DNA from: a virus
Virus record (IMG/VR): IMGVR_UViG_3300035698_019747
Span: 1 to 64,000 of that record
Length of the DNA stretch: 64,000 nt
Strand: one strand, 5' to 3'
The notes under the pieces are model-generated. The model made no database searches and was not told the DNA's origin. It saw only the letters and a program-made list of their open reading frames with translations. The position numbers and the translations under genes were made by a program. This document shows positions 1 through 64,000 of the stretch, one piece after another (within the stretch, counting starts at the first letter, position 1; each line of letters opens with the position of its first letter).

Positions 1-306
1 GTAAACAATTGAGGTTCTTATCATAAGTTAATACAATAGGTGGTCACCCAATCGTTCGATTGAAATATTCCTCATAATATGTGTTAACTAATGTTTTCAT
101 AATAATAATCTTTTTATATATATAAAAGTTTTACCTCTTTGTTTACGTTATCGTTTAAATTCTTTGCAAATATATGAAAAAAAATCATATATGCAACTAA
201 TATTTAATAAATACTCATTTAATTTAAATGGATGACTCCACACCGGTAACAATTACCTTAGATTAATTATAACACAAAGATAATTAAATAAACTACATAA
301 ATACAT

Positions 307-1287
307 TTATGTGTCGGTATTTATCATTTGCTTAAATATATGTGTCACCATTCCTACCTCCCAACCATTCCCAGTGGCCTTTACAGTTTGGCTTAGGCTT
401 ATCACATCACAATAATTATCGGGTAAATTCATTAACCTACACCTTTCCACTTGTGTATAGTTTCTATATGGAAGTTTTTTATTAAAGGCATCTGGGTATC
501 TACCTATTGGCATTGGTGTTAATACAGTATCTTTTGAAACTGTTGTTAAGCAATTGCTTTTATCTGTGTTAGATGCTCTTACTTCAAGACATTGCGTAAT
601 GGGTATTTCTTTATCATAATCTTGTCGCTTACCTCTATCATCTAATCTTCTACCTAAAATAGTCGCTTTATTTAACCTTCTGCCACGTGTTGCACTAGGT
701 TCAATAAATTCAGTACTTTGTAAAATATCTTTAAGCTTTATTTTTTTATCAGTTGGTTCTGTGATATCAAAATTTGCCCAATAAAGTCTAACTCTATTTT
801 GTGCAGAAGTTAAGGTACTATTCAATTTAACTGGTTTTACACCTAAGTGCTCACTAATAATGTCTTGATATTCTTGTTTCATATCCACATTTTCCAGCAT
901 CCAATATTTAGGCTTTAATTCTTTCAACGCTTTCACAAATTCAAAAAATAATTTACTCCTTGGGTCTTCAAAATTAAGTTGCTTACCACTGAAACTGAAC
1001 CCTTGACATGGACTCCCACCCATTAGTAAATCAATCTTTGGTAATGTTTTAAAGTCAATGTCTAATACGCTGCCAATTTGTTTAGTATTTGGATAATTTG
1101 ATTGCGTTACTTTAATTGTGTGTTTATCAATCTCACTTGCAAAGTAATTATTTATCTTAATGTTCGCATTTTTGAGCGCAACCTGTCCACAACTTATTCC
1201 ATCAAACAATGATAACACGTTAATACCATTATCATTTTTATATATTTTATTATTCATTATTCTACCTATAATACATGATTTTCCCAA
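307..1287 (-). CDS. DNA (cytosine-5) methyltransferase, orphan
   Basis: Motif I SLFDGISCG, catalytic GSPCQGFS, ENV, QNRVRLY and C-terminal GNGW; the real start is probably the second Met (MNNKIY). Confidence 0.93.
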   Translation of the reverse strand: MGKSCIIGRIMNNKIYKNDNGINVLSLFDGISCGQVALKNANIKINNYFASEIDKHTIKVTQSNYPNTKQIGSVLDIDFKTLPKIDLLMGGSPCQGFSFSGKQLNFEDPRSKLFFEFVKALKELKPKYWMLENVDMKQEYQDIISEHLGVKPVKLNSTLTSAQNRVRLYWANFDITEPTDKKIKLKDILQSTEFIEPSATRGRRLNKATILGRRLDDRGKRQDYDKEIPITQCLEVRASNTDKSNCLTTVSKDTVLTPMPIGRYPDAFNKKLPYRNYTQVERCRLMNLPDNYCDVISLSQTVKATGNGWEVGMVTHIFKQMINTDT

Positions 1288-1682
1288 TAAGCGTCTAAAT
1301 AATCAGGGTTAGTGTAACACTTTAAAGATACCCAACCCTTATTATCAATTTTCTTGAAATGTTGCATATAGGCATCTTCATCCATAAACAATTTAACCCC
1401 ACAACTATCTAAATCGTTAATAATAAACCTACATGTCTTTCTCAACACATCATCAGATAAGCCTTCTAATTCGGTTTCTATACAAAGCCATGGTACAATT
1501 TTATCATCATAGAATAAAAGCTCTGGGTATATAGCATAATATATATTAATACGTTCAGTACTAGTGAGTGTTATTCTTTTCTCAACTATACACTCATCTA
1601 TTAGATTATAACCAATTAACTTTAACTTATTAATTAAATCATTTGCCTCTTTTTCATAATCTTCGTTAATGTCTAATTTCAT
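1266..1682 (-). CDS. hypothetical protein
   Basis: 138-aa ORF co-oriented with the methyltransferase. Confidence 0.7.
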   Translation of the reverse strand: MKLDINEDYEKEANDLINKLKLIGYNLIDECIVEKRITLTSTERINIYYAIYPELLFYDDKIVPWLCIETELEGLSDDVLRKTCRFIINDLDSCGVKLFMDEDAYMQHFKKIDNKGWVSLKCYTNPDYLDAYWENHVL

Positions 1683-1781
1683 ATTTCATATTTGTTTATT
1701 TTATATAGCACAATAAGTAAATGTTGCTTATTATATACGAAAATGATATTTTGTTTAAATAAAAGTTAGTATGCTAACTTT

Positions 1782-1790
1782 TAATATATA
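1782..1790 (+). promoter_or_regulatory. TAATATATA putative phage late-promoter motif upstream of the terminase N-fragment
   Basis: Same 9-mer recurs just upstream of at least 18 genes, including sheath, tube and both terminase halves. Confidence 0.55.
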
Positions 1791-1796
1791 TACCAT

Positions 1797-2300
1797 ATGA
1801 ATACAAAGGGAAAGAACAAAATAACATGGGATAGTGGTAGCGTAGCACAAGTTGAAAAAGACATGGATGATGGTTATATATTAAAGGCTGCTGAAATACC
1901 CTTTTTCAAAAAAACAGTAGGTCTTCGAAAATCAGGATTACCATTTAGGTTATCAGAAGAAGAAGTAAATGAATATATGAAGTGTAAAGTGAATATATTC
2001 CACTTTATAGAGTCTTATTGTTTTGTTAAAAGTGAAGATGGTGAGTTTCATAAGATAACATTGCGGGATTATCAATCAGATATAATTGAATTATTTAATA
2101 ATAATAAGCTGAACATATTAATGGCAAGCCGACAGGTAGGTAAATGTGTTGATTTTTTAACAGATGTTGAAATTTATGACACAAAAAAAGAGAGTGAGTA
2201 TAAACTCCCCCTCTTTAAATTATATTTCAAAAATAAATCAAAAAATATATATGACTATATAAAATATGGTATATATTCAATAATTTATAAGTTATCCTAA
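1797..2300 (+). CDS. terL: Large terminase N-terminal fragment (116-aa N-extein) fused to a split-intein N-part (51 aa, Cys1 codon at 2145)
   Basis: T4 gp17-like EYMKCK..HFIESYC, adenine-binding LRDYQ and truncated Walker A ASRQVGK, followed directly by intein block A CVDFLTDVEI. Confidence 0.9.
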   Translation: MNTKGKNKITWDSGSVAQVEKDMDDGYILKAAEIPFFKKTVGLRKSGLPFRLSEEEVNEYMKCKVNIFHFIESYCFVKSEDGEFHKITLRDYQSDIIELFNNNKLNILMASRQVGKCVDFLTDVEIYDTKKESEYKLPLFKLYFKNKSKNIYDYIKYGIYSIIYKLS

Positions 2301-2804
2301 TTCAACATCTCTGCCCATAATAGTTCCTAATAAATTCCAAGCTTTTGATAATTCACCCTTAGGGTGAAGTTCATTATGAATACCATACCTAAAAGCTGGG
2401 TATGCATTAATATATTCTTGGAATTTTTCGGGTGTATATTCCCTAGAATGTGTCATGTTAGCACATCTATCACAAAGTTTAACTGCCACTGCTTTCCAAT
2501 TTTCTTTAATTTTAGGATAGGTTTTTAATTTTCTCTCTTCTCCGTCTCTTCCTAGTTCATCGGTTACTGCAAAAACAATCTCTGCAACTTCAACATTAAA
2601 TGCATTTTTGATTTGCTTGTAACTTAGGCTATCATCTTCCATAGAGTCATGTAATATACACCCTATAATAACTGACTCATCAAATCCAAAACCTATTGCA
2701 AATTCTACTACCATTTTGATATGATACATATATGGATATATGTCATATTTTTGATTTATATGTGCTTGCTCAGCAATCATAAATGCTTTTTCAATGTTTG
2801 TCAT
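2292..2804 (-). CDS. HD-domain hydrolase, SpoT/Mesh1 small alarmone hydrolase-like
   Basis: AH..Q, PYMYH, LHDSMED, AVTD, VKLCDRCAN motifs. Confidence 0.85.
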   Translation of the reverse strand: MTNIEKAFMIAEQAHINQKYDIYPYMYHIKMVVEFAIGFGFDESVIIGCILHDSMEDDSLSYKQIKNAFNVEVAEIVFAVTDELGRDGEERKLKTYPKIKENWKAVAVKLCDRCANMTHSREYTPEKFQEYINAYPAFRYGIHNELHPKGELSKAWNLLGTIMGRDVELG

Positions 2805-2842
2805 GTCTATAATATTTAATTTAAATCAAAGGTAATGAAAAT

Positions 2843-3985
2843 TTATGGGCGGGGGGTATTATGTCCCTTCTTTTTATTTTCTTTTTTGATGACTTCATAT
2901 TCTTTGTGCCAATATTGACTAACTCTTCTGATTAAACTCTTCTTATATTTGTCTGGTGTACGGTTGAATATATGTATATTAAACCTTCTCTCAAATTCAT
3001 TTATGACATCTTTAAGTGGATTCATAATATCATATACATCATCTTCTTCAGGTGTAAATTCCATTCTACTTAAATTTATATCCTTCATAACTTGTGAAAA
3101 TTTCGCATCTATTTCATGTGGTAGGTTTAGATATTTTTGTGATAATATATCTTGTGCAATGTCTTTTTCTATAGGTGTTACATCATCTGGAGTAGAATCT
3201 TCAATATCTTTCGTTAACTCATCAAAATCATATTGAGTTCGTAACGCATGTCCATTACTTCTCTGAGCATCATAAGCATGTTGTAGTTCATGTAATAAAG
3301 TACTATGCATATTCATATAGATATGAAAATATATATTATTAATTATTGATTTCTCAATATCAGATTCCGTTAAATTAGTGGAAGTCTTAACGCCAGAGAA
3401 ATAACCAGATTTCTCAGATAATATTTCTTTATTTCGCTGGCTTATATTTTTAATAATATCTTGATCATAATATAAATGTATAGTATAATCTGTATAATTA
3501 CCTAGTATATGTACTAGTGTACCCTTTAGACCTTTGCGGGTTTTATTTTTTTCTTTAAATAATAATCGGATATTAACTAGTTTTAAGAAGAAACTCAGCT
3601 CAGTATATTTACTTTTATCTTTTATCAACGGTATCACATTTTCCACATATGGTAAATTAATAAGCATATATTTGGTTTGATCTGCTAGTTTGAATTCTAA
3701 ATCAGCTTTATTGAAAGATTTCTCATATCCAAAAAAGGTCACTGTCCCATTACTATAAGACCCCCTTATTTTAAACACCGCACCGTTTGTGAATCCAGAC
3801 TCTTTGGGAAATCCATTTACTATATAATGCCCTTTAATAATTAAATGATCAGCAGTACTAGCATGCCAATACATATTATAATGCTCTCTATATACTTTCT
3901 TAGCATATGCCCTTATTATATCATCTGTGAGCATTTCCAATTCCTTCTGGGATTTATAGCTTTCAAATAGTTTAACATGATCCAT
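2843..3985 (-). CDS. putative zinc metallopeptidase-like virion internal protein
   Basis: LLHELQH (HExxH) plus downstream PHEIDA; N-terminal VKLFESY motif. Confidence 0.6.
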   Translation of the reverse strand: MDHVKLFESYKSQKELEMLTDDIIRAYAKKVYREHYNMYWHASTADHLIIKGHYIVNGFPKESGFTNGAVFKIRGSYSNGTVTFFGYEKSFNKADLEFKLADQTKYMLINLPYVENVIPLIKDKSKYTELSFFLKLVNIRLLFKEKNKTRKGLKGTLVHILGNYTDYTIHLYYDQDIIKNISQRNKEILSEKSGYFSGVKTSTNLTESDIEKSIINNIYFHIYMNMHSTLLHELQHAYDAQRSNGHALRTQYDFDELTKDIEDSTPDDVTPIEKDIAQDILSQKYLNLPHEIDAKFSQVMKDINLSRMEFTPEEDDVYDIMNPLKDVINEFERRFNIHIFNRTPDKYKKSLIRRVSQYWHKEYEVIKKENKKKGHNTPRP

Positions 3986-3990
3986 ATATA

Positions 3991-5634
3991 TTATAATTTA
4001 TTTTTTATCTTGCCTATGAATAGTGACTTATCTATTTTAATATCACCCTTTTTGAAGGTTATTTTCATTTTATCATATTTAAAAACATAAAAAAATTTAT
4101 TATTACTAGTTGCTATATAATCAGTTTTTATATCAGATAGTATATTTATGTTTTCAAATACATAGTGAGATCCTTTAAACTTAACATCACTCGATATCTT
4201 ATATAACAAAGAACGGTAAATACCACCCTCTATAAACTTTATAAGTCCGATAGAATTCATATCATCTGTTAGATCTATCTCAACATCAGATATTTCAATA
4301 ACAGTATCTATTCTATCTGCTAGTTCTATAATATCCTTTCTCTGTTTGGATATCTCATTAAGTGAGCGTATAATTTGATTTATTACAATAGACCCTCCAT
4401 CGTTACTTATTTTAAGAAATATTTTATCACTATTTTTATCTAGGAATCTGATAAATCTTCTATATTCTCTTACAAAATCTGGTGTTTTAGTAACCCCTAT
4501 TTTTTTAAATTTAAAAAAGGATATTGTACTTTTTCTAGAATATAGTACATCATTTATATTATTAACCAATATAGTAAACGTTAGTGTATCATTTACTAAT
4601 TTATTTAATATACTTATATTTGACTTCTCCCAATCTAAATCTATTATACCCACCGAATCGTCCCATTTACCCCTTGGGCTATAAACCCCTTTAAGTATAG
4701 TTTTCATGTTCCTATGGTGCTTATTGAGAAACACGGTATCTAAAAACCAATGTTTAGTATCATTTAATGTTAATTTATTAGGTAAATTAAGATAAGATGT
4801 TTCTTCATTTAATTCATCTAAGAAGTTACTTAACATTTTAACTTTCTTAGGGTCATCTTTAACTCGCTTAATCTTATCACTTACTTCTTGTTCAATTGTC
4901 ATATCCTTAGGTAATATCTCAATTATATCTTTTTTATCTACCTCAAAATGCTGTCCATCATATTTACTAGTCAATCTTATAAAGTTATTATCTCTCAAAT
5001 TATCTTGATTATGTGAGAAAAACGCTATATTTTCTTCATCACTATCCTTATAATACCTAACCTCATCACCTGGTGATAATGCTCCCTCATCAAAACCTCT
5101 GTTCTCCACATCAGACATATCAAAAACAGTTTCTGGGTTTATTTCAATAACTCTTTTCAAAACCTCTTTTTTAATATCATCAATAAAAACAACCACATTT
5201 TCTCGTATATCATCTATATCATCTGGTTTAAAACAATCATAGAAATCTTGTGACACACTCTTAGTGAAATATACACTACCTTTAGAAAATATATCACTAC
5301 ACAATCTAAATATAGGGGCATAATTTTCCTCTTCAATAGATATTTTATAAAAAGTATCTTTCATCATAGATGTATTTATAAGGAATTCTTTCCAAAACTT
5401 ACGGATAACATCCTCATCACTACATAGTTTCACTTCCTCTATTAATGAATCAAAAGCACCTGTTAAGTATTCTATAATTGTTTTGTGTACTCTATCAGGA
5501 TCACTTTTATGATTATATTCTTCCCTTAATTCATCAATCATTTCTTCTATCTGATTGTTAAATGAATCCATTAAATATTGAAGAGAATTACACCATGTCT
5601 TTCTTTTTTTTTCGAGCCAGTTTAAGTATTTCAT
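3991..5634 (-). CDS. hypothetical protein
   Basis: 547-aa ORF preceded by TAATATATA. Confidence 0.8.
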   Translation of the reverse strand: MKYLNWLEKKRKTWCNSLQYLMDSFNNQIEEMIDELREEYNHKSDPDRVHKTIIEYLTGAFDSLIEEVKLCSDEDVIRKFWKEFLINTSMMKDTFYKISIEEENYAPIFRLCSDIFSKGSVYFTKSVSQDFYDCFKPDDIDDIRENVVVFIDDIKKEVLKRVIEINPETVFDMSDVENRGFDEGALSPGDEVRYYKDSDEENIAFFSHNQDNLRDNNFIRLTSKYDGQHFEVDKKDIIEILPKDMTIEQEVSDKIKRVKDDPKKVKMLSNFLDELNEETSYLNLPNKLTLNDTKHWFLDTVFLNKHHRNMKTILKGVYSPRGKWDDSVGIIDLDWEKSNISILNKLVNDTLTFTILVNNINDVLYSRKSTISFFKFKKIGVTKTPDFVREYRRFIRFLDKNSDKIFLKISNDGGSIVINQIIRSLNEISKQRKDIIELADRIDTVIEISDVEIDLTDDMNSIGLIKFIEGGIYRSLLYKISSDVKFKGSHYVFENINILSDIKTDYIATSNNKFFYVFKYDKMKITFKKGDIKIDKSLFIGKIKNKL

Positions 5635-5668
5635 GTACTATATATTATTTTATTATATTAGGTATGTA

Positions 5669-6370
5669 TTATATATCAATACCTGTTATTTTTTTACTAT
5701 CATTCATAAGTGTATTAAATGCCACATCATCTATTTTATAGGTAGTTAGCTCCTTATTTGTTGACATTTTTTTGAATTTATTAACCACACCATTCTCAGT
5801 ACTTCTTACTTCAATAGATACCTTGCCCTTATTATTCTGTTTTATTATCTCGATAATATTCTTATAATCAGTCTGTTCTGGGTTAAATTTAGCTATTTCA
5901 AAATTCTTATCACCCCTTTTAATCATAATAAATCCTAACGCTTTATCTAAATCTGGGTTTAGGAATTTAAGGTGTGACATAGGTTGTTTAACTAATATCT
6001 GAATTCCCCATTTACTTTTCTTATTTACCTCTGCTGCTTTATCCGTAAATTGTTTAGCATGTCCAGCACTCTTTTTATATTGAACTTCCCACACATGTAT
6101 CATTTCATGTGCTAATACCGACAATGTTTCTTCCTTAGTTAATTTAAATTGTCTAGATACTCCCAAGTACTCTATTTTACTTGACTTCTTATCGTATTTA
6201 ACAACTCCTAATTCTGTCTTAGATTGTGTCCACCTAAGTTCAACTTTCTTTAGTTTCCCACCAAAATATTGAGTATTTATTTTGTCATACCAAGACTGTA
6301 AATTAAAGTTTTTAAAATCAACAAAACTGTTCTTTCTTTCAAAAATTATATATTTCTTTAGATATTTCAT
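5669..6370 (-). CDS. SprT-like zinc metalloprotease domain protein
   Basis: N..YFGG, VLAHEMIH, GH..QF. Confidence 0.82.
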   Translation of the reverse strand: MKYLKKYIIFERKNSFVDFKNFNLQSWYDKINTQYFGGKLKKVELRWTQSKTELGVVKYDKKSSKIEYLGVSRQFKLTKEETLSVLAHEMIHVWEVQYKKSAGHAKQFTDKAAEVNKKSKWGIQILVKQPMSHLKFLNPDLDKALGFIMIKRGDKNFEIAKFNPEQTDYKNIIEIIKQNNKGKVSIEVRSTENGVVNKFKKMSTNKELTTYKIDDVAFNTLMNDSKKITGIDI

Positions 6371-6380
6371 ATTTAATAAG

Positions 6381-6388
6381 TATATTTG
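6381..6388 (+). promoter_or_regulatory. Bacteroidota-type -7 promoter box TAnnTTTG
   Basis: TATATTTG 23 nt upstream of the 6412 ORF; matching boxes lie upstream of several other genes. Confidence 0.5.
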
Positions 6389-6411
6389 CAGTATATATTA
6401 AATATTTTGAT

Positions 6412-6918
6412 ATGGATATACACAGTATGGGTAAATTAATATTTAACCCAAAAAATCATACCAAGAAGCATGAGAAACAATCTACATGGAAGAAATCCGC
6501 TATTATAATGGTTGATGATGATACCTCTTTATACTATAGAAGTATCATAGAAAAACGTTATCCATTAATACAAGGTGTGGGGGGTGATATAAATTGGATG
6601 AACCCACCATTGAGAGGTACACATGTTACTATAATCAATGATAAATTTGAAGATTTAGATAAATGGAATAAATTAAAAGAGATGTTCAATAATAAACCAA
6701 TAGATTTCTCTTTTAATTGGGGTGGTCTTAGGAATAATGGGAAACACATATACTTTAAAGTAGATTGTCAGAATGGGCAAAGTATAAGAGATATTATGGG
6801 ATTGGGTAATCCTTATTTCGGGTTCCACTTAACTATCGGACTAGTTCCCAAAGAAAGTAATATAAAAAGTGAGCACTTAGAGCAAGTAAGAAAATATATG
6901 TTAAAATATAAACAATGA
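6412..6918 (+). CDS. 2H phosphoesterase family protein
   Basis: Two HxT motifs (THVTII, FHLTIG). Confidence 0.65.
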   Translation: MDIHSMGKLIFNPKNHTKKHEKQSTWKKSAIIMVDDDTSLYYRSIIEKRYPLIQGVGGDINWMNPPLRGTHVTIINDKFEDLDKWNKLKEMFNNKPIDFSFNWGGLRNNGKHIYFKVDCQNGQSIRDIMGLGNPYFGFHLTIGLVPKESNIKSEHLEQVRKYMLKYKQ

Positions 6919-7064
6919 ATGAAATATTAGAAAACTTAATATGGTTAATTTTATTATCCCCTTGGATAGTACTATCCATACTATTTGTAATAGTATCCAT
7001 GGGATTTCTATTGGTAATAAGTCACCAACTATATAAGTCTATTATACGCGATAGAAACAAATAA
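6915..7064 (+). CDS. small membrane protein (49 aa, not in ORF track)
   Basis: ATGA overlap with the upstream gene; one long hydrophobic segment. Confidence 0.6.
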   Translation: MNEILENLIWLILLSPWIVLSILFVIVSMGFLLVISHQLYKSIIRDRNK

Positions 7065-7074
7065 ATATATTTAT

Positions 7075-7761
7075 ATGAAAGAAATTAAATGTACTAGCTG
7101 CGGATCTACCGATATTATGGTTAGAAAAGTTGAATTAAACGCTGAATTATCTAAGAAGGATATAAAAAGATTAAAGAAGTATCTAAACGATGACATAGAT
7201 GATATTATAATAGAATGTCATGGTGATTGTGAGGATGAAGTAAGTGTTATATTTAAGCACGAATCAAAGGAATTAAAGGATGTTTATGATATCTTAAATA
7301 CATTAGTGGGAAATAATATATCAAATGATATCATTACTGTTTTAAGTACAAATGATGTAGAGGGTATTAAAAAGTATATAGAGAAATTTATTACAGAGGG
7401 AATAAGCCTTGATTCATCATTAAGTGATATTGATTCAGAAGAATATGATAAGGAGGAGGGATGTTTTTGTTGGCCCATATTAATATACGCCATTGATGAG
7501 AATGCACATAAAGTTGCTATTGAACTAATAAAGGCGGGTGCTAATCCCAATATAACAATCCCGTGGACTGGTTTGACACCATTGATGAAATTGTGTGCAC
7601 AGCGAGGCAAAAGTGATGAGAAATTAGAACTAACTAAAGTATTATTAGATTTTGGTGCTGACTTATCTATAACAGATGATGATGGGCGTGATGTATTTAG
7701 ATGGCTAAAAAATTGGGGTGGAAGAAGTAAAAAAATGGCAAAATTAATTGATAATTATTAA
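7075..7761 (+). CDS. ankyrin-repeat protein with N-terminal CxxC
   Basis: LIKAGANPN, GLTPLM, LLDFGAD..TDDDGR. Confidence 0.8.
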   Translation: MKEIKCTSCGSTDIMVRKVELNAELSKKDIKRLKKYLNDDIDDIIIECHGDCEDEVSVIFKHESKELKDVYDILNTLVGNNISNDIITVLSTNDVEGIKKYIEKFITEGISLDSSLSDIDSEEYDKEEGCFCWPILIYAIDENAHKVAIELIKAGANPNITIPWTGLTPLMKLCAQRGKSDEKLELTKVLLDFGADLSITDDDGRDVFRWLKNWGGRSKKMAKLIDNY

Positions 7762-7765
7762 AATA

Positions 7766-7803
7766 AAAATCCCCATCTGAAAATTATCAAATGGGGATTT
7801 TTT
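7766..7803. terminator. bidirectional intrinsic terminator
   Basis: AAAATCCCCAT...ATGGGGATTTT inverted repeat between convergent genes. Confidence 0.8.
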
Positions 7804-7818
7804 ATGCTATAAAACAAT

Positions 7819-8904
7819 TTAGAAATCGAAGCCACTGAAGTCTGAATCATTTAAATCAGATTTAATAGCACCAACATTATATGATGTTATCTCAGTTTCT
7901 TGGGGTGCTGGTTGCTTCTTATTATCCAACCAGTTATTTATCCAAGGAATAGGGTTTTTAGTTTTCTCAAAAATAGGCTCAATTTCAATAGCTTTCATTC
8001 TATTGTTGGTTAAGTATTTCATAAATTGGATTAAAATATTGGCATTTAAACCCATTAATGAGCCATTTCTGAATAAGTACTTCGCCCACTCCATTTCTTC
8101 CGCAGCAGCATCTTCATACATTTTGATAATAGTTGGCTCTAACTCTTTCCAGATTTCCACAAAACCTTCTTCTGGGTTATTCTTTAACTGTCTAAGGACA
8201 AATTGGGTAAATCCAAGGTGTAAATTCTCATCTCGCGCAATTAAAGATATTATCTTCGCATTACCTTCCATTTTATTATTTTCACCAAATGCCCAAGAAC
8301 AAGCAAAAGATACATAGAAACGGATACCCTCAAGTATATTAATAGATACTAATGTTAATAATAATTTTCTCTTTAATTCTTCTTCACTATCTCCCTGAGA
8401 GTTTATTAAATCATCATAATATTTAGTAACTGATACGGTTCTCTTAATGATTTCTTCATTATCCATAACATGGTCTAATACCTCTGATGGTTTAGAATAT
8501 ACTCCTTTAATAATATGAGTATAACTTTGTGAGTGTAAAGTTTCAAATGCTGCCCACCAAGAACAAAATGCCTCGGTTTCTGGATTACTTAGGTGCTCAA
8601 CTAAGTTAGGAATTCCCCTAGACTGAACTGAGTCTAGTAAAATCTGATACTTTAAGTTATCTGTGAATATCTCTTTTTCAAAATCTTGTAATTTCTTAAA
8701 ATCTTTCCTATCATTTGAAGTATCTACTTCATTTGGTCGCCAAAAGGATTCCATCTGTTGATCAACCATCTTATAGATGTTATGATATCTAAATTTATCA
8801 TATCTTTCGATATTCAGTTTCTCACCAAAAAATATTGGTTCTTTTGTGAAATCTATATTTGTTTTAAAATTAATTAACCCACGCACTTTTTTCTCTTCTT
8901 TCAT
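7819..8904 (-). CDS. nrdB: class Ia ribonucleotide reductase beta subunit
   Basis: FWRPNE, LDSVQ, ETLHSQSY, LEGIRFYVSFA, RDENLH, APQETEITSY. Confidence 0.97.
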   Translation of the reverse strand: MKEEKKVRGLINFKTNIDFTKEPIFFGEKLNIERYDKFRYHNIYKMVDQQMESFWRPNEVDTSNDRKDFKKLQDFEKEIFTDNLKYQILLDSVQSRGIPNLVEHLSNPETEAFCSWWAAFETLHSQSYTHIIKGVYSKPSEVLDHVMDNEEIIKRTVSVTKYYDDLINSQGDSEEELKRKLLLTLVSINILEGIRFYVSFACSWAFGENNKMEGNAKIISLIARDENLHLGFTQFVLRQLKNNPEEGFVEIWKELEPTIIKMYEDAAAEEMEWAKYLFRNGSLMGLNANILIQFMKYLTNNRMKAIEIEPIFEKTKNPIPWINNWLDNKKQPAPQETEITSYNVGAIKSDLNDSDFSGFDF

Positions 8905-8932
8905 TTTCTCTTATTTTATGTTTATTTTACTT

Positions 8933-11239
8933 TTATAATGCACATGCACCACCTTCACAATTATCTTCATCCATATCAATAATGATATCCTTATCATTAT
9001 TATCAGTATTCTCTTGTTCCTTCATACTCTTAGAGTTATCTAATGAGTTTGAGTAATAAAGTTGTTTCCCCCCATATTTATAAAATTCTAAAATATCATT
9101 TACAACGATACTTAATGGTAATATACTATCATCATAACCCCTCTTATCGTAATAGTGATTTACTGATATCCCCTGATCAATCCACTTCTGCATAACACTA
9201 ACAACCTTATTCATATGTGTGTTGTCAAATGTGAATGCTAATTGGTATTTATTTCTCAATTTTTGTATCTCTGGTACTACTAATGGCAGTGGCTCATTTG
9301 CCTTAGACGATTTAATTGTAATGAGTGATTTAATTGGTTCAATACCATTAGTAGAATTAGTAACTAGTGACGAACTCTCACATGGCATAAGTGCCATTAC
9401 GGTGGAATTTCGCATACCATACTTCATAACATCTTTTTTCAATCCCTCCCAATCTAAAGAATGTTTTCTATTTTGAGTTAGTTTATCAATATGTTTGTTA
9501 TAATTAAATACAGGTAAAATTCCTAATGAATATTTAGTTCTATCAAACCACTCACATGCACCTCTTTCCTTAGCTAGTTCCATACTAGCCTCAATTAGAC
9601 TGAACGAAATATGTTCGAACAATTCATCTACTCTAACTAATGTTTCTGGATCATCGTATGTTAGGTCATTTTTAGCTAACCAATAAGCAAAGTTTGTAAC
9701 ACCAACACCAACACTTCTTCTTTTGACCATTTTCTTTGCTGCCTCAACTATATAATCTTGTATATCAATAACTCTATCTAGAGTTCGTATAATATGTTTA
9801 GCAATTTTAGGTATATCAGAAAGGTTCTTAATCTTACCCAAGTTAAACGCTGCTAATACACAAAGTGCGATTTCACCCTCTGTATCATCAATTGACTTTA
9901 ATGGTGTAGTTGGTAATGTAATTTCAGTACAAAGATTTGATTGTCTAATAGCATCTAAGAATGAAGAATAAGTATTAGCGTTATCTATATTTTGAATATA
10001 AATTCTACCAGTTTCAACTCTTTCTTTAGCAATATGTGACATTAAATCTCTAGCATTAATAGTTTCTTTTTCAATACTTGGATCATTTTCATATTCCACA
10101 TATAATTTTTCAAAAACCTCTATTGGTTCAGCAGAAAAGGCATCATATAAATCAGCTACATCATTTAGTTGAAAAAGCGTAATGTTTTCATTTTTAATAA
10201 ATCTATTATAAAATAGTCTATTCAATTGGATAGCATGATCCATTCTACGAGCAGAGTTTATATCATTATTAGCATTATTTTTCAGAGTAACAATGTCCTC
10301 AATTTCGATATGGAAGAATGGATAAAATGCAGTAGCTGATCCCTTTCTAATACCACCCTGTGAGCAACTGTTAACAGTCGTTTCAATTGTTTTAATAAAT
10401 GGAATGACACCTGTGTGGACCTTTTCGCCATTATTAACTGATGCACCAACACCACGAATTCCTATATTAACCCCGATACCTGCTTTATTAGCTACATATC
10501 TCATAATAGCATGATTACCCGCTGCAATCGATTCTAAGCTATCCCCAATATTAATTAGTGTGCAGCTAGAGAACTGCTTATTAGGGGTTCTTATACCCGC
10601 TATAACAGGCGTAGAAAGAGATATAAATCTGTTAGAAAGAAGGTCATAATGTTCTTTGATCATTTTAAGTCGCTCTCTCTTATCGTCTACATCAGAATAA
10701 ATTGCCATAGATATTAACATAAAAGCAAATTGGGGGGTTTCGTAATACTGCCCTGTGTATCTATCTCTAACAAGATACTTATCAATTAATTGTTGAATTC
10801 CAGCATATGTAAATTCTTCATCTCTATCATGTTTGATATAACTCTCAATTTTCTCAATTTCTACTTTAGTATAATTTATGAGAAACCCATCCTCATAAAC
10901 ACCACGTTCAATGTTATTAGAAATAAGATCAAAAAATCTAGGAAAGCTATCATATGTATTAAATACTTCTTTTCTAAGTAAATAGTTTACTAACTTAGAA
11001 CCCACATACTGGTAATTAGGAGTTTCTACTGTAATAAGCTCAGAAGTTGATTTAATTAATATTTTATGTATATCTTTAGTGCTTACACCATCTTCAATTT
11101 TAAGTTCAGCATTCATTGCTATATCTGATGCATTAACACCATTAATACCTTCTGTTGCCCAAAGTAAAACTTTATTTACTTTTTCATAATTAAGGAGTTC
11201 TTTACTTCCATCTCTTTTTACTACAAAAATTTCGTTCAT
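8933..11239 (-). CDS. nrdA: class Ia ribonucleotide reductase alpha subunit with ATP-cone
   Basis: VVKRDG ATP-cone, QFSSC, SNLCTEI, KQLYY, C-terminal CEGGAC. Confidence 0.97.
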   Translation of the reverse strand: MNEIFVVKRDGSKELLNYEKVNKVLLWATEGINGVNASDIAMNAELKIEDGVSTKDIHKILIKSTSELITVETPNYQYVGSKLVNYLLRKEVFNTYDSFPRFFDLISNNIERGVYEDGFLINYTKVEIEKIESYIKHDRDEEFTYAGIQQLIDKYLVRDRYTGQYYETPQFAFMLISMAIYSDVDDKRERLKMIKEHYDLLSNRFISLSTPVIAGIRTPNKQFSSCTLINIGDSLESIAAGNHAIMRYVANKAGIGVNIGIRGVGASVNNGEKVHTGVIPFIKTIETTVNSCSQGGIRKGSATAFYPFFHIEIEDIVTLKNNANNDINSARRMDHAIQLNRLFYNRFIKNENITLFQLNDVADLYDAFSAEPIEVFEKLYVEYENDPSIEKETINARDLMSHIAKERVETGRIYIQNIDNANTYSSFLDAIRQSNLCTEITLPTTPLKSIDDTEGEIALCVLAAFNLGKIKNLSDIPKIAKHIIRTLDRVIDIQDYIVEAAKKMVKRRSVGVGVTNFAYWLAKNDLTYDDPETLVRVDELFEHISFSLIEASMELAKERGACEWFDRTKYSLGILPVFNYNKHIDKLTQNRKHSLDWEGLKKDVMKYGMRNSTVMALMPCESSSLVTNSTNGIEPIKSLITIKSSKANEPLPLVVPEIQKLRNKYQLAFTFDNTHMNKVVSVMQKWIDQGISVNHYYDKRGYDDSILPLSIVVNDILEFYKYGGKQLYYSNSLDNSKSMKEQENTDNNDKDIIIDMDEDNCEGGACAL

Positions 11240-11337
11240 TTTATTTATTATTTTTTAATTAGGTACTAGTATATAGTCATGTTTTTTTTTATAAAAAAAC
11301 TTATCAAAAACGATAAAATGACTTTGGAAATTATATA

Positions 11338-12066
11338 CTAAAGAAAATCTATATTGTTTAATTTATTCAGGTTATATTTGAATTTTCTATTATTTAGAAT
11401 CTTTGTCACTTCACTGATATCAATTAAATAAATATTTTCAAAGCTATCCACTTTAAAAATTTTATCATCCACATCATAATCAAGGATAATCCCAGTTATT
11501 AATTTTTCTTCTTCTTCTATTTCATCTAAGACAGAAAATTCTATCTCAGAACCATTAGATAAATTCTTAACATTAATATCAGTTGATTCTTCTGGGACTT
11601 TACCAATAAAATCCTGTAACTCTTTTAGAATAATATTTCTCCACTGGTTATCTAATAATTGGAATATTGGGAATAGGTTATCAGAGAAATAATACGCTAA
11701 TTCTGTAATTATCTCTGAATTACTAAACCCATGTTCTTGGAGTTCATTTTTTAATAATATAAAATAATTATTCAAATCTATTTTTGATGGTTTTCGCCTA
11801 GGTGCACTAAAGTCTATATCAGTTTTTTGTTCTAATACTTCAAATACTTTAATAGTGACCTTTAATTCCCTTTCCTTTTCACCACTTCTATAAACACTAT
11901 CATAAGCAGCAGATGATGGATCGTAGTTAAAATTATCTTGTGTGGGTGATATATACCCCCCCCTATCTTCCTCTTCTGTTATCACTTCTCTCTTTCCCTT
12001 GAAAAAGACATCATAACCTAAACTATGTTTACCTGTTTGCTGGTGTTTAGATATTTTCTTTGCCAT
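11338..12066 (-). CDS. hypothetical protein
   Basis: 242-aa ORF. Confidence 0.8.
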   Translation of the reverse strand: MAKKISKHQQTGKHSLGYDVFFKGKREVITEEEDRGGYISPTQDNFNYDPSSAAYDSVYRSGEKERELKVTIKVFEVLEQKTDIDFSAPRRKPSKIDLNNYFILLKNELQEHGFSNSEIITELAYYFSDNLFPIFQLLDNQWRNIILKELQDFIGKVPEESTDINVKNLSNGSEIEFSVLDEIEEEEKLITGIILDYDVDDKIFKVDSFENIYLIDISEVTKILNNRKFKYNLNKLNNIDFL

Positions 12067-12857
12067 ATAAATTATTCTTTTTAATTATACTATTTTTTTT
12101 ATTAAATGTTTATAATATATATAATAGTATGAATAACATATTTAGAAAAATATTTAGTAATGATAAGATTATAGTAAATAACTATTATTTACCATCTAGA
12201 GGACTGTTTTACCCCATCGATTTAGAAATATGCTTAGAAAGGGCGAGTATTGAAAATAAAATTAAATATAACTATAGTGTGAATAATACGGACATAGAAA
12301 ACCTAATACCAACAGTAACGGAGATACTGGAAGAGTATATTAATTTTAATGAAAAATGGTTTAAATTTGATATGATAATATCAATAGATATATTGTTTTT
12401 GTTTATAGAACTTATTAAACACTCTGATAGAAAGAAGGTATTTTTTGATGAAATGGAATTCGATAAAGACACCTTTAATTATTTCAATTATAATCAGTTT
12501 GATGCTATATATGATGATAATAAGAGAGTGTATATATTTGATGAATGGGAATTTAAACTACCATCCATTGGAATATATAAAAGCTTGCTTAATTTCCAGT
12601 TCTTATCTAAAGCTAGGGGGGAAGAACACCTCTTAAATGAGGATGTTAGTTTAATATATTTTTTGAAAAATGAATTCTTGTTAAATTATAAACAAATAGT
12701 TAACCTAATAGAGTGTTATAAAGACCTTGAAATTAATGAGCGTAACTTATTATCTAATAAATCTAATATATTTAGTTCCTCATCCATATATGAAATAACA
12801 GATGGTTTTAGAAAGGTTGTGATAGAACCCAATATGTTTCTTGATATATGGGTATAA
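12060..12857 (+). CDS. baseplate hub (T4 gp26-like) related protein; probable start at 12129
   Basis: LPSRGLFYP motif and D..FL..pattern resembling 14237..15154. Confidence 0.5.
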   Translation: MPYKLFFLIILFFLLNVYNIYNSMNNIFRKIFSNDKIIVNNYYLPSRGLFYPIDLEICLERASIENKIKYNYSVNNTDIENLIPTVTEILEEYINFNEKWFKFDMIISIDILFLFIELIKHSDRKKVFFDEMEFDKDTFNYFNYNQFDAIYDDNKRVYIFDEWEFKLPSIGIYKSLLNFQFLSKARGEEHLLNEDVSLIYFLKNEFLLNYKQIVNLIECYKDLEINERNLLSNKSNIFSSSSIYEITDGFRKVVIEPNMFLDIWV

Positions 12858-12867
12858 TAGACAATAT

Positions 12868-13128
12868 TTATCTAAACATTTCTTTAAATGTAGTTCTAAT
12901 TTGTTTTATTAAAACATTAAAAACTAGTATGAACAGTTCATATATAACTATCCCATAAAAAGTATACCAGATATATTCCTCATATCCTATCACCTGAGGA
13001 AACCTTTCGGTAATATCGGGCATAGAGAATGTTAGAATATACCATTCAATAACTATTAACATCCCAAATGATGCAATGAATAAAAGTATGGCTAAAATTG
13101 TCCTTGTTATGAAGGCAAGTGTTCTCAT
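12868..13128 (-). CDS. small two-TM membrane protein
   Basis: Two hydrophobic segments; TACATTTG box upstream (13143-13150). Confidence 0.7.
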   Translation of the reverse strand: MRTLAFITRTILAILLFIASFGMLIVIEWYILTFSMPDITERFPQVIGYEEYIWYTFYGIVIYELFILVFNVLIKQIRTTFKEMFR

Positions 13129-13202
13129 AATTAAAATTTTTACAAATGTACAATATAAAGGGGGAATTTATAAAAAATATATAGACTAAATAAATATATT
13201 TT

Positions 13203-13409
13203 ATGAAAGCGAAAGTAAAAGATTTTAAAGCTTATTTAGAATCAATGAAATCTAACAGTAATACTAAGAGTTATGATGAGCTTGATTTAGATAATCCAGA
13301 AAAGGCTGATTTAGACCAAGATGGTAAACTATCTGATTATGAATACAAGCGAGCAAAAAGTATTGAGAAATCAGAATCAGAATCAGAAGAAGAGCGAGAT
13401 TGTGAATAA
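13203..13409 (+). CDS. small acidic protein with EF-hand-like DxDxDG loop, putative internal virion protein
   Basis: DLDQDGKLSDYE; N-terminal VKDFKAYLE. Confidence 0.65.
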   Translation: MKAKVKDFKAYLESMKSNSNTKSYDELDLDNPEKADLDQDGKLSDYEYKRAKSIEKSESESEEERDCE

Positions 13410-13490
13410 AACCTTGATAAAGAGGGGTTGGTGATATTTGATTTTTAATATATAATATATAAAGAAAGAAATAAAAAATAATTAATAAAA

Positions 13491-14126
13491 ATGCCTTTAC
13501 CACATTTTAGCCAAGTACAGAGTCATGGTACTACCCATCCGAATACAAGTCAAATATTTGAACCAGTATACCCATCTCTATTTGAGATAACATTTGTCTT
13601 ACCAACATTAGTTCAAAATCAAGGTAGGAATCCTTTGTTATTATTAGAAAATACAGTTGGTATTGATGGTATCGCAGTACATAAAGATTTACAAAGCGCA
13701 AAACAACGTTTTAAATATTCCACAAGATTATTTTTAACAATGCCTGATGACACATCCCTTGAAAGTGTTGATATTGATTTTAATGTAAACGTAGGAAACG
13801 CAGGTGATGTTTTCAACTACAATGCATTAAGAAGTTGGTATGATCTTGCATGGAACTCTCAAAACGGTAGTTTGCACTATAAAAGAGATATGGTTGGTAC
13901 TATAATAGTTAACCACCACGATAGGAAAGGATTTGTTGTTCGTAGAATAACATTACATAATTGTCAAATGAAAAATATTACAGGATTCTATGATAGTGTG
14001 AGCTGGGACGATACTACAAGTATTGTTGAAAAAGTAAAAGGTAGTTTTGTTGTTGATTACTGGACTGATGAAAGAGTTGACCTTGATAGCTCATTGGCTA
14101 ACGACCCTATTAATCTTTACAACTAA
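13491..14126 (+). CDS. tail tube protein (T4 gp19-like)
   Basis: LRSWYDL..N..NG...YKRD..G, G.VVRRITL.NC, V.DYW pattern typical of myophage tube proteins. Confidence 0.75.
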   Translation: MPLPHFSQVQSHGTTHPNTSQIFEPVYPSLFEITFVLPTLVQNQGRNPLLLLENTVGIDGIAVHKDLQSAKQRFKYSTRLFLTMPDDTSLESVDIDFNVNVGNAGDVFNYNALRSWYDLAWNSQNGSLHYKRDMVGTIIVNHHDRKGFVVRRITLHNCQMKNITGFYDSVSWDDTTSIVEKVKGSFVVDYWTDERVDLDSSLANDPINLYN

Positions 14127-14151
14127 TATACATATACATATAATATTTTTT

Positions 14152-14185
14152 AAAACCTCCTTAAGTTTATTTAAGGAGGTTTTTT
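14152..14185 (+). terminator. intrinsic terminator after tail tube gene
   Basis: AAAACCTCCTTAA...TTAAGGAGGTTTTTT. Confidence 0.85.
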
Positions 14186-14236
14186 AATAGGAACAAAGAA
14201 TTAAAAACTATATACATCAAATTAAAAATATTAAAC

Positions 14237-15154
14237 ATGAGTGCAACAGCTAGTAATTCAGATGATTATCTGAGAAAATATATAGATTCAAAGGATGATA
14301 TTGATAACAATACAGGTCTTAAATCATCTTTAACAGAACAACATAAAGAATTTTCTTCTGTTAAAGACTTACAGTTTATGGCTATAAATGTAGAGGAATT
14401 ACCATGTAAATGGTTCTACGCTGCGGGAACAACTGTTATGGTCAGACCTGCTGATATAAAAGAAATCCAAGCTTTTAGTGTAGTTAATGAAACAAATTTT
14501 TATGATATATTTGAAAAAGTTAACTATATGATATCTAAATGTGTATTTCTAAAATTACCAGATGGTAGAAAAGTACCACATACTCATTTAGTAGATGGTG
14601 ATAGGTGGTACATGTTATTTATAATTAGAGACCTAACTTTTCAGAAAGGTACTGAACTAATGACAAAGGCTGATGATTCAGGTGATATGATTCCAATTAA
14701 AAGAGGTAATTTCAGATTCCATGAAATGGAACCCACACTAGAAAAGTATTATGATAAAGTTAATGGTGTGTTTGATATAAAAACTAAAATAGGTGATTTC
14801 ACCCTAGCCCCACCTAAAATTGGTCTACAAAAATCATTCACAGATTATATGTTAGAGATAGCAAAGAAAGGAGAAACTATTGATAAAAGTTTTCTTAAAA
14901 TAATACCATACACACTAACAGATAGGTTAAGTATAACCAAGCAAGGAATAGAAAAATATTTAAAAGAATACGAAATTATAGGTAAACCAGAATTTCAGGT
15001 ACTTAACCAATTAGTTGAAAAGATGAAATTTGGTATAAAAAGTGTGAGCATAATAAACGAGAGTGGTGAGGAGGTCCACTCCACCAATATGTTTCCCGAT
15101 GGGATTGCAGGATTATTCGTGGAACATGATACCCTTTCTGATTACCTTATATAA
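14237..15154 (+). CDS. baseplate hub / tail assembly protein (gp26-like)
   Basis: ELPCKWFY, VRP..IKE, LVDGDRWYMLFIIRDLTF; follows the tube gene. Confidence 0.55.
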   Translation: MSATASNSDDYLRKYIDSKDDIDNNTGLKSSLTEQHKEFSSVKDLQFMAINVEELPCKWFYAAGTTVMVRPADIKEIQAFSVVNETNFYDIFEKVNYMISKCVFLKLPDGRKVPHTHLVDGDRWYMLFIIRDLTFQKGTELMTKADDSGDMIPIKRGNFRFHEMEPTLEKYYDKVNGVFDIKTKIGDFTLAPPKIGLQKSFTDYMLEIAKKGETIDKSFLKIIPYTLTDRLSITKQGIEKYLKEYEIIGKPEFQVLNQLVEKMKFGIKSVSIINESGEEVHSTNMFPDGIAGLFVEHDTLSDYLI

Positions 15155-15461
15155 AGAAGATTATACCGAAGAGGTTAAATTTCTAAAAAAGTTCTTTTCA
15201 TTATTTATGGTAGATCAACGCAATCTAGATACTAATATACTTAGGTTGAGTGATAGGTTTTCAGGACTCAGCGTTGAAAAAATAGAGAACTTACCTTTTT
15301 GGCGTTATGAGCAATTCATAGATATAGCTAATGAGTTAGCCAAAGAAGATAAAGCTAGACAAGAAGAACAGAAACCAGAAAAATCTCCACAAATGCCCAA
15401 TACAAATAGTATGTTAAGTAAAATGGGGAATATGGCAAATAAGTTTAAGAGTGGTCGTTAA
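15126..15461 (+). CDS. small tail/baseplate assembly protein (gp51-like); start uncertain
   Basis: IENLPFWRYEQFI motif resembling gp51 or chaperone C-terminal parts; overlaps the upstream gene. Confidence 0.5.
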   Translation: MIPFLITLYKEDYTEEVKFLKKFFSLFMVDQRNLDTNILRLSDRFSGLSVEKIENLPFWRYEQFIDIANELAKEDKARQEEQKPEKSPQMPNTNSMLSKMGNMANKFKSGR

Positions 15462-15843
15462 TATAATTAATCATAAACTCAATTGAATTTGATGTTAATT
15501 TATCAAAAATTATAGCTTCTTCTGAGTTTTGTTTACATTTTATTTGGTAGTCTTGATGTAATTGATTAATTTCGTCCTCGTGTAACATTTTCCCATTAAC
15601 GGGGTCAAATAATACACTTGGGAACTTAAGTGATCCGTTTGGTTTTGGCATTATATTGGGATCACCATCACCCTTTTCACCGAAATTATTACGAACACTT
15701 TTAGAAGTATTACCATAGTTAACACCCCAATTGCCAACATGAGCACCCTGACCATAACCAGGTGAATTAACACCACCCGATGAGGCTGGACTTTGATGAT
15801 TAAGTTCATTAAACTTTTTAAATGATTTTAAAATTTTAAACAT
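15445..15843 (-). CDS. hypothetical protein, putative internal virion protein
   Basis: N-terminal LKSFKKFNE and TAATATATA upstream. Confidence 0.7.
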   Translation of the reverse strand: MFKILKSFKKFNELNHQSPASSGGVNSPGYGQGAHVGNWGVNYGNTSKSVRNNFGEKGDGDPNIMPKPNGSLKFPSVLFDPVNGKMLHEDEINQLHQDYQIKCKQNSEEAIIFDKLTSNSIEFMINYINDHS

Positions 15844-15862
15844 ACTATATATATTAAAAAAT

Positions 15863-16126
15863 ATGATTGTAAATGATATTATGCCTGACTGTGAAAGTAA
15901 TCAGGATTCAGACAAAGCGAGAAGTTTTATATACCACTTAAAGGGTGTATTAGATAATTATGCAATGAGTGAGGGGATGACATGCATGAAAATAACAGAG
16001 AAAGATACTATTGTTAGTATATTAAAAGCTATGACGAAAAGATATGAAAATGGTACGTATACAGATGAAGATATAACTCTTAAAGAAAGACAAGAAAATA
16101 TAGATAAAATTATATTAAATAAATAA
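15863..16126 (+). CDS. hypothetical protein with C-terminal RQENIDKII motif
   Basis: 87-aa ORF. Confidence 0.7.
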   Translation: MIVNDIMPDCESNQDSDKARSFIYHLKGVLDNYAMSEGMTCMKITEKDTIVSILKAMTKRYENGTYTDEDITLKERQENIDKIILNK

Positions 16127-16134
16127 GACACATT

Positions 16135-16521
16135 ATGAATTACAAAGAAAAAAAATATATATTATACATAAATCCTAAGAAGTCTGAGAAGCTTTCAGAA
16201 CCAATTGTTGATGATTTAACAATCCTTATGAATAAAGCTATTAGCGAGTCTAAAAAGGGTATTATGCGTGATGATGGAAGGGCATTTAATATTGGTGAAA
16301 GTTTTAAAGAGGTACATATAAGTGATGATGGGGAAGTATCAACAAATTATGATTTATTACTTAAAAATGGAATGGTTACGAACAGCTTAGCTATACACTA
16401 TTTAAAATGGTACAGAAACTCTATACCAGATGTGGATTTCAATAAACTCTTATTACTGAGACATTTTTATAATAATAACGATAGTAAAAAGTGTAAGTGC
16501 ACAGAGTGTAAATGTAAGTAA
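16135..16521 (+). CDS. hypothetical protein with Cys-rich C-terminus
   Basis: 128 aa, ends CKCTECKCK. Confidence 0.7.
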   Translation: MNYKEKKYILYINPKKSEKLSEPIVDDLTILMNKAISESKKGIMRDDGRAFNIGESFKEVHISDDGEVSTNYDLLLKNGMVTNSLAIHYLKWYRNSIPDVDFNKLLLLRHFYNNNDSKKCKCTECKCK

Positions 16522-16523
16522 TA

Positions 16524-17108
16524 CTATTTATTTACATTTACTCCCTTAATGATATCATCTATTGCATTTCTACCATAATTGTTTAACTGCCTTGTACCAA
16601 TCCCCGCGAAATTATTTGATAATATATTAGCACTTTCTATTTCTATAAATCCGAAGGCATCTTTATATACATACCACTTATTTTCTTCTTGGTCAAATAC
16701 ATTAACTATTTTATTATTCATTATACCCATAGAAACCGCATATCCCGTCCCACCACTTACTATCCCCTTTACTTTATCCTTTATAGTAGAAATGGCTATA
16801 ATTTGACCCGAATACTTCACTTGTGACCAGTTTCTTGCCGTTAAATTGACATATTTGGGACTAAACCTTCTACCAAGCATTTTTGATGCAATTTTAACTT
16901 TTTCAATCCCCTCTAAATAATCTTCGTTAGATATCTCAACTTTATTAACTGAATTATGATAATCAGTTTTATAACTATATGCTTTACAACAACCCCCGTG
17001 CAATATTATCTTATTTTCCCAATATATATCAGAACCAATTGCACCACCACTATGACAAACTAAATTTTTAATATCTGGTATAAACACCTCATCAAATAAC
17101 CCTCTCAT
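16524..17108 (-). CDS. SLOG-fold (YspA/DprA-like) nucleotide-binding protein
   Basis: HSGGAIGSD, ARN, SGGTGYAV, AGIGTR. Confidence 0.7.
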   Translation of the reverse strand: MRGLFDEVFIPDIKNLVCHSGGAIGSDIYWENKIILHGGCCKAYSYKTDYHNSVNKVEISNEDYLEGIEKVKIASKMLGRRFSPKYVNLTARNWSQVKYSGQIIAISTIKDKVKGIVSGGTGYAVSMGIMNNKIVNVFDQEENKWYVYKDAFGFIEIESANILSNNFAGIGTRQLNNYGRNAIDDIIKGVNVNK

Positions 17109-17113
17109 AATTA

Positions 17114-17557
17114 CTATTTATTAATTGATTCAAAGTGTCTGCGTACTAAAAAGTTTTTAATAATACTAGCAACCATAAATGTTAGTGTTATGCCACCTAT
17201 ATTCAACATCGGCACATTTATATTAAAGTATGGATATATCCACACACTTGACCAAAAGCTTAATACTGTACCGAATATTGTCTGAAACCCACTCTCTAAT
17301 AAAGATTGATATCTATTTTGTATAGAATCCAAGAAAAATTTTGGATTATTATGTAAATAGTTAAATACTCTTCTTATCACAAAATTTTTAATTAGCCCAA
17401 TAAATAAAAATATAAGGGTTATGCCTAGGATATTCTGAGTACTAGTATATACACCAAATAATGGGAATATTATAAATGATAATGTGAAGCCTATCAATGT
17501 CCCAAATAAGGTAACTGTTAGGCTCTCTATTATAGATTTTTTAGTTGTTTGTGACAT
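17114..17557 (-). CDS. membrane protein built from an internal tandem duplication
   Basis: Two copies of S..ES...T.FGT...F.....P.F...N..GITL.F.....KNF..RR.F. Confidence 0.75.
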   Translation of the reverse strand: MSQTTKKSIIESLTVTLFGTLIGFTLSFIIFPLFGVYTSTQNILGITLIFLFIGLIKNFVIRRVFNYLHNNPKFFLDSIQNRYQSLLESGFQTIFGTVLSFWSSVWIYPYFNINVPMLNIGGITLTFMVASIIKNFLVRRHFESINK

Positions 17558-17775
17558 ATATAATATAAATTAATTAGTAAAAATCATATTGATAAATTTA
17601 TAAAAAGTTTATAAAAATATTTCACGAATTGATATTTTAACCAGAACCACCCACCCGTAGTTTTTTAATAATATCTATATCTAAAATAATAACACCCCTA
17701 TCAGTTGGATATTCTTCCACTTTATTTAAATATCCACCTTTTTTGCCTTAATATGTTTATTTATTTTTCTCATTT

Positions 17776-18318
17776 TTATATGGGGTACTTTATTATATAA
17801 TTTATAAAAATACCGATACGCGAGTCATTTAAATCAGTAATATAATTATCTAGATACATAACATATTTACCTAGATTTTTTATTTCTTTATATATTCTTT
17901 CCTCAAATTCTTCGTCATCTAAATTAATACCAATAGGATTATCCACTACAGGTAAATTAAGACCATTGAGTATATTTTTGAAATTTCTGAAATGCATAGA
18001 CTTAGATGTGACCAGTCTTTTTTTTTCTATTAGCAGCGGTAGAAAATTCATCAAATGGTTCTGGCACATAACCACCTCGTATTAATTTATCAGTATCAAA
18101 TACAATTCTTTTATCACTATAATATGTTAGGTTAGAACTCCTTGTTAATGATATTGATTTAATTGCTTTAGAATATGACCTGAGATTTTTATCCATACAA
18201 GAAGGTGTATTTAGTTTAAATAAATCATCTTTTATTATAGAATAAATATTGACAAGGACACATATAATGGTGCTTTTGGCCCACCAAGGTAAGATTCATA
18301 GGTTTTTATGTGTTCCAT
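17776..18318 (-). pseudogene. frameshifted gene in three pieces, ADP-ribosyltransferase-like
   Basis: MEHIKTYESYLGGPKAPLY (start 18318) / ...KSISLTRS... / ...EEFEERI... lie in successive frames; TAATATATA upstream. Confidence 0.6.
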
Positions 18319-18328
18319 ATGTTATATA

Positions 18329-28501: not shown

Positions 28502-29137
28502 TTAACTAGTACTATCAATGAATTTAATGTCTTTAATAGTTATCTTATCTGGTGTTTCGTAACTTTTGGAGCTACCTCTATGAGTATGTATAAAGTATCC
28601 CTCTCCATTTATCCCCATGTCAAATCCTGATGGTAAACCACCTTCCCTGATTTTCTTTTTTAAATCTTTATGTAGTTTTAGACCATATATAGCACCTTTT
28701 TTGGCTTCAGTATAATCACCAATATGTTCTAATGCAACTTCCTTTAGTTCTTTGGGTATTTTTCTAACATATTTAATATCATCCTTTATATTAGTAGACT
28801 TCCCAATTGACTTTCCAGTATTGTTAAACTTCTCAAAGGTCATAACAGATAAAGACTCATTAAGTGGGGTGTTTCTGAAAATCTCATCATATTTAATCTC
28901 ATAAAATATCTGCATTCTTTTACCTGATTGTAAATGGAGTTCAGTTTCTACTAATAAGTTATTATCTATTTTTCTATTTACCCTATCCATCGCACCATCT
29001 ATTCTTGAAAAGTCTTTCTCACTGATATTTTCTTCTTGCATTAATATATGTAATATACCATCTAGTAAATCTTTTCTAAGTGCTTCTTTATGTGATACCT
29101 TCTTTCCGAAAAAACTCGTATATGATAAATCTTTCAT
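28502..29137 (-). CDS. hypothetical protein
   Basis: 211 aa; internal NE...MTFEKF motif. Confidence 0.75.
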   Translation of the reverse strand: MKDLSYTSFFGKKVSHKEALRKDLLDGILHILMQEENISEKDFSRIDGAMDRVNRKIDNNLLVETELHLQSGKRMQIFYEIKYDEIFRNTPLNESLSVMTFEKFNNTGKSIGKSTNIKDDIKYVRKIPKELKEVALEHIGDYTEAKKGAIYGLKLHKDLKKKIREGGLPSGFDMGINGEGYFIHTHRGSSKSYETPDKITIKDIKFIDSTS

Positions 29138-29186
29138 TTTATTTAAATAATTTTAGGTTATATATATAAATTAACTACCTCTGTAT

Positions 29187-29834
29187 ATGAAAAATATAAA
29201 TATTATGAATCAGAAAAGGGGATCAGAAGTAATTTACGTGGATGGTAAAGGGTTTTTACCAAGTACTGACACACCCAAAAAACTTTTCACATTTGATGTA
29301 GAAAAGAAACAAATGGTTTGTGATTTTATTTTTGTTGAAAATATAAATAGTGCTGGACTGTATAAGACAAAGAACACCGAGAATATAATCAATAAATTAA
29401 AAAATGATGGATATACTAACGCTATCAGTATTAAAATCATTGATAAAAAAATAGAAAGATATAGTTTATCATTTTCTACTGATGACCATACATTTGATGT
29501 ATTAAAAGTAGAAAAATCAATATTTCATCCAAATGATAGTATTATTGGAAATATAAATGATATACCGAGTATTATATCAAGAATCGATGAATTATCAAAA
29601 GGGGATTATGGAAAGTGGGAAATAATATCATATATAAATAGTATCATATTTGATGACAAATTCACCACATTAGTAGTTGGTGGGCTTATAGGTTCTAAAC
29701 TATTAGAAAATGAGATAAAAAGGTTATCAGAGTTTAGAAATGAACAAATCATTGGTATGCGAAGCTTTATTAGTAAAGATAGTGCAGAAGCAGTAGCTAG
29801 AGAAATAAATACACAAAAAATAATATTACACTAA
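29187..29834 (+). CDS. hypothetical protein
   Basis: 215-aa ORF. Confidence 0.7.
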   Translation: MKNINIMNQKRGSEVIYVDGKGFLPSTDTPKKLFTFDVEKKQMVCDFIFVENINSAGLYKTKNTENIINKLKNDGYTNAISIKIIDKKIERYSLSFSTDDHTFDVLKVEKSIFHPNDSIIGNINDIPSIISRIDELSKGDYGKWEIISYINSIIFDDKFTTLVVGGLIGSKLLENEIKRLSEFRNEQIIGMRSFISKDSAEAVAREINTQKIILH

Positions 29835-29836
29835 CC

Positions 29837-30361
29837 TTAATTATTCCCACCTAAGTATTCCATTAGAGATATAGCATTTTTAATGGAATATTGGTAACTT
29901 TCTAATGTTTTTAGACACTCTCTAAGAAATTCAATATGTGCTTCTATTATCTCAGATTGTCTAACATTCTCTCTTAGATTACCATCTATCATTATTTTCT
30001 TGGCTCTATCACTTGTCAATTTTATAGACACCCCAATTGAATAAAATAAGTATTTCTCTTGTTCTAGGAAATTATTCTCTGATTTGACCTTAAATAAACT
30101 ATATGTATGTTTGGCTATACTCTCATTTATAGATTGTCTAAGGGATAGTGAACTTGCCTGAGCATCTATTAAGTCTTTTGATTTATTAGTTGCGAAATTC
30201 TTACTAAAAATCGCGTTAAATATAGGCTCTAGCCTAGTAGATATTTGATTACGGCTTTTTTCAAGAACTGTTTCTCTTTTATCGTTAAGCAATTCCATTT
30301 GTTCAATTCTTTCTATTTCTTCTTTTGGGTACATTTGATTCCAAAGATTTTTATCCATCAT
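29837..30361 (-). CDS. helical protein, possibly UvsY-like recombination mediator
   Basis: KYLFYS, IDG.L, EFL...LK.L....YSIKNAI pattern. Confidence 0.5.
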   Translation of the reverse strand: MMDKNLWNQMYPKEEIERIEQMELLNDKRETVLEKSRNQISTRLEPIFNAIFSKNFATNKSKDLIDAQASSLSLRQSINESIAKHTYSLFKVKSENNFLEQEKYLFYSIGVSIKLTSDRAKKIMIDGNLRENVRQSEIIEAHIEFLRECLKTLESYQYSIKNAISLMEYLGGNN

Positions 30362-30873
30362 AGGTGTTTAATTACGTCTTTTTTTAATATATCTATTCCA
30401 GTATTAATATCATATTCTATATATTCTATATTAAAGTGTTCTAAATGTTTAATTATATTTTTATCAACTAAAATAGCATCTTCTTCACTCTGTGCCCTTC
30501 CATTAACATCATATATAGTGCTTCGGTTAATAATGATATTAATATTAGTAAATTTATTATGTTCCTCAATAACTAATTTATAAAAAGTGTCTTGAAAACT
30601 ATAACCACCGTATATTGGACTCAATATTAAAGGTGAATCACATACTAAAACATCAACTTTATCATTTACAATAAACATTTTATGATGTTGTTTACCAAAT
30701 ACATATAATTGGTTATTTAAAACATTAGTAGACCCTTCCCAAGTTTTATCCTTAGCATATTCTGTTATATATTCACAGCTAATACGCTCTTTTCTAAGAG
30801 CAACAAAAAGTTCAGCAGCTATGGTGCTTTTACCCACACCAGGGCCACCGAAAAGGTTAATAATTACTGACAT
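30358..30873 (-). CDS. P-loop kinase (NadR/AAA_28-like)
   Basis: GGPGVGKST, EYAK, DSP, GRAQ. Confidence 0.8.
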   Translation of the reverse strand: MSVIINLFGGPGVGKSTIAAELFVALRKERISCEYITEYAKDKTWEGSTNVLNNQLYVFGKQHHKMFIVNDKVDVLVCDSPLILSPIYGGYSFQDTFYKLVIEEHNKFTNINIIINRSTIYDVNGRAQSEEDAILVDKNIIKHLEHFNIEYIEYDINTGIDILKKDVIKHL

Positions 30874-30990
30874 ATTTATTCTTTTTAAATTATATTTAAT
30901 TATTACCCAAAAGTTTAAATACTAATGGGGATGTTCGTGGGAAGCAGTTAGATATGAAGATACAACAGACAGTGCAACCAAATAATATTA

Positions 30991-31647
30991 CTAGTATGGC
31001 TTAATTGAAACTATTGCCTCATATGGTATTGGCTCATATGTCATTAAACAATCAAGCCTATCCATATTAAAATCTATCCACCACTTATTATTTATTTTTG
31101 ATGTATCTATTTTTAACATTAAATTATTATATTTGTGGAATGGGTTATAATCAGTTACCACAAATATACTAGGGGGGTAAATCAAATCTATAATATCCTT
31201 ATAATTGCCCATATTATGATGTTTAAGAATTATACCGTCCTTCTTTATATTATCTATATTCTCTTTTGATGTACTATGATATACAAATCTAGGGACATTG
31301 GCTCTACTACCTTTAGCATCTTTAACTATTAAAACTAATTTACTATATGGTGCAACACACACATAACCCAATAAATACCCAGATTTCAATAAGTGTATAG
31401 CCTGACTATCTAAATATTTAAATATCTTATTTACATGGGTTCCTTTAACCTCTTGTTCGTTAATATTAAGTGTTATAAGAGATTTATAATGTTTAGTTGA
31501 GTCTTTATGAGTAGATAAAAAGGGGGTTATCTTACTATTGATAACTAAGCCACGATGTTTACTTTCAATATAATTTATTATTTTATTAATAATAAATACG
31601 GTATTTTTTTCATTCTTAACTAGTTCAAACAATTTTATATACTTCAT
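30991..31647 (-). CDS. putative ADP-ribosyltransferase/Tpt1-like fold protein, paralog 1
   Basis: YHST...N...IKKDG, IF, KIDT, IPYEAI; N-terminal MKYIKLFE. Confidence 0.55.
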   Translation of the reverse strand: MKYIKLFELVKNEKNTVFIINKIINYIESKHRGLVINSKITPFLSTHKDSTKHYKSLITLNINEQEVKGTHVNKIFKYLDSQAIHLLKSGYLLGYVCVAPYSKLVLIVKDAKGSRANVPRFVYHSTSKENIDNIKKDGIILKHHNMGNYKDIIDLIYPPSIFVVTDYNPFHKYNNLMLKIDTSKINNKWWIDFNMDRLDCLMTYEPIPYEAIVSIKPY

Positions 31648-32312
31648 GTGTTAATTTCATTTTGCTGGAATGGTTTTATAGCCTCAGGTGGTATTGCTTC
31701 AAATGTCATTATATGATAAAAGTTCTCAGTATTCAAATCTATCCACCATTTGTTATTAATTTTATGTGTATCTATTTCAAGTATTAGTTCAATACCAAAA
31801 GTCTTATATGAGTCTGTTGCTGCAAATATGCTAGGAACGTATATTAAATCTGTTTGGTCACTATAATTCCCATCTTTTATGGATTTTAACACTAACCCAT
31901 CTTTTTTAATTGATTCTAAATTAGATAAAGCTGTTGCATGGTAAACAAATCTAGGGGGTTTAATTCTTAAACTTGTTATATCCTTAATAACTATTTCAAA
32001 ACGACTATTAGAACCTTTATTATTACTATATCCTAATAAGAGACCAGATTTAAATAAATATATAGCTTGGTTGTCTATATACTTAATCATTTTTTTAAAT
32101 CTAGCTTCAAACCCCAAATTTATAATATCAAATTTATAGCTTTGTGATAAATTAATGTACCTATATAAATGTAATTTAGAACGTTGATTATATGGGTTTT
32201 CACTTATAATTATATCACTAAAATTCTCCCTTATATATTTTATTATTTTATTAAATATATATAGCGTATTTTTTTCATTCTTAACTAATTCAAATAATTT
32301 TATATACTTCAT
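31644..32312 (-). CDS. putative ADP-ribosyltransferase/Tpt1-like fold protein, paralog 2
   Basis: YHAT...NLESIKKDGL, IPPEAI; first 16 aa identical to paralog 1. Confidence 0.55.
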   Translation of the reverse strand: MKYIKLFELVKNEKNTLYIFNKIIKYIRENFSDIIISENPYNQRSKLHLYRYINLSQSYKFDIINLGFEARFKKMIKYIDNQAIYLFKSGLLLGYSNNKGSNSRFEIVIKDITSLRIKPPRFVYHATALSNLESIKKDGLVLKSIKDGNYSDQTDLIYVPSIFAATDSYKTFGIELILEIDTHKINNKWWIDLNTENFYHIMTFEAIPPEAIKPFQQNEINT

Positions 32313-32313
32313 G

Positions 32314-33033
32314 TTATATCATCCCATCACTTTTTAATGCACTATATAATTGCTCTAAATCTTCACAATCAGAATAATCAATTTTATATTTATTTTTCAT
32401 TTTTTTAATAAGTCCCTTTATATCTCCGTGAGTTTTAAGAAGGTTTTTAAATTCCTCATCATTTTTCCATGGCATATCATCAGTTACTTCATTTCTAGCC
32501 AACCTATTTATTTCATAGTGCTGCATTCCTTCTTTAATACCCTCTATCCATTCCATTTTAGTTGTATATAATATACCATCTATTGATACAGTTATAATAC
32601 CATTTGTATCAATATCTACTGGTAAGTAACCCACACCTCTTTTGTGTTCTGGATAATCTTGAATATATTTAAAAAATAATTCCTTTCCATCCTTTATAAA
32701 TTCAATTACTTGATTTTGTTCAAAAGATTCTTTTATGAAACTATTTGGGAGGATATTTATCTTATATTTTTTTGCTAATGCGATTAAGAATGGTAATATT
32801 AAGGTAGATCCAGGTAGTATAATTATACTAGTTAATCCAAGCATTTTAAGTAGACTTAAAGTTTGTTTTTTCACAAAATCCCCTTCTTCTTCTGTTATAC
32901 TCTTTTTATCAGTAACATATCTAGCAAGTATCTTCCTAAGTTTAGTATTCTGAGAAATCTCTTCTTTTAATTTACTTAGGAAAATAACCGCACTTTTATT
33001 AAAGTTATCAAATTTCTTAATATACTTCTTCAT
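32314..33033 (-). CDS. protein with LETM1-like segment
   Basis: ILPGSTLILPFLIALAKKYKINILPNSF; N-terminal YIKKFDNF. Confidence 0.5.
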   Translation of the reverse strand: MKKYIKKFDNFNKSAVIFLSKLKEEISQNTKLRKILARYVTDKKSITEEEGDFVKKQTLSLLKMLGLTSIIILPGSTLILPFLIALAKKYKINILPNSFIKESFEQNQVIEFIKDGKELFFKYIQDYPEHKRGVGYLPVDIDTNGIITVSIDGILYTTKMEWIEGIKEGMQHYEINRLARNEVTDDMPWKNDEEFKNLLKTHGDIKGLIKKMKNKYKIDYSDCEDLEQLYSALKSDGMI

Positions 33034-33035
33034 AA

Positions 33036-33455
33036 TTATTTAGCTTCATTAAATATAACAACCTCACCATTAGCTAATAAACGAACAAAATCTTCTACCA
33101 TATAGCTATTATAAAAATATACATGAGAATCATCTTTTTCAATGAATCCACCTTTATCTGATGTATCATAATTACAAAGTATACCTGGTGCTTCTGTTAG
33201 ACCAAATCCAACATTTCCCAAATTTTCAACATAATCATAGCAACTATTTGCTTGAATATCTTCAAATAATTCCATAAAAATGCCCTCTGCATTTTCCTCA
33301 CCTTCTGGTAACATGTCTTTAACCTCTTCCAATTTACTTGGGTGAACAGATAGTCTTAATTCATCACCTGTTATTTCAAGTTTTAAATATTGACCATTTT
33401 CCTCACCTGTAAAGTGAAAATATTCAAATAATTTAACATATTTCATTTTTTTCAT
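33036..33455 (-). CDS. hypothetical protein, putative internal virion protein
   Basis: MKYVKLFEYF. Confidence 0.7.
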   Translation of the reverse strand: MKKMKYVKLFEYFHFTGEENGQYLKLEITGDELRLSVHPSKLEEVKDMLPEGEENAEGIFMELFEDIQANSCYDYVENLGNVGFGLTEAPGILCNYDTSDKGGFIEKDDSHVYFYNSYMVEDFVRLLANGEVVIFNEAK

Positions 33456-33507
33456 GTTGGTATATCATTTTCTTTTATATATTAAATAAAAATGTTACAT
33501 TTGTAGA

Positions 33508-34632
33508 ATGAAATATATTAGAAACAGAACCGATATGAATAAAATAGTTATACCAAGTGATGTATTGACATTAAATGATATATTTAATAGAAATGGGCAT
33601 AAGCTATATGTTGTTGGTGGGGCAATTAGAGACTTCATAAAGGGTGATAAACCTAAAGATTATGACCTATGTACTGATGCAGTGCCCGATAGGATAATGG
33701 AAATACTTAAGGATAAATATAAATTCCAATTACAAGGCGAGAGTTTTGGTGTTGTGGTTGTTTACACAGATGAAACACCTGAAGGAATGGAAATTGCCAC
33801 ATTTAGAGAAGATATAACTAAGGGACGCAATCCTGAGGTTAGATTTGGTAATGTAACTATTGAACAAGATGTTAAACGAAGAGACATCACGTTTAATGGT
33901 CTATTTTATGACATTGAGAGTAAAGAGATAATTGATCTAGTTGGTGGCAAGGAAGATCTCTTAAACAAGGTTGTTAGAATGATTGGGAATCCTATGGAAA
34001 GAATTGCTGAAGATCCTCTTAGAATATTTCGTGTGTTTAGATTTGCTACAAGATATGGTAGTATAATTGATAAAGTAACTAAAAATGCTATTCATAAACA
34101 CAATGATATTTCATCTGTTTCTATGGAACGTATTTGGGATACTGAAAATGGGGAGTTTATGAAGAGTTTTAAACAAGCTAAAAACTTCCAACAATACTTG
34201 GACTTATTATCCGAGTTTAATTTATGGGATCAAATATTGCCTGATATGCATGTAAACACAAAAATATCTAATTCAGATAATATTGAGCTAGTTCTTGCAC
34301 AAATGTTTTTGTCAGAGTCAGTTGAAAATATAAACAATCTTCCTATAAGCAGTAAGATTTTAGGAAAAGTTACATTCTTGATTTCTTTATTGAATTTCAG
34401 TTCTGATGACCTGTTAGGTTTTTATAAAACTAGAAAACGCACTGATACTGATAATAAAACCATTAGTACTTGGTTAAATTTAAACAATATATCTGGATTA
34501 GCACGTAAATTTATTAACTTCAAACCTTCTATTAATTCATCTAAAGTTATGAGTGATTTCAACTTAACCCCAAGCAAAGAATTGGGAGATAAAATCAAAG
34601 AATTAGAAATAAATAAGTTTTTAAATAGTTAA
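33508..34632 (+). CDS. cca: class II tRNA nucleotidyltransferase (CCA-adding enzyme)
   Basis: VGGAIRD, DYD, EIATFR, RRDITFN, EDPLRIFR.FRF, SMERI. Confidence 0.88.
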   Translation: MKYIRNRTDMNKIVIPSDVLTLNDIFNRNGHKLYVVGGAIRDFIKGDKPKDYDLCTDAVPDRIMEILKDKYKFQLQGESFGVVVVYTDETPEGMEIATFREDITKGRNPEVRFGNVTIEQDVKRRDITFNGLFYDIESKEIIDLVGGKEDLLNKVVRMIGNPMERIAEDPLRIFRVFRFATRYGSIIDKVTKNAIHKHNDISSVSMERIWDTENGEFMKSFKQAKNFQQYLDLLSEFNLWDQILPDMHVNTKISNSDNIELVLAQMFLSESVENINNLPISSKILGKVTFLISLLNFSSDDLLGFYKTRKRTDTDNKTISTWLNLNNISGLARKFINFKPSINSSKVMSDFNLTPSKELGDKIKELEINKFLNS

Positions 34633-34681
34633 GTGAAGATACAAGATTATGGTCATATTACTAACTTAAAATATTGAATAT

Positions 34682-35245
34682 ATGAATTTACAAGAAAGAT
34701 TTATTATGACTGCTATACGTACTAATAATATTGAGAAAGTAAAAAAGTTACTACTATCGGGCTTTGATCCAAGTGTTGATGATAACTATAGTATTGTAGC
34801 CGCATCTGAACATGGACATATTGAGATAGTTAAATTATTATTACAAGATGATAGAGTTGGTTCTAGTAATGATAATCTTAGTATAAGATTCGCATCTATT
34901 AATGGACATATTGAGATACTTAACCTATTATTACAAGATAATAGGTTTGATCCAAGTGATAGAAGTAATTATGCTATTAGATTGTCAGCTTATAACGGTC
35001 AGACCATGGCAGTTAAACTTTTATTAAAAGATAAAAGAGTTAACCCTAGTGATTGTGGTAATCAAGCTATTATATCAGCATCTAGTTATGGACACCTAGA
35101 GGTAGTTAACCTGTTATTAACAGATAAACGTATAGATATTCATAAACTACTTCAACAAGATATTACTAATAAATTAAGAGAAGAAATAGATGAATACATA
35201 GTTAAACAAAGGCAGATAAATATTGATAAAACATTAGATAAATAA
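34682..35245 (+). CDS. ankyrin-repeat protein
   Basis: Repeated AS.NGH.EIV.LLL.D.R.DPS units; C-terminal RQINIDKTL. Confidence 0.88.
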   Translation: MNLQERFIMTAIRTNNIEKVKKLLLSGFDPSVDDNYSIVAASEHGHIEIVKLLLQDDRVGSSNDNLSIRFASINGHIEILNLLLQDNRFDPSDRSNYAIRLSAYNGQTMAVKLLLKDKRVNPSDCGNQAIISASSYGHLEVVNLLLTDKRIDIHKLLQQDITNKLREEIDEYIVKQRQINIDKTLDK

Positions 35246-35251
35246 ATAAAT

Positions 35252-35917
35252 ATGAAAAGAGGAATAATGTATCTTGATATAGAAACAAGAGGAAAATACC
35301 CAGATTATGGGACTTATTGTATAGAAGATGAAAGAGGCGCAATCCTTTTTAAACAAAAATATGAGAAAACCTTCATCAATGAATATACAACTGTTGAGGA
35401 AGCATATATATCTTTATGTGGATTATTATCTACATATGGGGAAATATGCTGTATCACATTAGGTTTCAGAACAAAAGATGGTTCATTTAATATTAAGTCA
35501 CTATACTCTTATGATGAGGTTGAATTAATCAAAGATTTTAGTGAAACTATTAAAAAAATAGATGATAGTGGGTTTAGTTTAGCTGGGTTTGGGTTATCCA
35601 GATTTGATATACCATGGATAAATAAAAAGTTAATAAAAAATAATATTGAAATACCCCCAATGCTTTCCACATACAATAAGAAGCCATGGGAATATAGTTT
35701 TATAGAGCTTTCCGATATATGGAAATCAGGTAGTTATTATAGTGGAACATTAGATGAAGCTTGCTATGAACTAGGCATAGATTCCCCCAAGAGTGATTTA
35801 TCTGGAAAAGATGTACATAAACACTTTTGGGATAATAAACTAGATGATATTGTCACTTATTGTGAAAAAGATGTATTAGCGACTATTTTATTAGGGGAAA
35901 GATTGCTCAACCCGTAA
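35252..35917 (+). CDS. 3'-5' exonuclease (PolB-type DEDDy)
   Basis: LDIET, FDIPWI, YCEKDV. Confidence 0.85.
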   Translation: MKRGIMYLDIETRGKYPDYGTYCIEDERGAILFKQKYEKTFINEYTTVEEAYISLCGLLSTYGEICCITLGFRTKDGSFNIKSLYSYDEVELIKDFSETIKKIDDSGFSLAGFGLSRFDIPWINKKLIKNNIEIPPMLSTYNKKPWEYSFIELSDIWKSGSYYSGTLDEACYELGIDSPKSDLSGKDVHKHFWDNKLDDIVTYCEKDVLATILLGERLLNP

Positions 35918-35971
35918 ATTTTCATATATTTGCCAAGTATAAATTTATATATACTAAAAAATTAGATAAAT

Positions 35972-36676
35972 ATGGAATATAGAGTAGAATATTTGAAAGA
36001 TATATTAAATAATAACTACATTGGGATTAAGTTTCACTACGGCATTGTGATTAAATACCTTAATACTTTAAAGGATATTGTGGACGAGGACTTATATGAA
36101 GAGTTAATCGATAATCAACGAAAGCGTGATAAGCGTTCCACATATACACACCACATGACACTTTTAAGTGTGGGTGAATTTAATAAACTATCAGGTATTT
36201 GGGGGTCTAAATTTATAGATATGATGGAATCCATATTTTCTATGGACATAACAGATTTGAATATAAAGGGTTTAGGTACAGCTACTAGAAATGGTAATAT
36301 TACTTACTTTGTGGTATTGAAATCTGATACATTAGATCAGGCACGGAAGACTTTTGAATTACCCCCTAAAGATTTCCACATAACATTGGGATTTGAAAAG
36401 AAAGATGTATTTGGTGTACGTAAAAACCAAGTGATTAAAACTGTACCTAAATTACAGAGCCTTATCAATAGCTTGACAGAGGAAAAGGGGGATTTAAGTT
36501 GGATATATAGTATCAGCAATTTAAGCCCAGAGTTAAAAAAGATACCTATTGATCAAATAGAATTTGAAAAAAATAGTGTTAGTGAATTTACTGGATATTT
36601 CTCAATTGGACGGTATATGATAGGTATATCTATAATAGAAGATCAATTGAGAATATCAAACTTATACGAAAAATAA
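35972..36676 (+). CDS. 2H phosphoesterase family protein
   Basis: HHMTLL and DFHITLGF. Confidence 0.72.
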   Translation: MEYRVEYLKDILNNNYIGIKFHYGIVIKYLNTLKDIVDEDLYEELIDNQRKRDKRSTYTHHMTLLSVGEFNKLSGIWGSKFIDMMESIFSMDITDLNIKGLGTATRNGNITYFVVLKSDTLDQARKTFELPPKDFHITLGFEKKDVFGVRKNQVIKTVPKLQSLINSLTEEKGDLSWIYSISNLSPELKKIPIDQIEFEKNSVSEFTGYFSIGRYMIGISIIEDQLRISNLYEK

Positions 36677-36686
36677 AAAATTATAC

Positions 36687-36959
36687 ATGAAGAGAAGTTT
36701 CTATTACCTAGAAAGTGAAAAAACCATTGAGGATATATTAGTATATGTCCAAGAATATGAAGATGAGGGTTTAATACAACATTATATAGATTACTCAAAC
36801 TGTATTATAGTAATCAATGACCTAGAAATTGAAGATATAGAAGATTTATATGATCTTCTTGATATAGATGGACTAATTGAAGATTTCGATTATGAAGATG
36901 ATATAGATGATCATAGTTTTGATGATTTCCATAATGATGATGATGATGATGATTTATAA
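36687..36959 (+). CDS. highly acidic small protein
   Basis: 90 aa, Asp/Glu-rich. Confidence 0.7.
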   Translation: MKRSFYYLESEKTIEDILVYVQEYEDEGLIQHYIDYSNCIIVINDLEIEDIEDLYDLLDIDGLIEDFDYEDDIDDHSFDDFHNDDDDDDL

Positions 36960-36968
36960 TATTATGTT

Positions 36969-37148
36969 ATGAGTAGAAAAATAATAAATTTAGAAAAAAT
37001 TTTTGATGCTGATTTAAATGAACATGTGATATGTATTTGTAGTTCAAATGACAATTCTGTTCTTAAAAGGTATGAAACCGTTCAAGAAGCAAGTGATAAA
37101 TTCGAAGAGTTAAAAGATTGTTTAGGACGTAAAATGTTTGAATTATGA
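36969..37148 (+). CDS. small hypothetical protein (59 aa, not in ORF track)
   Basis: ATGA-coupled to the next gene; shares Y.T..E...K..EL with it. Confidence 0.6.
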   Translation: MSRKIINLEKIFDADLNEHVICICSSNDNSVLKRYETVQEASDKFEELKDCLGRKMFEL

Positions 37149-37351
37149 TAAAGGGAGTATTTTTTAAAGACATATCCGCGATATCATGTGGCAGGGGAAC
37201 TAATAGTAAAAAACCAACTATTATAATAACACACATATCTAATAACTCACAAACAGTAATTGAATATAATACAACAGAAGAAATGATGTCTAAGTATAAT
37301 GAATTATTAGATCGTGGTGGTGGGATGGATATGATGATAGAAAAAGAATAA
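37145..37351 (+). CDS. small hypothetical protein
   Basis: 68-aa ORF. Confidence 0.6.
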   Translation: MIKGVFFKDISAISCGRGTNSKKPTIIITHISNNSQTVIEYNTTEEMMSKYNELLDRGGGMDMMIEKE

Positions 37352-37408
37352 ATAAACTCTTAATTTTTAAACTTTTAATATAAATAATACTATAATAAGA
37401 AAAAAGCT

Positions 37409-37984
37409 ATGGGAAAAAAATTAGAAGTTTATTCTGAATTATTAGATCAAGATGATTTATACGAATTAATAAAGAAATATGCAGAAATAAATGAGGAACA
37501 GGTTCGTCTAAAAAGTGATTCAGACAAAATCAAAAGTGATTTAAGGATAATTGGTAAAGATGAATACTTAGCAGAATATGAGATTAGTGGTAACAATCCT
37601 AATAGCATTATAATAAAGGCACTTTCATCTGAAGGAAATATAGCAGAGTTTTTATTTGTACCAAATGATAAATATCTATCAATTACGGATAAAGAAGAAT
37701 ATGAAAATATATTAAATATATATGGGGATGAATCCATTGATAAAATATCAATTAGTACACTAAACCCAATCATATTAAAGAAGTATCAAAATCAAATAGT
37801 TAACTTATTAAAGAATGCTGATTTCTTAGAAGAACACGAACATGAAGATATTTTAAAAAAAAGTGAAACTTACTCAATAAAAAAAGGTACAATAAATAGA
37901 CTAAATGAATATGAATCAATAACAGAAGCATATAGAGATTTGCGTGTTATTGATAGTATTAAAAGTGCAAAGGTTTTTAAATAA
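37409..37984 (+). CDS. hypothetical protein
   Basis: 191-aa ORF. Confidence 0.75.
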   Translation: MGKKLEVYSELLDQDDLYELIKKYAEINEEQVRLKSDSDKIKSDLRIIGKDEYLAEYEISGNNPNSIIIKALSSEGNIAEFLFVPNDKYLSITDKEEYENILNIYGDESIDKISISTLNPIILKKYQNQIVNLLKNADFLEEHEHEDILKKSETYSIKKGTINRLNEYESITEAYRDLRVIDSIKSAKVFK

Positions 37985-38004
37985 TTAAACACAAATATAT
38001 ATAT

Positions 38005-40041
38005 ATGAGTTCAGAAAATGAGTATAGTGGGTTTGATCACCCAGATGGTGAGTCCCCTAGAAAAAAAAATGAAAATGAAGGGTCAAGAACCCCCACTTTA
38101 GATAACTTTGGTAAGGATTTATCAAAATTAGCAGAAGATGGTAAGATCGATCCCATAATCGGTAGAGATAATATAATTGAGCGTGTTTCCCAAATTCTAA
38201 GTAGGCGAAAGAAAAATAACCCCATTTTAATTGGTGAACCTGGCGTTGGTAAATCAGCAATAGCAGAAGGTTTAGCAATTCGGATTAAGGATAAGAAAGT
38301 TCCCAGAACATTATTTAATAAGAGAGTCATATCATTAGATATGGGATCACTTGTAGCAGGGACAAAATACCGTGGACAATTTGAGGACAGAATGAAATCA
38401 ATCCTTAATGAGTTGGAGAAAGCAGATGATATTATAATTTTCATTGATGAAATTCACACACTGGTGGGTGCTGGTGGGGCTAGTGGTAGTTTAGATGCTG
38501 CTAATATGATTAAGCCAGCATTAGCGAGAGGACAAATACAATGTATTGGTGCTACAACTATCAATGAGTACCGTGAAAATATAGAAAAAGATGGTGCACT
38601 CGTTAGAAGATTCCAGAAAGTTTTAATTGAACCAACAAGCGTTGAGGATACTAGAAAGATTTTAAATGCAATTAAAAATATATACGAAGAACATCATAAT
38701 GTAGAATATACCCCAGAAGCCATTGAGGCATGCGTTACATTAACAGAACGCTATATCACTGATAGAAACTTACCAGATAAAGCTATTGATGCTTTAGATG
38801 AGGCGGGTAGTCGTGTCAATATACATTCTGATGATGTCCCAATGGACATAATTATCTTAGAAAAGAAGTTAGTATTAATAGCTGAACAAAAAGTTCAAAG
38901 CGTTAAAACACAAAAATATGAAGATGCTGCACAGCTTAGAGATAATGAGAAAGTTCTTTTAAAACTTTTAGAACAACATAAACAAGAGTGGGAAGAAGAT
39001 ATCAAAAAGAATAAAAAACCTGTTGAGGAACACCATATCAGTGAAGTTGTTTCAATGATAACTGGCATTCCCGTTGATAAAATATCTAAACAAGAAAGTA
39101 AGACACTTCAGGATATGGGCACTAAAATAAAGGGCTCTGTCATCGGTCAAGATGATGCGATAGCTAAGGTTGTTAAAGCCATTAAGCGAAACCGAGCAGG
39201 GTTAAAAGACCCAAATAGACCAATTGGTAGTTTTATGTTTCTAGGACCAACAGGTGTTGGTAAAACACAGTTATCTAAAATCATATCAACTCATATGTTC
39301 CAAGGAAGGGATAGTTTAATTAGAATTGATATGAGTGAATATATGGAGAAGTTTTCTGTTAGTAGATTATTAGGTGCACCTCCTGGTTATGTTGGATATG
39401 AAGAAGGCGGTGTTTTAACAGAAGCAGTTAGGAATAAACCATATTCTGTTATTTTATTGGATGAGATTGAGAAAGCACACCCAGACGTATATAATATTCT
39501 ACTTCAAGTTTTAGATGAAGGTCACTTAACTGATAGTATCGGTAGAAAGGTGGATTTCAAAAACACTATAATTATTATGACATCTAATGTTGGTGCGAGA
39601 AAAATTCAACAATTTGGATCAGGTGTCGGTTTTAAAGCTGCTGGACTCGAAGTAGAAAAAAAATCCGAGGATTTAATTAAAACCGAAATGAAGAAATTAT
39701 TTTCACCTGAGTTCTTAAATAGGATAGATGAGGTAATTATATTTAACGCACTTACTGAAAAAGATTTATCAAAAATTGTTAAAATTGAACTTAATATTTT
39801 AGAAGAGAGAGTTTCTGATTTGGGTTATAAAATTAACTTTACTGAAAAGTCGATTGAATATATATGTGAGAAGGGATTTGATCCTGAATATGGTGCTAGA
39901 CCACTCAAGAGAGCTATTCAGAAATATGTTGAAGACCCCATCGCAGAACTTATTATTGATAATCCTGATTTAAGAGAAGGTATCATTAATATAGGGTATT
40001 CTAAAAGGGATAGTGGCAGCTTGACAGTTAAACTTAAATAA
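38005..40041 (+). CDS. clpC: ClpC-type Hsp100 AAA+ chaperone lacking the N-terminal domain
   Basis: Two AAA modules (GEPGVGKS, FIDEIH; GPTGVGKT, LLDEIEK), UVR middle domain (QKYEDAAQLRD), VGF ClpP-docking loop, GARPL. Confidence 0.93.
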   Translation: MSSENEYSGFDHPDGESPRKKNENEGSRTPTLDNFGKDLSKLAEDGKIDPIIGRDNIIERVSQILSRRKKNNPILIGEPGVGKSAIAEGLAIRIKDKKVPRTLFNKRVISLDMGSLVAGTKYRGQFEDRMKSILNELEKADDIIIFIDEIHTLVGAGGASGSLDAANMIKPALARGQIQCIGATTINEYRENIEKDGALVRRFQKVLIEPTSVEDTRKILNAIKNIYEEHHNVEYTPEAIEACVTLTERYITDRNLPDKAIDALDEAGSRVNIHSDDVPMDIIILEKKLVLIAEQKVQSVKTQKYEDAAQLRDNEKVLLKLLEQHKQEWEEDIKKNKKPVEEHHISEVVSMITGIPVDKISKQESKTLQDMGTKIKGSVIGQDDAIAKVVKAIKRNRAGLKDPNRPIGSFMFLGPTGVGKTQLSKIISTHMFQGRDSLIRIDMSEYMEKFSVSRLLGAPPGYVGYEEGGVLTEAVRNKPYSVILLDEIEKAHPDVYNILLQVLDEGHLTDSIGRKVDFKNTIIIMTSNVGARKIQQFGSGVGFKAAGLEVEKKSEDLIKTEMKKLFSPEFLNRIDEVIIFNALTEKDLSKIVKIELNILEERVSDLGYKINFTEKSIEYICEKGFDPEYGARPLKRAIQKYVEDPIAELIIDNPDLREGIINIGYSKRDSGSLTVKLK

Positions 40042-40047
40042 CTAAAT

Positions 40048-40086
40048 TAAGTGGGGAATATTAAATATTTCCCACTTTTTTTTTTA
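40048..40086 (+). terminator. intrinsic terminator after clpC
   Basis: AAGTGGGGAATAT...ATATTTCCCACTTTTTTT. Confidence 0.8.
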
Positions 40087-40096
40087 TATATAACTT

Positions 40097-40453
40097 ATGT
40101 CAACAACAGTAAATACATTTAAGAGTTTTAATCATATGTCTAATTACCAACACTATAATGATAATTTACCATCAATCAGAGGAATTGAATTAGGAAGAAT
40201 GGTAGATGATATATTCACATATGATGATGGTGATCAAGATGAAATTGATATTGATAATACAGATATTGATAAAGAAATTGAACTTGACCTAGAACCAGAT
40301 AGAAATAATGATGGGTTAGCAATATATGGTGATCAAGATAAAACACCAAGTGAAAATACGCAGCCGTTTGGGTTCGCAACACCCGTACCCAGTTTTGGTA
40401 TGGGTAGTATGTCTTCAATAGCTACTTTTGAGGAATTTAAATTAAAGATGTGA
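40097..40453 (+). CDS. acidic hypothetical protein
   Basis: FKSFN at the N-terminus and TFEEF at the C-terminus. Confidence 0.7.
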   Translation: MSTTVNTFKSFNHMSNYQHYNDNLPSIRGIELGRMVDDIFTYDDGDQDEIDIDNTDIDKEIELDLEPDRNNDGLAIYGDQDKTPSENTQPFGFATPVPSFGMGSMSSIATFEEFKLKM

Positions 40454-41372
40454 CTTTCTCATTATTTATATCTTGTTTTAAATCCTTCAAATCATCAATT
40501 ATTTTAGATAAAATGTAATTAGATTCTATTATATCATTCTCTAATATTTGTGTCTTTTTAAATTTATTTATATCTTGTTTTATATAATTCCACCTATTTA
40601 CATCATCTGAACTAACATCTGAATATTTAATTTTATCCAATATAGTTCTATATAAACTCCCCTTTGAACTGTCTATCTCAGATGCCAATTGCTGAATATT
40701 ATCTTCTGAGTTTAAGAATTTATCTTTAAGTCTTAACGGCTCATTTAATAATATTTCTAATTTACAATGTATTGTGCTTATCTCCTTAAATATATCCCTT
40801 ATTATAATCACATTTAATCTATTATATTCTTGATCACATATCTTAACCAACTCATTTAACGTTTTAATTTGATTATCTTTAATACTAGTATATTCACAAA
40901 AATCTATAAGATATTTATCAACATTTTTATATTTAATATTTAATTCCTCAATACATTTAATAGAGCGTTTATACAGTGTTCTATATTTAGATTTTTTTCC
41001 TTTAAAACTATTACTGAAAACTTTATAATTATCCATTAATCTCAAATTTTGCATTAATGTCATGTATATACTATCAGTTTTTTTATACAGTTCTTCATAT
41101 TTTATTAAGTTTTTTGTAGATGGATTTATTTCATCTAATTTAACCCTTTTTATTCTATATTTTTTTATTAAAATATCAATATATGGTTCTTTATCCCTAG
41201 ATACTAACTCACTCTCAATTTCATTAATAACCTTATTTATCTTCTCCTCTAATTTATTTATGAATATTTTATTATATTTCCTTTCTTTTGAAAATTTTAA
41301 TTTATAGTATAAAAATAACCCAGTGAATGCTAATATGATTACTGTGATTATGGGATATAAAGTTGGACTCAT
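40437..41372 (-). CDS. membrane-anchored coiled-coil protein
   Basis: N-terminal TM helix then helical region. Confidence 0.7.
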   Translation of the reverse strand: MSPTLYPIITVIILAFTGLFLYYKLKFSKERKYNKIFINKLEEKINKVINEIESELVSRDKEPYIDILIKKYRIKRVKLDEINPSTKNLIKYEELYKKTDSIYMTLMQNLRLMDNYKVFSNSFKGKKSKYRTLYKRSIKCIEELNIKYKNVDKYLIDFCEYTSIKDNQIKTLNELVKICDQEYNRLNVIIIRDIFKEISTIHCKLEILLNEPLRLKDKFLNSEDNIQQLASEIDSSKGSLYRTILDKIKYSDVSSDDVNRWNYIKQDINKFKKTQILENDIIESNYILSKIIDDLKDLKQDINNEKVTSLI

Positions 41373-41455
41373 TATTAATATTATTTATTTTAATTATATA
41401 TAAAATTATCAGAGCCATATGTTAAACATAATCAGCCACTTTATATATAATACAT

Positions 41456-41989
41456 ATGAAAAATAAAGTAATATTAGTAGGACATGGTGGTAGTGGTAAA
41501 GACCACTTAGTAAAATACTTAAATGACAAAGGATTTATGAAAAATATTGGGTACACTACTCGCCCAATTAGATCAGGGGAGACTGATGGTAAAGACTATT
41601 ACTACATTTCAAATGAATCATTTCAACAAAAAATAAATGATAATTTCTGGCACGAATATAATATTTTTGTGCCAGAAAAAGAATGGTACTATGGTTCTTC
41701 CATTGAGCAATTTAAAGAAAAAAATCTTTTTATAAAGGAACCAATTGGTATATTAAAATTGACTACTACTCAACGTGCACAATCTATGATAATTTTTATA
41801 AATATAAATGAGGGCACGAGAAGAGAACGGATGTTATCTAGGGGGAGTGATGATTCGGTCACTAGGCGAATAAATGGTGATAGAAAAGATTTCAAAGACT
41901 ATAATGATTTTGATTTAGAAATAATTAACCCATATTTTAAATGTGATGAAGTATACGAGGACATAATTAATTATTTAAAAAACTCTTGA
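41456..41989 (+). CDS. gmk: guanylate kinase-like protein
   Basis: GHGGSGKD, TTRPIRSGETDGKDYY, YYG. Confidence 0.85.
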   Translation: MKNKVILVGHGGSGKDHLVKYLNDKGFMKNIGYTTRPIRSGETDGKDYYYISNESFQQKINDNFWHEYNIFVPEKEWYYGSSIEQFKEKNLFIKEPIGILKLTTTQRAQSMIIFININEGTRRERMLSRGSDDSVTRRINGDRKDFKDYNDFDLEIINPYFKCDEVYEDIINYLKNS

Positions 41990-42362
41990 AATCCTTAACC
42001 TTACCCACACCCAAAGTGTCCTTTATCTTATTTACCCTAGCCATAAACTTAGTATCAACTTTCATTTTATCCATTTTAGTGAATTTATTACCTGTCATCC
42101 CACCCGCGTTTTTAGTATAAGTATTGAAGGGTATACCCACATCACCACTACCTGCTTCTGAACCCTTTGGATCACCTGGAATAGGTGAAACGGTCGCATT
42201 CTTGATAGCACCCATACCAGATACATTACCATTATTAGCATATGCGACACCACCATTACTAGCATCAGAAGTAGTAGCACCAGAGTCACCACCCCCATCT
42301 TCTTCATTTATCCTGTTCTCATATTCTGAGTAATATTTTATTTGGTTTTTAGTTGTTTTCAT
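41967..42362 (-). CDS. Gly-rich hypothetical protein
   Basis: IKYYSEY...INEE at N-terminus, VKDFKSF at C-terminus. Confidence 0.7.
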   Translation of the reverse strand: MKTTKNQIKYYSEYENRINEEDGGGDSGATTSDASNGGVAYANNGNVSGMGAIKNATVSPIPGDPKGSEAGSGDVGIPFNTYTKNAGGMTGNKFTKMDKMKVDTKFMARVNKIKDTLGVGKVKDFKSFLNN

Positions 42363-42367
42363 AATTT

Positions 42368-45300
42368 TTATTTATTTTTAAAGTCTATAAATTTATATAC
42401 TATTCTTTCTGTTATACCGTTAGTAGCATCTATATCATTTAACATGATTTCATTTAAATAATCAATGTCAAATTCAGTGTCATTGACACCTAAATAAGAA
42501 TCGTAATCGGGTATTGTTATTTCATTGTTTAGCCTATATATATCTATTAAATTATCGTAAGTTAATTGATTAGCATCCAATCCTATTTGTTCCTCACAAC
42601 CATCTAAGAAATATCTTGTATTTTTAAAAATCTTTTCCAAGTCTGGTTTAACTAGTAGTATAAGATTATCATTTTTATCTTGGTCATATTTTATATATCC
42701 ATATTTTTCATCATCCCATTTAAAAAGAAATTCTTCCCCATAATATTCTATCACTGAATTGTGAAACTTATTAGTAGAAGCACTAGAATAACAAGATGAA
42801 AATGCACTATTAAAAGCGGTTTCTACCTCTTCTATAAAGTCATATATATCATCATATTCTGAATATTCACCTTTACTAGTAATAATATCGATTACTCTGT
42901 CATATTCCTTTTTTGCATCCTTATTTTTAATTAATAATAGTTTAAATTCCTCAATATTTATATACTTATCATTATTAAGTTGCGTAAATAGCCCAGTATC
43001 TATATTATCAATATCATAATCATTATCATTAATATATTGGTTTATTTTATTTGATATACTTATTATTACCTCATACCCTATAGTATCTGAATCCATGCTA
43101 TTATTATGCGCATCATCATAATAGTAATAGCTATCCATAGTATCATTCTCTGGGTCTATATTAACATCTTCATCAAAAGGGATACTTATATCATCATATG
43201 TTATTGATGTGTAATACTCACCAGACTCCGAATCTTTTGCTAAATCAAAATATTCTTCCTTTAAATTAAAGTGTTTCACATTATCTATTATACCAGTAGT
43301 GACAATATCGCTTATTATCACTGTTAAGTATTCATAAATATAATCATTCTCACCCTTTTTAATAGCATATTTATCAAGTGCTTTAAATCTATCTAAAATA
43401 ACTTTCTTAAATGCTTCAACACCTTTGGTTTTTATTTTAATAACTTCGGTTGAACTACCATACATACCAATATAGTATAACTCATTTTCTCCAAATACAG
43501 TGATAAATTCCCTAAATATATTATCACCTATATACTCTTTAAGTAAGTCATAGTATGAGTTAAACTCATCATCATCTATAATGCCATATATCATATTATT
43601 AACTATCATTTTAATTATATGATCACTACATTGTTCAACAGCTTCTAAACGCTTTAACATATCCATAATAAGTCTAGTGTCTGTGATATTAATATTCAAT
43701 GGTTTACCGTCATCATCATCCATCTTTAATACCATATCTCTAACAAAACTTTGTGCTACTGAAAATGATACCCCATTTTCTATGTCTATATTCATTATAG
43801 TATTATATACATTTTTTAATTCTAAAATATTATCTGGCAATGAATCTATCCTAAACCTTGAAGTATCATTAGAAAAATCCCTCTCAAGTATGCTAATAGT
43901 CTGTAAATAATAACCTAAGTTATCAGCACTTTGTGCTATATAATCAATCATTGTTAAAGACATAACCCTTTTTGTCTTTTTGTCAACTTTGCTTAAAAAA
44001 GAAGTATAGAATTCAAGGATTTTATATGAATATCCTTTTTCAGACTCTATCATATGTGGTAGATTATTAAATATAAAAATCAATTTATATTCACTTTCTG
44101 TGGCTTCTACATACTCACTTATAGCATCATAATCTTTATTATCAAACATTTCTTTAACACCCTTTACTATATTAACAGATTCCGAAATATCTTTTTCCCA
44201 TTCTCTTAATGGACTTTTGATGTCATTATTTGTAGTATTAGTAATAAAGAAATTAAATACTTTTTTATATTTAGCCATCATGTTAGTATCACAAACACTT
44301 ATATTTAATAGTGCAGTTGAAATAATCCGATCGTTTATAGATCTATGACCCATTATATAATAATTTAAAAATTCTGTTATCACAATCAATTCTGGGCTTT
44401 CCTTTAAGAGTGGGAATCTTTCCTGACGTGTGGAAAATAAAGTATAATCCACCGTCATTTCATTTAAGCATAATAATAAATATCTATTAGTTGCATCAAT
44501 ACCATCAACATCATTATAGTCATATATATTTTTTAAAAATAATTTATTAGTAGCCCCCTTTATTATAGAATATAAATCATTTTTAATTTTACTGAAATCA
44601 TTAGCTTTTTCTTTAAGTGTCATATAAAGTTCCTCAAAATCAGCATCCCACAACTCTTTTATTTTCTCATGAAATGGGTTTCCTATTATAAGGGAAAGTC
44701 TATTATTTAGTAATTTAGTGTGTTCTGGGAACTTATCAACTTCACTTAATATTACTTCATAGTTCTTTTTTATATATGAATCATTATCAGAGACATATAA
44801 TGATTTTTTCAATTTCTCTTCCAACTCAAAGAACCTTTCAAATTTAGATTTAAATATAGACCTATCCAAACCTAAATTATCACAAATTTCACTAATTGGT
44901 ACATACTCATTTCTTTTATTCTGCGATGAACCATTGTTATATACATCTCCTTTTTCATTTAAGGTTATTCCAAATTCTGAATTAAAATTACTGATAGGTA
45001 AATTAAAGTCAAATATCATATATTGTGTATTTAGCTTGGATGTTATATATGATACATAATGTGAATCATTATATACCATACACCATTTCTGTGACCCTAG
45101 TTCACATATATTATCTTTACCAGATACTATAACTACTAATACATCATCTTTAAAATATATTTTATCTACACCATCACCTTCTTTTATTTTCTTGAATACT
45201 AAATCTCTTTTAGCATTGACAACATTTCCTGTAATAAAAGACTCTATCGCATCCATGAAATCAAAAATTGACACTTTATTCTTTCTTAAATAATATAGAG

Positions 45301-45778
45301 GTGTGAAAGTGTTTATTATATTTTTATCTAATTCCATAAAAGCTGTAGCTAAACCCACATACCTATTTAACTTATCACCCTTTAACTTCTTTACCTCATC
45401 TCGCATTTCTCTATATAAAGAATTCGTGAATTTCTTTACCTTTTTAGCTTCATTTATATCTCCTATACTATCTGATATTTTTTCTAAACTATCAAAATCA
45501 ATTAGTGGCATTGGTAGTTTATCCACGCTCCCCTTATTGTTCTCCATCCACGTAATTATTTCATCAAAATTTTTATATGCATCTATTGTTGAATAGTTTT
45601 CTTCACCAAATATCAATTCAGTGAACTTCCCAATAAGGCTAGGGAATTTCTTTAATCTATTAATAATATTATTAAATATTTCATTATCTTCAATATTAAT
45701 ATTATTGTCATTTAAATATTTCTTTCCCTGTTTGATATTCTCGTTTAATAAAAACACCCTTTTACCTTGTATAAACAT
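42368..45778 (-). CDS. large hypothetical protein (1136 aa)
   Basis: Long ORF with LGSQKWC motif; C-terminal ERIVYKFIDF. Confidence 0.85.
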   Translation of the reverse strand: MFIQGKRVFLLNENIKQGKKYLNDNNINIEDNEIFNNIINRLKKFPSLIGKFTELIFGEENYSTIDAYKNFDEIITWMENNKGSVDKLPMPLIDFDSLEKISDSIGDINEAKKVKKFTNSLYREMRDEVKKLKGDKLNRYVGLATAFMELDKNIINTFTPLYYLRKNKVSIFDFMDAIESFITGNVVNAKRDLVFKKIKEGDGVDKIYFKDDVLVVIVSGKDNICELGSQKWCMVYNDSHYVSYITSKLNTQYMIFDFNLPISNFNSEFGITLNEKGDVYNNGSSQNKRNEYVPISEICDNLGLDRSIFKSKFERFFELEEKLKKSLYVSDNDSYIKKNYEVILSEVDKFPEHTKLLNNRLSLIIGNPFHEKIKELWDADFEELYMTLKEKANDFSKIKNDLYSIIKGATNKLFLKNIYDYNDVDGIDATNRYLLLCLNEMTVDYTLFSTRQERFPLLKESPELIVITEFLNYYIMGHRSINDRIISTALLNISVCDTNMMAKYKKVFNFFITNTTNNDIKSPLREWEKDISESVNIVKGVKEMFDNKDYDAISEYVEATESEYKLIFIFNNLPHMIESEKGYSYKILEFYTSFLSKVDKKTKRVMSLTMIDYIAQSADNLGYYLQTISILERDFSNDTSRFRIDSLPDNILELKNVYNTIMNIDIENGVSFSVAQSFVRDMVLKMDDDDGKPLNINITDTRLIMDMLKRLEAVEQCSDHIIKMIVNNMIYGIIDDDEFNSYYDLLKEYIGDNIFREFITVFGENELYYIGMYGSSTEVIKIKTKGVEAFKKVILDRFKALDKYAIKKGENDYIYEYLTVIISDIVTTGIIDNVKHFNLKEEYFDLAKDSESGEYYTSITYDDISIPFDEDVNIDPENDTMDSYYYYDDAHNNSMDSDTIGYEVIISISNKINQYINDNDYDIDNIDTGLFTQLNNDKYINIEEFKLLLIKNKDAKKEYDRVIDIITSKGEYSEYDDIYDFIEEVETAFNSAFSSCYSSASTNKFHNSVIEYYGEEFLFKWDDEKYGYIKYDQDKNDNLILLVKPDLEKIFKNTRYFLDGCEEQIGLDANQLTYDNLIDIYRLNNEITIPDYDSYLGVNDTEFDIDYLNEIMLNDIDATNGITERIVYKFIDFKNK

Positions 45779-45875
45779 TTATTATATTCTATTTTCATTA
45801 TATATTAAACATTACTACTTATAAAGATTATTGATAATAATTTTTTAATATATAATAAAAAACAGTTTCTAAACG

Positions 45876-46095
45876 ATGAAAAAATTAAAAAGTTGGAGAA
45901 AATTTAACGAAGAGACTACTAGTCCTGAAGTTAAACCTGCCATAGCACCATCTAGACCTAAGCCAGTTAGACCCAATCCATTCAAAAAGAATATGCCTGT
46001 TACAACACCTAAGCCTAAAGCTGAACTAGATGATGTCTTAAGTAAGTTAAGTAAGTTAGCAGATGACGATTTTAAAAAACAATTAATTAGTAGAT

Positions 46096-46112
<17 letters not shown>
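45876..46112 (+). CDS. small Pro-rich protein, putative internal virion protein
   Basis: MKKLKSWRKFNE. Confidence 0.7.
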
Positions 46113-47550
<1,438 letters not shown>

Positions 47551-47570
47551 TATAAAAATTAGTATATATA

Positions 47571-47611
47571 AATAAATAAAGGCGTATATATTAATACGCC
47601 TTTATTTATTT
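47571..47611 (+). terminator. intrinsic terminator
   Basis: AATAAATAAAGGCGTAT...ATACGCCTTTATTTATT. Confidence 0.8.
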
Positions 47612-47631
47612 ATATATACTAAAAAAGTAAT

Positions 47632-48042
47632 ATGAAAATAACCAGTAATAACCTTTTAATAGGTATTGTAGCAGTGCTATTTGGATACATTATATTTAAT
47701 TATATTTTTAGTGAAACAGTTGACCCTAATGTAGAGCTCAAAACTAAAGTAGAACTATTAGAACATAATAATAAAATATTAGATAATGAAATAGCAGAGT
47801 CTAGTAGAAAAGTGATAATATTTAAGAATATAAGTGATAGTTTAAGAGTTCAAGACTCTATAAAAAACTCGGAGATATTAGTATATAAAGAATCTGAAGT
47901 TAAATTAAAAGTTAAATTAGGGAAAATATATAGACAGCGAAATATCATTCAAAAGGAATTAGAATATCTTAAAGGTAATCCAATAGTGATTAAAAATGAT
48001 ATTGACTTAATAAGAAATGTAAAAAATAATTTAGAAAAATGA
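47632..48042 (+). CDS. membrane-anchored coiled-coil protein (spanin-like candidate)
   Basis: N-terminal TM plus coiled coil; coupled to the next gene. Confidence 0.55.
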   Translation: MKITSNNLLIGIVAVLFGYIIFNYIFSETVDPNVELKTKVELLEHNNKILDNEIAESSRKVIIFKNISDSLRVQDSIKNSEILVYKESEVKLKVKLGKIYRQRNIIQKELEYLKGNPIVIKNDIDLIRNVKNNLEK

Positions 48043-48584
48043 AAAAGTTTTTAATATGTATAATTATGTCATTAATATCACATACTATGTTATATTCACA
48101 GAGCAGAGTGGATAGTACTATCACAGATAGTGTTGAATTAGTATATGTTGGTTCTATCCAAGAACCATCTATTATGAAACACAAAAGCACTACTTATTTT
48201 ATATTTACTAATGATCAGGTTCAGAAAATAAATAATGACCAACAATTAATGATTGTTATGGCGAACTTAATTAGGAAGTTTAATATAGAGGGTAATATAA
48301 GTGTGCGTGTTCTCAGTAATCTAGAATCACAAGTATTAATTTTAGAAGAAAATGTGAAAATAAAAGATTTACTCATATCCATACAAGATAGTACAGTGGC
48401 TTCATTAGAGGATAAGATTAAAAACTTAGAGTCAAAAAGTGAGAATTATGATAACATAGTAGGTAATCTTAATGAGCAAAATGATAACTTAGAAAAAGAA
48501 ATAAAAAAAGAGAAGTTAAAAAGTATTTTATCTCTTTCTGGTAGTGCTATTTTAATAGTATTAATGCTATTCATTCTAATATAA
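48039..48584 (+). CDS. secreted coiled-coil protein with C-terminal TM (spanin-like candidate)
   Basis: Signal peptide ending YSQ, coiled coil, hydrophobic C-terminus. Confidence 0.55.
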   Translation: MKKFLICIIMSLISHTMLYSQSRVDSTITDSVELVYVGSIQEPSIMKHKSTTYFIFTNDQVQKINNDQQLMIVMANLIRKFNIEGNISVRVLSNLESQVLILEENVKIKDLLISIQDSTVASLEDKIKNLESKSENYDNIVGNLNEQNDNLEKEIKKEKLKSILSLSGSAILIVLMLFILI

Positions 48585-48634
48585 ATAAAGGGATTAGAAA
48601 TTTAATATATAGTATATAAAAAATAAACAATAAA

Positions 48635-49162
<528 letters not shown>

Positions 49163-49176
49163 ATAATAAACCATAT

Positions 49177-49219
49177 AAAATAAAACCCCATATAATTCAA
49201 TTATATGGGGTTTTATTTT
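49177..49219. terminator. bidirectional intrinsic terminator
   Basis: AAAATAAAACCCCATATAAT...ATTATATGGGGTTTTATTTT between convergent genes. Confidence 0.85.
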
Positions 49220-49595
49220 ATTGGAAAAATGCATTGACTTCAATTTCCTTAATCCTGAAATTTATAAACATTATATCAGAAAAGTTATTTGGATTTTGCT
49301 CAAAACTAACAGATAATTCATAATTTATACCTGTTAATTCTGGTATAAATTCTGTTATCTGTTCATTTACAATACGCTCAACATATCTACCACTCACTCT
49401 GGTTTTATGTAGAAGTCTATCTAAATCCGCGCCCATATTAGGCTCACCTAATACCTCACCCTTATTAGTGAATAATACCATTTCATATTTCTGAACAATT
49501 ACCCTTAATATTTCATCCTCGACTATCTGTTCACTATTATATGATGGATGTTCGGGATATCGTATATATATGTCGCTAAAATCAAAGTTTATCAT
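49218..49595 (-). CDS. baseplate wedge protein (gp25-like)
   Basis: LFTNKGEVLGEPNMGADL..LL. Confidence 0.75.
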   Translation of the reverse strand: MINFDFSDIYIRYPEHPSYNSEQIVEDEILRVIVQKYEMVLFTNKGEVLGEPNMGADLDRLLHKTRVSGRYVERIVNEQITEFIPELTGINYELSVSFEQNPNNFSDIMFINFRIKEIEVNAFFQ

Positions 49596-49606
49596 ATTGT
49601 ATATAT

Positions 49607-50038
49607 TTATTTATCCTTTGACCATACTGGACCACCAAACACTCTAACAGCAAAGTATCTTATGTGATTATCAATATTTTTAATGGATATTTTATTAGTT
49701 GAGTTTATTACCTTACTCCATATATACATCTCCTTATCCGCAAATTTCCTAGAATATGGCTTCATTTGATATAGATAATCATGTATTAGACTAGCTAATT
49801 CAAAATCACCATCTGGTGGAACAATTGACCAAAATATTCTGGGCACTGATGCTAAATCCCATTCAAACCCCTTTAATATACTTATTGTCTCACCATTTGA
49901 TAATTTAATATAAACATTCTTTAAAAGCTTAAACTGCTTCCACTTATCAGTACTCCAATATAACCGCTCACGTTGTATAACCCCGCCAATTTCAAGTTCA
50001 TATTTAGCATTTTCTAATGTAATAATTCTTTTTTTCAT
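49607..50038 (-). CDS. DUF1353-like protein
   Basis: GF.WDLASVPR.FW, ASLIHDYLY, R..AD, AVR.FG. Confidence 0.8.
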   Translation of the reverse strand: MKKRIITLENAKYELEIGGVIQRERLYWSTDKWKQFKLLKNVYIKLSNGETISILKGFEWDLASVPRIFWSIVPPDGDFELASLIHDYLYQMKPYSRKFADKEMYIWSKVINSTNKISIKNIDNHIRYFAVRVFGGPVWSKDK

Positions 50039-50087
50039 ATTTAAACTTTATCTTTGTAGTTATATATAAAAAGAAAAGAATAATATT

Positions 50088-50789
50088 ATGGAATATAATG
50101 CAGTTTATTTCGGTAGCTTTAACCCAGTTCACCGTGGACATATAGAAGCTATGCGATCTATATTTTCCTTTCCAAATATAAAATCAATCGATATTGTGTT
50201 AACCCCACACAATCCAGACAAAGATGAGTCTTCAATATATCCATATAGTATAAGAAAGGAATTAATTAAAAAATCATTTTATAGAATGCAATATGGTGAC
50301 ACTTCGGATCACACATCAGGGTTAAAGAACCATATTAATACTGACCTCTCAATATACAATGATGATTCAAAATATATGATAGTGAATGATATAGAAACTA
50401 CCCTAACTAAACCTAACCACACTTATAAGACTATTAGAGAACTTAAAAATACTTTACCAAATATAGCAATAGTTTTGGGGACTGATACAATAAATGATAT
50501 CCATAATTGGGAAAATAGTGAGGAATTAATATGTCTACCAATCATACACTTAAAGAGATGTGGATACGAAATAAGTGAGAATGCTAGTAATTATAATATA
50601 ATACACACTCTTGTAAACTTGCCAAATGTATCAAGCACCGAAATAAGGAATAAAATAAAAAATGATGATTACACAGAACTACAAAATTATATACCATATT
50701 ATATGGCAGATTTTTTTAAAGATGAAATGAAAGGCTATAACAGACAGATAAATATTGATACTATTTTAAATAAAAATGAAAATGAATGA
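50088..50789 (+). CDS. nadD: nicotinate/nicotinamide mononucleotide adenylyltransferase
   Basis: GSFNPVHRGH, LGTD...W, VSSTEIR. Confidence 0.88.
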   Translation: MEYNAVYFGSFNPVHRGHIEAMRSIFSFPNIKSIDIVLTPHNPDKDESSIYPYSIRKELIKKSFYRMQYGDTSDHTSGLKNHINTDLSIYNDDSKYMIVNDIETTLTKPNHTYKTIRELKNTLPNIAIVLGTDTINDIHNWENSEELICLPIIHLKRCGYEISENASNYNIIHTLVNLPNVSSTEIRNKIKNDDYTELQNYIPYYMADFFKDEMKGYNRQINIDTILNKNENE

Positions 50790-51810
50790 TATAAAATTTG
50801 ATTGGAATGATGTGACAATTGCACCATCACCAACATTTACTGATATAAATAGTAGGAAAAAAGAAGTGAACCCATATAAATATGGTAAGATGTTACCATT
50901 AATTGCAGCCCCAATGGATACCGTAATTGATGCCGATAGCTATGAAAACTTTTTAAATGCTGGTATAGAAGTTTGTACACCAAGAGGTGTTGATGTAAAT
51001 GATGATAGAACATTTAAATCAATCGGCATTAAAGAGATTGAAGATATATTAAAATTAGGTAAAAGTCCTAAAAAAGTCCTATTGGATGTTGCTAATGGGC
51101 ATATGAAGTTAGTATATGATTTGGCTAAAAGTTTTAAAACTAAATTCCCAGATAGTGAGTTAATGGTCGGTAATATAGCACACCCAGATATATTTTTAGA
51201 ATATGAAAATATTGGTGTCGATTACGTTAGATGTGGAATTGGAGGTGGGTCAGCATGTACTACATCAGCAAACACTTCCGTACATTACCCCATGGGTTCA
51301 CTGATTAAAGAATGTAATAATTTAAGATCAGTACACACAGATACAAGACTAAATACTAAAATAGTTGCTGATGGCGGGTTTAAGAACTATAGTGATATTA
51401 TTAAAGCACTTGGAATGGGTGCTGATTATGTTATGTTAGGTAGTATTCTTAATAAAACTTTAGAATCCTGCTCACCTTCTTATGATAGAACCATAACAGG
51501 GAACTATAGCCAAATTGATAAAATAACTGCTGAGAATAATTTTGATAAAAATTTAGAAATATATAAATATTATAGGGGCATGAGCACCAAAGAAGTGCAG
51601 CGAGATTGGGGTAAAAAGGTTCTTACTACTAGTGAGGGTATATCTATGTATAATAAAGTAGAATATAAATTAGATGGTTGGGTTGAAAATTTAACTGACT
51701 ATTTGATGAGCACTATGAGTTATTGTGGTAAAAGAAAATTAGAGGATTTTATAGGCGGTGTTGATTTCGTTAGAATTACTCAACAAGCGTTTAATAGATT
51801 TAATAAATAA
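50776..51810 (+). CDS. IMP dehydrogenase / GMP reductase family enzyme (no CBS domains)
   Basis: APMDTV, DVANGH, GIGGGSACTT, ADGG, YRGMS, SEG. Confidence 0.9.
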   Translation: MKMNDIKFDWNDVTIAPSPTFTDINSRKKEVNPYKYGKMLPLIAAPMDTVIDADSYENFLNAGIEVCTPRGVDVNDDRTFKSIGIKEIEDILKLGKSPKKVLLDVANGHMKLVYDLAKSFKTKFPDSELMVGNIAHPDIFLEYENIGVDYVRCGIGGGSACTTSANTSVHYPMGSLIKECNNLRSVHTDTRLNTKIVADGGFKNYSDIIKALGMGADYVMLGSILNKTLESCSPSYDRTITGNYSQIDKITAENNFDKNLEIYKYYRGMSTKEVQRDWGKKVLTTSEGISMYNKVEYKLDGWVENLTDYLMSTMSYCGKRKLEDFIGGVDFVRITQQAFNRFNK

Positions 51811-51814
51811 AATT

Positions 51815-52660
51815 ATGAATATAGAAAAACAATATTTAGAACTATTACAGAATGTCATTGATAACGGCTTTCTTAAAAGTAATAGAACTGGTGTGAGTGC
51901 ATACACCATACCAAATGCAATGGTACAACATGATATGTCAGAGGGCTTCCCATTATTAACAACTAAAAAAATGGGTATTAAGAATATCTCTGCTGAATTA
52001 GAATTTTTCATCAAGGGATTAACTGATAAGAATTGGTTAAAAGAAAGAAGATGTCATATTTGGGATGAGTGGTGCAACCCTTCTTTAATCCCTGATAACC
52101 TTGATGAAGAAGAAAGAAAAGAATTTCAACTATCAGAAAGTGATTTAGGTAAAGTTTATGGATACCAATGGAGAAATTTCAACTCTCAGGAATATGATCA
52201 ATTGAGAAATGTTATGGATACTTTGAGAATAAATCCAAATGATAGGAGAATGGTAGTATCTGCTTGGAATCCTCTTCAGTTTGATGAGATGGCACTACCA
52301 CCATGCCATATGATGTGGGGTGTTACCGTAGTTGGGGGTAAGTTAAATCTATGGTGGGTTCAGAGATCGGTTGATATATTTTTGGGACTACCATATAATA
52401 TAGCATCCTATGCTTTATTACTTAAATTGCTATGTGAGGCAAGTGGTTACGAGGCAGGTATATTGACAGGATTTTTATCTGATGTGCACCTATACGGGAA
52501 CCATATAGACCAAGCAAAATTACAATTATCAAGAACACCAAATGTGACACCATCTTTAGATATAATAGATTTTAAGAATATATATGAGTGGGAATATAAG
52601 CAAGTAGAAATATCAGGGTATGATCCACATAACCCAATAAAAGCACCAATCGCAGTATAA
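51815..52660 (+). CDS. thyA: thymidylate synthase
   Basis: RTG, FPLLTTKK, IWDEW, YGYQWR, ALPPCH, QRSVD..LGLPYN, HLY; ATG at 51815 is the likely start. Confidence 0.96.
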   Translation: MNIEKQYLELLQNVIDNGFLKSNRTGVSAYTIPNAMVQHDMSEGFPLLTTKKMGIKNISAELEFFIKGLTDKNWLKERRCHIWDEWCNPSLIPDNLDEEERKEFQLSESDLGKVYGYQWRNFNSQEYDQLRNVMDTLRINPNDRRMVVSAWNPLQFDEMALPPCHMMWGVTVVGGKLNLWWVQRSVDIFLGLPYNIASYALLLKLLCEASGYEAGILTGFLSDVHLYGNHIDQAKLQLSRTPNVTPSLDIIDFKNIYEWEYKQVEISGYDPHNPIKAPIAV

Positions 52661-52663
52661 ATT

Positions 52664-52951
52664 ATGATAGAATTCACATTACAACCGTCTAATAAAAAAG
52701 CTAAATATATTTTTGAAAAAAATATAGATGTACTAAATTTAATAACTATTCATGAGTTAATTTATATCAAGTCACTTAATTGTGCTATTATAACTAATAA
52801 CGCAAACTACTCAATATTATCAACAAATATTTTTATTGATGTTGATGATTATAGTAAAACATGGAGGTGTGTGCTTTCTGATAACAGAAACAAAGTTAGT
52901 TCATATAATTCAGATAGTATTAGTAAATATAATCCAAGGTCGCTAAGTTGA
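52664..52951 (+). CDS. hypothetical protein
   Basis: 95-aa ORF. Confidence 0.5.
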   Translation: MIEFTLQPSNKKAKYIFEKNIDVLNLITIHELIYIKSLNCAIITNNANYSILSTNIFIDVDDYSKTWRCVLSDNRNKVSSYNSDSISKYNPRSLS

Positions 52952-52984
52952 TCATATAAATAATAATAAAAATAAAATAAAAAT

Positions 52985-53767
52985 ATGGATGGAGAAAGAC
53001 AGAGAAATATAAACAAAATATTAATGACACCCTTTAAATATAAGGTATATATAATTGGTCAACACACAGAAGAAATATGGTCAAAAACAAAAAAATACTT
53101 TAATGAACATAAGTCAACCCGATATAAATGGGGTGAGATATCAACAGGGTTTTCTGGATTAGGTTTATCATATCAAGAAGCGGGTGACGATAGTTATGCA
53201 CATTTACATATTATGCCAATATTTGGGAATATTTTTATACACCTAAATAGAAAATATAATTATGATAATACATATGAAGAAGAAAGGCAGTGGGGATTTA
53301 CCTATTACTTCTCACGAGATATGCGGCATGACATTCATTTAAAATTTGGAGATAAATCAAAAATAATAGAATTACCCACTATGTGGGAATGGCAGAGAAC
53401 TTCTACATTACTTAATGATGGTACGTGGGATAATGAAACAAAAGGGAATAGGAAACCATTCACAGGTGAGGAAAACTTAAATATTTTTAAAGAGACACAT
53501 ACTTACACATATACTTTAGAATCGGGTGTAGTACAAAGAAGGAAAGCCACTATAACAGTAAGAGAGATGGAGTGGCGAAGACGAGCTTTACAATGGACGA
53601 ATAAGTTTAACATGGTTATAAAGTCCATAGATATAAATTTTGATGAGGAAGTGGGTGAGCGCAGTGGATCATGGAAAGGTGGGTGCATAGGATGTGGTTA
53701 TAATATGAATAAAAATGAAACTCCTTATGAAACATTAAAAAGAATGCAAAAAGAGCGAAAGTTTTAA
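52985..53767 (+). CDS. hypothetical protein
   Basis: 260 aa; EVGERSGSWKGG motif. Confidence 0.8.
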   Translation: MDGERQRNINKILMTPFKYKVYIIGQHTEEIWSKTKKYFNEHKSTRYKWGEISTGFSGLGLSYQEAGDDSYAHLHIMPIFGNIFIHLNRKYNYDNTYEEERQWGFTYYFSRDMRHDIHLKFGDKSKIIELPTMWEWQRTSTLLNDGTWDNETKGNRKPFTGEENLNIFKETHTYTYTLESGVVQRRKATITVREMEWRRRALQWTNKFNMVIKSIDINFDEEVGERSGSWKGGCIGCGYNMNKNETPYETLKRMQKERKF

Positions 53768-53777
53768 AACTTTTTAG

Positions 53778-53823
53778 TATATTTGCATTATAATAAGAAA
53801 TGGGAAACCAAAAATAATATATA
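53778..53823 (+). promoter_or_regulatory. putative promoters of the tRNA operon: TAnnTTTG box (53778-53785) and TAATATATA (53815-53823)
   Basis: Both recurrent motifs lie upstream of the leader ORF. Confidence 0.55.
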
Positions 53824-53830
53824 TACAGTA

Positions 53831-53908
53831 ATGAAAAAATTAGTAATAACATCAAGTTCACGTAGTAGTCGCAAACACCATTCTGGGGTCAGTTTACTCG
53901 TGCTATAA
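53831..53908 (+). CDS. Ser/Arg-rich attenuator leader peptide MKKLVITSSSRSSRKHHSGVSLLVL (25 aa, not in ORF track)
   Basis: TCA AGT TCA CGT AGT AGT CGC run at 53852-53872; lies between promoter motifs and a terminator ahead of Arg and Ser tRNA genes. Confidence 0.8.
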   Translation: MKKLVITSSSRSSRKHHSGVSLLVL

Positions 53909-53938
53909 CTTTTGTTATAACTAATTAAGTAAAGCCTC
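53885..53938 (+). promoter_or_regulatory. putative antiterminator hairpin
   Basis: GGGGU(53885-89):GCCUC(53934-38), UUUACU(53893-98):AGUAAA(53928-33), UAUAAC(53904-09):GUUAUA(53914-19); overlaps the terminator 5' arm. Confidence 0.65.
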
Positions 53939-53957
53939 ACATATGTGAGGCTTTTTT
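53931..53957 (+). terminator. attenuator terminator upstream of the tRNA array
   Basis: AAAGCCTCAC-ATAT-GTGAGGCTTT followed by TTT. Confidence 0.88.
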
Positions 53958-53979
53958 GGTTTAAAATGTAATATAATAT

Positions 53980-54051
53980 ACCTTTGTCGTCTAACGGATA
54001 AGATACGGTGCTACGGACACTGGGATGGGAGTTCGATTCTCCCCAAGGGCA
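53980..54051 (+). tRNA. tRNA-Arg(ACG)
   Basis: Cloverleaf with anticodon loop CTACGGA and T-arm GGGAG-TTCGATT-CTCCC; A1-C72 mismatch; no encoded CCA. Confidence 0.88.
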
Positions 54052-54065
54052 CTAATAATAAATAT

Positions 54066-54154
54066 GGTAGAATGACAGAGTGGTAATGTGCTGGTTTGCT
54101 AAACCAAGACCATCGGGTAAGACTGATGCAGGGGTTCGATTCCCTTTTCTACCG
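54066..54154 (+). tRNA. tRNA-Ser(GCT)
   Basis: GGTAGAA/TTCTACC acceptor, loop TTGCTAA, long variable arm, G73. Confidence 0.92.
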
Positions 54155-54167
54155 CAAGTAAACAAAT

Positions 54168-54256
54168 GGAGGTGCGCAAGGTTGGCGTGCTTATCGGTCT
54201 TGAAAACCGTGATGTCGGGTAAGACTGACGTGGAGGTTCGATCCCTCTCATCTCCG
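54168..54256 (+). tRNA. tRNA-Ser(TGA)
   Basis: GGAGGTG/CATCTCC acceptor, loop CTTGAAA, long variable arm, G73. Confidence 0.88.
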
Positions 54257-54260
54257 CAAA

Positions 54261-54349
54261 GGTGAAGTGACAGAGTGGTAATGTACCTGCTTGGAAAGCA
54301 GAGATCATCGGGTAAGACTGATGCGGGGGTTCGATTCCCTCTTTCACCG
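54261..54349 (+). tRNA. tRNA-Ser(GGA)
   Basis: GGTGAAG/TTTCACC acceptor, loop TTGGAAA, long variable arm, G73. Confidence 0.92.
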
Positions 54350-54362
54350 CAAGTAAACAAAT

Positions 54363-54451
54363 GGAGGTGCGCAAGGCTGGCGTGCTTATCGGTCTCGAAA
54401 ACCGTGATGTCGGGTAAGACTGACGTGGAGGTTCAATCCCTCTCATCTCCG
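54363..54451 (+). tRNA. tRNA-Ser(CGA)
   Basis: Differs from the TGA copy at 3 positions; loop CTCGAAA. Confidence 0.88.
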
Positions 54452-54716
54452 CAACACAGTTTTTATAATAACTAAAAAAATATTAAAATATGAAAAATAT
54501 ATTCGGAACATATAATATAAAATCAGGGCAATCAGTGTACTTAGAGAAATATTTAAATATTAATTTTATTGAATATATAAAAGTTGATAAGTGTACATTT
54601 ATTTTTTTATGAATCAATCACAATCAGAATACGTACTGAGGATGCTATCACCATATATTGAGAGCAATGAATCTGAGGGGATAATAATAGGGTTATAATA
54701 ATATATATATATATAT

Positions 54717-55184
54717 CTAAGTCTCTTTAATAGGAACAAATAATGAAAAGTTATCATCATCCTCAAAATGGTTACAAGTATCTTGAAAAGTTATGCCAAA
54801 TTTTAACCGATCATATATAAAGTGCTCACCATCCCATGTTGCAATCTTTGCATTTCTATGCCTTCCCACATATGATGTGCCTATTTCCAATTCTTTTTTA
54901 GGAATAGCACCACATCTTATAAGTGCTGGTAATATATAATTTTGATAATCTACCCCCCTTAAGTTCAGTTGTGGGACATCATATATGGATTCAAATTTAA
55001 TATCTAAATCTTTCCAATATTCAATACATAGTTGTCTTTTCTCTTCTACTAAAAATGGCATTAAATCATTTTTTATAGATAAATAATAATCTTTATTATT
55101 AGGATCAGTTATAATCTCTTTAATTAAGTGCTCATACATTTCTTTATATGAATTAAAAGTTTGATTATTATATGTTTTCTCCAT
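54717..55184 (-). CDS. hypothetical protein
   Basis: 155-aa ORF. Confidence 0.75.
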   Translation of the reverse strand: MEKTYNNQTFNSYKEMYEHLIKEIITDPNNKDYYLSIKNDLMPFLVEEKRQLCIEYWKDLDIKFESIYDVPQLNLRGVDYQNYILPALIRCGAIPKKELEIGTSYVGRHRNAKIATWDGEHFIYDRLKFGITFQDTCNHFEDDDNFSLFVPIKET

Positions 55185-55186
55185 TA

Positions 55187-55414
55187 CTATCTGTTTATAG
55201 AATTTATCTTTTTACCCGCAATAAATTTTACCTTTCCAAATGGATTAGTAGCGTCCAATTCTATTAAGTCACCACTTATAGAAAACTTAATAACAGATAC
55301 TCTAGTTTCGCATATATTCCAATATCAAATAAGTGGAACCATAGGTAGCTGATTTCGGAAAATAAAAGAGGCTAAAATTGATAGAAGCCCAATGAGCGTT
55401 AATACAATGTACAT
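55187..55414 (-). pseudogene. small membrane-anchored ORF with one in-frame TGA (55325-55327)
   Basis: MYIVLTLIGLLSILASFIFRNQLPMVPLI*YWNICETR...; ends 2 nt before the next start. Confidence 0.45.
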
Positions 55415-55505
55415 AATTTTTAAGTTTTAGATTATAAGACTACGAAATTAAAACAAAAAATCCAGATATAAAAATTTTATATATAAAAAAAGATTATTAT
55501 TATTT

Positions 55506-55763
55506 ATGCCTCTAATAGAAGATAAGGAAATAAAGGAACTATATGACCTTAAGCATCGCAACGATAATTATCCAAAAGGATACAACTATTTTGATAAAGT
55601 TCTTAAAAACTCAATCACACCCTTTTTATATAATAACCCAAATGTTAGTGGGTTTCTGTCCTATCTAGAACCCATGGTTGCTCATTTATTTGACAGGGTT
55701 AATTTGATTAGAAACTGGAAAAATTGGTATGTAGATAAGTATAAGAACGATCACATAAAATAA
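55506..55763 (+). CDS. hypothetical protein
   Basis: 85-aa ORF. Confidence 0.7.
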   Translation: MPLIEDKEIKELYDLKHRNDNYPKGYNYFDKVLKNSITPFLYNNPNVSGFLSYLEPMVAHLFDRVNLIRNWKNWYVDKYKNDHIK

Positions 55764-55807
55764 ATAGGGAAATAATATTTAATATATAACTAAAATAAAC
55801 GTCTACA

Positions 55808-56506
55808 ATGGCTATAAAAAGTTGGAATAACTTTAATAAAAAAAATATTAACGAAGGTTTGAAAAGATTTAGTGATAATAAAAAAGTAAAAGGCAATAAT
55901 ACAACACCTAAAAAAGTTGCTAGAGGTAATGCTAGTGCTTCATCTGAATATGCAGATGATGTTAATCAAAACATATTAAAGAATAAAACAAATAAACCAT
56001 CTACCAGTAATGTTAGAAATTATTCCAGTAAAAAAGCAGAACAAACTATTAAAGATAAGTCTTTATATCCACCAGAAACAGAAGATAGAGGACTAGATAA
56101 TCTATCTGAAAGCAATGTTGAGATATATGGACGGGTTGCCAAATTCCCAGACGGTATTAAAGCATCTAAGGCATATAGTTGGGCACACAATTTACAAGAT
56201 CCCAAATTAGCAAAGAAAGATATTTGGTATTTAATGGTTGAGAAACAGGATAATGAATTACAGATGATTAAATATCATCAAAAAGAAGGTGTTAATTTAA
56301 CCAAGTTTATATATGATCTAAAAACTTATTATAATAGTAAGTATAGTAATAGTCCTAAAATAGTTGAGGCTGTTAATAAGATTAAACTAGGTGGTGATGA
56401 AGAAGGTAATATTTCTGCTATTTCCAATATACCTAATATTAAAGTAGAGGGGGATAAGAAACTGATACATAAAATCACCGAAGATTTAATAAAACTACTT
56501 AGTTAA
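55808..56506 (+). CDS. hypothetical protein, putative internal virion protein
   Basis: MAIKSWNNF...INE; TAATATATA upstream. Confidence 0.75.
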   Translation: MAIKSWNNFNKKNINEGLKRFSDNKKVKGNNTTPKKVARGNASASSEYADDVNQNILKNKTNKPSTSNVRNYSSKKAEQTIKDKSLYPPETEDRGLDNLSESNVEIYGRVAKFPDGIKASKAYSWAHNLQDPKLAKKDIWYLMVEKQDNELQMIKYHQKEGVNLTKFIYDLKTYYNSKYSNSPKIVEAVNKIKLGGDEEGNISAISNIPNIKVEGDKKLIHKITEDLIKLLS

Positions 56507-56525
56507 AAAAAAATATTCCCCAAAA

Positions 56526-56855
56526 ATGAAGTATTTACAAATATTTGAAAAGTTCACATCTTTATCTGATGATGAGAAAATTCAACTCCATAAAATTGTT
56601 GATAAAATAAAAGAGGGATCTACTGATATGGTAACCACTAATAGCGAGGTTTCTAAACCAAGTGGTGTTAGAAAATTACAAGGACTTGGACAACCATTTG
56701 CATCAATAATACCTGGTAGCGTTTCCAAAGATAGTAAAATAATAACTGCGGAGGTAGAACACGGAATGGAGTATGAAAGTGGAAGAAAAGTGGAATTAAA
56801 GTCAACTATAACACTAGACACTAGTGATATGACTCACGATATCCAGAAAAAATAA
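56526..56855 (+). CDS. hypothetical protein, putative internal virion protein
   Basis: MKYLQIFEKF. Confidence 0.7.
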   Translation: MKYLQIFEKFTSLSDDEKIQLHKIVDKIKEGSTDMVTTNSEVSKPSGVRKLQGLGQPFASIIPGSVSKDSKIITAEVEHGMEYESGRKVELKSTITLDTSDMTHDIQKK

Positions 56856-56908
56856 CAATTTATTAAATTATTTTTGTTATATTTGTTAATTAAATTGAAA
56901 AACATATT

Positions 56909-57463
56909 ATGAGAGTATTTAAGTTCGAATTAACTATCACAGAAGAAGATGTTAGAGGTGATGAGTTTTGGGAAGAAGCATTAATGCGCGATGGTACGGG
57001 CAAAGCCACTCTATCTGAAGCAATTATAGATGCTATTGAAGAGAGTAACCTTATATGTAACAGTATCAGAAAACCCATTGATATACTAGAACTTAAAGAA
57101 TATAGTATCGTAGAAGAGTATGAGTATAATTATAAATCATTACATTTAATATTTAAAGAATTACCCAAACTGGGATTTGGTGATCCAAAAGATTTCAAAG
57201 GGTCAAAAGAAGATTTATCTTTCGCACATGATATTCTAGAGACTTTAGGAAGTGGTGGGATAATCTTTAAAAGATCTGATTATTTAGAGGGTGGTGGTGA
57301 ACTGAATATAGACGAGTGGTTTGACCTAATTAAAAAAGAAGATACCTTTCAATCATGGATGTTAGCTAATTTCCCATTTCAAAATGGAGAATTTGTATTT
57401 AGTGCGGATATTGATGAATTAGAAAAAATCGCAACTAAATATATTAAATTATCTAAAATATGA
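56909..57463 (+). CDS. hypothetical protein
   Basis: 184 aa; TATATTTG box at 56878-56885. Confidence 0.75.
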   Translation: MRVFKFELTITEEDVRGDEFWEEALMRDGTGKATLSEAIIDAIEESNLICNSIRKPIDILELKEYSIVEEYEYNYKSLHLIFKELPKLGFGDPKDFKGSKEDLSFAHDILETLGSGGIIFKRSDYLEGGGELNIDEWFDLIKKEDTFQSWMLANFPFQNGEFVFSADIDELEKIATKYIKLSKI

Positions 57464-57684
57464 AGGATGTTTTAAAAAATATAATTAAAACACAAGATAG
57501 TGATGGTCATTGGTATTGGATACCTGAAAAGTTATCTACTGATTTTATAAATGGTGTTGAAAAGATATCTGGAATTGAATATATGGATGATCCAGATGCA
57601 TTTGATTTATTTAGTGGAAAGTATGAACAATACCGAACACTTGGCGATCCTAATAATATACCACATTTTTTTAAAGACATTTAA
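57460..57684 (+). CDS. hypothetical protein
   Basis: QDSDGHWYWIP motif; ATGA overlap. Confidence 0.7.
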   Translation: MKDVLKNIIKTQDSDGHWYWIPEKLSTDFINGVEKISGIEYMDDPDAFDLFSGKYEQYRTLGDPNNIPHFFKDI

Positions 57685-57685
57685 T

Positions 57686-57877
57686 ATGAAAGATAAAATA
57701 GTAGAATTTTTACAATGGTCTTTGTCAGTTGTTAATATTCAAATATATACCCACACACAGTTGGATAATCAACTTACTAAGTAGAGAGAAATATGTTCCG
57801 ATAAAATGGATGATTGGTATGAGTATAATAACTTAACAAAGTGTGGACATATAGTATTATATGTACCAAAACCATAA
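57686..57877 (+). pseudogene. small ORF with one in-frame TAG (57782-57784)
   Basis: Frame stays open for 30 codons after the TAG, up to the convergent gene. Confidence 0.4.
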
Positions 57878-57878
57878 A

Positions 57879-58406
57879 TTATTTACTTTTTAAAATCATT
57901 GGTATTTCATATTCACCAATTTCAATTTTATAATTTTTTACAAATGAATCAAAGTATTCAATATCATCCCACTTATTTTCAGGGTTATCTTTAGAAATAC
58001 CAGATGAATGGAAAGTATATTCTGTAAAATCTGCATTGGGTTTAAATAAATAACCACAATCTCTAAAATATATTAATATATCACCAATACTTATATCACT
58101 TATACCATCTCGCTTAACAGGTGTTGATTTATTTTCATCTTTATAATTCTTAGGATAATTAAATCCTCTTACCCAAGTGCCACCCTCTCTAGCGACTACC
58201 TTTTCATCATATATAAAAATAGTTTCGGGTAAATCATCATGGAATCTATATATGTTTTTCACCTTTTTATATAAATCACCATTCAACTCCTTTCTTTTCT
58301 TATTTCTAAGCATTTTGAATTTCTGAATAAAATCTTTCCAGAAATTGAGTGAATTTGGGCGAACTAATGTTGATTCTGTTATGAACTCTGAAAATTTAAA
58401 AACCAT
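57879..58406 (-). CDS. hypothetical protein, putative internal virion protein
   Basis: MVFKFSEFITE, close to the T4 capsid-targeting sequence. Confidence 0.75.
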   Translation of the reverse strand: MVFKFSEFITESTLVRPNSLNFWKDFIQKFKMLRNKKRKELNGDLYKKVKNIYRFHDDLPETIFIYDEKVVAREGGTWVRGFNYPKNYKDENKSTPVKRDGISDISIGDILIYFRDCGYLFKPNADFTEYTFHSSGISKDNPENKWDDIEYFDSFVKNYKIEIGEYEIPMILKSK

Positions 58407-58464
58407 GATATAATATATTTTAGTATATATATTAAAATCATTTTTTGCTTTTAATATATATTAT

Positions 58465-58971
58465 ATGAGAAAATTAGCACTTATTTTATTATTACTATTT
58501 ATAACACCCAAATCATTTAATAATGGTATGGGCACAGAAAGTTCAGGTATATTTAATAATAATAGGGGAAGTAACTCTGATGTGTGGGTAACTGAGTGGA
58601 TACCATCAGATTCTGGGACACCTGACTATGCTAAGGGAAGGTTTTTTTATAGAACTGCTAGAAGTACATTTAAAGTGAATGTAGGGGGTGTTTACTACTA
58701 TAAATACTCAATGTATTTTATTTCGGAAAGTTACTATGAGTATTATGCATATACTGAGGGTGATATGTATATTGCGCCTACTAAAATAGATAACGCCACC
58801 ATATTTGTTAATGGACAAGCACAAATAAACGTATTAACACATACTTCGGATTTTTGGTTATTATTCAATGGTGATTTTATTAGTGGTGTCGGAGAACTCA
58901 GAGCAGTTTTTTATATGACTTCCTCAGAAGTATATATTGAACTATCTCATACAAACCCATATCCCTTTTAA
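58465..58971 (+). CDS. secreted/periplasmic beta-rich protein
   Basis: Signal peptide MRKLALILLLLF. Confidence 0.7.
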   Translation: MRKLALILLLLFITPKSFNNGMGTESSGIFNNNRGSNSDVWVTEWIPSDSGTPDYAKGRFFYRTARSTFKVNVGGVYYYKYSMYFISESYYEYYAYTEGDMYIAPTKIDNATIFVNGQAQINVLTHTSDFWLLFNGDFISGVGELRAVFYMTSSEVYIELSHTNPYPF

Positions 58972-58973
58972 TT

Positions 58974-59381
58974 ATGAATGAAAATGAAAAATATGATGGT
59001 GAATATAAAGTAGAGATATCCGATAAAGGTAGAATATCATTTGACCTTAACTGGAAATGGTTGCTAGGTATATCTATATCTATAATTGGGTTTGTATCAT
59101 ATCTTCTAATAGATGAATACTTCATAGAACCAATGGATAAACTAAAGAAAGAAAATATTGAGTTAAAATTAGACCTCAAAAATGAGAAGAGTCGAAGAGT
59201 AACCAAAGAAGAAGAATATGATAATATATTCAAGGTTCTTGATCAGACACAGAAACTGTTAGTATCTAAAACTGATATGACTTATAGTATAGTTATGAAG
59301 TTAGTCCCAGAGAATAATAGTGGGATGAATGTTAATAATATAATTCCCATATCTGGGAATGCTCCTGGATCTAGTGAATGA
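58974..59381 (+). CDS. single-TM membrane protein with coiled coil
   Basis: WLLGISISIIGFVSYLLI. Confidence 0.7.
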   Translation: MNENEKYDGEYKVEISDKGRISFDLNWKWLLGISISIIGFVSYLLIDEYFIEPMDKLKKENIELKLDLKNEKSRRVTKEEEYDNIFKVLDQTQKLLVSKTDMTYSIVMKLVPENNSGMNVNNIIPISGNAPGSSE

Positions 59382-59522
59382 AAATATATATAATTAAGGG
59401 AAAAGATTTTTATTATATATATGTTAATTGATTCTTTAATGTCCTGTTATTTTTGAGTAACAGTTGAGAAATACCTAGTGTTTCAAAGATATTAGAATAA
59501 ATATAAAAATAAAATATCGATT

Positions 59523-60407
59523 ATGAAAATCCAGAAAGGAAACCCTAGTGCATTCATATGTACTAATGAAACAGAACGTCAAACAAGAGGACGTAAAAAA
59601 GTTTATGAGCCTAATTCTAAGGTATATTTAAACGACAATGATGAGTTTGAAATTGAACTATTCAACCCAACAACAAGTAACTTAAAAGCTGATATTAGTA
59701 TTGATGGTAAACCAATTGCTTCTGGTGGTATTGTTATACGCAGTGGTGAGAGAATGTATTTAAATTGTTTTCCAGATAGTAGAAAAAAATTTATTTTTAA
59801 AACTTATAAAGTAGAAAACAGCGAAGATGCAAAAAAGGCTATTTCAAATAATGGAAAAGTGGAAGTTAAATTTTACAAAGAAAAAGTTATTTCATTTCCT
59901 ATCATAACCACAACTGGTAATGCTATATGGAACAATTCTTATTATTATTATGATATATGGAACAATCCTAATAATTATGGTGGTACATGGTACAACACTA
60001 AATGTACTACTAATAATAATATTAATAGTACTTATAATAATACTAGCATGGGTTTGGGGATATCTAGTGGGTTTAAATCAAGTGATTTATCAAAATCACC
60101 TAATAGAAGCAAAAAATCTAAAAAATCTATTGAAACTGGACAAATAAGTGGTGGTGGTATATCTGATCAGACATTTATAACAGTTGATATGAAATTTGAT
60201 ACATATGTATATACATCATATATATTTACCATTCTACCTTATTCACAAAAACCTCTTGAAAGAAAGGATGTTATGATTACTAATAAACCTATAAAAAATA
60301 GCACAATCAGTAAATTAGATAAAATTAAACAAATCGCAGACTTATTAGAACAGGGTAATATAAATGCTGATGAATATGAAGTTCTGAAAGAAGAAATATT
60401 TAAATAA
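59523..60407 (+). CDS. hypothetical protein with C-terminal SHOCT-like domain
   Basis: IKQIADLLEQGNINADEYEVLKEEI. Confidence 0.75.
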   Translation: MKIQKGNPSAFICTNETERQTRGRKKVYEPNSKVYLNDNDEFEIELFNPTTSNLKADISIDGKPIASGGIVIRSGERMYLNCFPDSRKKFIFKTYKVENSEDAKKAISNNGKVEVKFYKEKVISFPIITTTGNAIWNNSYYYYDIWNNPNNYGGTWYNTKCTTNNNINSTYNNTSMGLGISSGFKSSDLSKSPNRSKKSKKSIETGQISGGGISDQTFITVDMKFDTYVYTSYIFTILPYSQKPLERKDVMITNKPIKNSTISKLDKIKQIADLLEQGNINADEYEVLKEEIFK

Positions 60408-60454
60408 ATAAAAAGGGGGATTAAATAAATAATTATTTAATCCCCCTTTATTTT
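60407..60454. terminator. bidirectional intrinsic terminator
   Basis: AAAGGGGGATTAAATAA...TTATTTAATCCCCCTTT between convergent genes. Confidence 0.85.
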
Positions 60455-61040
60455 ATGGTATATATAGATTTGTTGGAGTATCCTTTTTTATTTCAACCGT
60501 GGGGAATTTATCTTTGAACCCCCGTGGGTCAAATGGTTTGACGATAATATGTCTACCACTTTTACTTGATATAAGTCCATATAGTTTACTACCCAATGGT
60601 TGTAAACCTTCTATATACGTAATTATTTCTAAAGCTAAATCCAAATTATCATCATCATTATCTAAATCTAAAATCCACTTATTTGTTTTCTCACTGCTAT
60701 ATTTACCACAACATGAACTGAAGCAACTCTTAATAGAATGGCTTTGACCACTATCAATTATTTTAGCAATTTCAATATTCATTTTCTTCGCCAAATTATC
60801 GTAGTTTCTTTTGTTCAATATGATAGTGGCTCTGGCATTATTAGAATCACATAATTTTATTATCTCTTCTTCTTTCTTTCTATAATATTCCATATTCCCC
60901 ACATAATATTCCTTAATAGTCTTTGAATGTGTGGGCATGTCAGGGTTATCTTTTCTTCTTTTAAGAATTTGAATAAAGTAGAATTCAGCTTCATCAGTAA
61001 ACTTTAAATATTCTTCAATTGTATTGAAATTATTTATCAT
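60453..61040 (-). CDS. conserved-looking phage protein, possible primase-polymerase (AEP) fold
   Basis: WILDLD (DxD) and SKSGRH (SxxGxH) motifs. Confidence 0.55.
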   Translation of the reverse strand: MINNFNTIEEYLKFTDEAEFYFIQILKRRKDNPDMPTHSKTIKEYYVGNMEYYRKKEEEIIKLCDSNNARATIILNKRNYDNLAKKMNIEIAKIIDSGQSHSIKSCFSSCCGKYSSEKTNKWILDLDNDDDNLDLALEIITYIEGLQPLGSKLYGLISSKSGRHIIVKPFDPRGFKDKFPTVEIKKDTPTNLYIP

Positions 61041-61046
61041 AATTAA

Positions 61047-61787
61047 TTATCTAATAATTTTTTTAATATCATTTGGATTCCACCACTTTGGTAAGAATCT
61101 GGGCTTAGCATATTCGATGAAATGAGATTTCCAAAGTCTTATCAAACTCTCAACACCCTCACGCTCTACCACTAATTTAGTTAAATTAAGAATTTCTAAA
61201 TCATTAATACCATTTATTCTAAATTTCTTAATAGTTTCACTTATATTATATAAATTTTTAGCAGGTATGGAATCCATGTGGTTTCTTAATATCCTAACAT
61301 TCTTCTCATAGCTATAGATGTTCCTATTATTTTCTATCTCGGCACTTGATATATGTTTGTCTAATAGATCCTTCTTCAAGTCATCTGCAAACCTCTCATA
61401 TATACTATGTTCCCCTTCCGTTAATAAAACTAAATCTGTTGAGTTTTTATCTTTATATTTAATTGGAAATAATTTTCTATACATATAAGGAACTACGTGA
61501 TGCTTAGTTAAATTATCTTTACTACCACTGACTACACACATATTTCTTCGTTGATTAAGGTATTTAATAGGCTCACCTTCCCCACCGGGTACAAAAGTCA
61601 ATTGATACTTTTTATGACCTATCTTTTCAGCTAAGCCTTTATTGAGGTACCAATCAACTCTCTTCATCTTACAATAGAACATGAGGTTACCATTGGGATG
61701 GTAAACCTCATTGTTCTCATATAAATTAGATTTTAATATTTTATCGTCATCATCCATTTTCTTGACACATTTCCAGAATTTTATCAA
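61047..61787 (-). CDS. HNH-type nuclease-like protein
   Basis: CVVSG....LTKHHVVP..YR..FP, DLVLL...H..YE. Confidence 0.65.
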   Translation of the reverse strand: MIKFWKCVKKMDDDDKILKSNLYENNEVYHPNGNLMFYCKMKRVDWYLNKGLAEKIGHKKYQLTFVPGGEGEPIKYLNQRRNMCVVSGSKDNLTKHHVVPYMYRKLFPIKYKDKNSTDLVLLTEGEHSIYERFADDLKKDLLDKHISSAEIENNRNIYSYEKNVRILRNHMDSIPAKNLYNISETIKKFRINGINDLEILNLTKLVVEREGVESLIRLWKSHFIEYAKPRFLPKWWNPNDIKKIIR

Positions 61788-62658
61788 TATTATCTTTACG
61801 TATTTTATAAATAGTTAGATTTTTTATTTTATCACTTTCACGTTTTATTGTCACGCAGTCTTCCCCAACAAAGCTTCTCATATAAGTTTTAAACACCTCA
61901 TAGCTATCAAATATGGGATCTTGTACCATTTTTGATATTCTATCAATGAAAACACGTGATGAAAACCCATACCCAAATCTAGGTAACATATCTAGTTGAG
62001 TCTTATCTAGACTAGTACTTCTATACCTAATACGGCCAATAAATTTTTCCAACCTTTTAAGATTAGTTACAGAAGCCTCATTAATATCCTTTCCATCTAA
62101 AATTATTTTAACAACATTACTGAAACGAATACTATGTCCAATTATACCATCAAGTGTTTCAATTATTTCATTAAATGGAGCATCATCTAAATCAACACGT
62201 TCATTTACTAGGTCAGTTATTCCCTTATAATGCCTTTTAACTAAGCTACCCTTCTTTGTGATATAGTGATAAGCGTTATCACAAAATGATATACCATAAC
62301 TCATGTTAAGTGCGCGACTCTTATCAGAACTATTTAATAGGTAAAATACTTTACGGAATTTCTCATCACTCACACAAATCTCTTCAGAGTATAATCGGAT
62401 TTCTTGAAGACCCCCGATAATATATATGTCATAACTAGCAATCTCAAATTTTTCTGAAATTTCATTAATACACTTGGTGATAAATGGCTTAAAGTCAAAA
62501 ATCTCATAGCGATCCGAAACTACTTTACGAGCTACCTGTTTTTTATCATAATAAGTAACAACTTCACCCCCCTCTTTTCGAATTTCAATATTATTAAGAT
62601 ATCCAATAACTTCTTCGTAGTTAAATACTTGGTTAATTTTTCTTACTTTATGATACAT
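61750..62658 (-). CDS. hypothetical protein
   Basis: 302 aa; TATATTTG box at 62681-62688; C-terminal RKDNIDKIL. Confidence 0.8.
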   Translation of the reverse strand: MYHKVRKINQVFNYEEVIGYLNNIEIRKEGGEVVTYYDKKQVARKVVSDRYEIFDFKPFITKCINEISEKFEIASYDIYIIGGLQEIRLYSEEICVSDEKFRKVFYLLNSSDKSRALNMSYGISFCDNAYHYITKKGSLVKRHYKGITDLVNERVDLDDAPFNEIIETLDGIIGHSIRFSNVVKIILDGKDINEASVTNLKRLEKFIGRIRYRSTSLDKTQLDMLPRFGYGFSSRVFIDRISKMVQDPIFDSYEVFKTYMRSFVGEDCVTIKRESDKIKNLTIYKIRKDNIDKILEMCQENG

Positions 62659-63032
62659 ATGTATGATTTTTATTAGAGTACAAATATATACAAAAAAAAA
62701 CTACTCTACCTAAATTTTTGTAATTCTTTAATTATTCTCATCAAGGTCGTTAACTATATTTAAAAATTCGTATTCTGGTAAATTGTTTTCCGATACGACA
62801 TACCACGTAAAAATATCATCACCACCCCAATATGAATTAAGTACTTTATCATTCAAGTTATTTTCTTTTAGAAATTCAAAAATAAGTATAGGTGTGTTCC
62901 TATCATCATCAACCCATACCCTCCATTATAGCATCTAAACACGCATGGTATACCAATATAGAATTAATCTCAACTTTATGAAAGTTTAAATATTTTTGTA
63001 ATAATATTCTAGCTTCTTCCATTTATACATAT

Positions 63033-63212
63033 TTAATTAACTTCATATTTATCTGACTTACCATTTAAAACATCATCTAATGATCCACCATTATTTAAAT
63101 ATTTCTGGAACTCCTCTGAAATTAGAGGTTCATTTACTTGAAAGACTTCACTCGCTACTTTAAAGGTACTTTCAATTAATTTAAAACCCTTTATAATAAT
63201 ATTATCACTCAT
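63033..63212 (-). CDS. small hypothetical protein (59 aa, not in ORF track)
   Basis: ATGA-coupled to the upstream gene. Confidence 0.55.
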   Translation of the reverse strand: MSDNIIIKGFKLIESTFKVASEVFQVNEPLISEEFQKYLNNGGSLDDVLNGKSDKYEVN

Positions 63213-63613
63213 AACCCAAGTGCACTCAATTCATCACCAGATAGTTTAGATAAAGCACTTTTTCTATGATATTCAGTATCTTTAATCACATCTAATACTT
63301 TTATAGGAGTCCCATCACCTTCCCACCCAACATCAACACTACCATATTGCACATAACCATCTTTATCTTTTTCTAAAAATGATAAATAAATATTATGATC
63401 CGTATTTATTGTCATGCCATATTTTTCTTGAATGACTATTAAATCCTTTATGAATTCATTTGATTTAATTATCGCTTCATTTTTAGTATATTTCTTCATA
63501 TATGTTATTAATAAATTATTCTTCTTTCTCATACCATTTAGGATTTGGTAGATCACTATAACTATCCCACATATCCTCATCAATTGGTGTGAAATCATCA
63601 TTAGATATATCAA
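63209..63613 (-). CDS. hypothetical protein; probable start MKKYTK near 63499
   Basis: C-terminal ALSKLS..E..ALGL. Confidence 0.65.
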   Translation of the reverse strand: MIYLMMISHQLMRICGIVIVIYQILNGMRKKNNLLITYMKKYTKNEAIIKSNEFIKDLIVIQEKYGMTINTDHNIYLSFLEKDKDGYVQYGSVDVGWEGDGTPIKVLDVIKDTEYHRKSALSKLSGDELSALGL

Positions 63614-63734
63614 TAGATGTTACTAACAATGCCATCTCACTTCTCAATTCAGATAACCTTTTCTCATCACGAGTATCAGTATACTCTTCTAGTAAATCTG
63701 AATGTCTTTCTCTCATTTCAGTTAAATTTTCCAT
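63516..63734 (-). CDS. hypothetical protein
   Basis: 72-aa ORF. Confidence 0.65.
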   Translation of the reverse strand: MENLTEMRERHSDLLEEYTDTRDEKRLSELRSEMALLVTSIDISNDDFTPIDEDMWDSYSDLPNPKWYEKEE

Positions 63735-64000
63735 GGTAATTTAATTTAATTAGTTAATCTATAACGTTTTTTATACTACACTCAATACAGAGTATATACC
63801 ATAAAACACAATCCCATTATTATTTCTACAAAAACTTTTTGACTCTTCAATACGCTTTTTAATAGGCATTGTATTATCATTAAGTATATTTTTTATTTTA
63901 TGTATTGAATTACGTAAATCTTTTAAAAAGTAAGGTATATTATATACACAAATGATAGCACTAATATCACCATCATAAATATATTAAATTTATCCATTAC

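Follow-up and report, generated by a model that had tools for sequence, protein, structure and literature searches.

The trpL, hisL, leuL, thrL, ilvL and pheL elements of E. coli and Salmonella are leader-peptide attenuators of amino-acid biosynthetic operons, and pheST (through its pheM leader) and other aminoacyl-tRNA synthetase genes are under leader-peptide attenuation as well. T-box riboswitches, like the element proposed below, couple transcription antitermination to a particular tRNA and its state; they bind the uncharged tRNA directly, by means of a specifier codon and the T-box sequence, and involve neither a ribosome nor an open reading frame (ORF). The tRNA genes of phages are usually discussed in terms of codon usage or of escape from tRNA-cleaving defenses; how phages control these genes is, to our knowledge, essentially unknown, and neither a full-text literature search nor the genome papers that were checked yielded an account of tRNA genes controlled by leader peptides.

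Here we propose that a ribosome-mediated (leader-peptide) transcription attenuator heads a phage tRNA operon located in the window, as we refer to the whole 64,000-nt stretch of viral DNA analyzed (positions 1 to 64,000 of IMG/VR record IMGVR_UViG_3300035698_019747). The evidence is computational only, and we put the probability of this reading at about 0.84. The proposed mechanism is classical trp/his-type attenuation, here applied to tRNA genes, and the module most likely raises tRNA production when the codons matched to its cargo are read slowly. No Rfam cis-regulatory family reaches threshold in 53000-55000, and the T-box covariance model finds no match there at E values up to 1. Rfam RF01859 (Phe_leader) scores 27.7 bits (E = 0.059) over 53830-53960; membership in this family was rejected, the gathering score being 55 bits and the control codons being those of Ser and Arg, not Phe, and the weak resemblance reflects the generic ORF-plus-terminator layout. 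The parts of the module, with the order and spacing that sequence and computation give them, are the following:

53770-53844, plus strand: promoter, 5' UTR and leader-start module; promoter activity is inferred
53831-53908, plus strand: leader ORF of 25 codons, with an ATG start and a TAA stop; translation is inferred
53838-53927, plus strand: protector hairpin (segments 1:2), -23.3 kcal/mol, z = -4.6
53852-53872, plus strand: control-codon run SSSRSSR, codons 8-14 of the leader (TCA AGT TCA CGT AGT AGT CGC)
53884-53939, plus strand: predicted antiterminator (segments 2:3), in which 53884-53898 pairs with 53928-53939
53931-53960, plus strand: intrinsic terminator (segments 3:4), with a 10-bp stem, a 4-nt loop and a T tract
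53980-54052, plus strand: tRNA-Arg(ACG), found by ARAGORN; Rfam tRNA model, 44.3 bits
54066-54155, plus strand: tRNA-Ser(GCU), found by ARAGORN; Rfam, 54.1 bits
54168-54257, plus strand: tRNA-Ser(UGA), a long-arm tRNA found by ARAGORN; in Rfam only a sub-threshold match to the tRNA-Sec model
54261-54350, plus strand: tRNA-Ser(GGA), found by ARAGORN; Rfam, 52.4 bits
54363-54452, plus strand: tRNA-Ser(CGA), found by ARAGORN; sub-threshold Rfam match like that of tRNA-Ser(UGA)

An earlier note on this DNA had described the ORF with its Ser/Arg run, a strong terminator, an alternative hairpin sequestering the 5' arm of that terminator and, 3' of it, one tRNA-Arg(ACG) and four tRNA-Ser genes; all of these were recovered at the positions given above, and the protector hairpin is a feature that it had missed. 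The promoter motifs that it mentioned are likewise present. The sequence TATATTTG at 53779-53786, 5' of the leader, matches the Bacteroidota -7 box TAnnTTTG; a scan for sigma-70 promoters returned no match at the leader and counts no higher than in shuffled sequence, indicating that the organism uses a different type of promoter. The leader ATG lies approximately 45 nt 3' of the box, between promoter and tRNA genes, and the same 10-mer recurs at two further places in the window, each some 20 nt 5' of a start codon. The same Bacteroidota-type box precedes the leaders found in relatives, and an 88% identical copy of the promoter and leader-start module heads the Gln/Pro/Trp tRNA block of the same genome (G000 115729-115803, minus strand). 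The shared module had no matches in IMG/VR when searched as an exact DNA pattern, nor were relatives of the upstream 260-aa protein found in that database.

No other candidate ORF ends within 60 nt of the terminator, and nine of the leader's 24 post-start codons specify Ser or Arg where 2.8 would be expected (P = 9e-4). That the control codons fit the cargo, as first noticed from the sequence, holds for every codon of the run, TCA being readable by the encoded UGA anticodon, AGT by GCU and CGY by ACG. The impression, gained by eye, that AGA dominates elsewhere is matched by Arg codon usage across 106 long ORFs of this genome (AGA, 63%; CGT, 9%; CGC, 2%); CGY being this rare, the two CGY codons of the run are unusual, and they are consistent with the presence of tRNA-Arg(ACG). 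The orthologous leader in LR756502 keeps much of the Ser/Arg run. Counting against full matching, TCG, which the fourth Ser tRNA, Ser(CGA), would read, does not occur in the leader. A Shine-Dalgarno sequence is absent from the leader, as is normal in Bacteroidota, and translation of the leader thus cannot be argued from sequence and remains an inference. The idea that the ORF encodes a small protein with a function of its own was rejected, the conservation of the ORF being confined to the first few residues and its composition following the tRNA cargo.

The terminator stem (53931-53954, followed by the T run) has a folding energy of -14.8 kcal/mol (z = -7.1), and no other strong plus-strand terminator occurs in 52900-55300. 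In the three Ser/Arg orthologues, compensatory changes at four stem positions keep the pairing. The 5' end of tRNA-Arg lies only 25 nt beyond the stem, too close for an independent promoter of the local type to fit in between; such a promoter 3' of the terminator was accordingly rejected. At no fewer than 17 of 25 loci, some 30 nt or less separate the terminator from the start of the first tRNA, and these short distances imply that the tRNAs must be made by read-through. The predicted antiterminator (-12.0 kcal/mol) would take up nine of the ten nucleotides of the terminator 5' arm, and taken alone it is unexceptional relative to shuffles (z = -1.65); none of 200 shuffles folds as well as the protector hairpin, which, in the folding model, occupies the antiterminator strand while the leader is untranslated.

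The remaining two multi-tRNA blocks of this phage, both outside the window, have an identical layout with leaders matched to their cargo: the one containing QQWQPQP stands before Gln(UUG), three Pro(UGG) and Trp(CCA), the one containing LLSISIILLL before Leu(UAA) and Ile(GAU). Only six combinations of a short ORF and a terminator accompany the 47 strict terminators of the 152-kb genome, and two of the six are leaders of the kind described here. The earlier note had named absence of the leader from relatives that keep the tRNAs as grounds for refutation; 22 modules of leader, terminator and tRNA genes were found in five related huge-phage records, out of 25 in six such records (G000; IMG/VR genomes G001, 271 kb, G008, 508 kb, and G005; and the published genomes LR756502, 642 kb, and LR756501, 735 kb). 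With one further module in Caulobacter phage phiCbK and three in Maribacter phage Panino, a cultured phage, the total comes to 29 in eight phage genomes, with codon content matched to cargo. Examples include seven consecutive Gln codons 5' of four tRNA-Gln, an SSRSRSS leader 5' of Arg/Ser/Arg tRNAs, and a leader of 42 codons, many of them for T, P, A, V, R or G, whose cargo is Arg, Thr, Val, Ala, Gly and Pro.

It had also been suggested in that note to look for codon runs that covary with downstream anticodons, and this is what the relatives display. Each cargo amino acid is present in its leader at the first 18 loci, 15 of which show enrichment on their own at P < 0.01 (combined P = 1.5e-39), and none of 200,000 permutations reaches the true pairing of leaders with cargo. 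When all candidate ORFs of the 25 loci were scored, a test that is proof against selection, the score was 33.8, whereas 100,000 permutations reached 14.6 at most; a single candidate ORF exists at 23 of these loci, and at all 25 the terminator lies 17-47 nt 3' of the leader stop codon. Sequence and computation extend the covariation from amino acids to anticodons. Ile is encoded by ATA in leaders of Ile(UAU) and by ATT or ATC in those of Ile(GAU); the Arg codons of the three Ser/Arg leaders, with cargo ACG, UCG or GCG, are exclusively CGN; the Ser/Arg leader of G008, which has no Ser(GCU) gene, uses only TCN for Ser, whereas that of the window, where Ser(GCU) is present, has AGT four times; and one Leu leader samples six Leu codons over a cargo of four Leu anticodons.

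We note that the orthologous leaders of related phages are non-independent observations, that four leaders (C3, C4, C6 and E2) are not individually enriched, E2 lacking Glu codons as well, and that no leader was found at several tRNA clusters of the 735-kb phage or at any amber-suppressor-type tRNA. A pattern made of the Ser/Arg run and terminator arm had no match in IMG/VR; three matches to it in metagenome contigs, without tRNA genes, were dismissed as due to chance. A nucleotide search of 52900-54700 against cultured phages returned tRNA-Ser similarity only; it was this search that led to Maribacter phage Panino. By terminase, the nearest phage in culture is Tenacibaculum phage PTm1 (32% identity); having no tRNA genes, it is uninformative.

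In equilibrium folding with the full terminator, the terminator prevails at all ribosome positions in six of the seven loci tested, such that a switch can only be kinetic, as is the case in trp operon attenuation. Because equilibrium folding was unable to show the switch, it was replaced by a co-transcriptional truncation model in which the RNA is cut just 3' of the terminator 5' arm and the ribosome masks 29 nt. At the window locus, the terminator 5' arm is then predicted to be sequestered at 0.84-0.86 with the A site on codons 7-14 and at 0.08 with the ribosome at codons 16-25, in line with the dependence on ribosome position that had been postulated from the sequence; without a ribosome the arm is predicted to be free (0.08 paired). 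At 16 of 18 loci sequestration drops by 0.2 or more, this genome's Leu/Ile leader and one Glu/Tyr leader being the two with no clear predicted switch. In 11 of the 16, the control run ends no more than two codons away from the last permissive ribosome position (null P = 1e-4), and seven of seven further loci display the same dependence. This structural register is a product of computation; that read-through is regulated is inferred. The model also predicts sequestration at 0.6-0.9 without a ribosome in many relatives, where the antiterminator would form by default, and a protector hairpin holding the operon off without translation at the window locus and two others. Cargo-matched codons in relatives and the predicted dependence on ribosome position together support the trp/his-type reading offered in the earlier note, albeit from calculations rather than experiment.

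On this reading, transcription would start approximately 38 nt 5' of the leader ATG from the Bacteroidota-type promoter. In a leader devoid of ribosomes, the protector hairpin would form, followed by the terminator, and transcription would stop 20-25 nt before tRNA-Arg. Smooth reading would bring the ribosome beyond codon 15, where it would cover the 5' strand of the antiterminator and again allow the terminator to form. If charged Ser tRNA or charged CGY-reading Arg tRNA were scarce, the ribosome would linger on codons 8-14, opening the protector and leaving the antiterminator strand free to pair with the terminator 5' arm, and RNA polymerase would read into the five tRNA genes. The new charged tRNAs would then relieve the stall, a negative feedback by which tRNA supply may be matched to decoding demand. 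Each tRNA block of this phage and of its relatives would form a separate regulon with its own multivalent leader. Host tRNA-targeting defenses are one of several possible signals, with no evidence either way.

The natural signal is itself an inference, and it is conceivable, if unlikely, that the same attenuator hardware responds not to a shortage of tRNA species but to host amino-acid supply, aminoacylation state or general translation, as in a late shut-off of the host, in which case the tRNA genes would follow a temporal or physiological program with no feedback loop. A stalled ribosome cannot distinguish a missing tRNA from an uncharged one; the antiterminator predicted to form by default in many relatives means that general loss of translation would also switch on the tRNA genes; and the phage, most of whose Arg codons are AGA, has little CGY-decoding demand of its own. 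Such a signal does not, however, account for control codons that follow isoacceptors (ATA versus ATY, CGN, AGT only with Ser(GCU)), a refinement needless for an amino-acid sensor, and at the window locus and two others the protector would keep the operon off in the absence of translation.

That the ORF and terminator function without the antiterminator, through access of Rho or RNase, a trans-acting leader RNA or peptide, or a fixed low level of read-through, appears improbable. Terminators are far more stable than antiterminators at equilibrium, and the Gln/Pro/Trp locus has a second terminator before its first tRNA without any visible antiterminator. Leader peptides and attenuator RNAs that act in trans are reported from Sinorhizobium, which would lend this alternative a precedent. 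It nevertheless leaves unexplained why, at most loci, the last control codon is separated from the 5' edge of the sequestering strand by half the width of a ribosome, and peptides that are conserved only in a short N-terminus and otherwise vary with the tRNA cargo argue against a function of the peptide. Finally, a mere coincidence, in which the terminator ends an upstream unit (gene 52985-53767), the ORF occurs by chance and a tRNA promoter lies near the AT-rich position 53969, can draw on the abundance of short ORFs in AT-rich genomes, on the AT-rich TAATATAATA between terminator and tRNA and on the formal match of TACCTTTG (53979-53986) to TAnnTTTG, but is scarcely credible given 29 cargo-matched modules in eight phage genomes (with none of 100,000 permutations matching the 25 from huge phages), a promoter box placed 5' of the leader rather than of the tRNA, the overlap of TACCTTTG with the 5' end of tRNA-Arg, which a start at that site would truncate, and a distance from terminator to tRNA of only 6-30 nt in most loci.

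Extending the attenuator reading to other phages, we think it likely that phage tRNA arrays are amino-acid-specific regulons in which a closed-loop leader samples the encoded isoacceptors codon by codon, and that this arrangement is widespread, ranging over Bacteroidota phages of 150-735 kb, the 77-kb Maribacter phage and Caulobacter phage phiCbK. If true, this would explain why the tRNA genes of huge phages are sorted by amino acid into blocks, provide a simple prediction of which tRNAs are co-expressed, and suggest how phages could restore exactly those tRNAs missing in the host or destroyed by defense nucleases. It would also furnish compact, naturally occurring reporters of the availability of tRNAs of choice. 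Being present in the cultured phages Panino and phiCbK, the design is directly testable.

Compared with the attenuators of biosynthetic operons, the phage elements have the same short ORF, run of control codons and hairpins 1:2, 2:3 and 3:4, with a decision that depends on ribosome position, and their leaders for several amino acids resemble the multivalent leaders of thr and ilvGMEDA. They differ in residing in phage genomes, in their Bacteroidota-type promoters and in leaders that sample up to seven amino acids; unlike the biosynthetic attenuators, many of the phage relatives lack a protector hairpin. Different, too, is what is regulated, enzymes in the one case and, in the other, the very tRNAs that decode the control codons, from which it follows that the loop senses decoding capacity per isoacceptor. 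If confirmed, the phage elements would thus be a direct, isoacceptor-resolved feedback sensor of this capacity, a class of attenuators whose product is the ligand of its own sensor, and would add a new class of genes to those regulated by a textbook mechanism. The pheST operon is similar in that attenuation acts on a component of the translation apparatus dedicated to the amino acid that the control codons specify; its product charges the tRNA, whereas that of the phage operon is the tRNA itself.

The window, which represents the initial 64 kb of a 152-kb phage genome (G000; ~29% G+C, estimated completeness 56%) and whose gene content includes tail sheath, large terminase and ribonucleotide reductase genes, contains an element that is most likely an attenuator of the trp/his type. 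The parts attributed to it in the earlier note (promoter motif, 25-codon ORF, codon run, terminator, one Arg and four Ser tRNA genes) proved correct in all details and are listed below.

Features of the Ser/Arg locus of the window
53779-53786, + strand: TATATTTG, putative promoter box
53831-53908, + strand: leader ORF of 25 codons with an ATG start
Leader codons 8-14, + strand: control run, TCA AGT TCA CGT AGT AGT CGC
53931-53960, + strand: terminator, 10-bp hairpin plus T tract
Beginning 25 nt past the terminator stem, + strand: tRNA-Arg(ACG)
Block ending at 54452, + strand: four tRNA-Ser genes in the order GCU, UGA, GGA, CGA

The complete leader folds far better than its shuffled versions (z = -5.05). 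AGA, whose dominance had been judged by eye, indeed accounts for 63% of the Arg codons in G000, as opposed to 11% for CGT and CGC together. A search of Rfam ruled out a T-box, and membership of the Phe_leader family was rejected on a match of 27.7 bits (53830-53960; E = 0.059) against a threshold of 55; this likeness is a generic leader-plus-terminator resemblance.

Searching G000 with positions 53770-53980 identified a copy of the first 75 nt of the module (promoter box, 5' UTR and ORF start) at 115729-115803 on the minus strand (88% identity), from which starts a 27-codon ORF with QQWQPQP, followed by terminators, tRNA-Gln(UUG), three UGG (Pro) tRNAs and tRNA-Trp(CCA). A 22-codon ORF with LLSISIILLL and a terminator stand ahead of the third multi-tRNA block of the genome, Leu(UAA) and Ile(GAU) at 104763-104941, and the sole tRNA without a leader is a lone amber-suppressor-type tRNA(CUA) at 107007. 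Combinations of a short ORF with one of the 47 strict terminators of G000 number only six genome-wide; two of them belong to these leaders, and the remaining four appear fortuitous. We note that the attenuator and tRNA-Gln of the Gln/Pro/Trp locus are separated by a second intrinsic terminator, for which no antiterminator was visible, and by a perfect AT-rich hairpin (~115570-115600, minus strand).

Terminase searches recovered as relatives a 271-kb IMG/VR phage (G001; 57% identity), 508-kb (G008) and 53-kb IMG/VR records, and the public records LR756502 (642 kb) and LR756501 (735 kb). Bacteroidetes hosts have been predicted for the largest 'Mahaphage' genomes (Al-Shayeb et al. 2020; PMC7162821). 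Once tRNA genes had been located in the relatives, an automatic search for terminators and short ATG ORFs ending ≤60 nt upstream yielded 22 additional modules, every leader of which holds amino acids of its downstream tRNAs; the covariation of leaders with downstream anticodons, named earlier as a check, is thus found in these 22 and in the two further modules of G000. Examples include seven successive Gln codons ahead of four tRNA-Gln; SSRSRSS ahead of Arg(ACG), Ser(UGA) and Arg(UCG); a run of Lys, His, Phe, Ser and Trp codons ahead of Trp, His, His, Phe, Lys and Ser tRNAs; and a 42-codon leader rich in Thr, Pro, Ala, Val, Arg and Gly ahead of a ~5-kb array of Arg, Thr, Val, Ala, Gly and Pro tRNAs. 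The Ser/Arg module of the window has orthologues in LR756502 and the 508-kb phage, where the T tract and part of the control run are conserved and four terminator-stem positions show compensatory changes. In the 735-kb phage, some tRNA clusters lack a leader and come after protein genes.

The tRNA arrays of G001, LR756502, LR756501 and G008 (stretches L029-L031, L035-L047, L093-L098) consist of recurring amino-acid groups with one leader per group (Ser/Arg; Phe/His/Lys/Trp; Asn/Leu/Ile/Thr/Val/Met; Gln; Asp/Pro; Glu/Tyr with Gly/Ala/Ile(UAU)), which are conserved between phages despite a terminase identity of only 30-57%. Many of these phages' tRNAs form same-anticodon pairs, one member being normal (72-76 nt) and the other 82-95 nt long with a class-II-like variable arm (G001 L029:1776-1946; G000 115219-115313, minus strand; many in L031 and L035-L047); ARAGORN placed a 5-bp variable stem in an 89-nt tRNA-Lys(UUU). 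The long-arm tRNAs serve Lys, Asn, Thr, Val, Cys, Gln, Glu, Met and Pro, for which, to our knowledge, a long variable arm is normally never found. Amber-suppressor-type tRNAs (CUA) occur in four of the phages (G000 107007-107080; L048:786-939; L099:731-803; L103:486-559), each time without a leader ORF, and one LR756502 leader has a TAG stop; TAG may be recoded in part of the genome. Several relatives align with the 747-aa large terminase (window 24507-26753, minus strand) from residue 148 onward only, and in the alignment consensus an intein-like C-terminal motif (…SHN then T) closes the N-terminal 147 residues, suggestive of a putative intein or N-terminal insertion.

Against amino-acid frequencies from 106 long ORFs of G000, 15 of the first 18 leaders were individually enriched for the amino acids of their cargo, the tRNA genes behind the terminator (P from 4e-8 to 6e-3; 0.08-0.25 for the other three), and none lacked a cargo amino acid. 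The combined P was 1.5e-39, and the true leader-cargo pairing scored above all 200,000 permutations. Because orthologous leaders cannot count as independent observations, the P values imply more independent events than there are; permutation errs in the opposite, conservative direction because similar cargo sets occur repeatedly. A repeat free of ORF choice, using all candidate ORFs at 25 loci (a single candidate at 23), scored 33.8, whereas none of 100,000 permutations exceeded 14.6. Four single leaders (C3, C4, C6, E2) showed no individual enrichment.

The matching extends to the codon level, in agreement with the earlier claim that control codons match the cargo. All three Ser/Arg leaders use only CGN for Arg and precede ACG, UCG or GCG anticodons; ATA occurs three times ahead of Ile(UAU), and the G000 leader ahead of Ile(GAU) has only ATT/ATC, though ATA makes up 52% of Ile codons. 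The window leader has four AGT codons and its block a Ser(GCU) gene; the Ser/Arg leader of the 508-kb phage has only TCN for Ser and its block no Ser(GCU). One Leu leader includes CTA, CTT, CTG, TTA, CTC and TTG ahead of Leu tRNAs whose anticodons are UAG, GAG, CAA and UAA, and the Gln/Pro/Trp leader has two CCG, 2% of Pro codons. TCG is missing from the window leader despite the encoded Ser(CGA).

At equilibrium with the full terminator, six of seven loci kept the terminator at every ribosome position; a switch could then only be kinetic, as it is in the trp operon. We modelled the moment before emergence of the terminator 3' arm by truncating the RNA 3 nt beyond the 5' arm and stepping a ribosome mask of 29 nt along it, one codon at a time. 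For the window, three overlapping hairpins are predicted (protector, -23.3; antiterminator, -12.0; terminator, -14.8 kcal/mol). Without a ribosome, the protector (53838-53927) would hold the partner strand and the terminator 5' arm is paired at 0.08; the ribosome-position dependence proposed as a check emerged in the model, with pairing of 0.84-0.86 for an A site at codons 7-14 and 0.08 at codons 16-25. Pairing dropped by ≥0.2 in 16 of 18 loci, two lacking a clear predicted switch, and in 11 of the 16 the last permissive position lay ≤2 codons from the control-run end (P = 1e-4 vs random placement). Seven additional loci behaved alike. Many relatives have no protector and would therefore read through without translation. 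Parts, spacing, covariation and register are thus shown by computation alone.

The earlier note named an independent tRNA promoter downstream of the terminator as a refuting condition. In the window, tRNA-Arg begins just 25 nt beyond the terminator stem, and the lone TAnnTTTG-like box downstream of the terminator (53979-53986) overlaps this tRNA; in at least 17 of 25 loci the gap is ≤30 nt. By inference from spacing, and not from measurement, the tRNAs have no evident source other than read-through that starts at the leader promoter.

The attenuator idea is open to testing in cultured phages. Three modules occur in Maribacter phage Panino (PP540027.1; 77 kb): a leader with QRLHQELEQP ahead of Pro, Glu, Gln, His, Leu, Leu and Arg tRNAs; AATGIAIIGRTKDK ahead of Ala, Lys, Ile, Gly, then Asp, Thr and Val tRNAs; and a third ahead of Tyr, Ser, Ser, Asn, Trp and Phe tRNAs. 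One Panino leader ORF is annotated as the 33-aa hypothetical protein PANI_CDS0108 (67989-68090; L049:2220-2321); its start codon lies just 4 nt past the TATATTTG box, and the mRNA may therefore be leaderless. At the single locus examined in Caulobacter phage phiCbK (JX100813), a promoter-proximal ORF with QFVRQIQVVRNI and a strong terminator precede Phe, Val, Ile, Ile, Val, Gln, Gln and Ile tRNAs.

Interpretation of the window element as an attenuator is thus supported. Slow decoding of the Ser/Arg run would leave the antiterminator free and let polymerase enter the tRNA genes; rapid decoding, or absent translation at this locus, would lead to termination. The loop would be self-limiting because its products decode the control codons. 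That the leader is translated and read-through regulated is inferred, as is the natural signal (a lack of tRNA, its charging level or the state of translation), and tRNA-cleaving defences, suggested earlier as the trigger, remain possible. Full-text literature searches gave no account of such tRNA-gene control, although most subscription journals were outside their scope and an earlier description is not excluded; neither 'attenuat' nor 'leader' occurs in the text of the huge-phage (PMC7162821) and phiCbK genome papers. The window element fulfils all sequence-testable criteria of leader-peptide attenuators, and the phage elements differ from the known ones in cargo and setting: they precede tRNA genes, reside in phages and have multivalent leaders.
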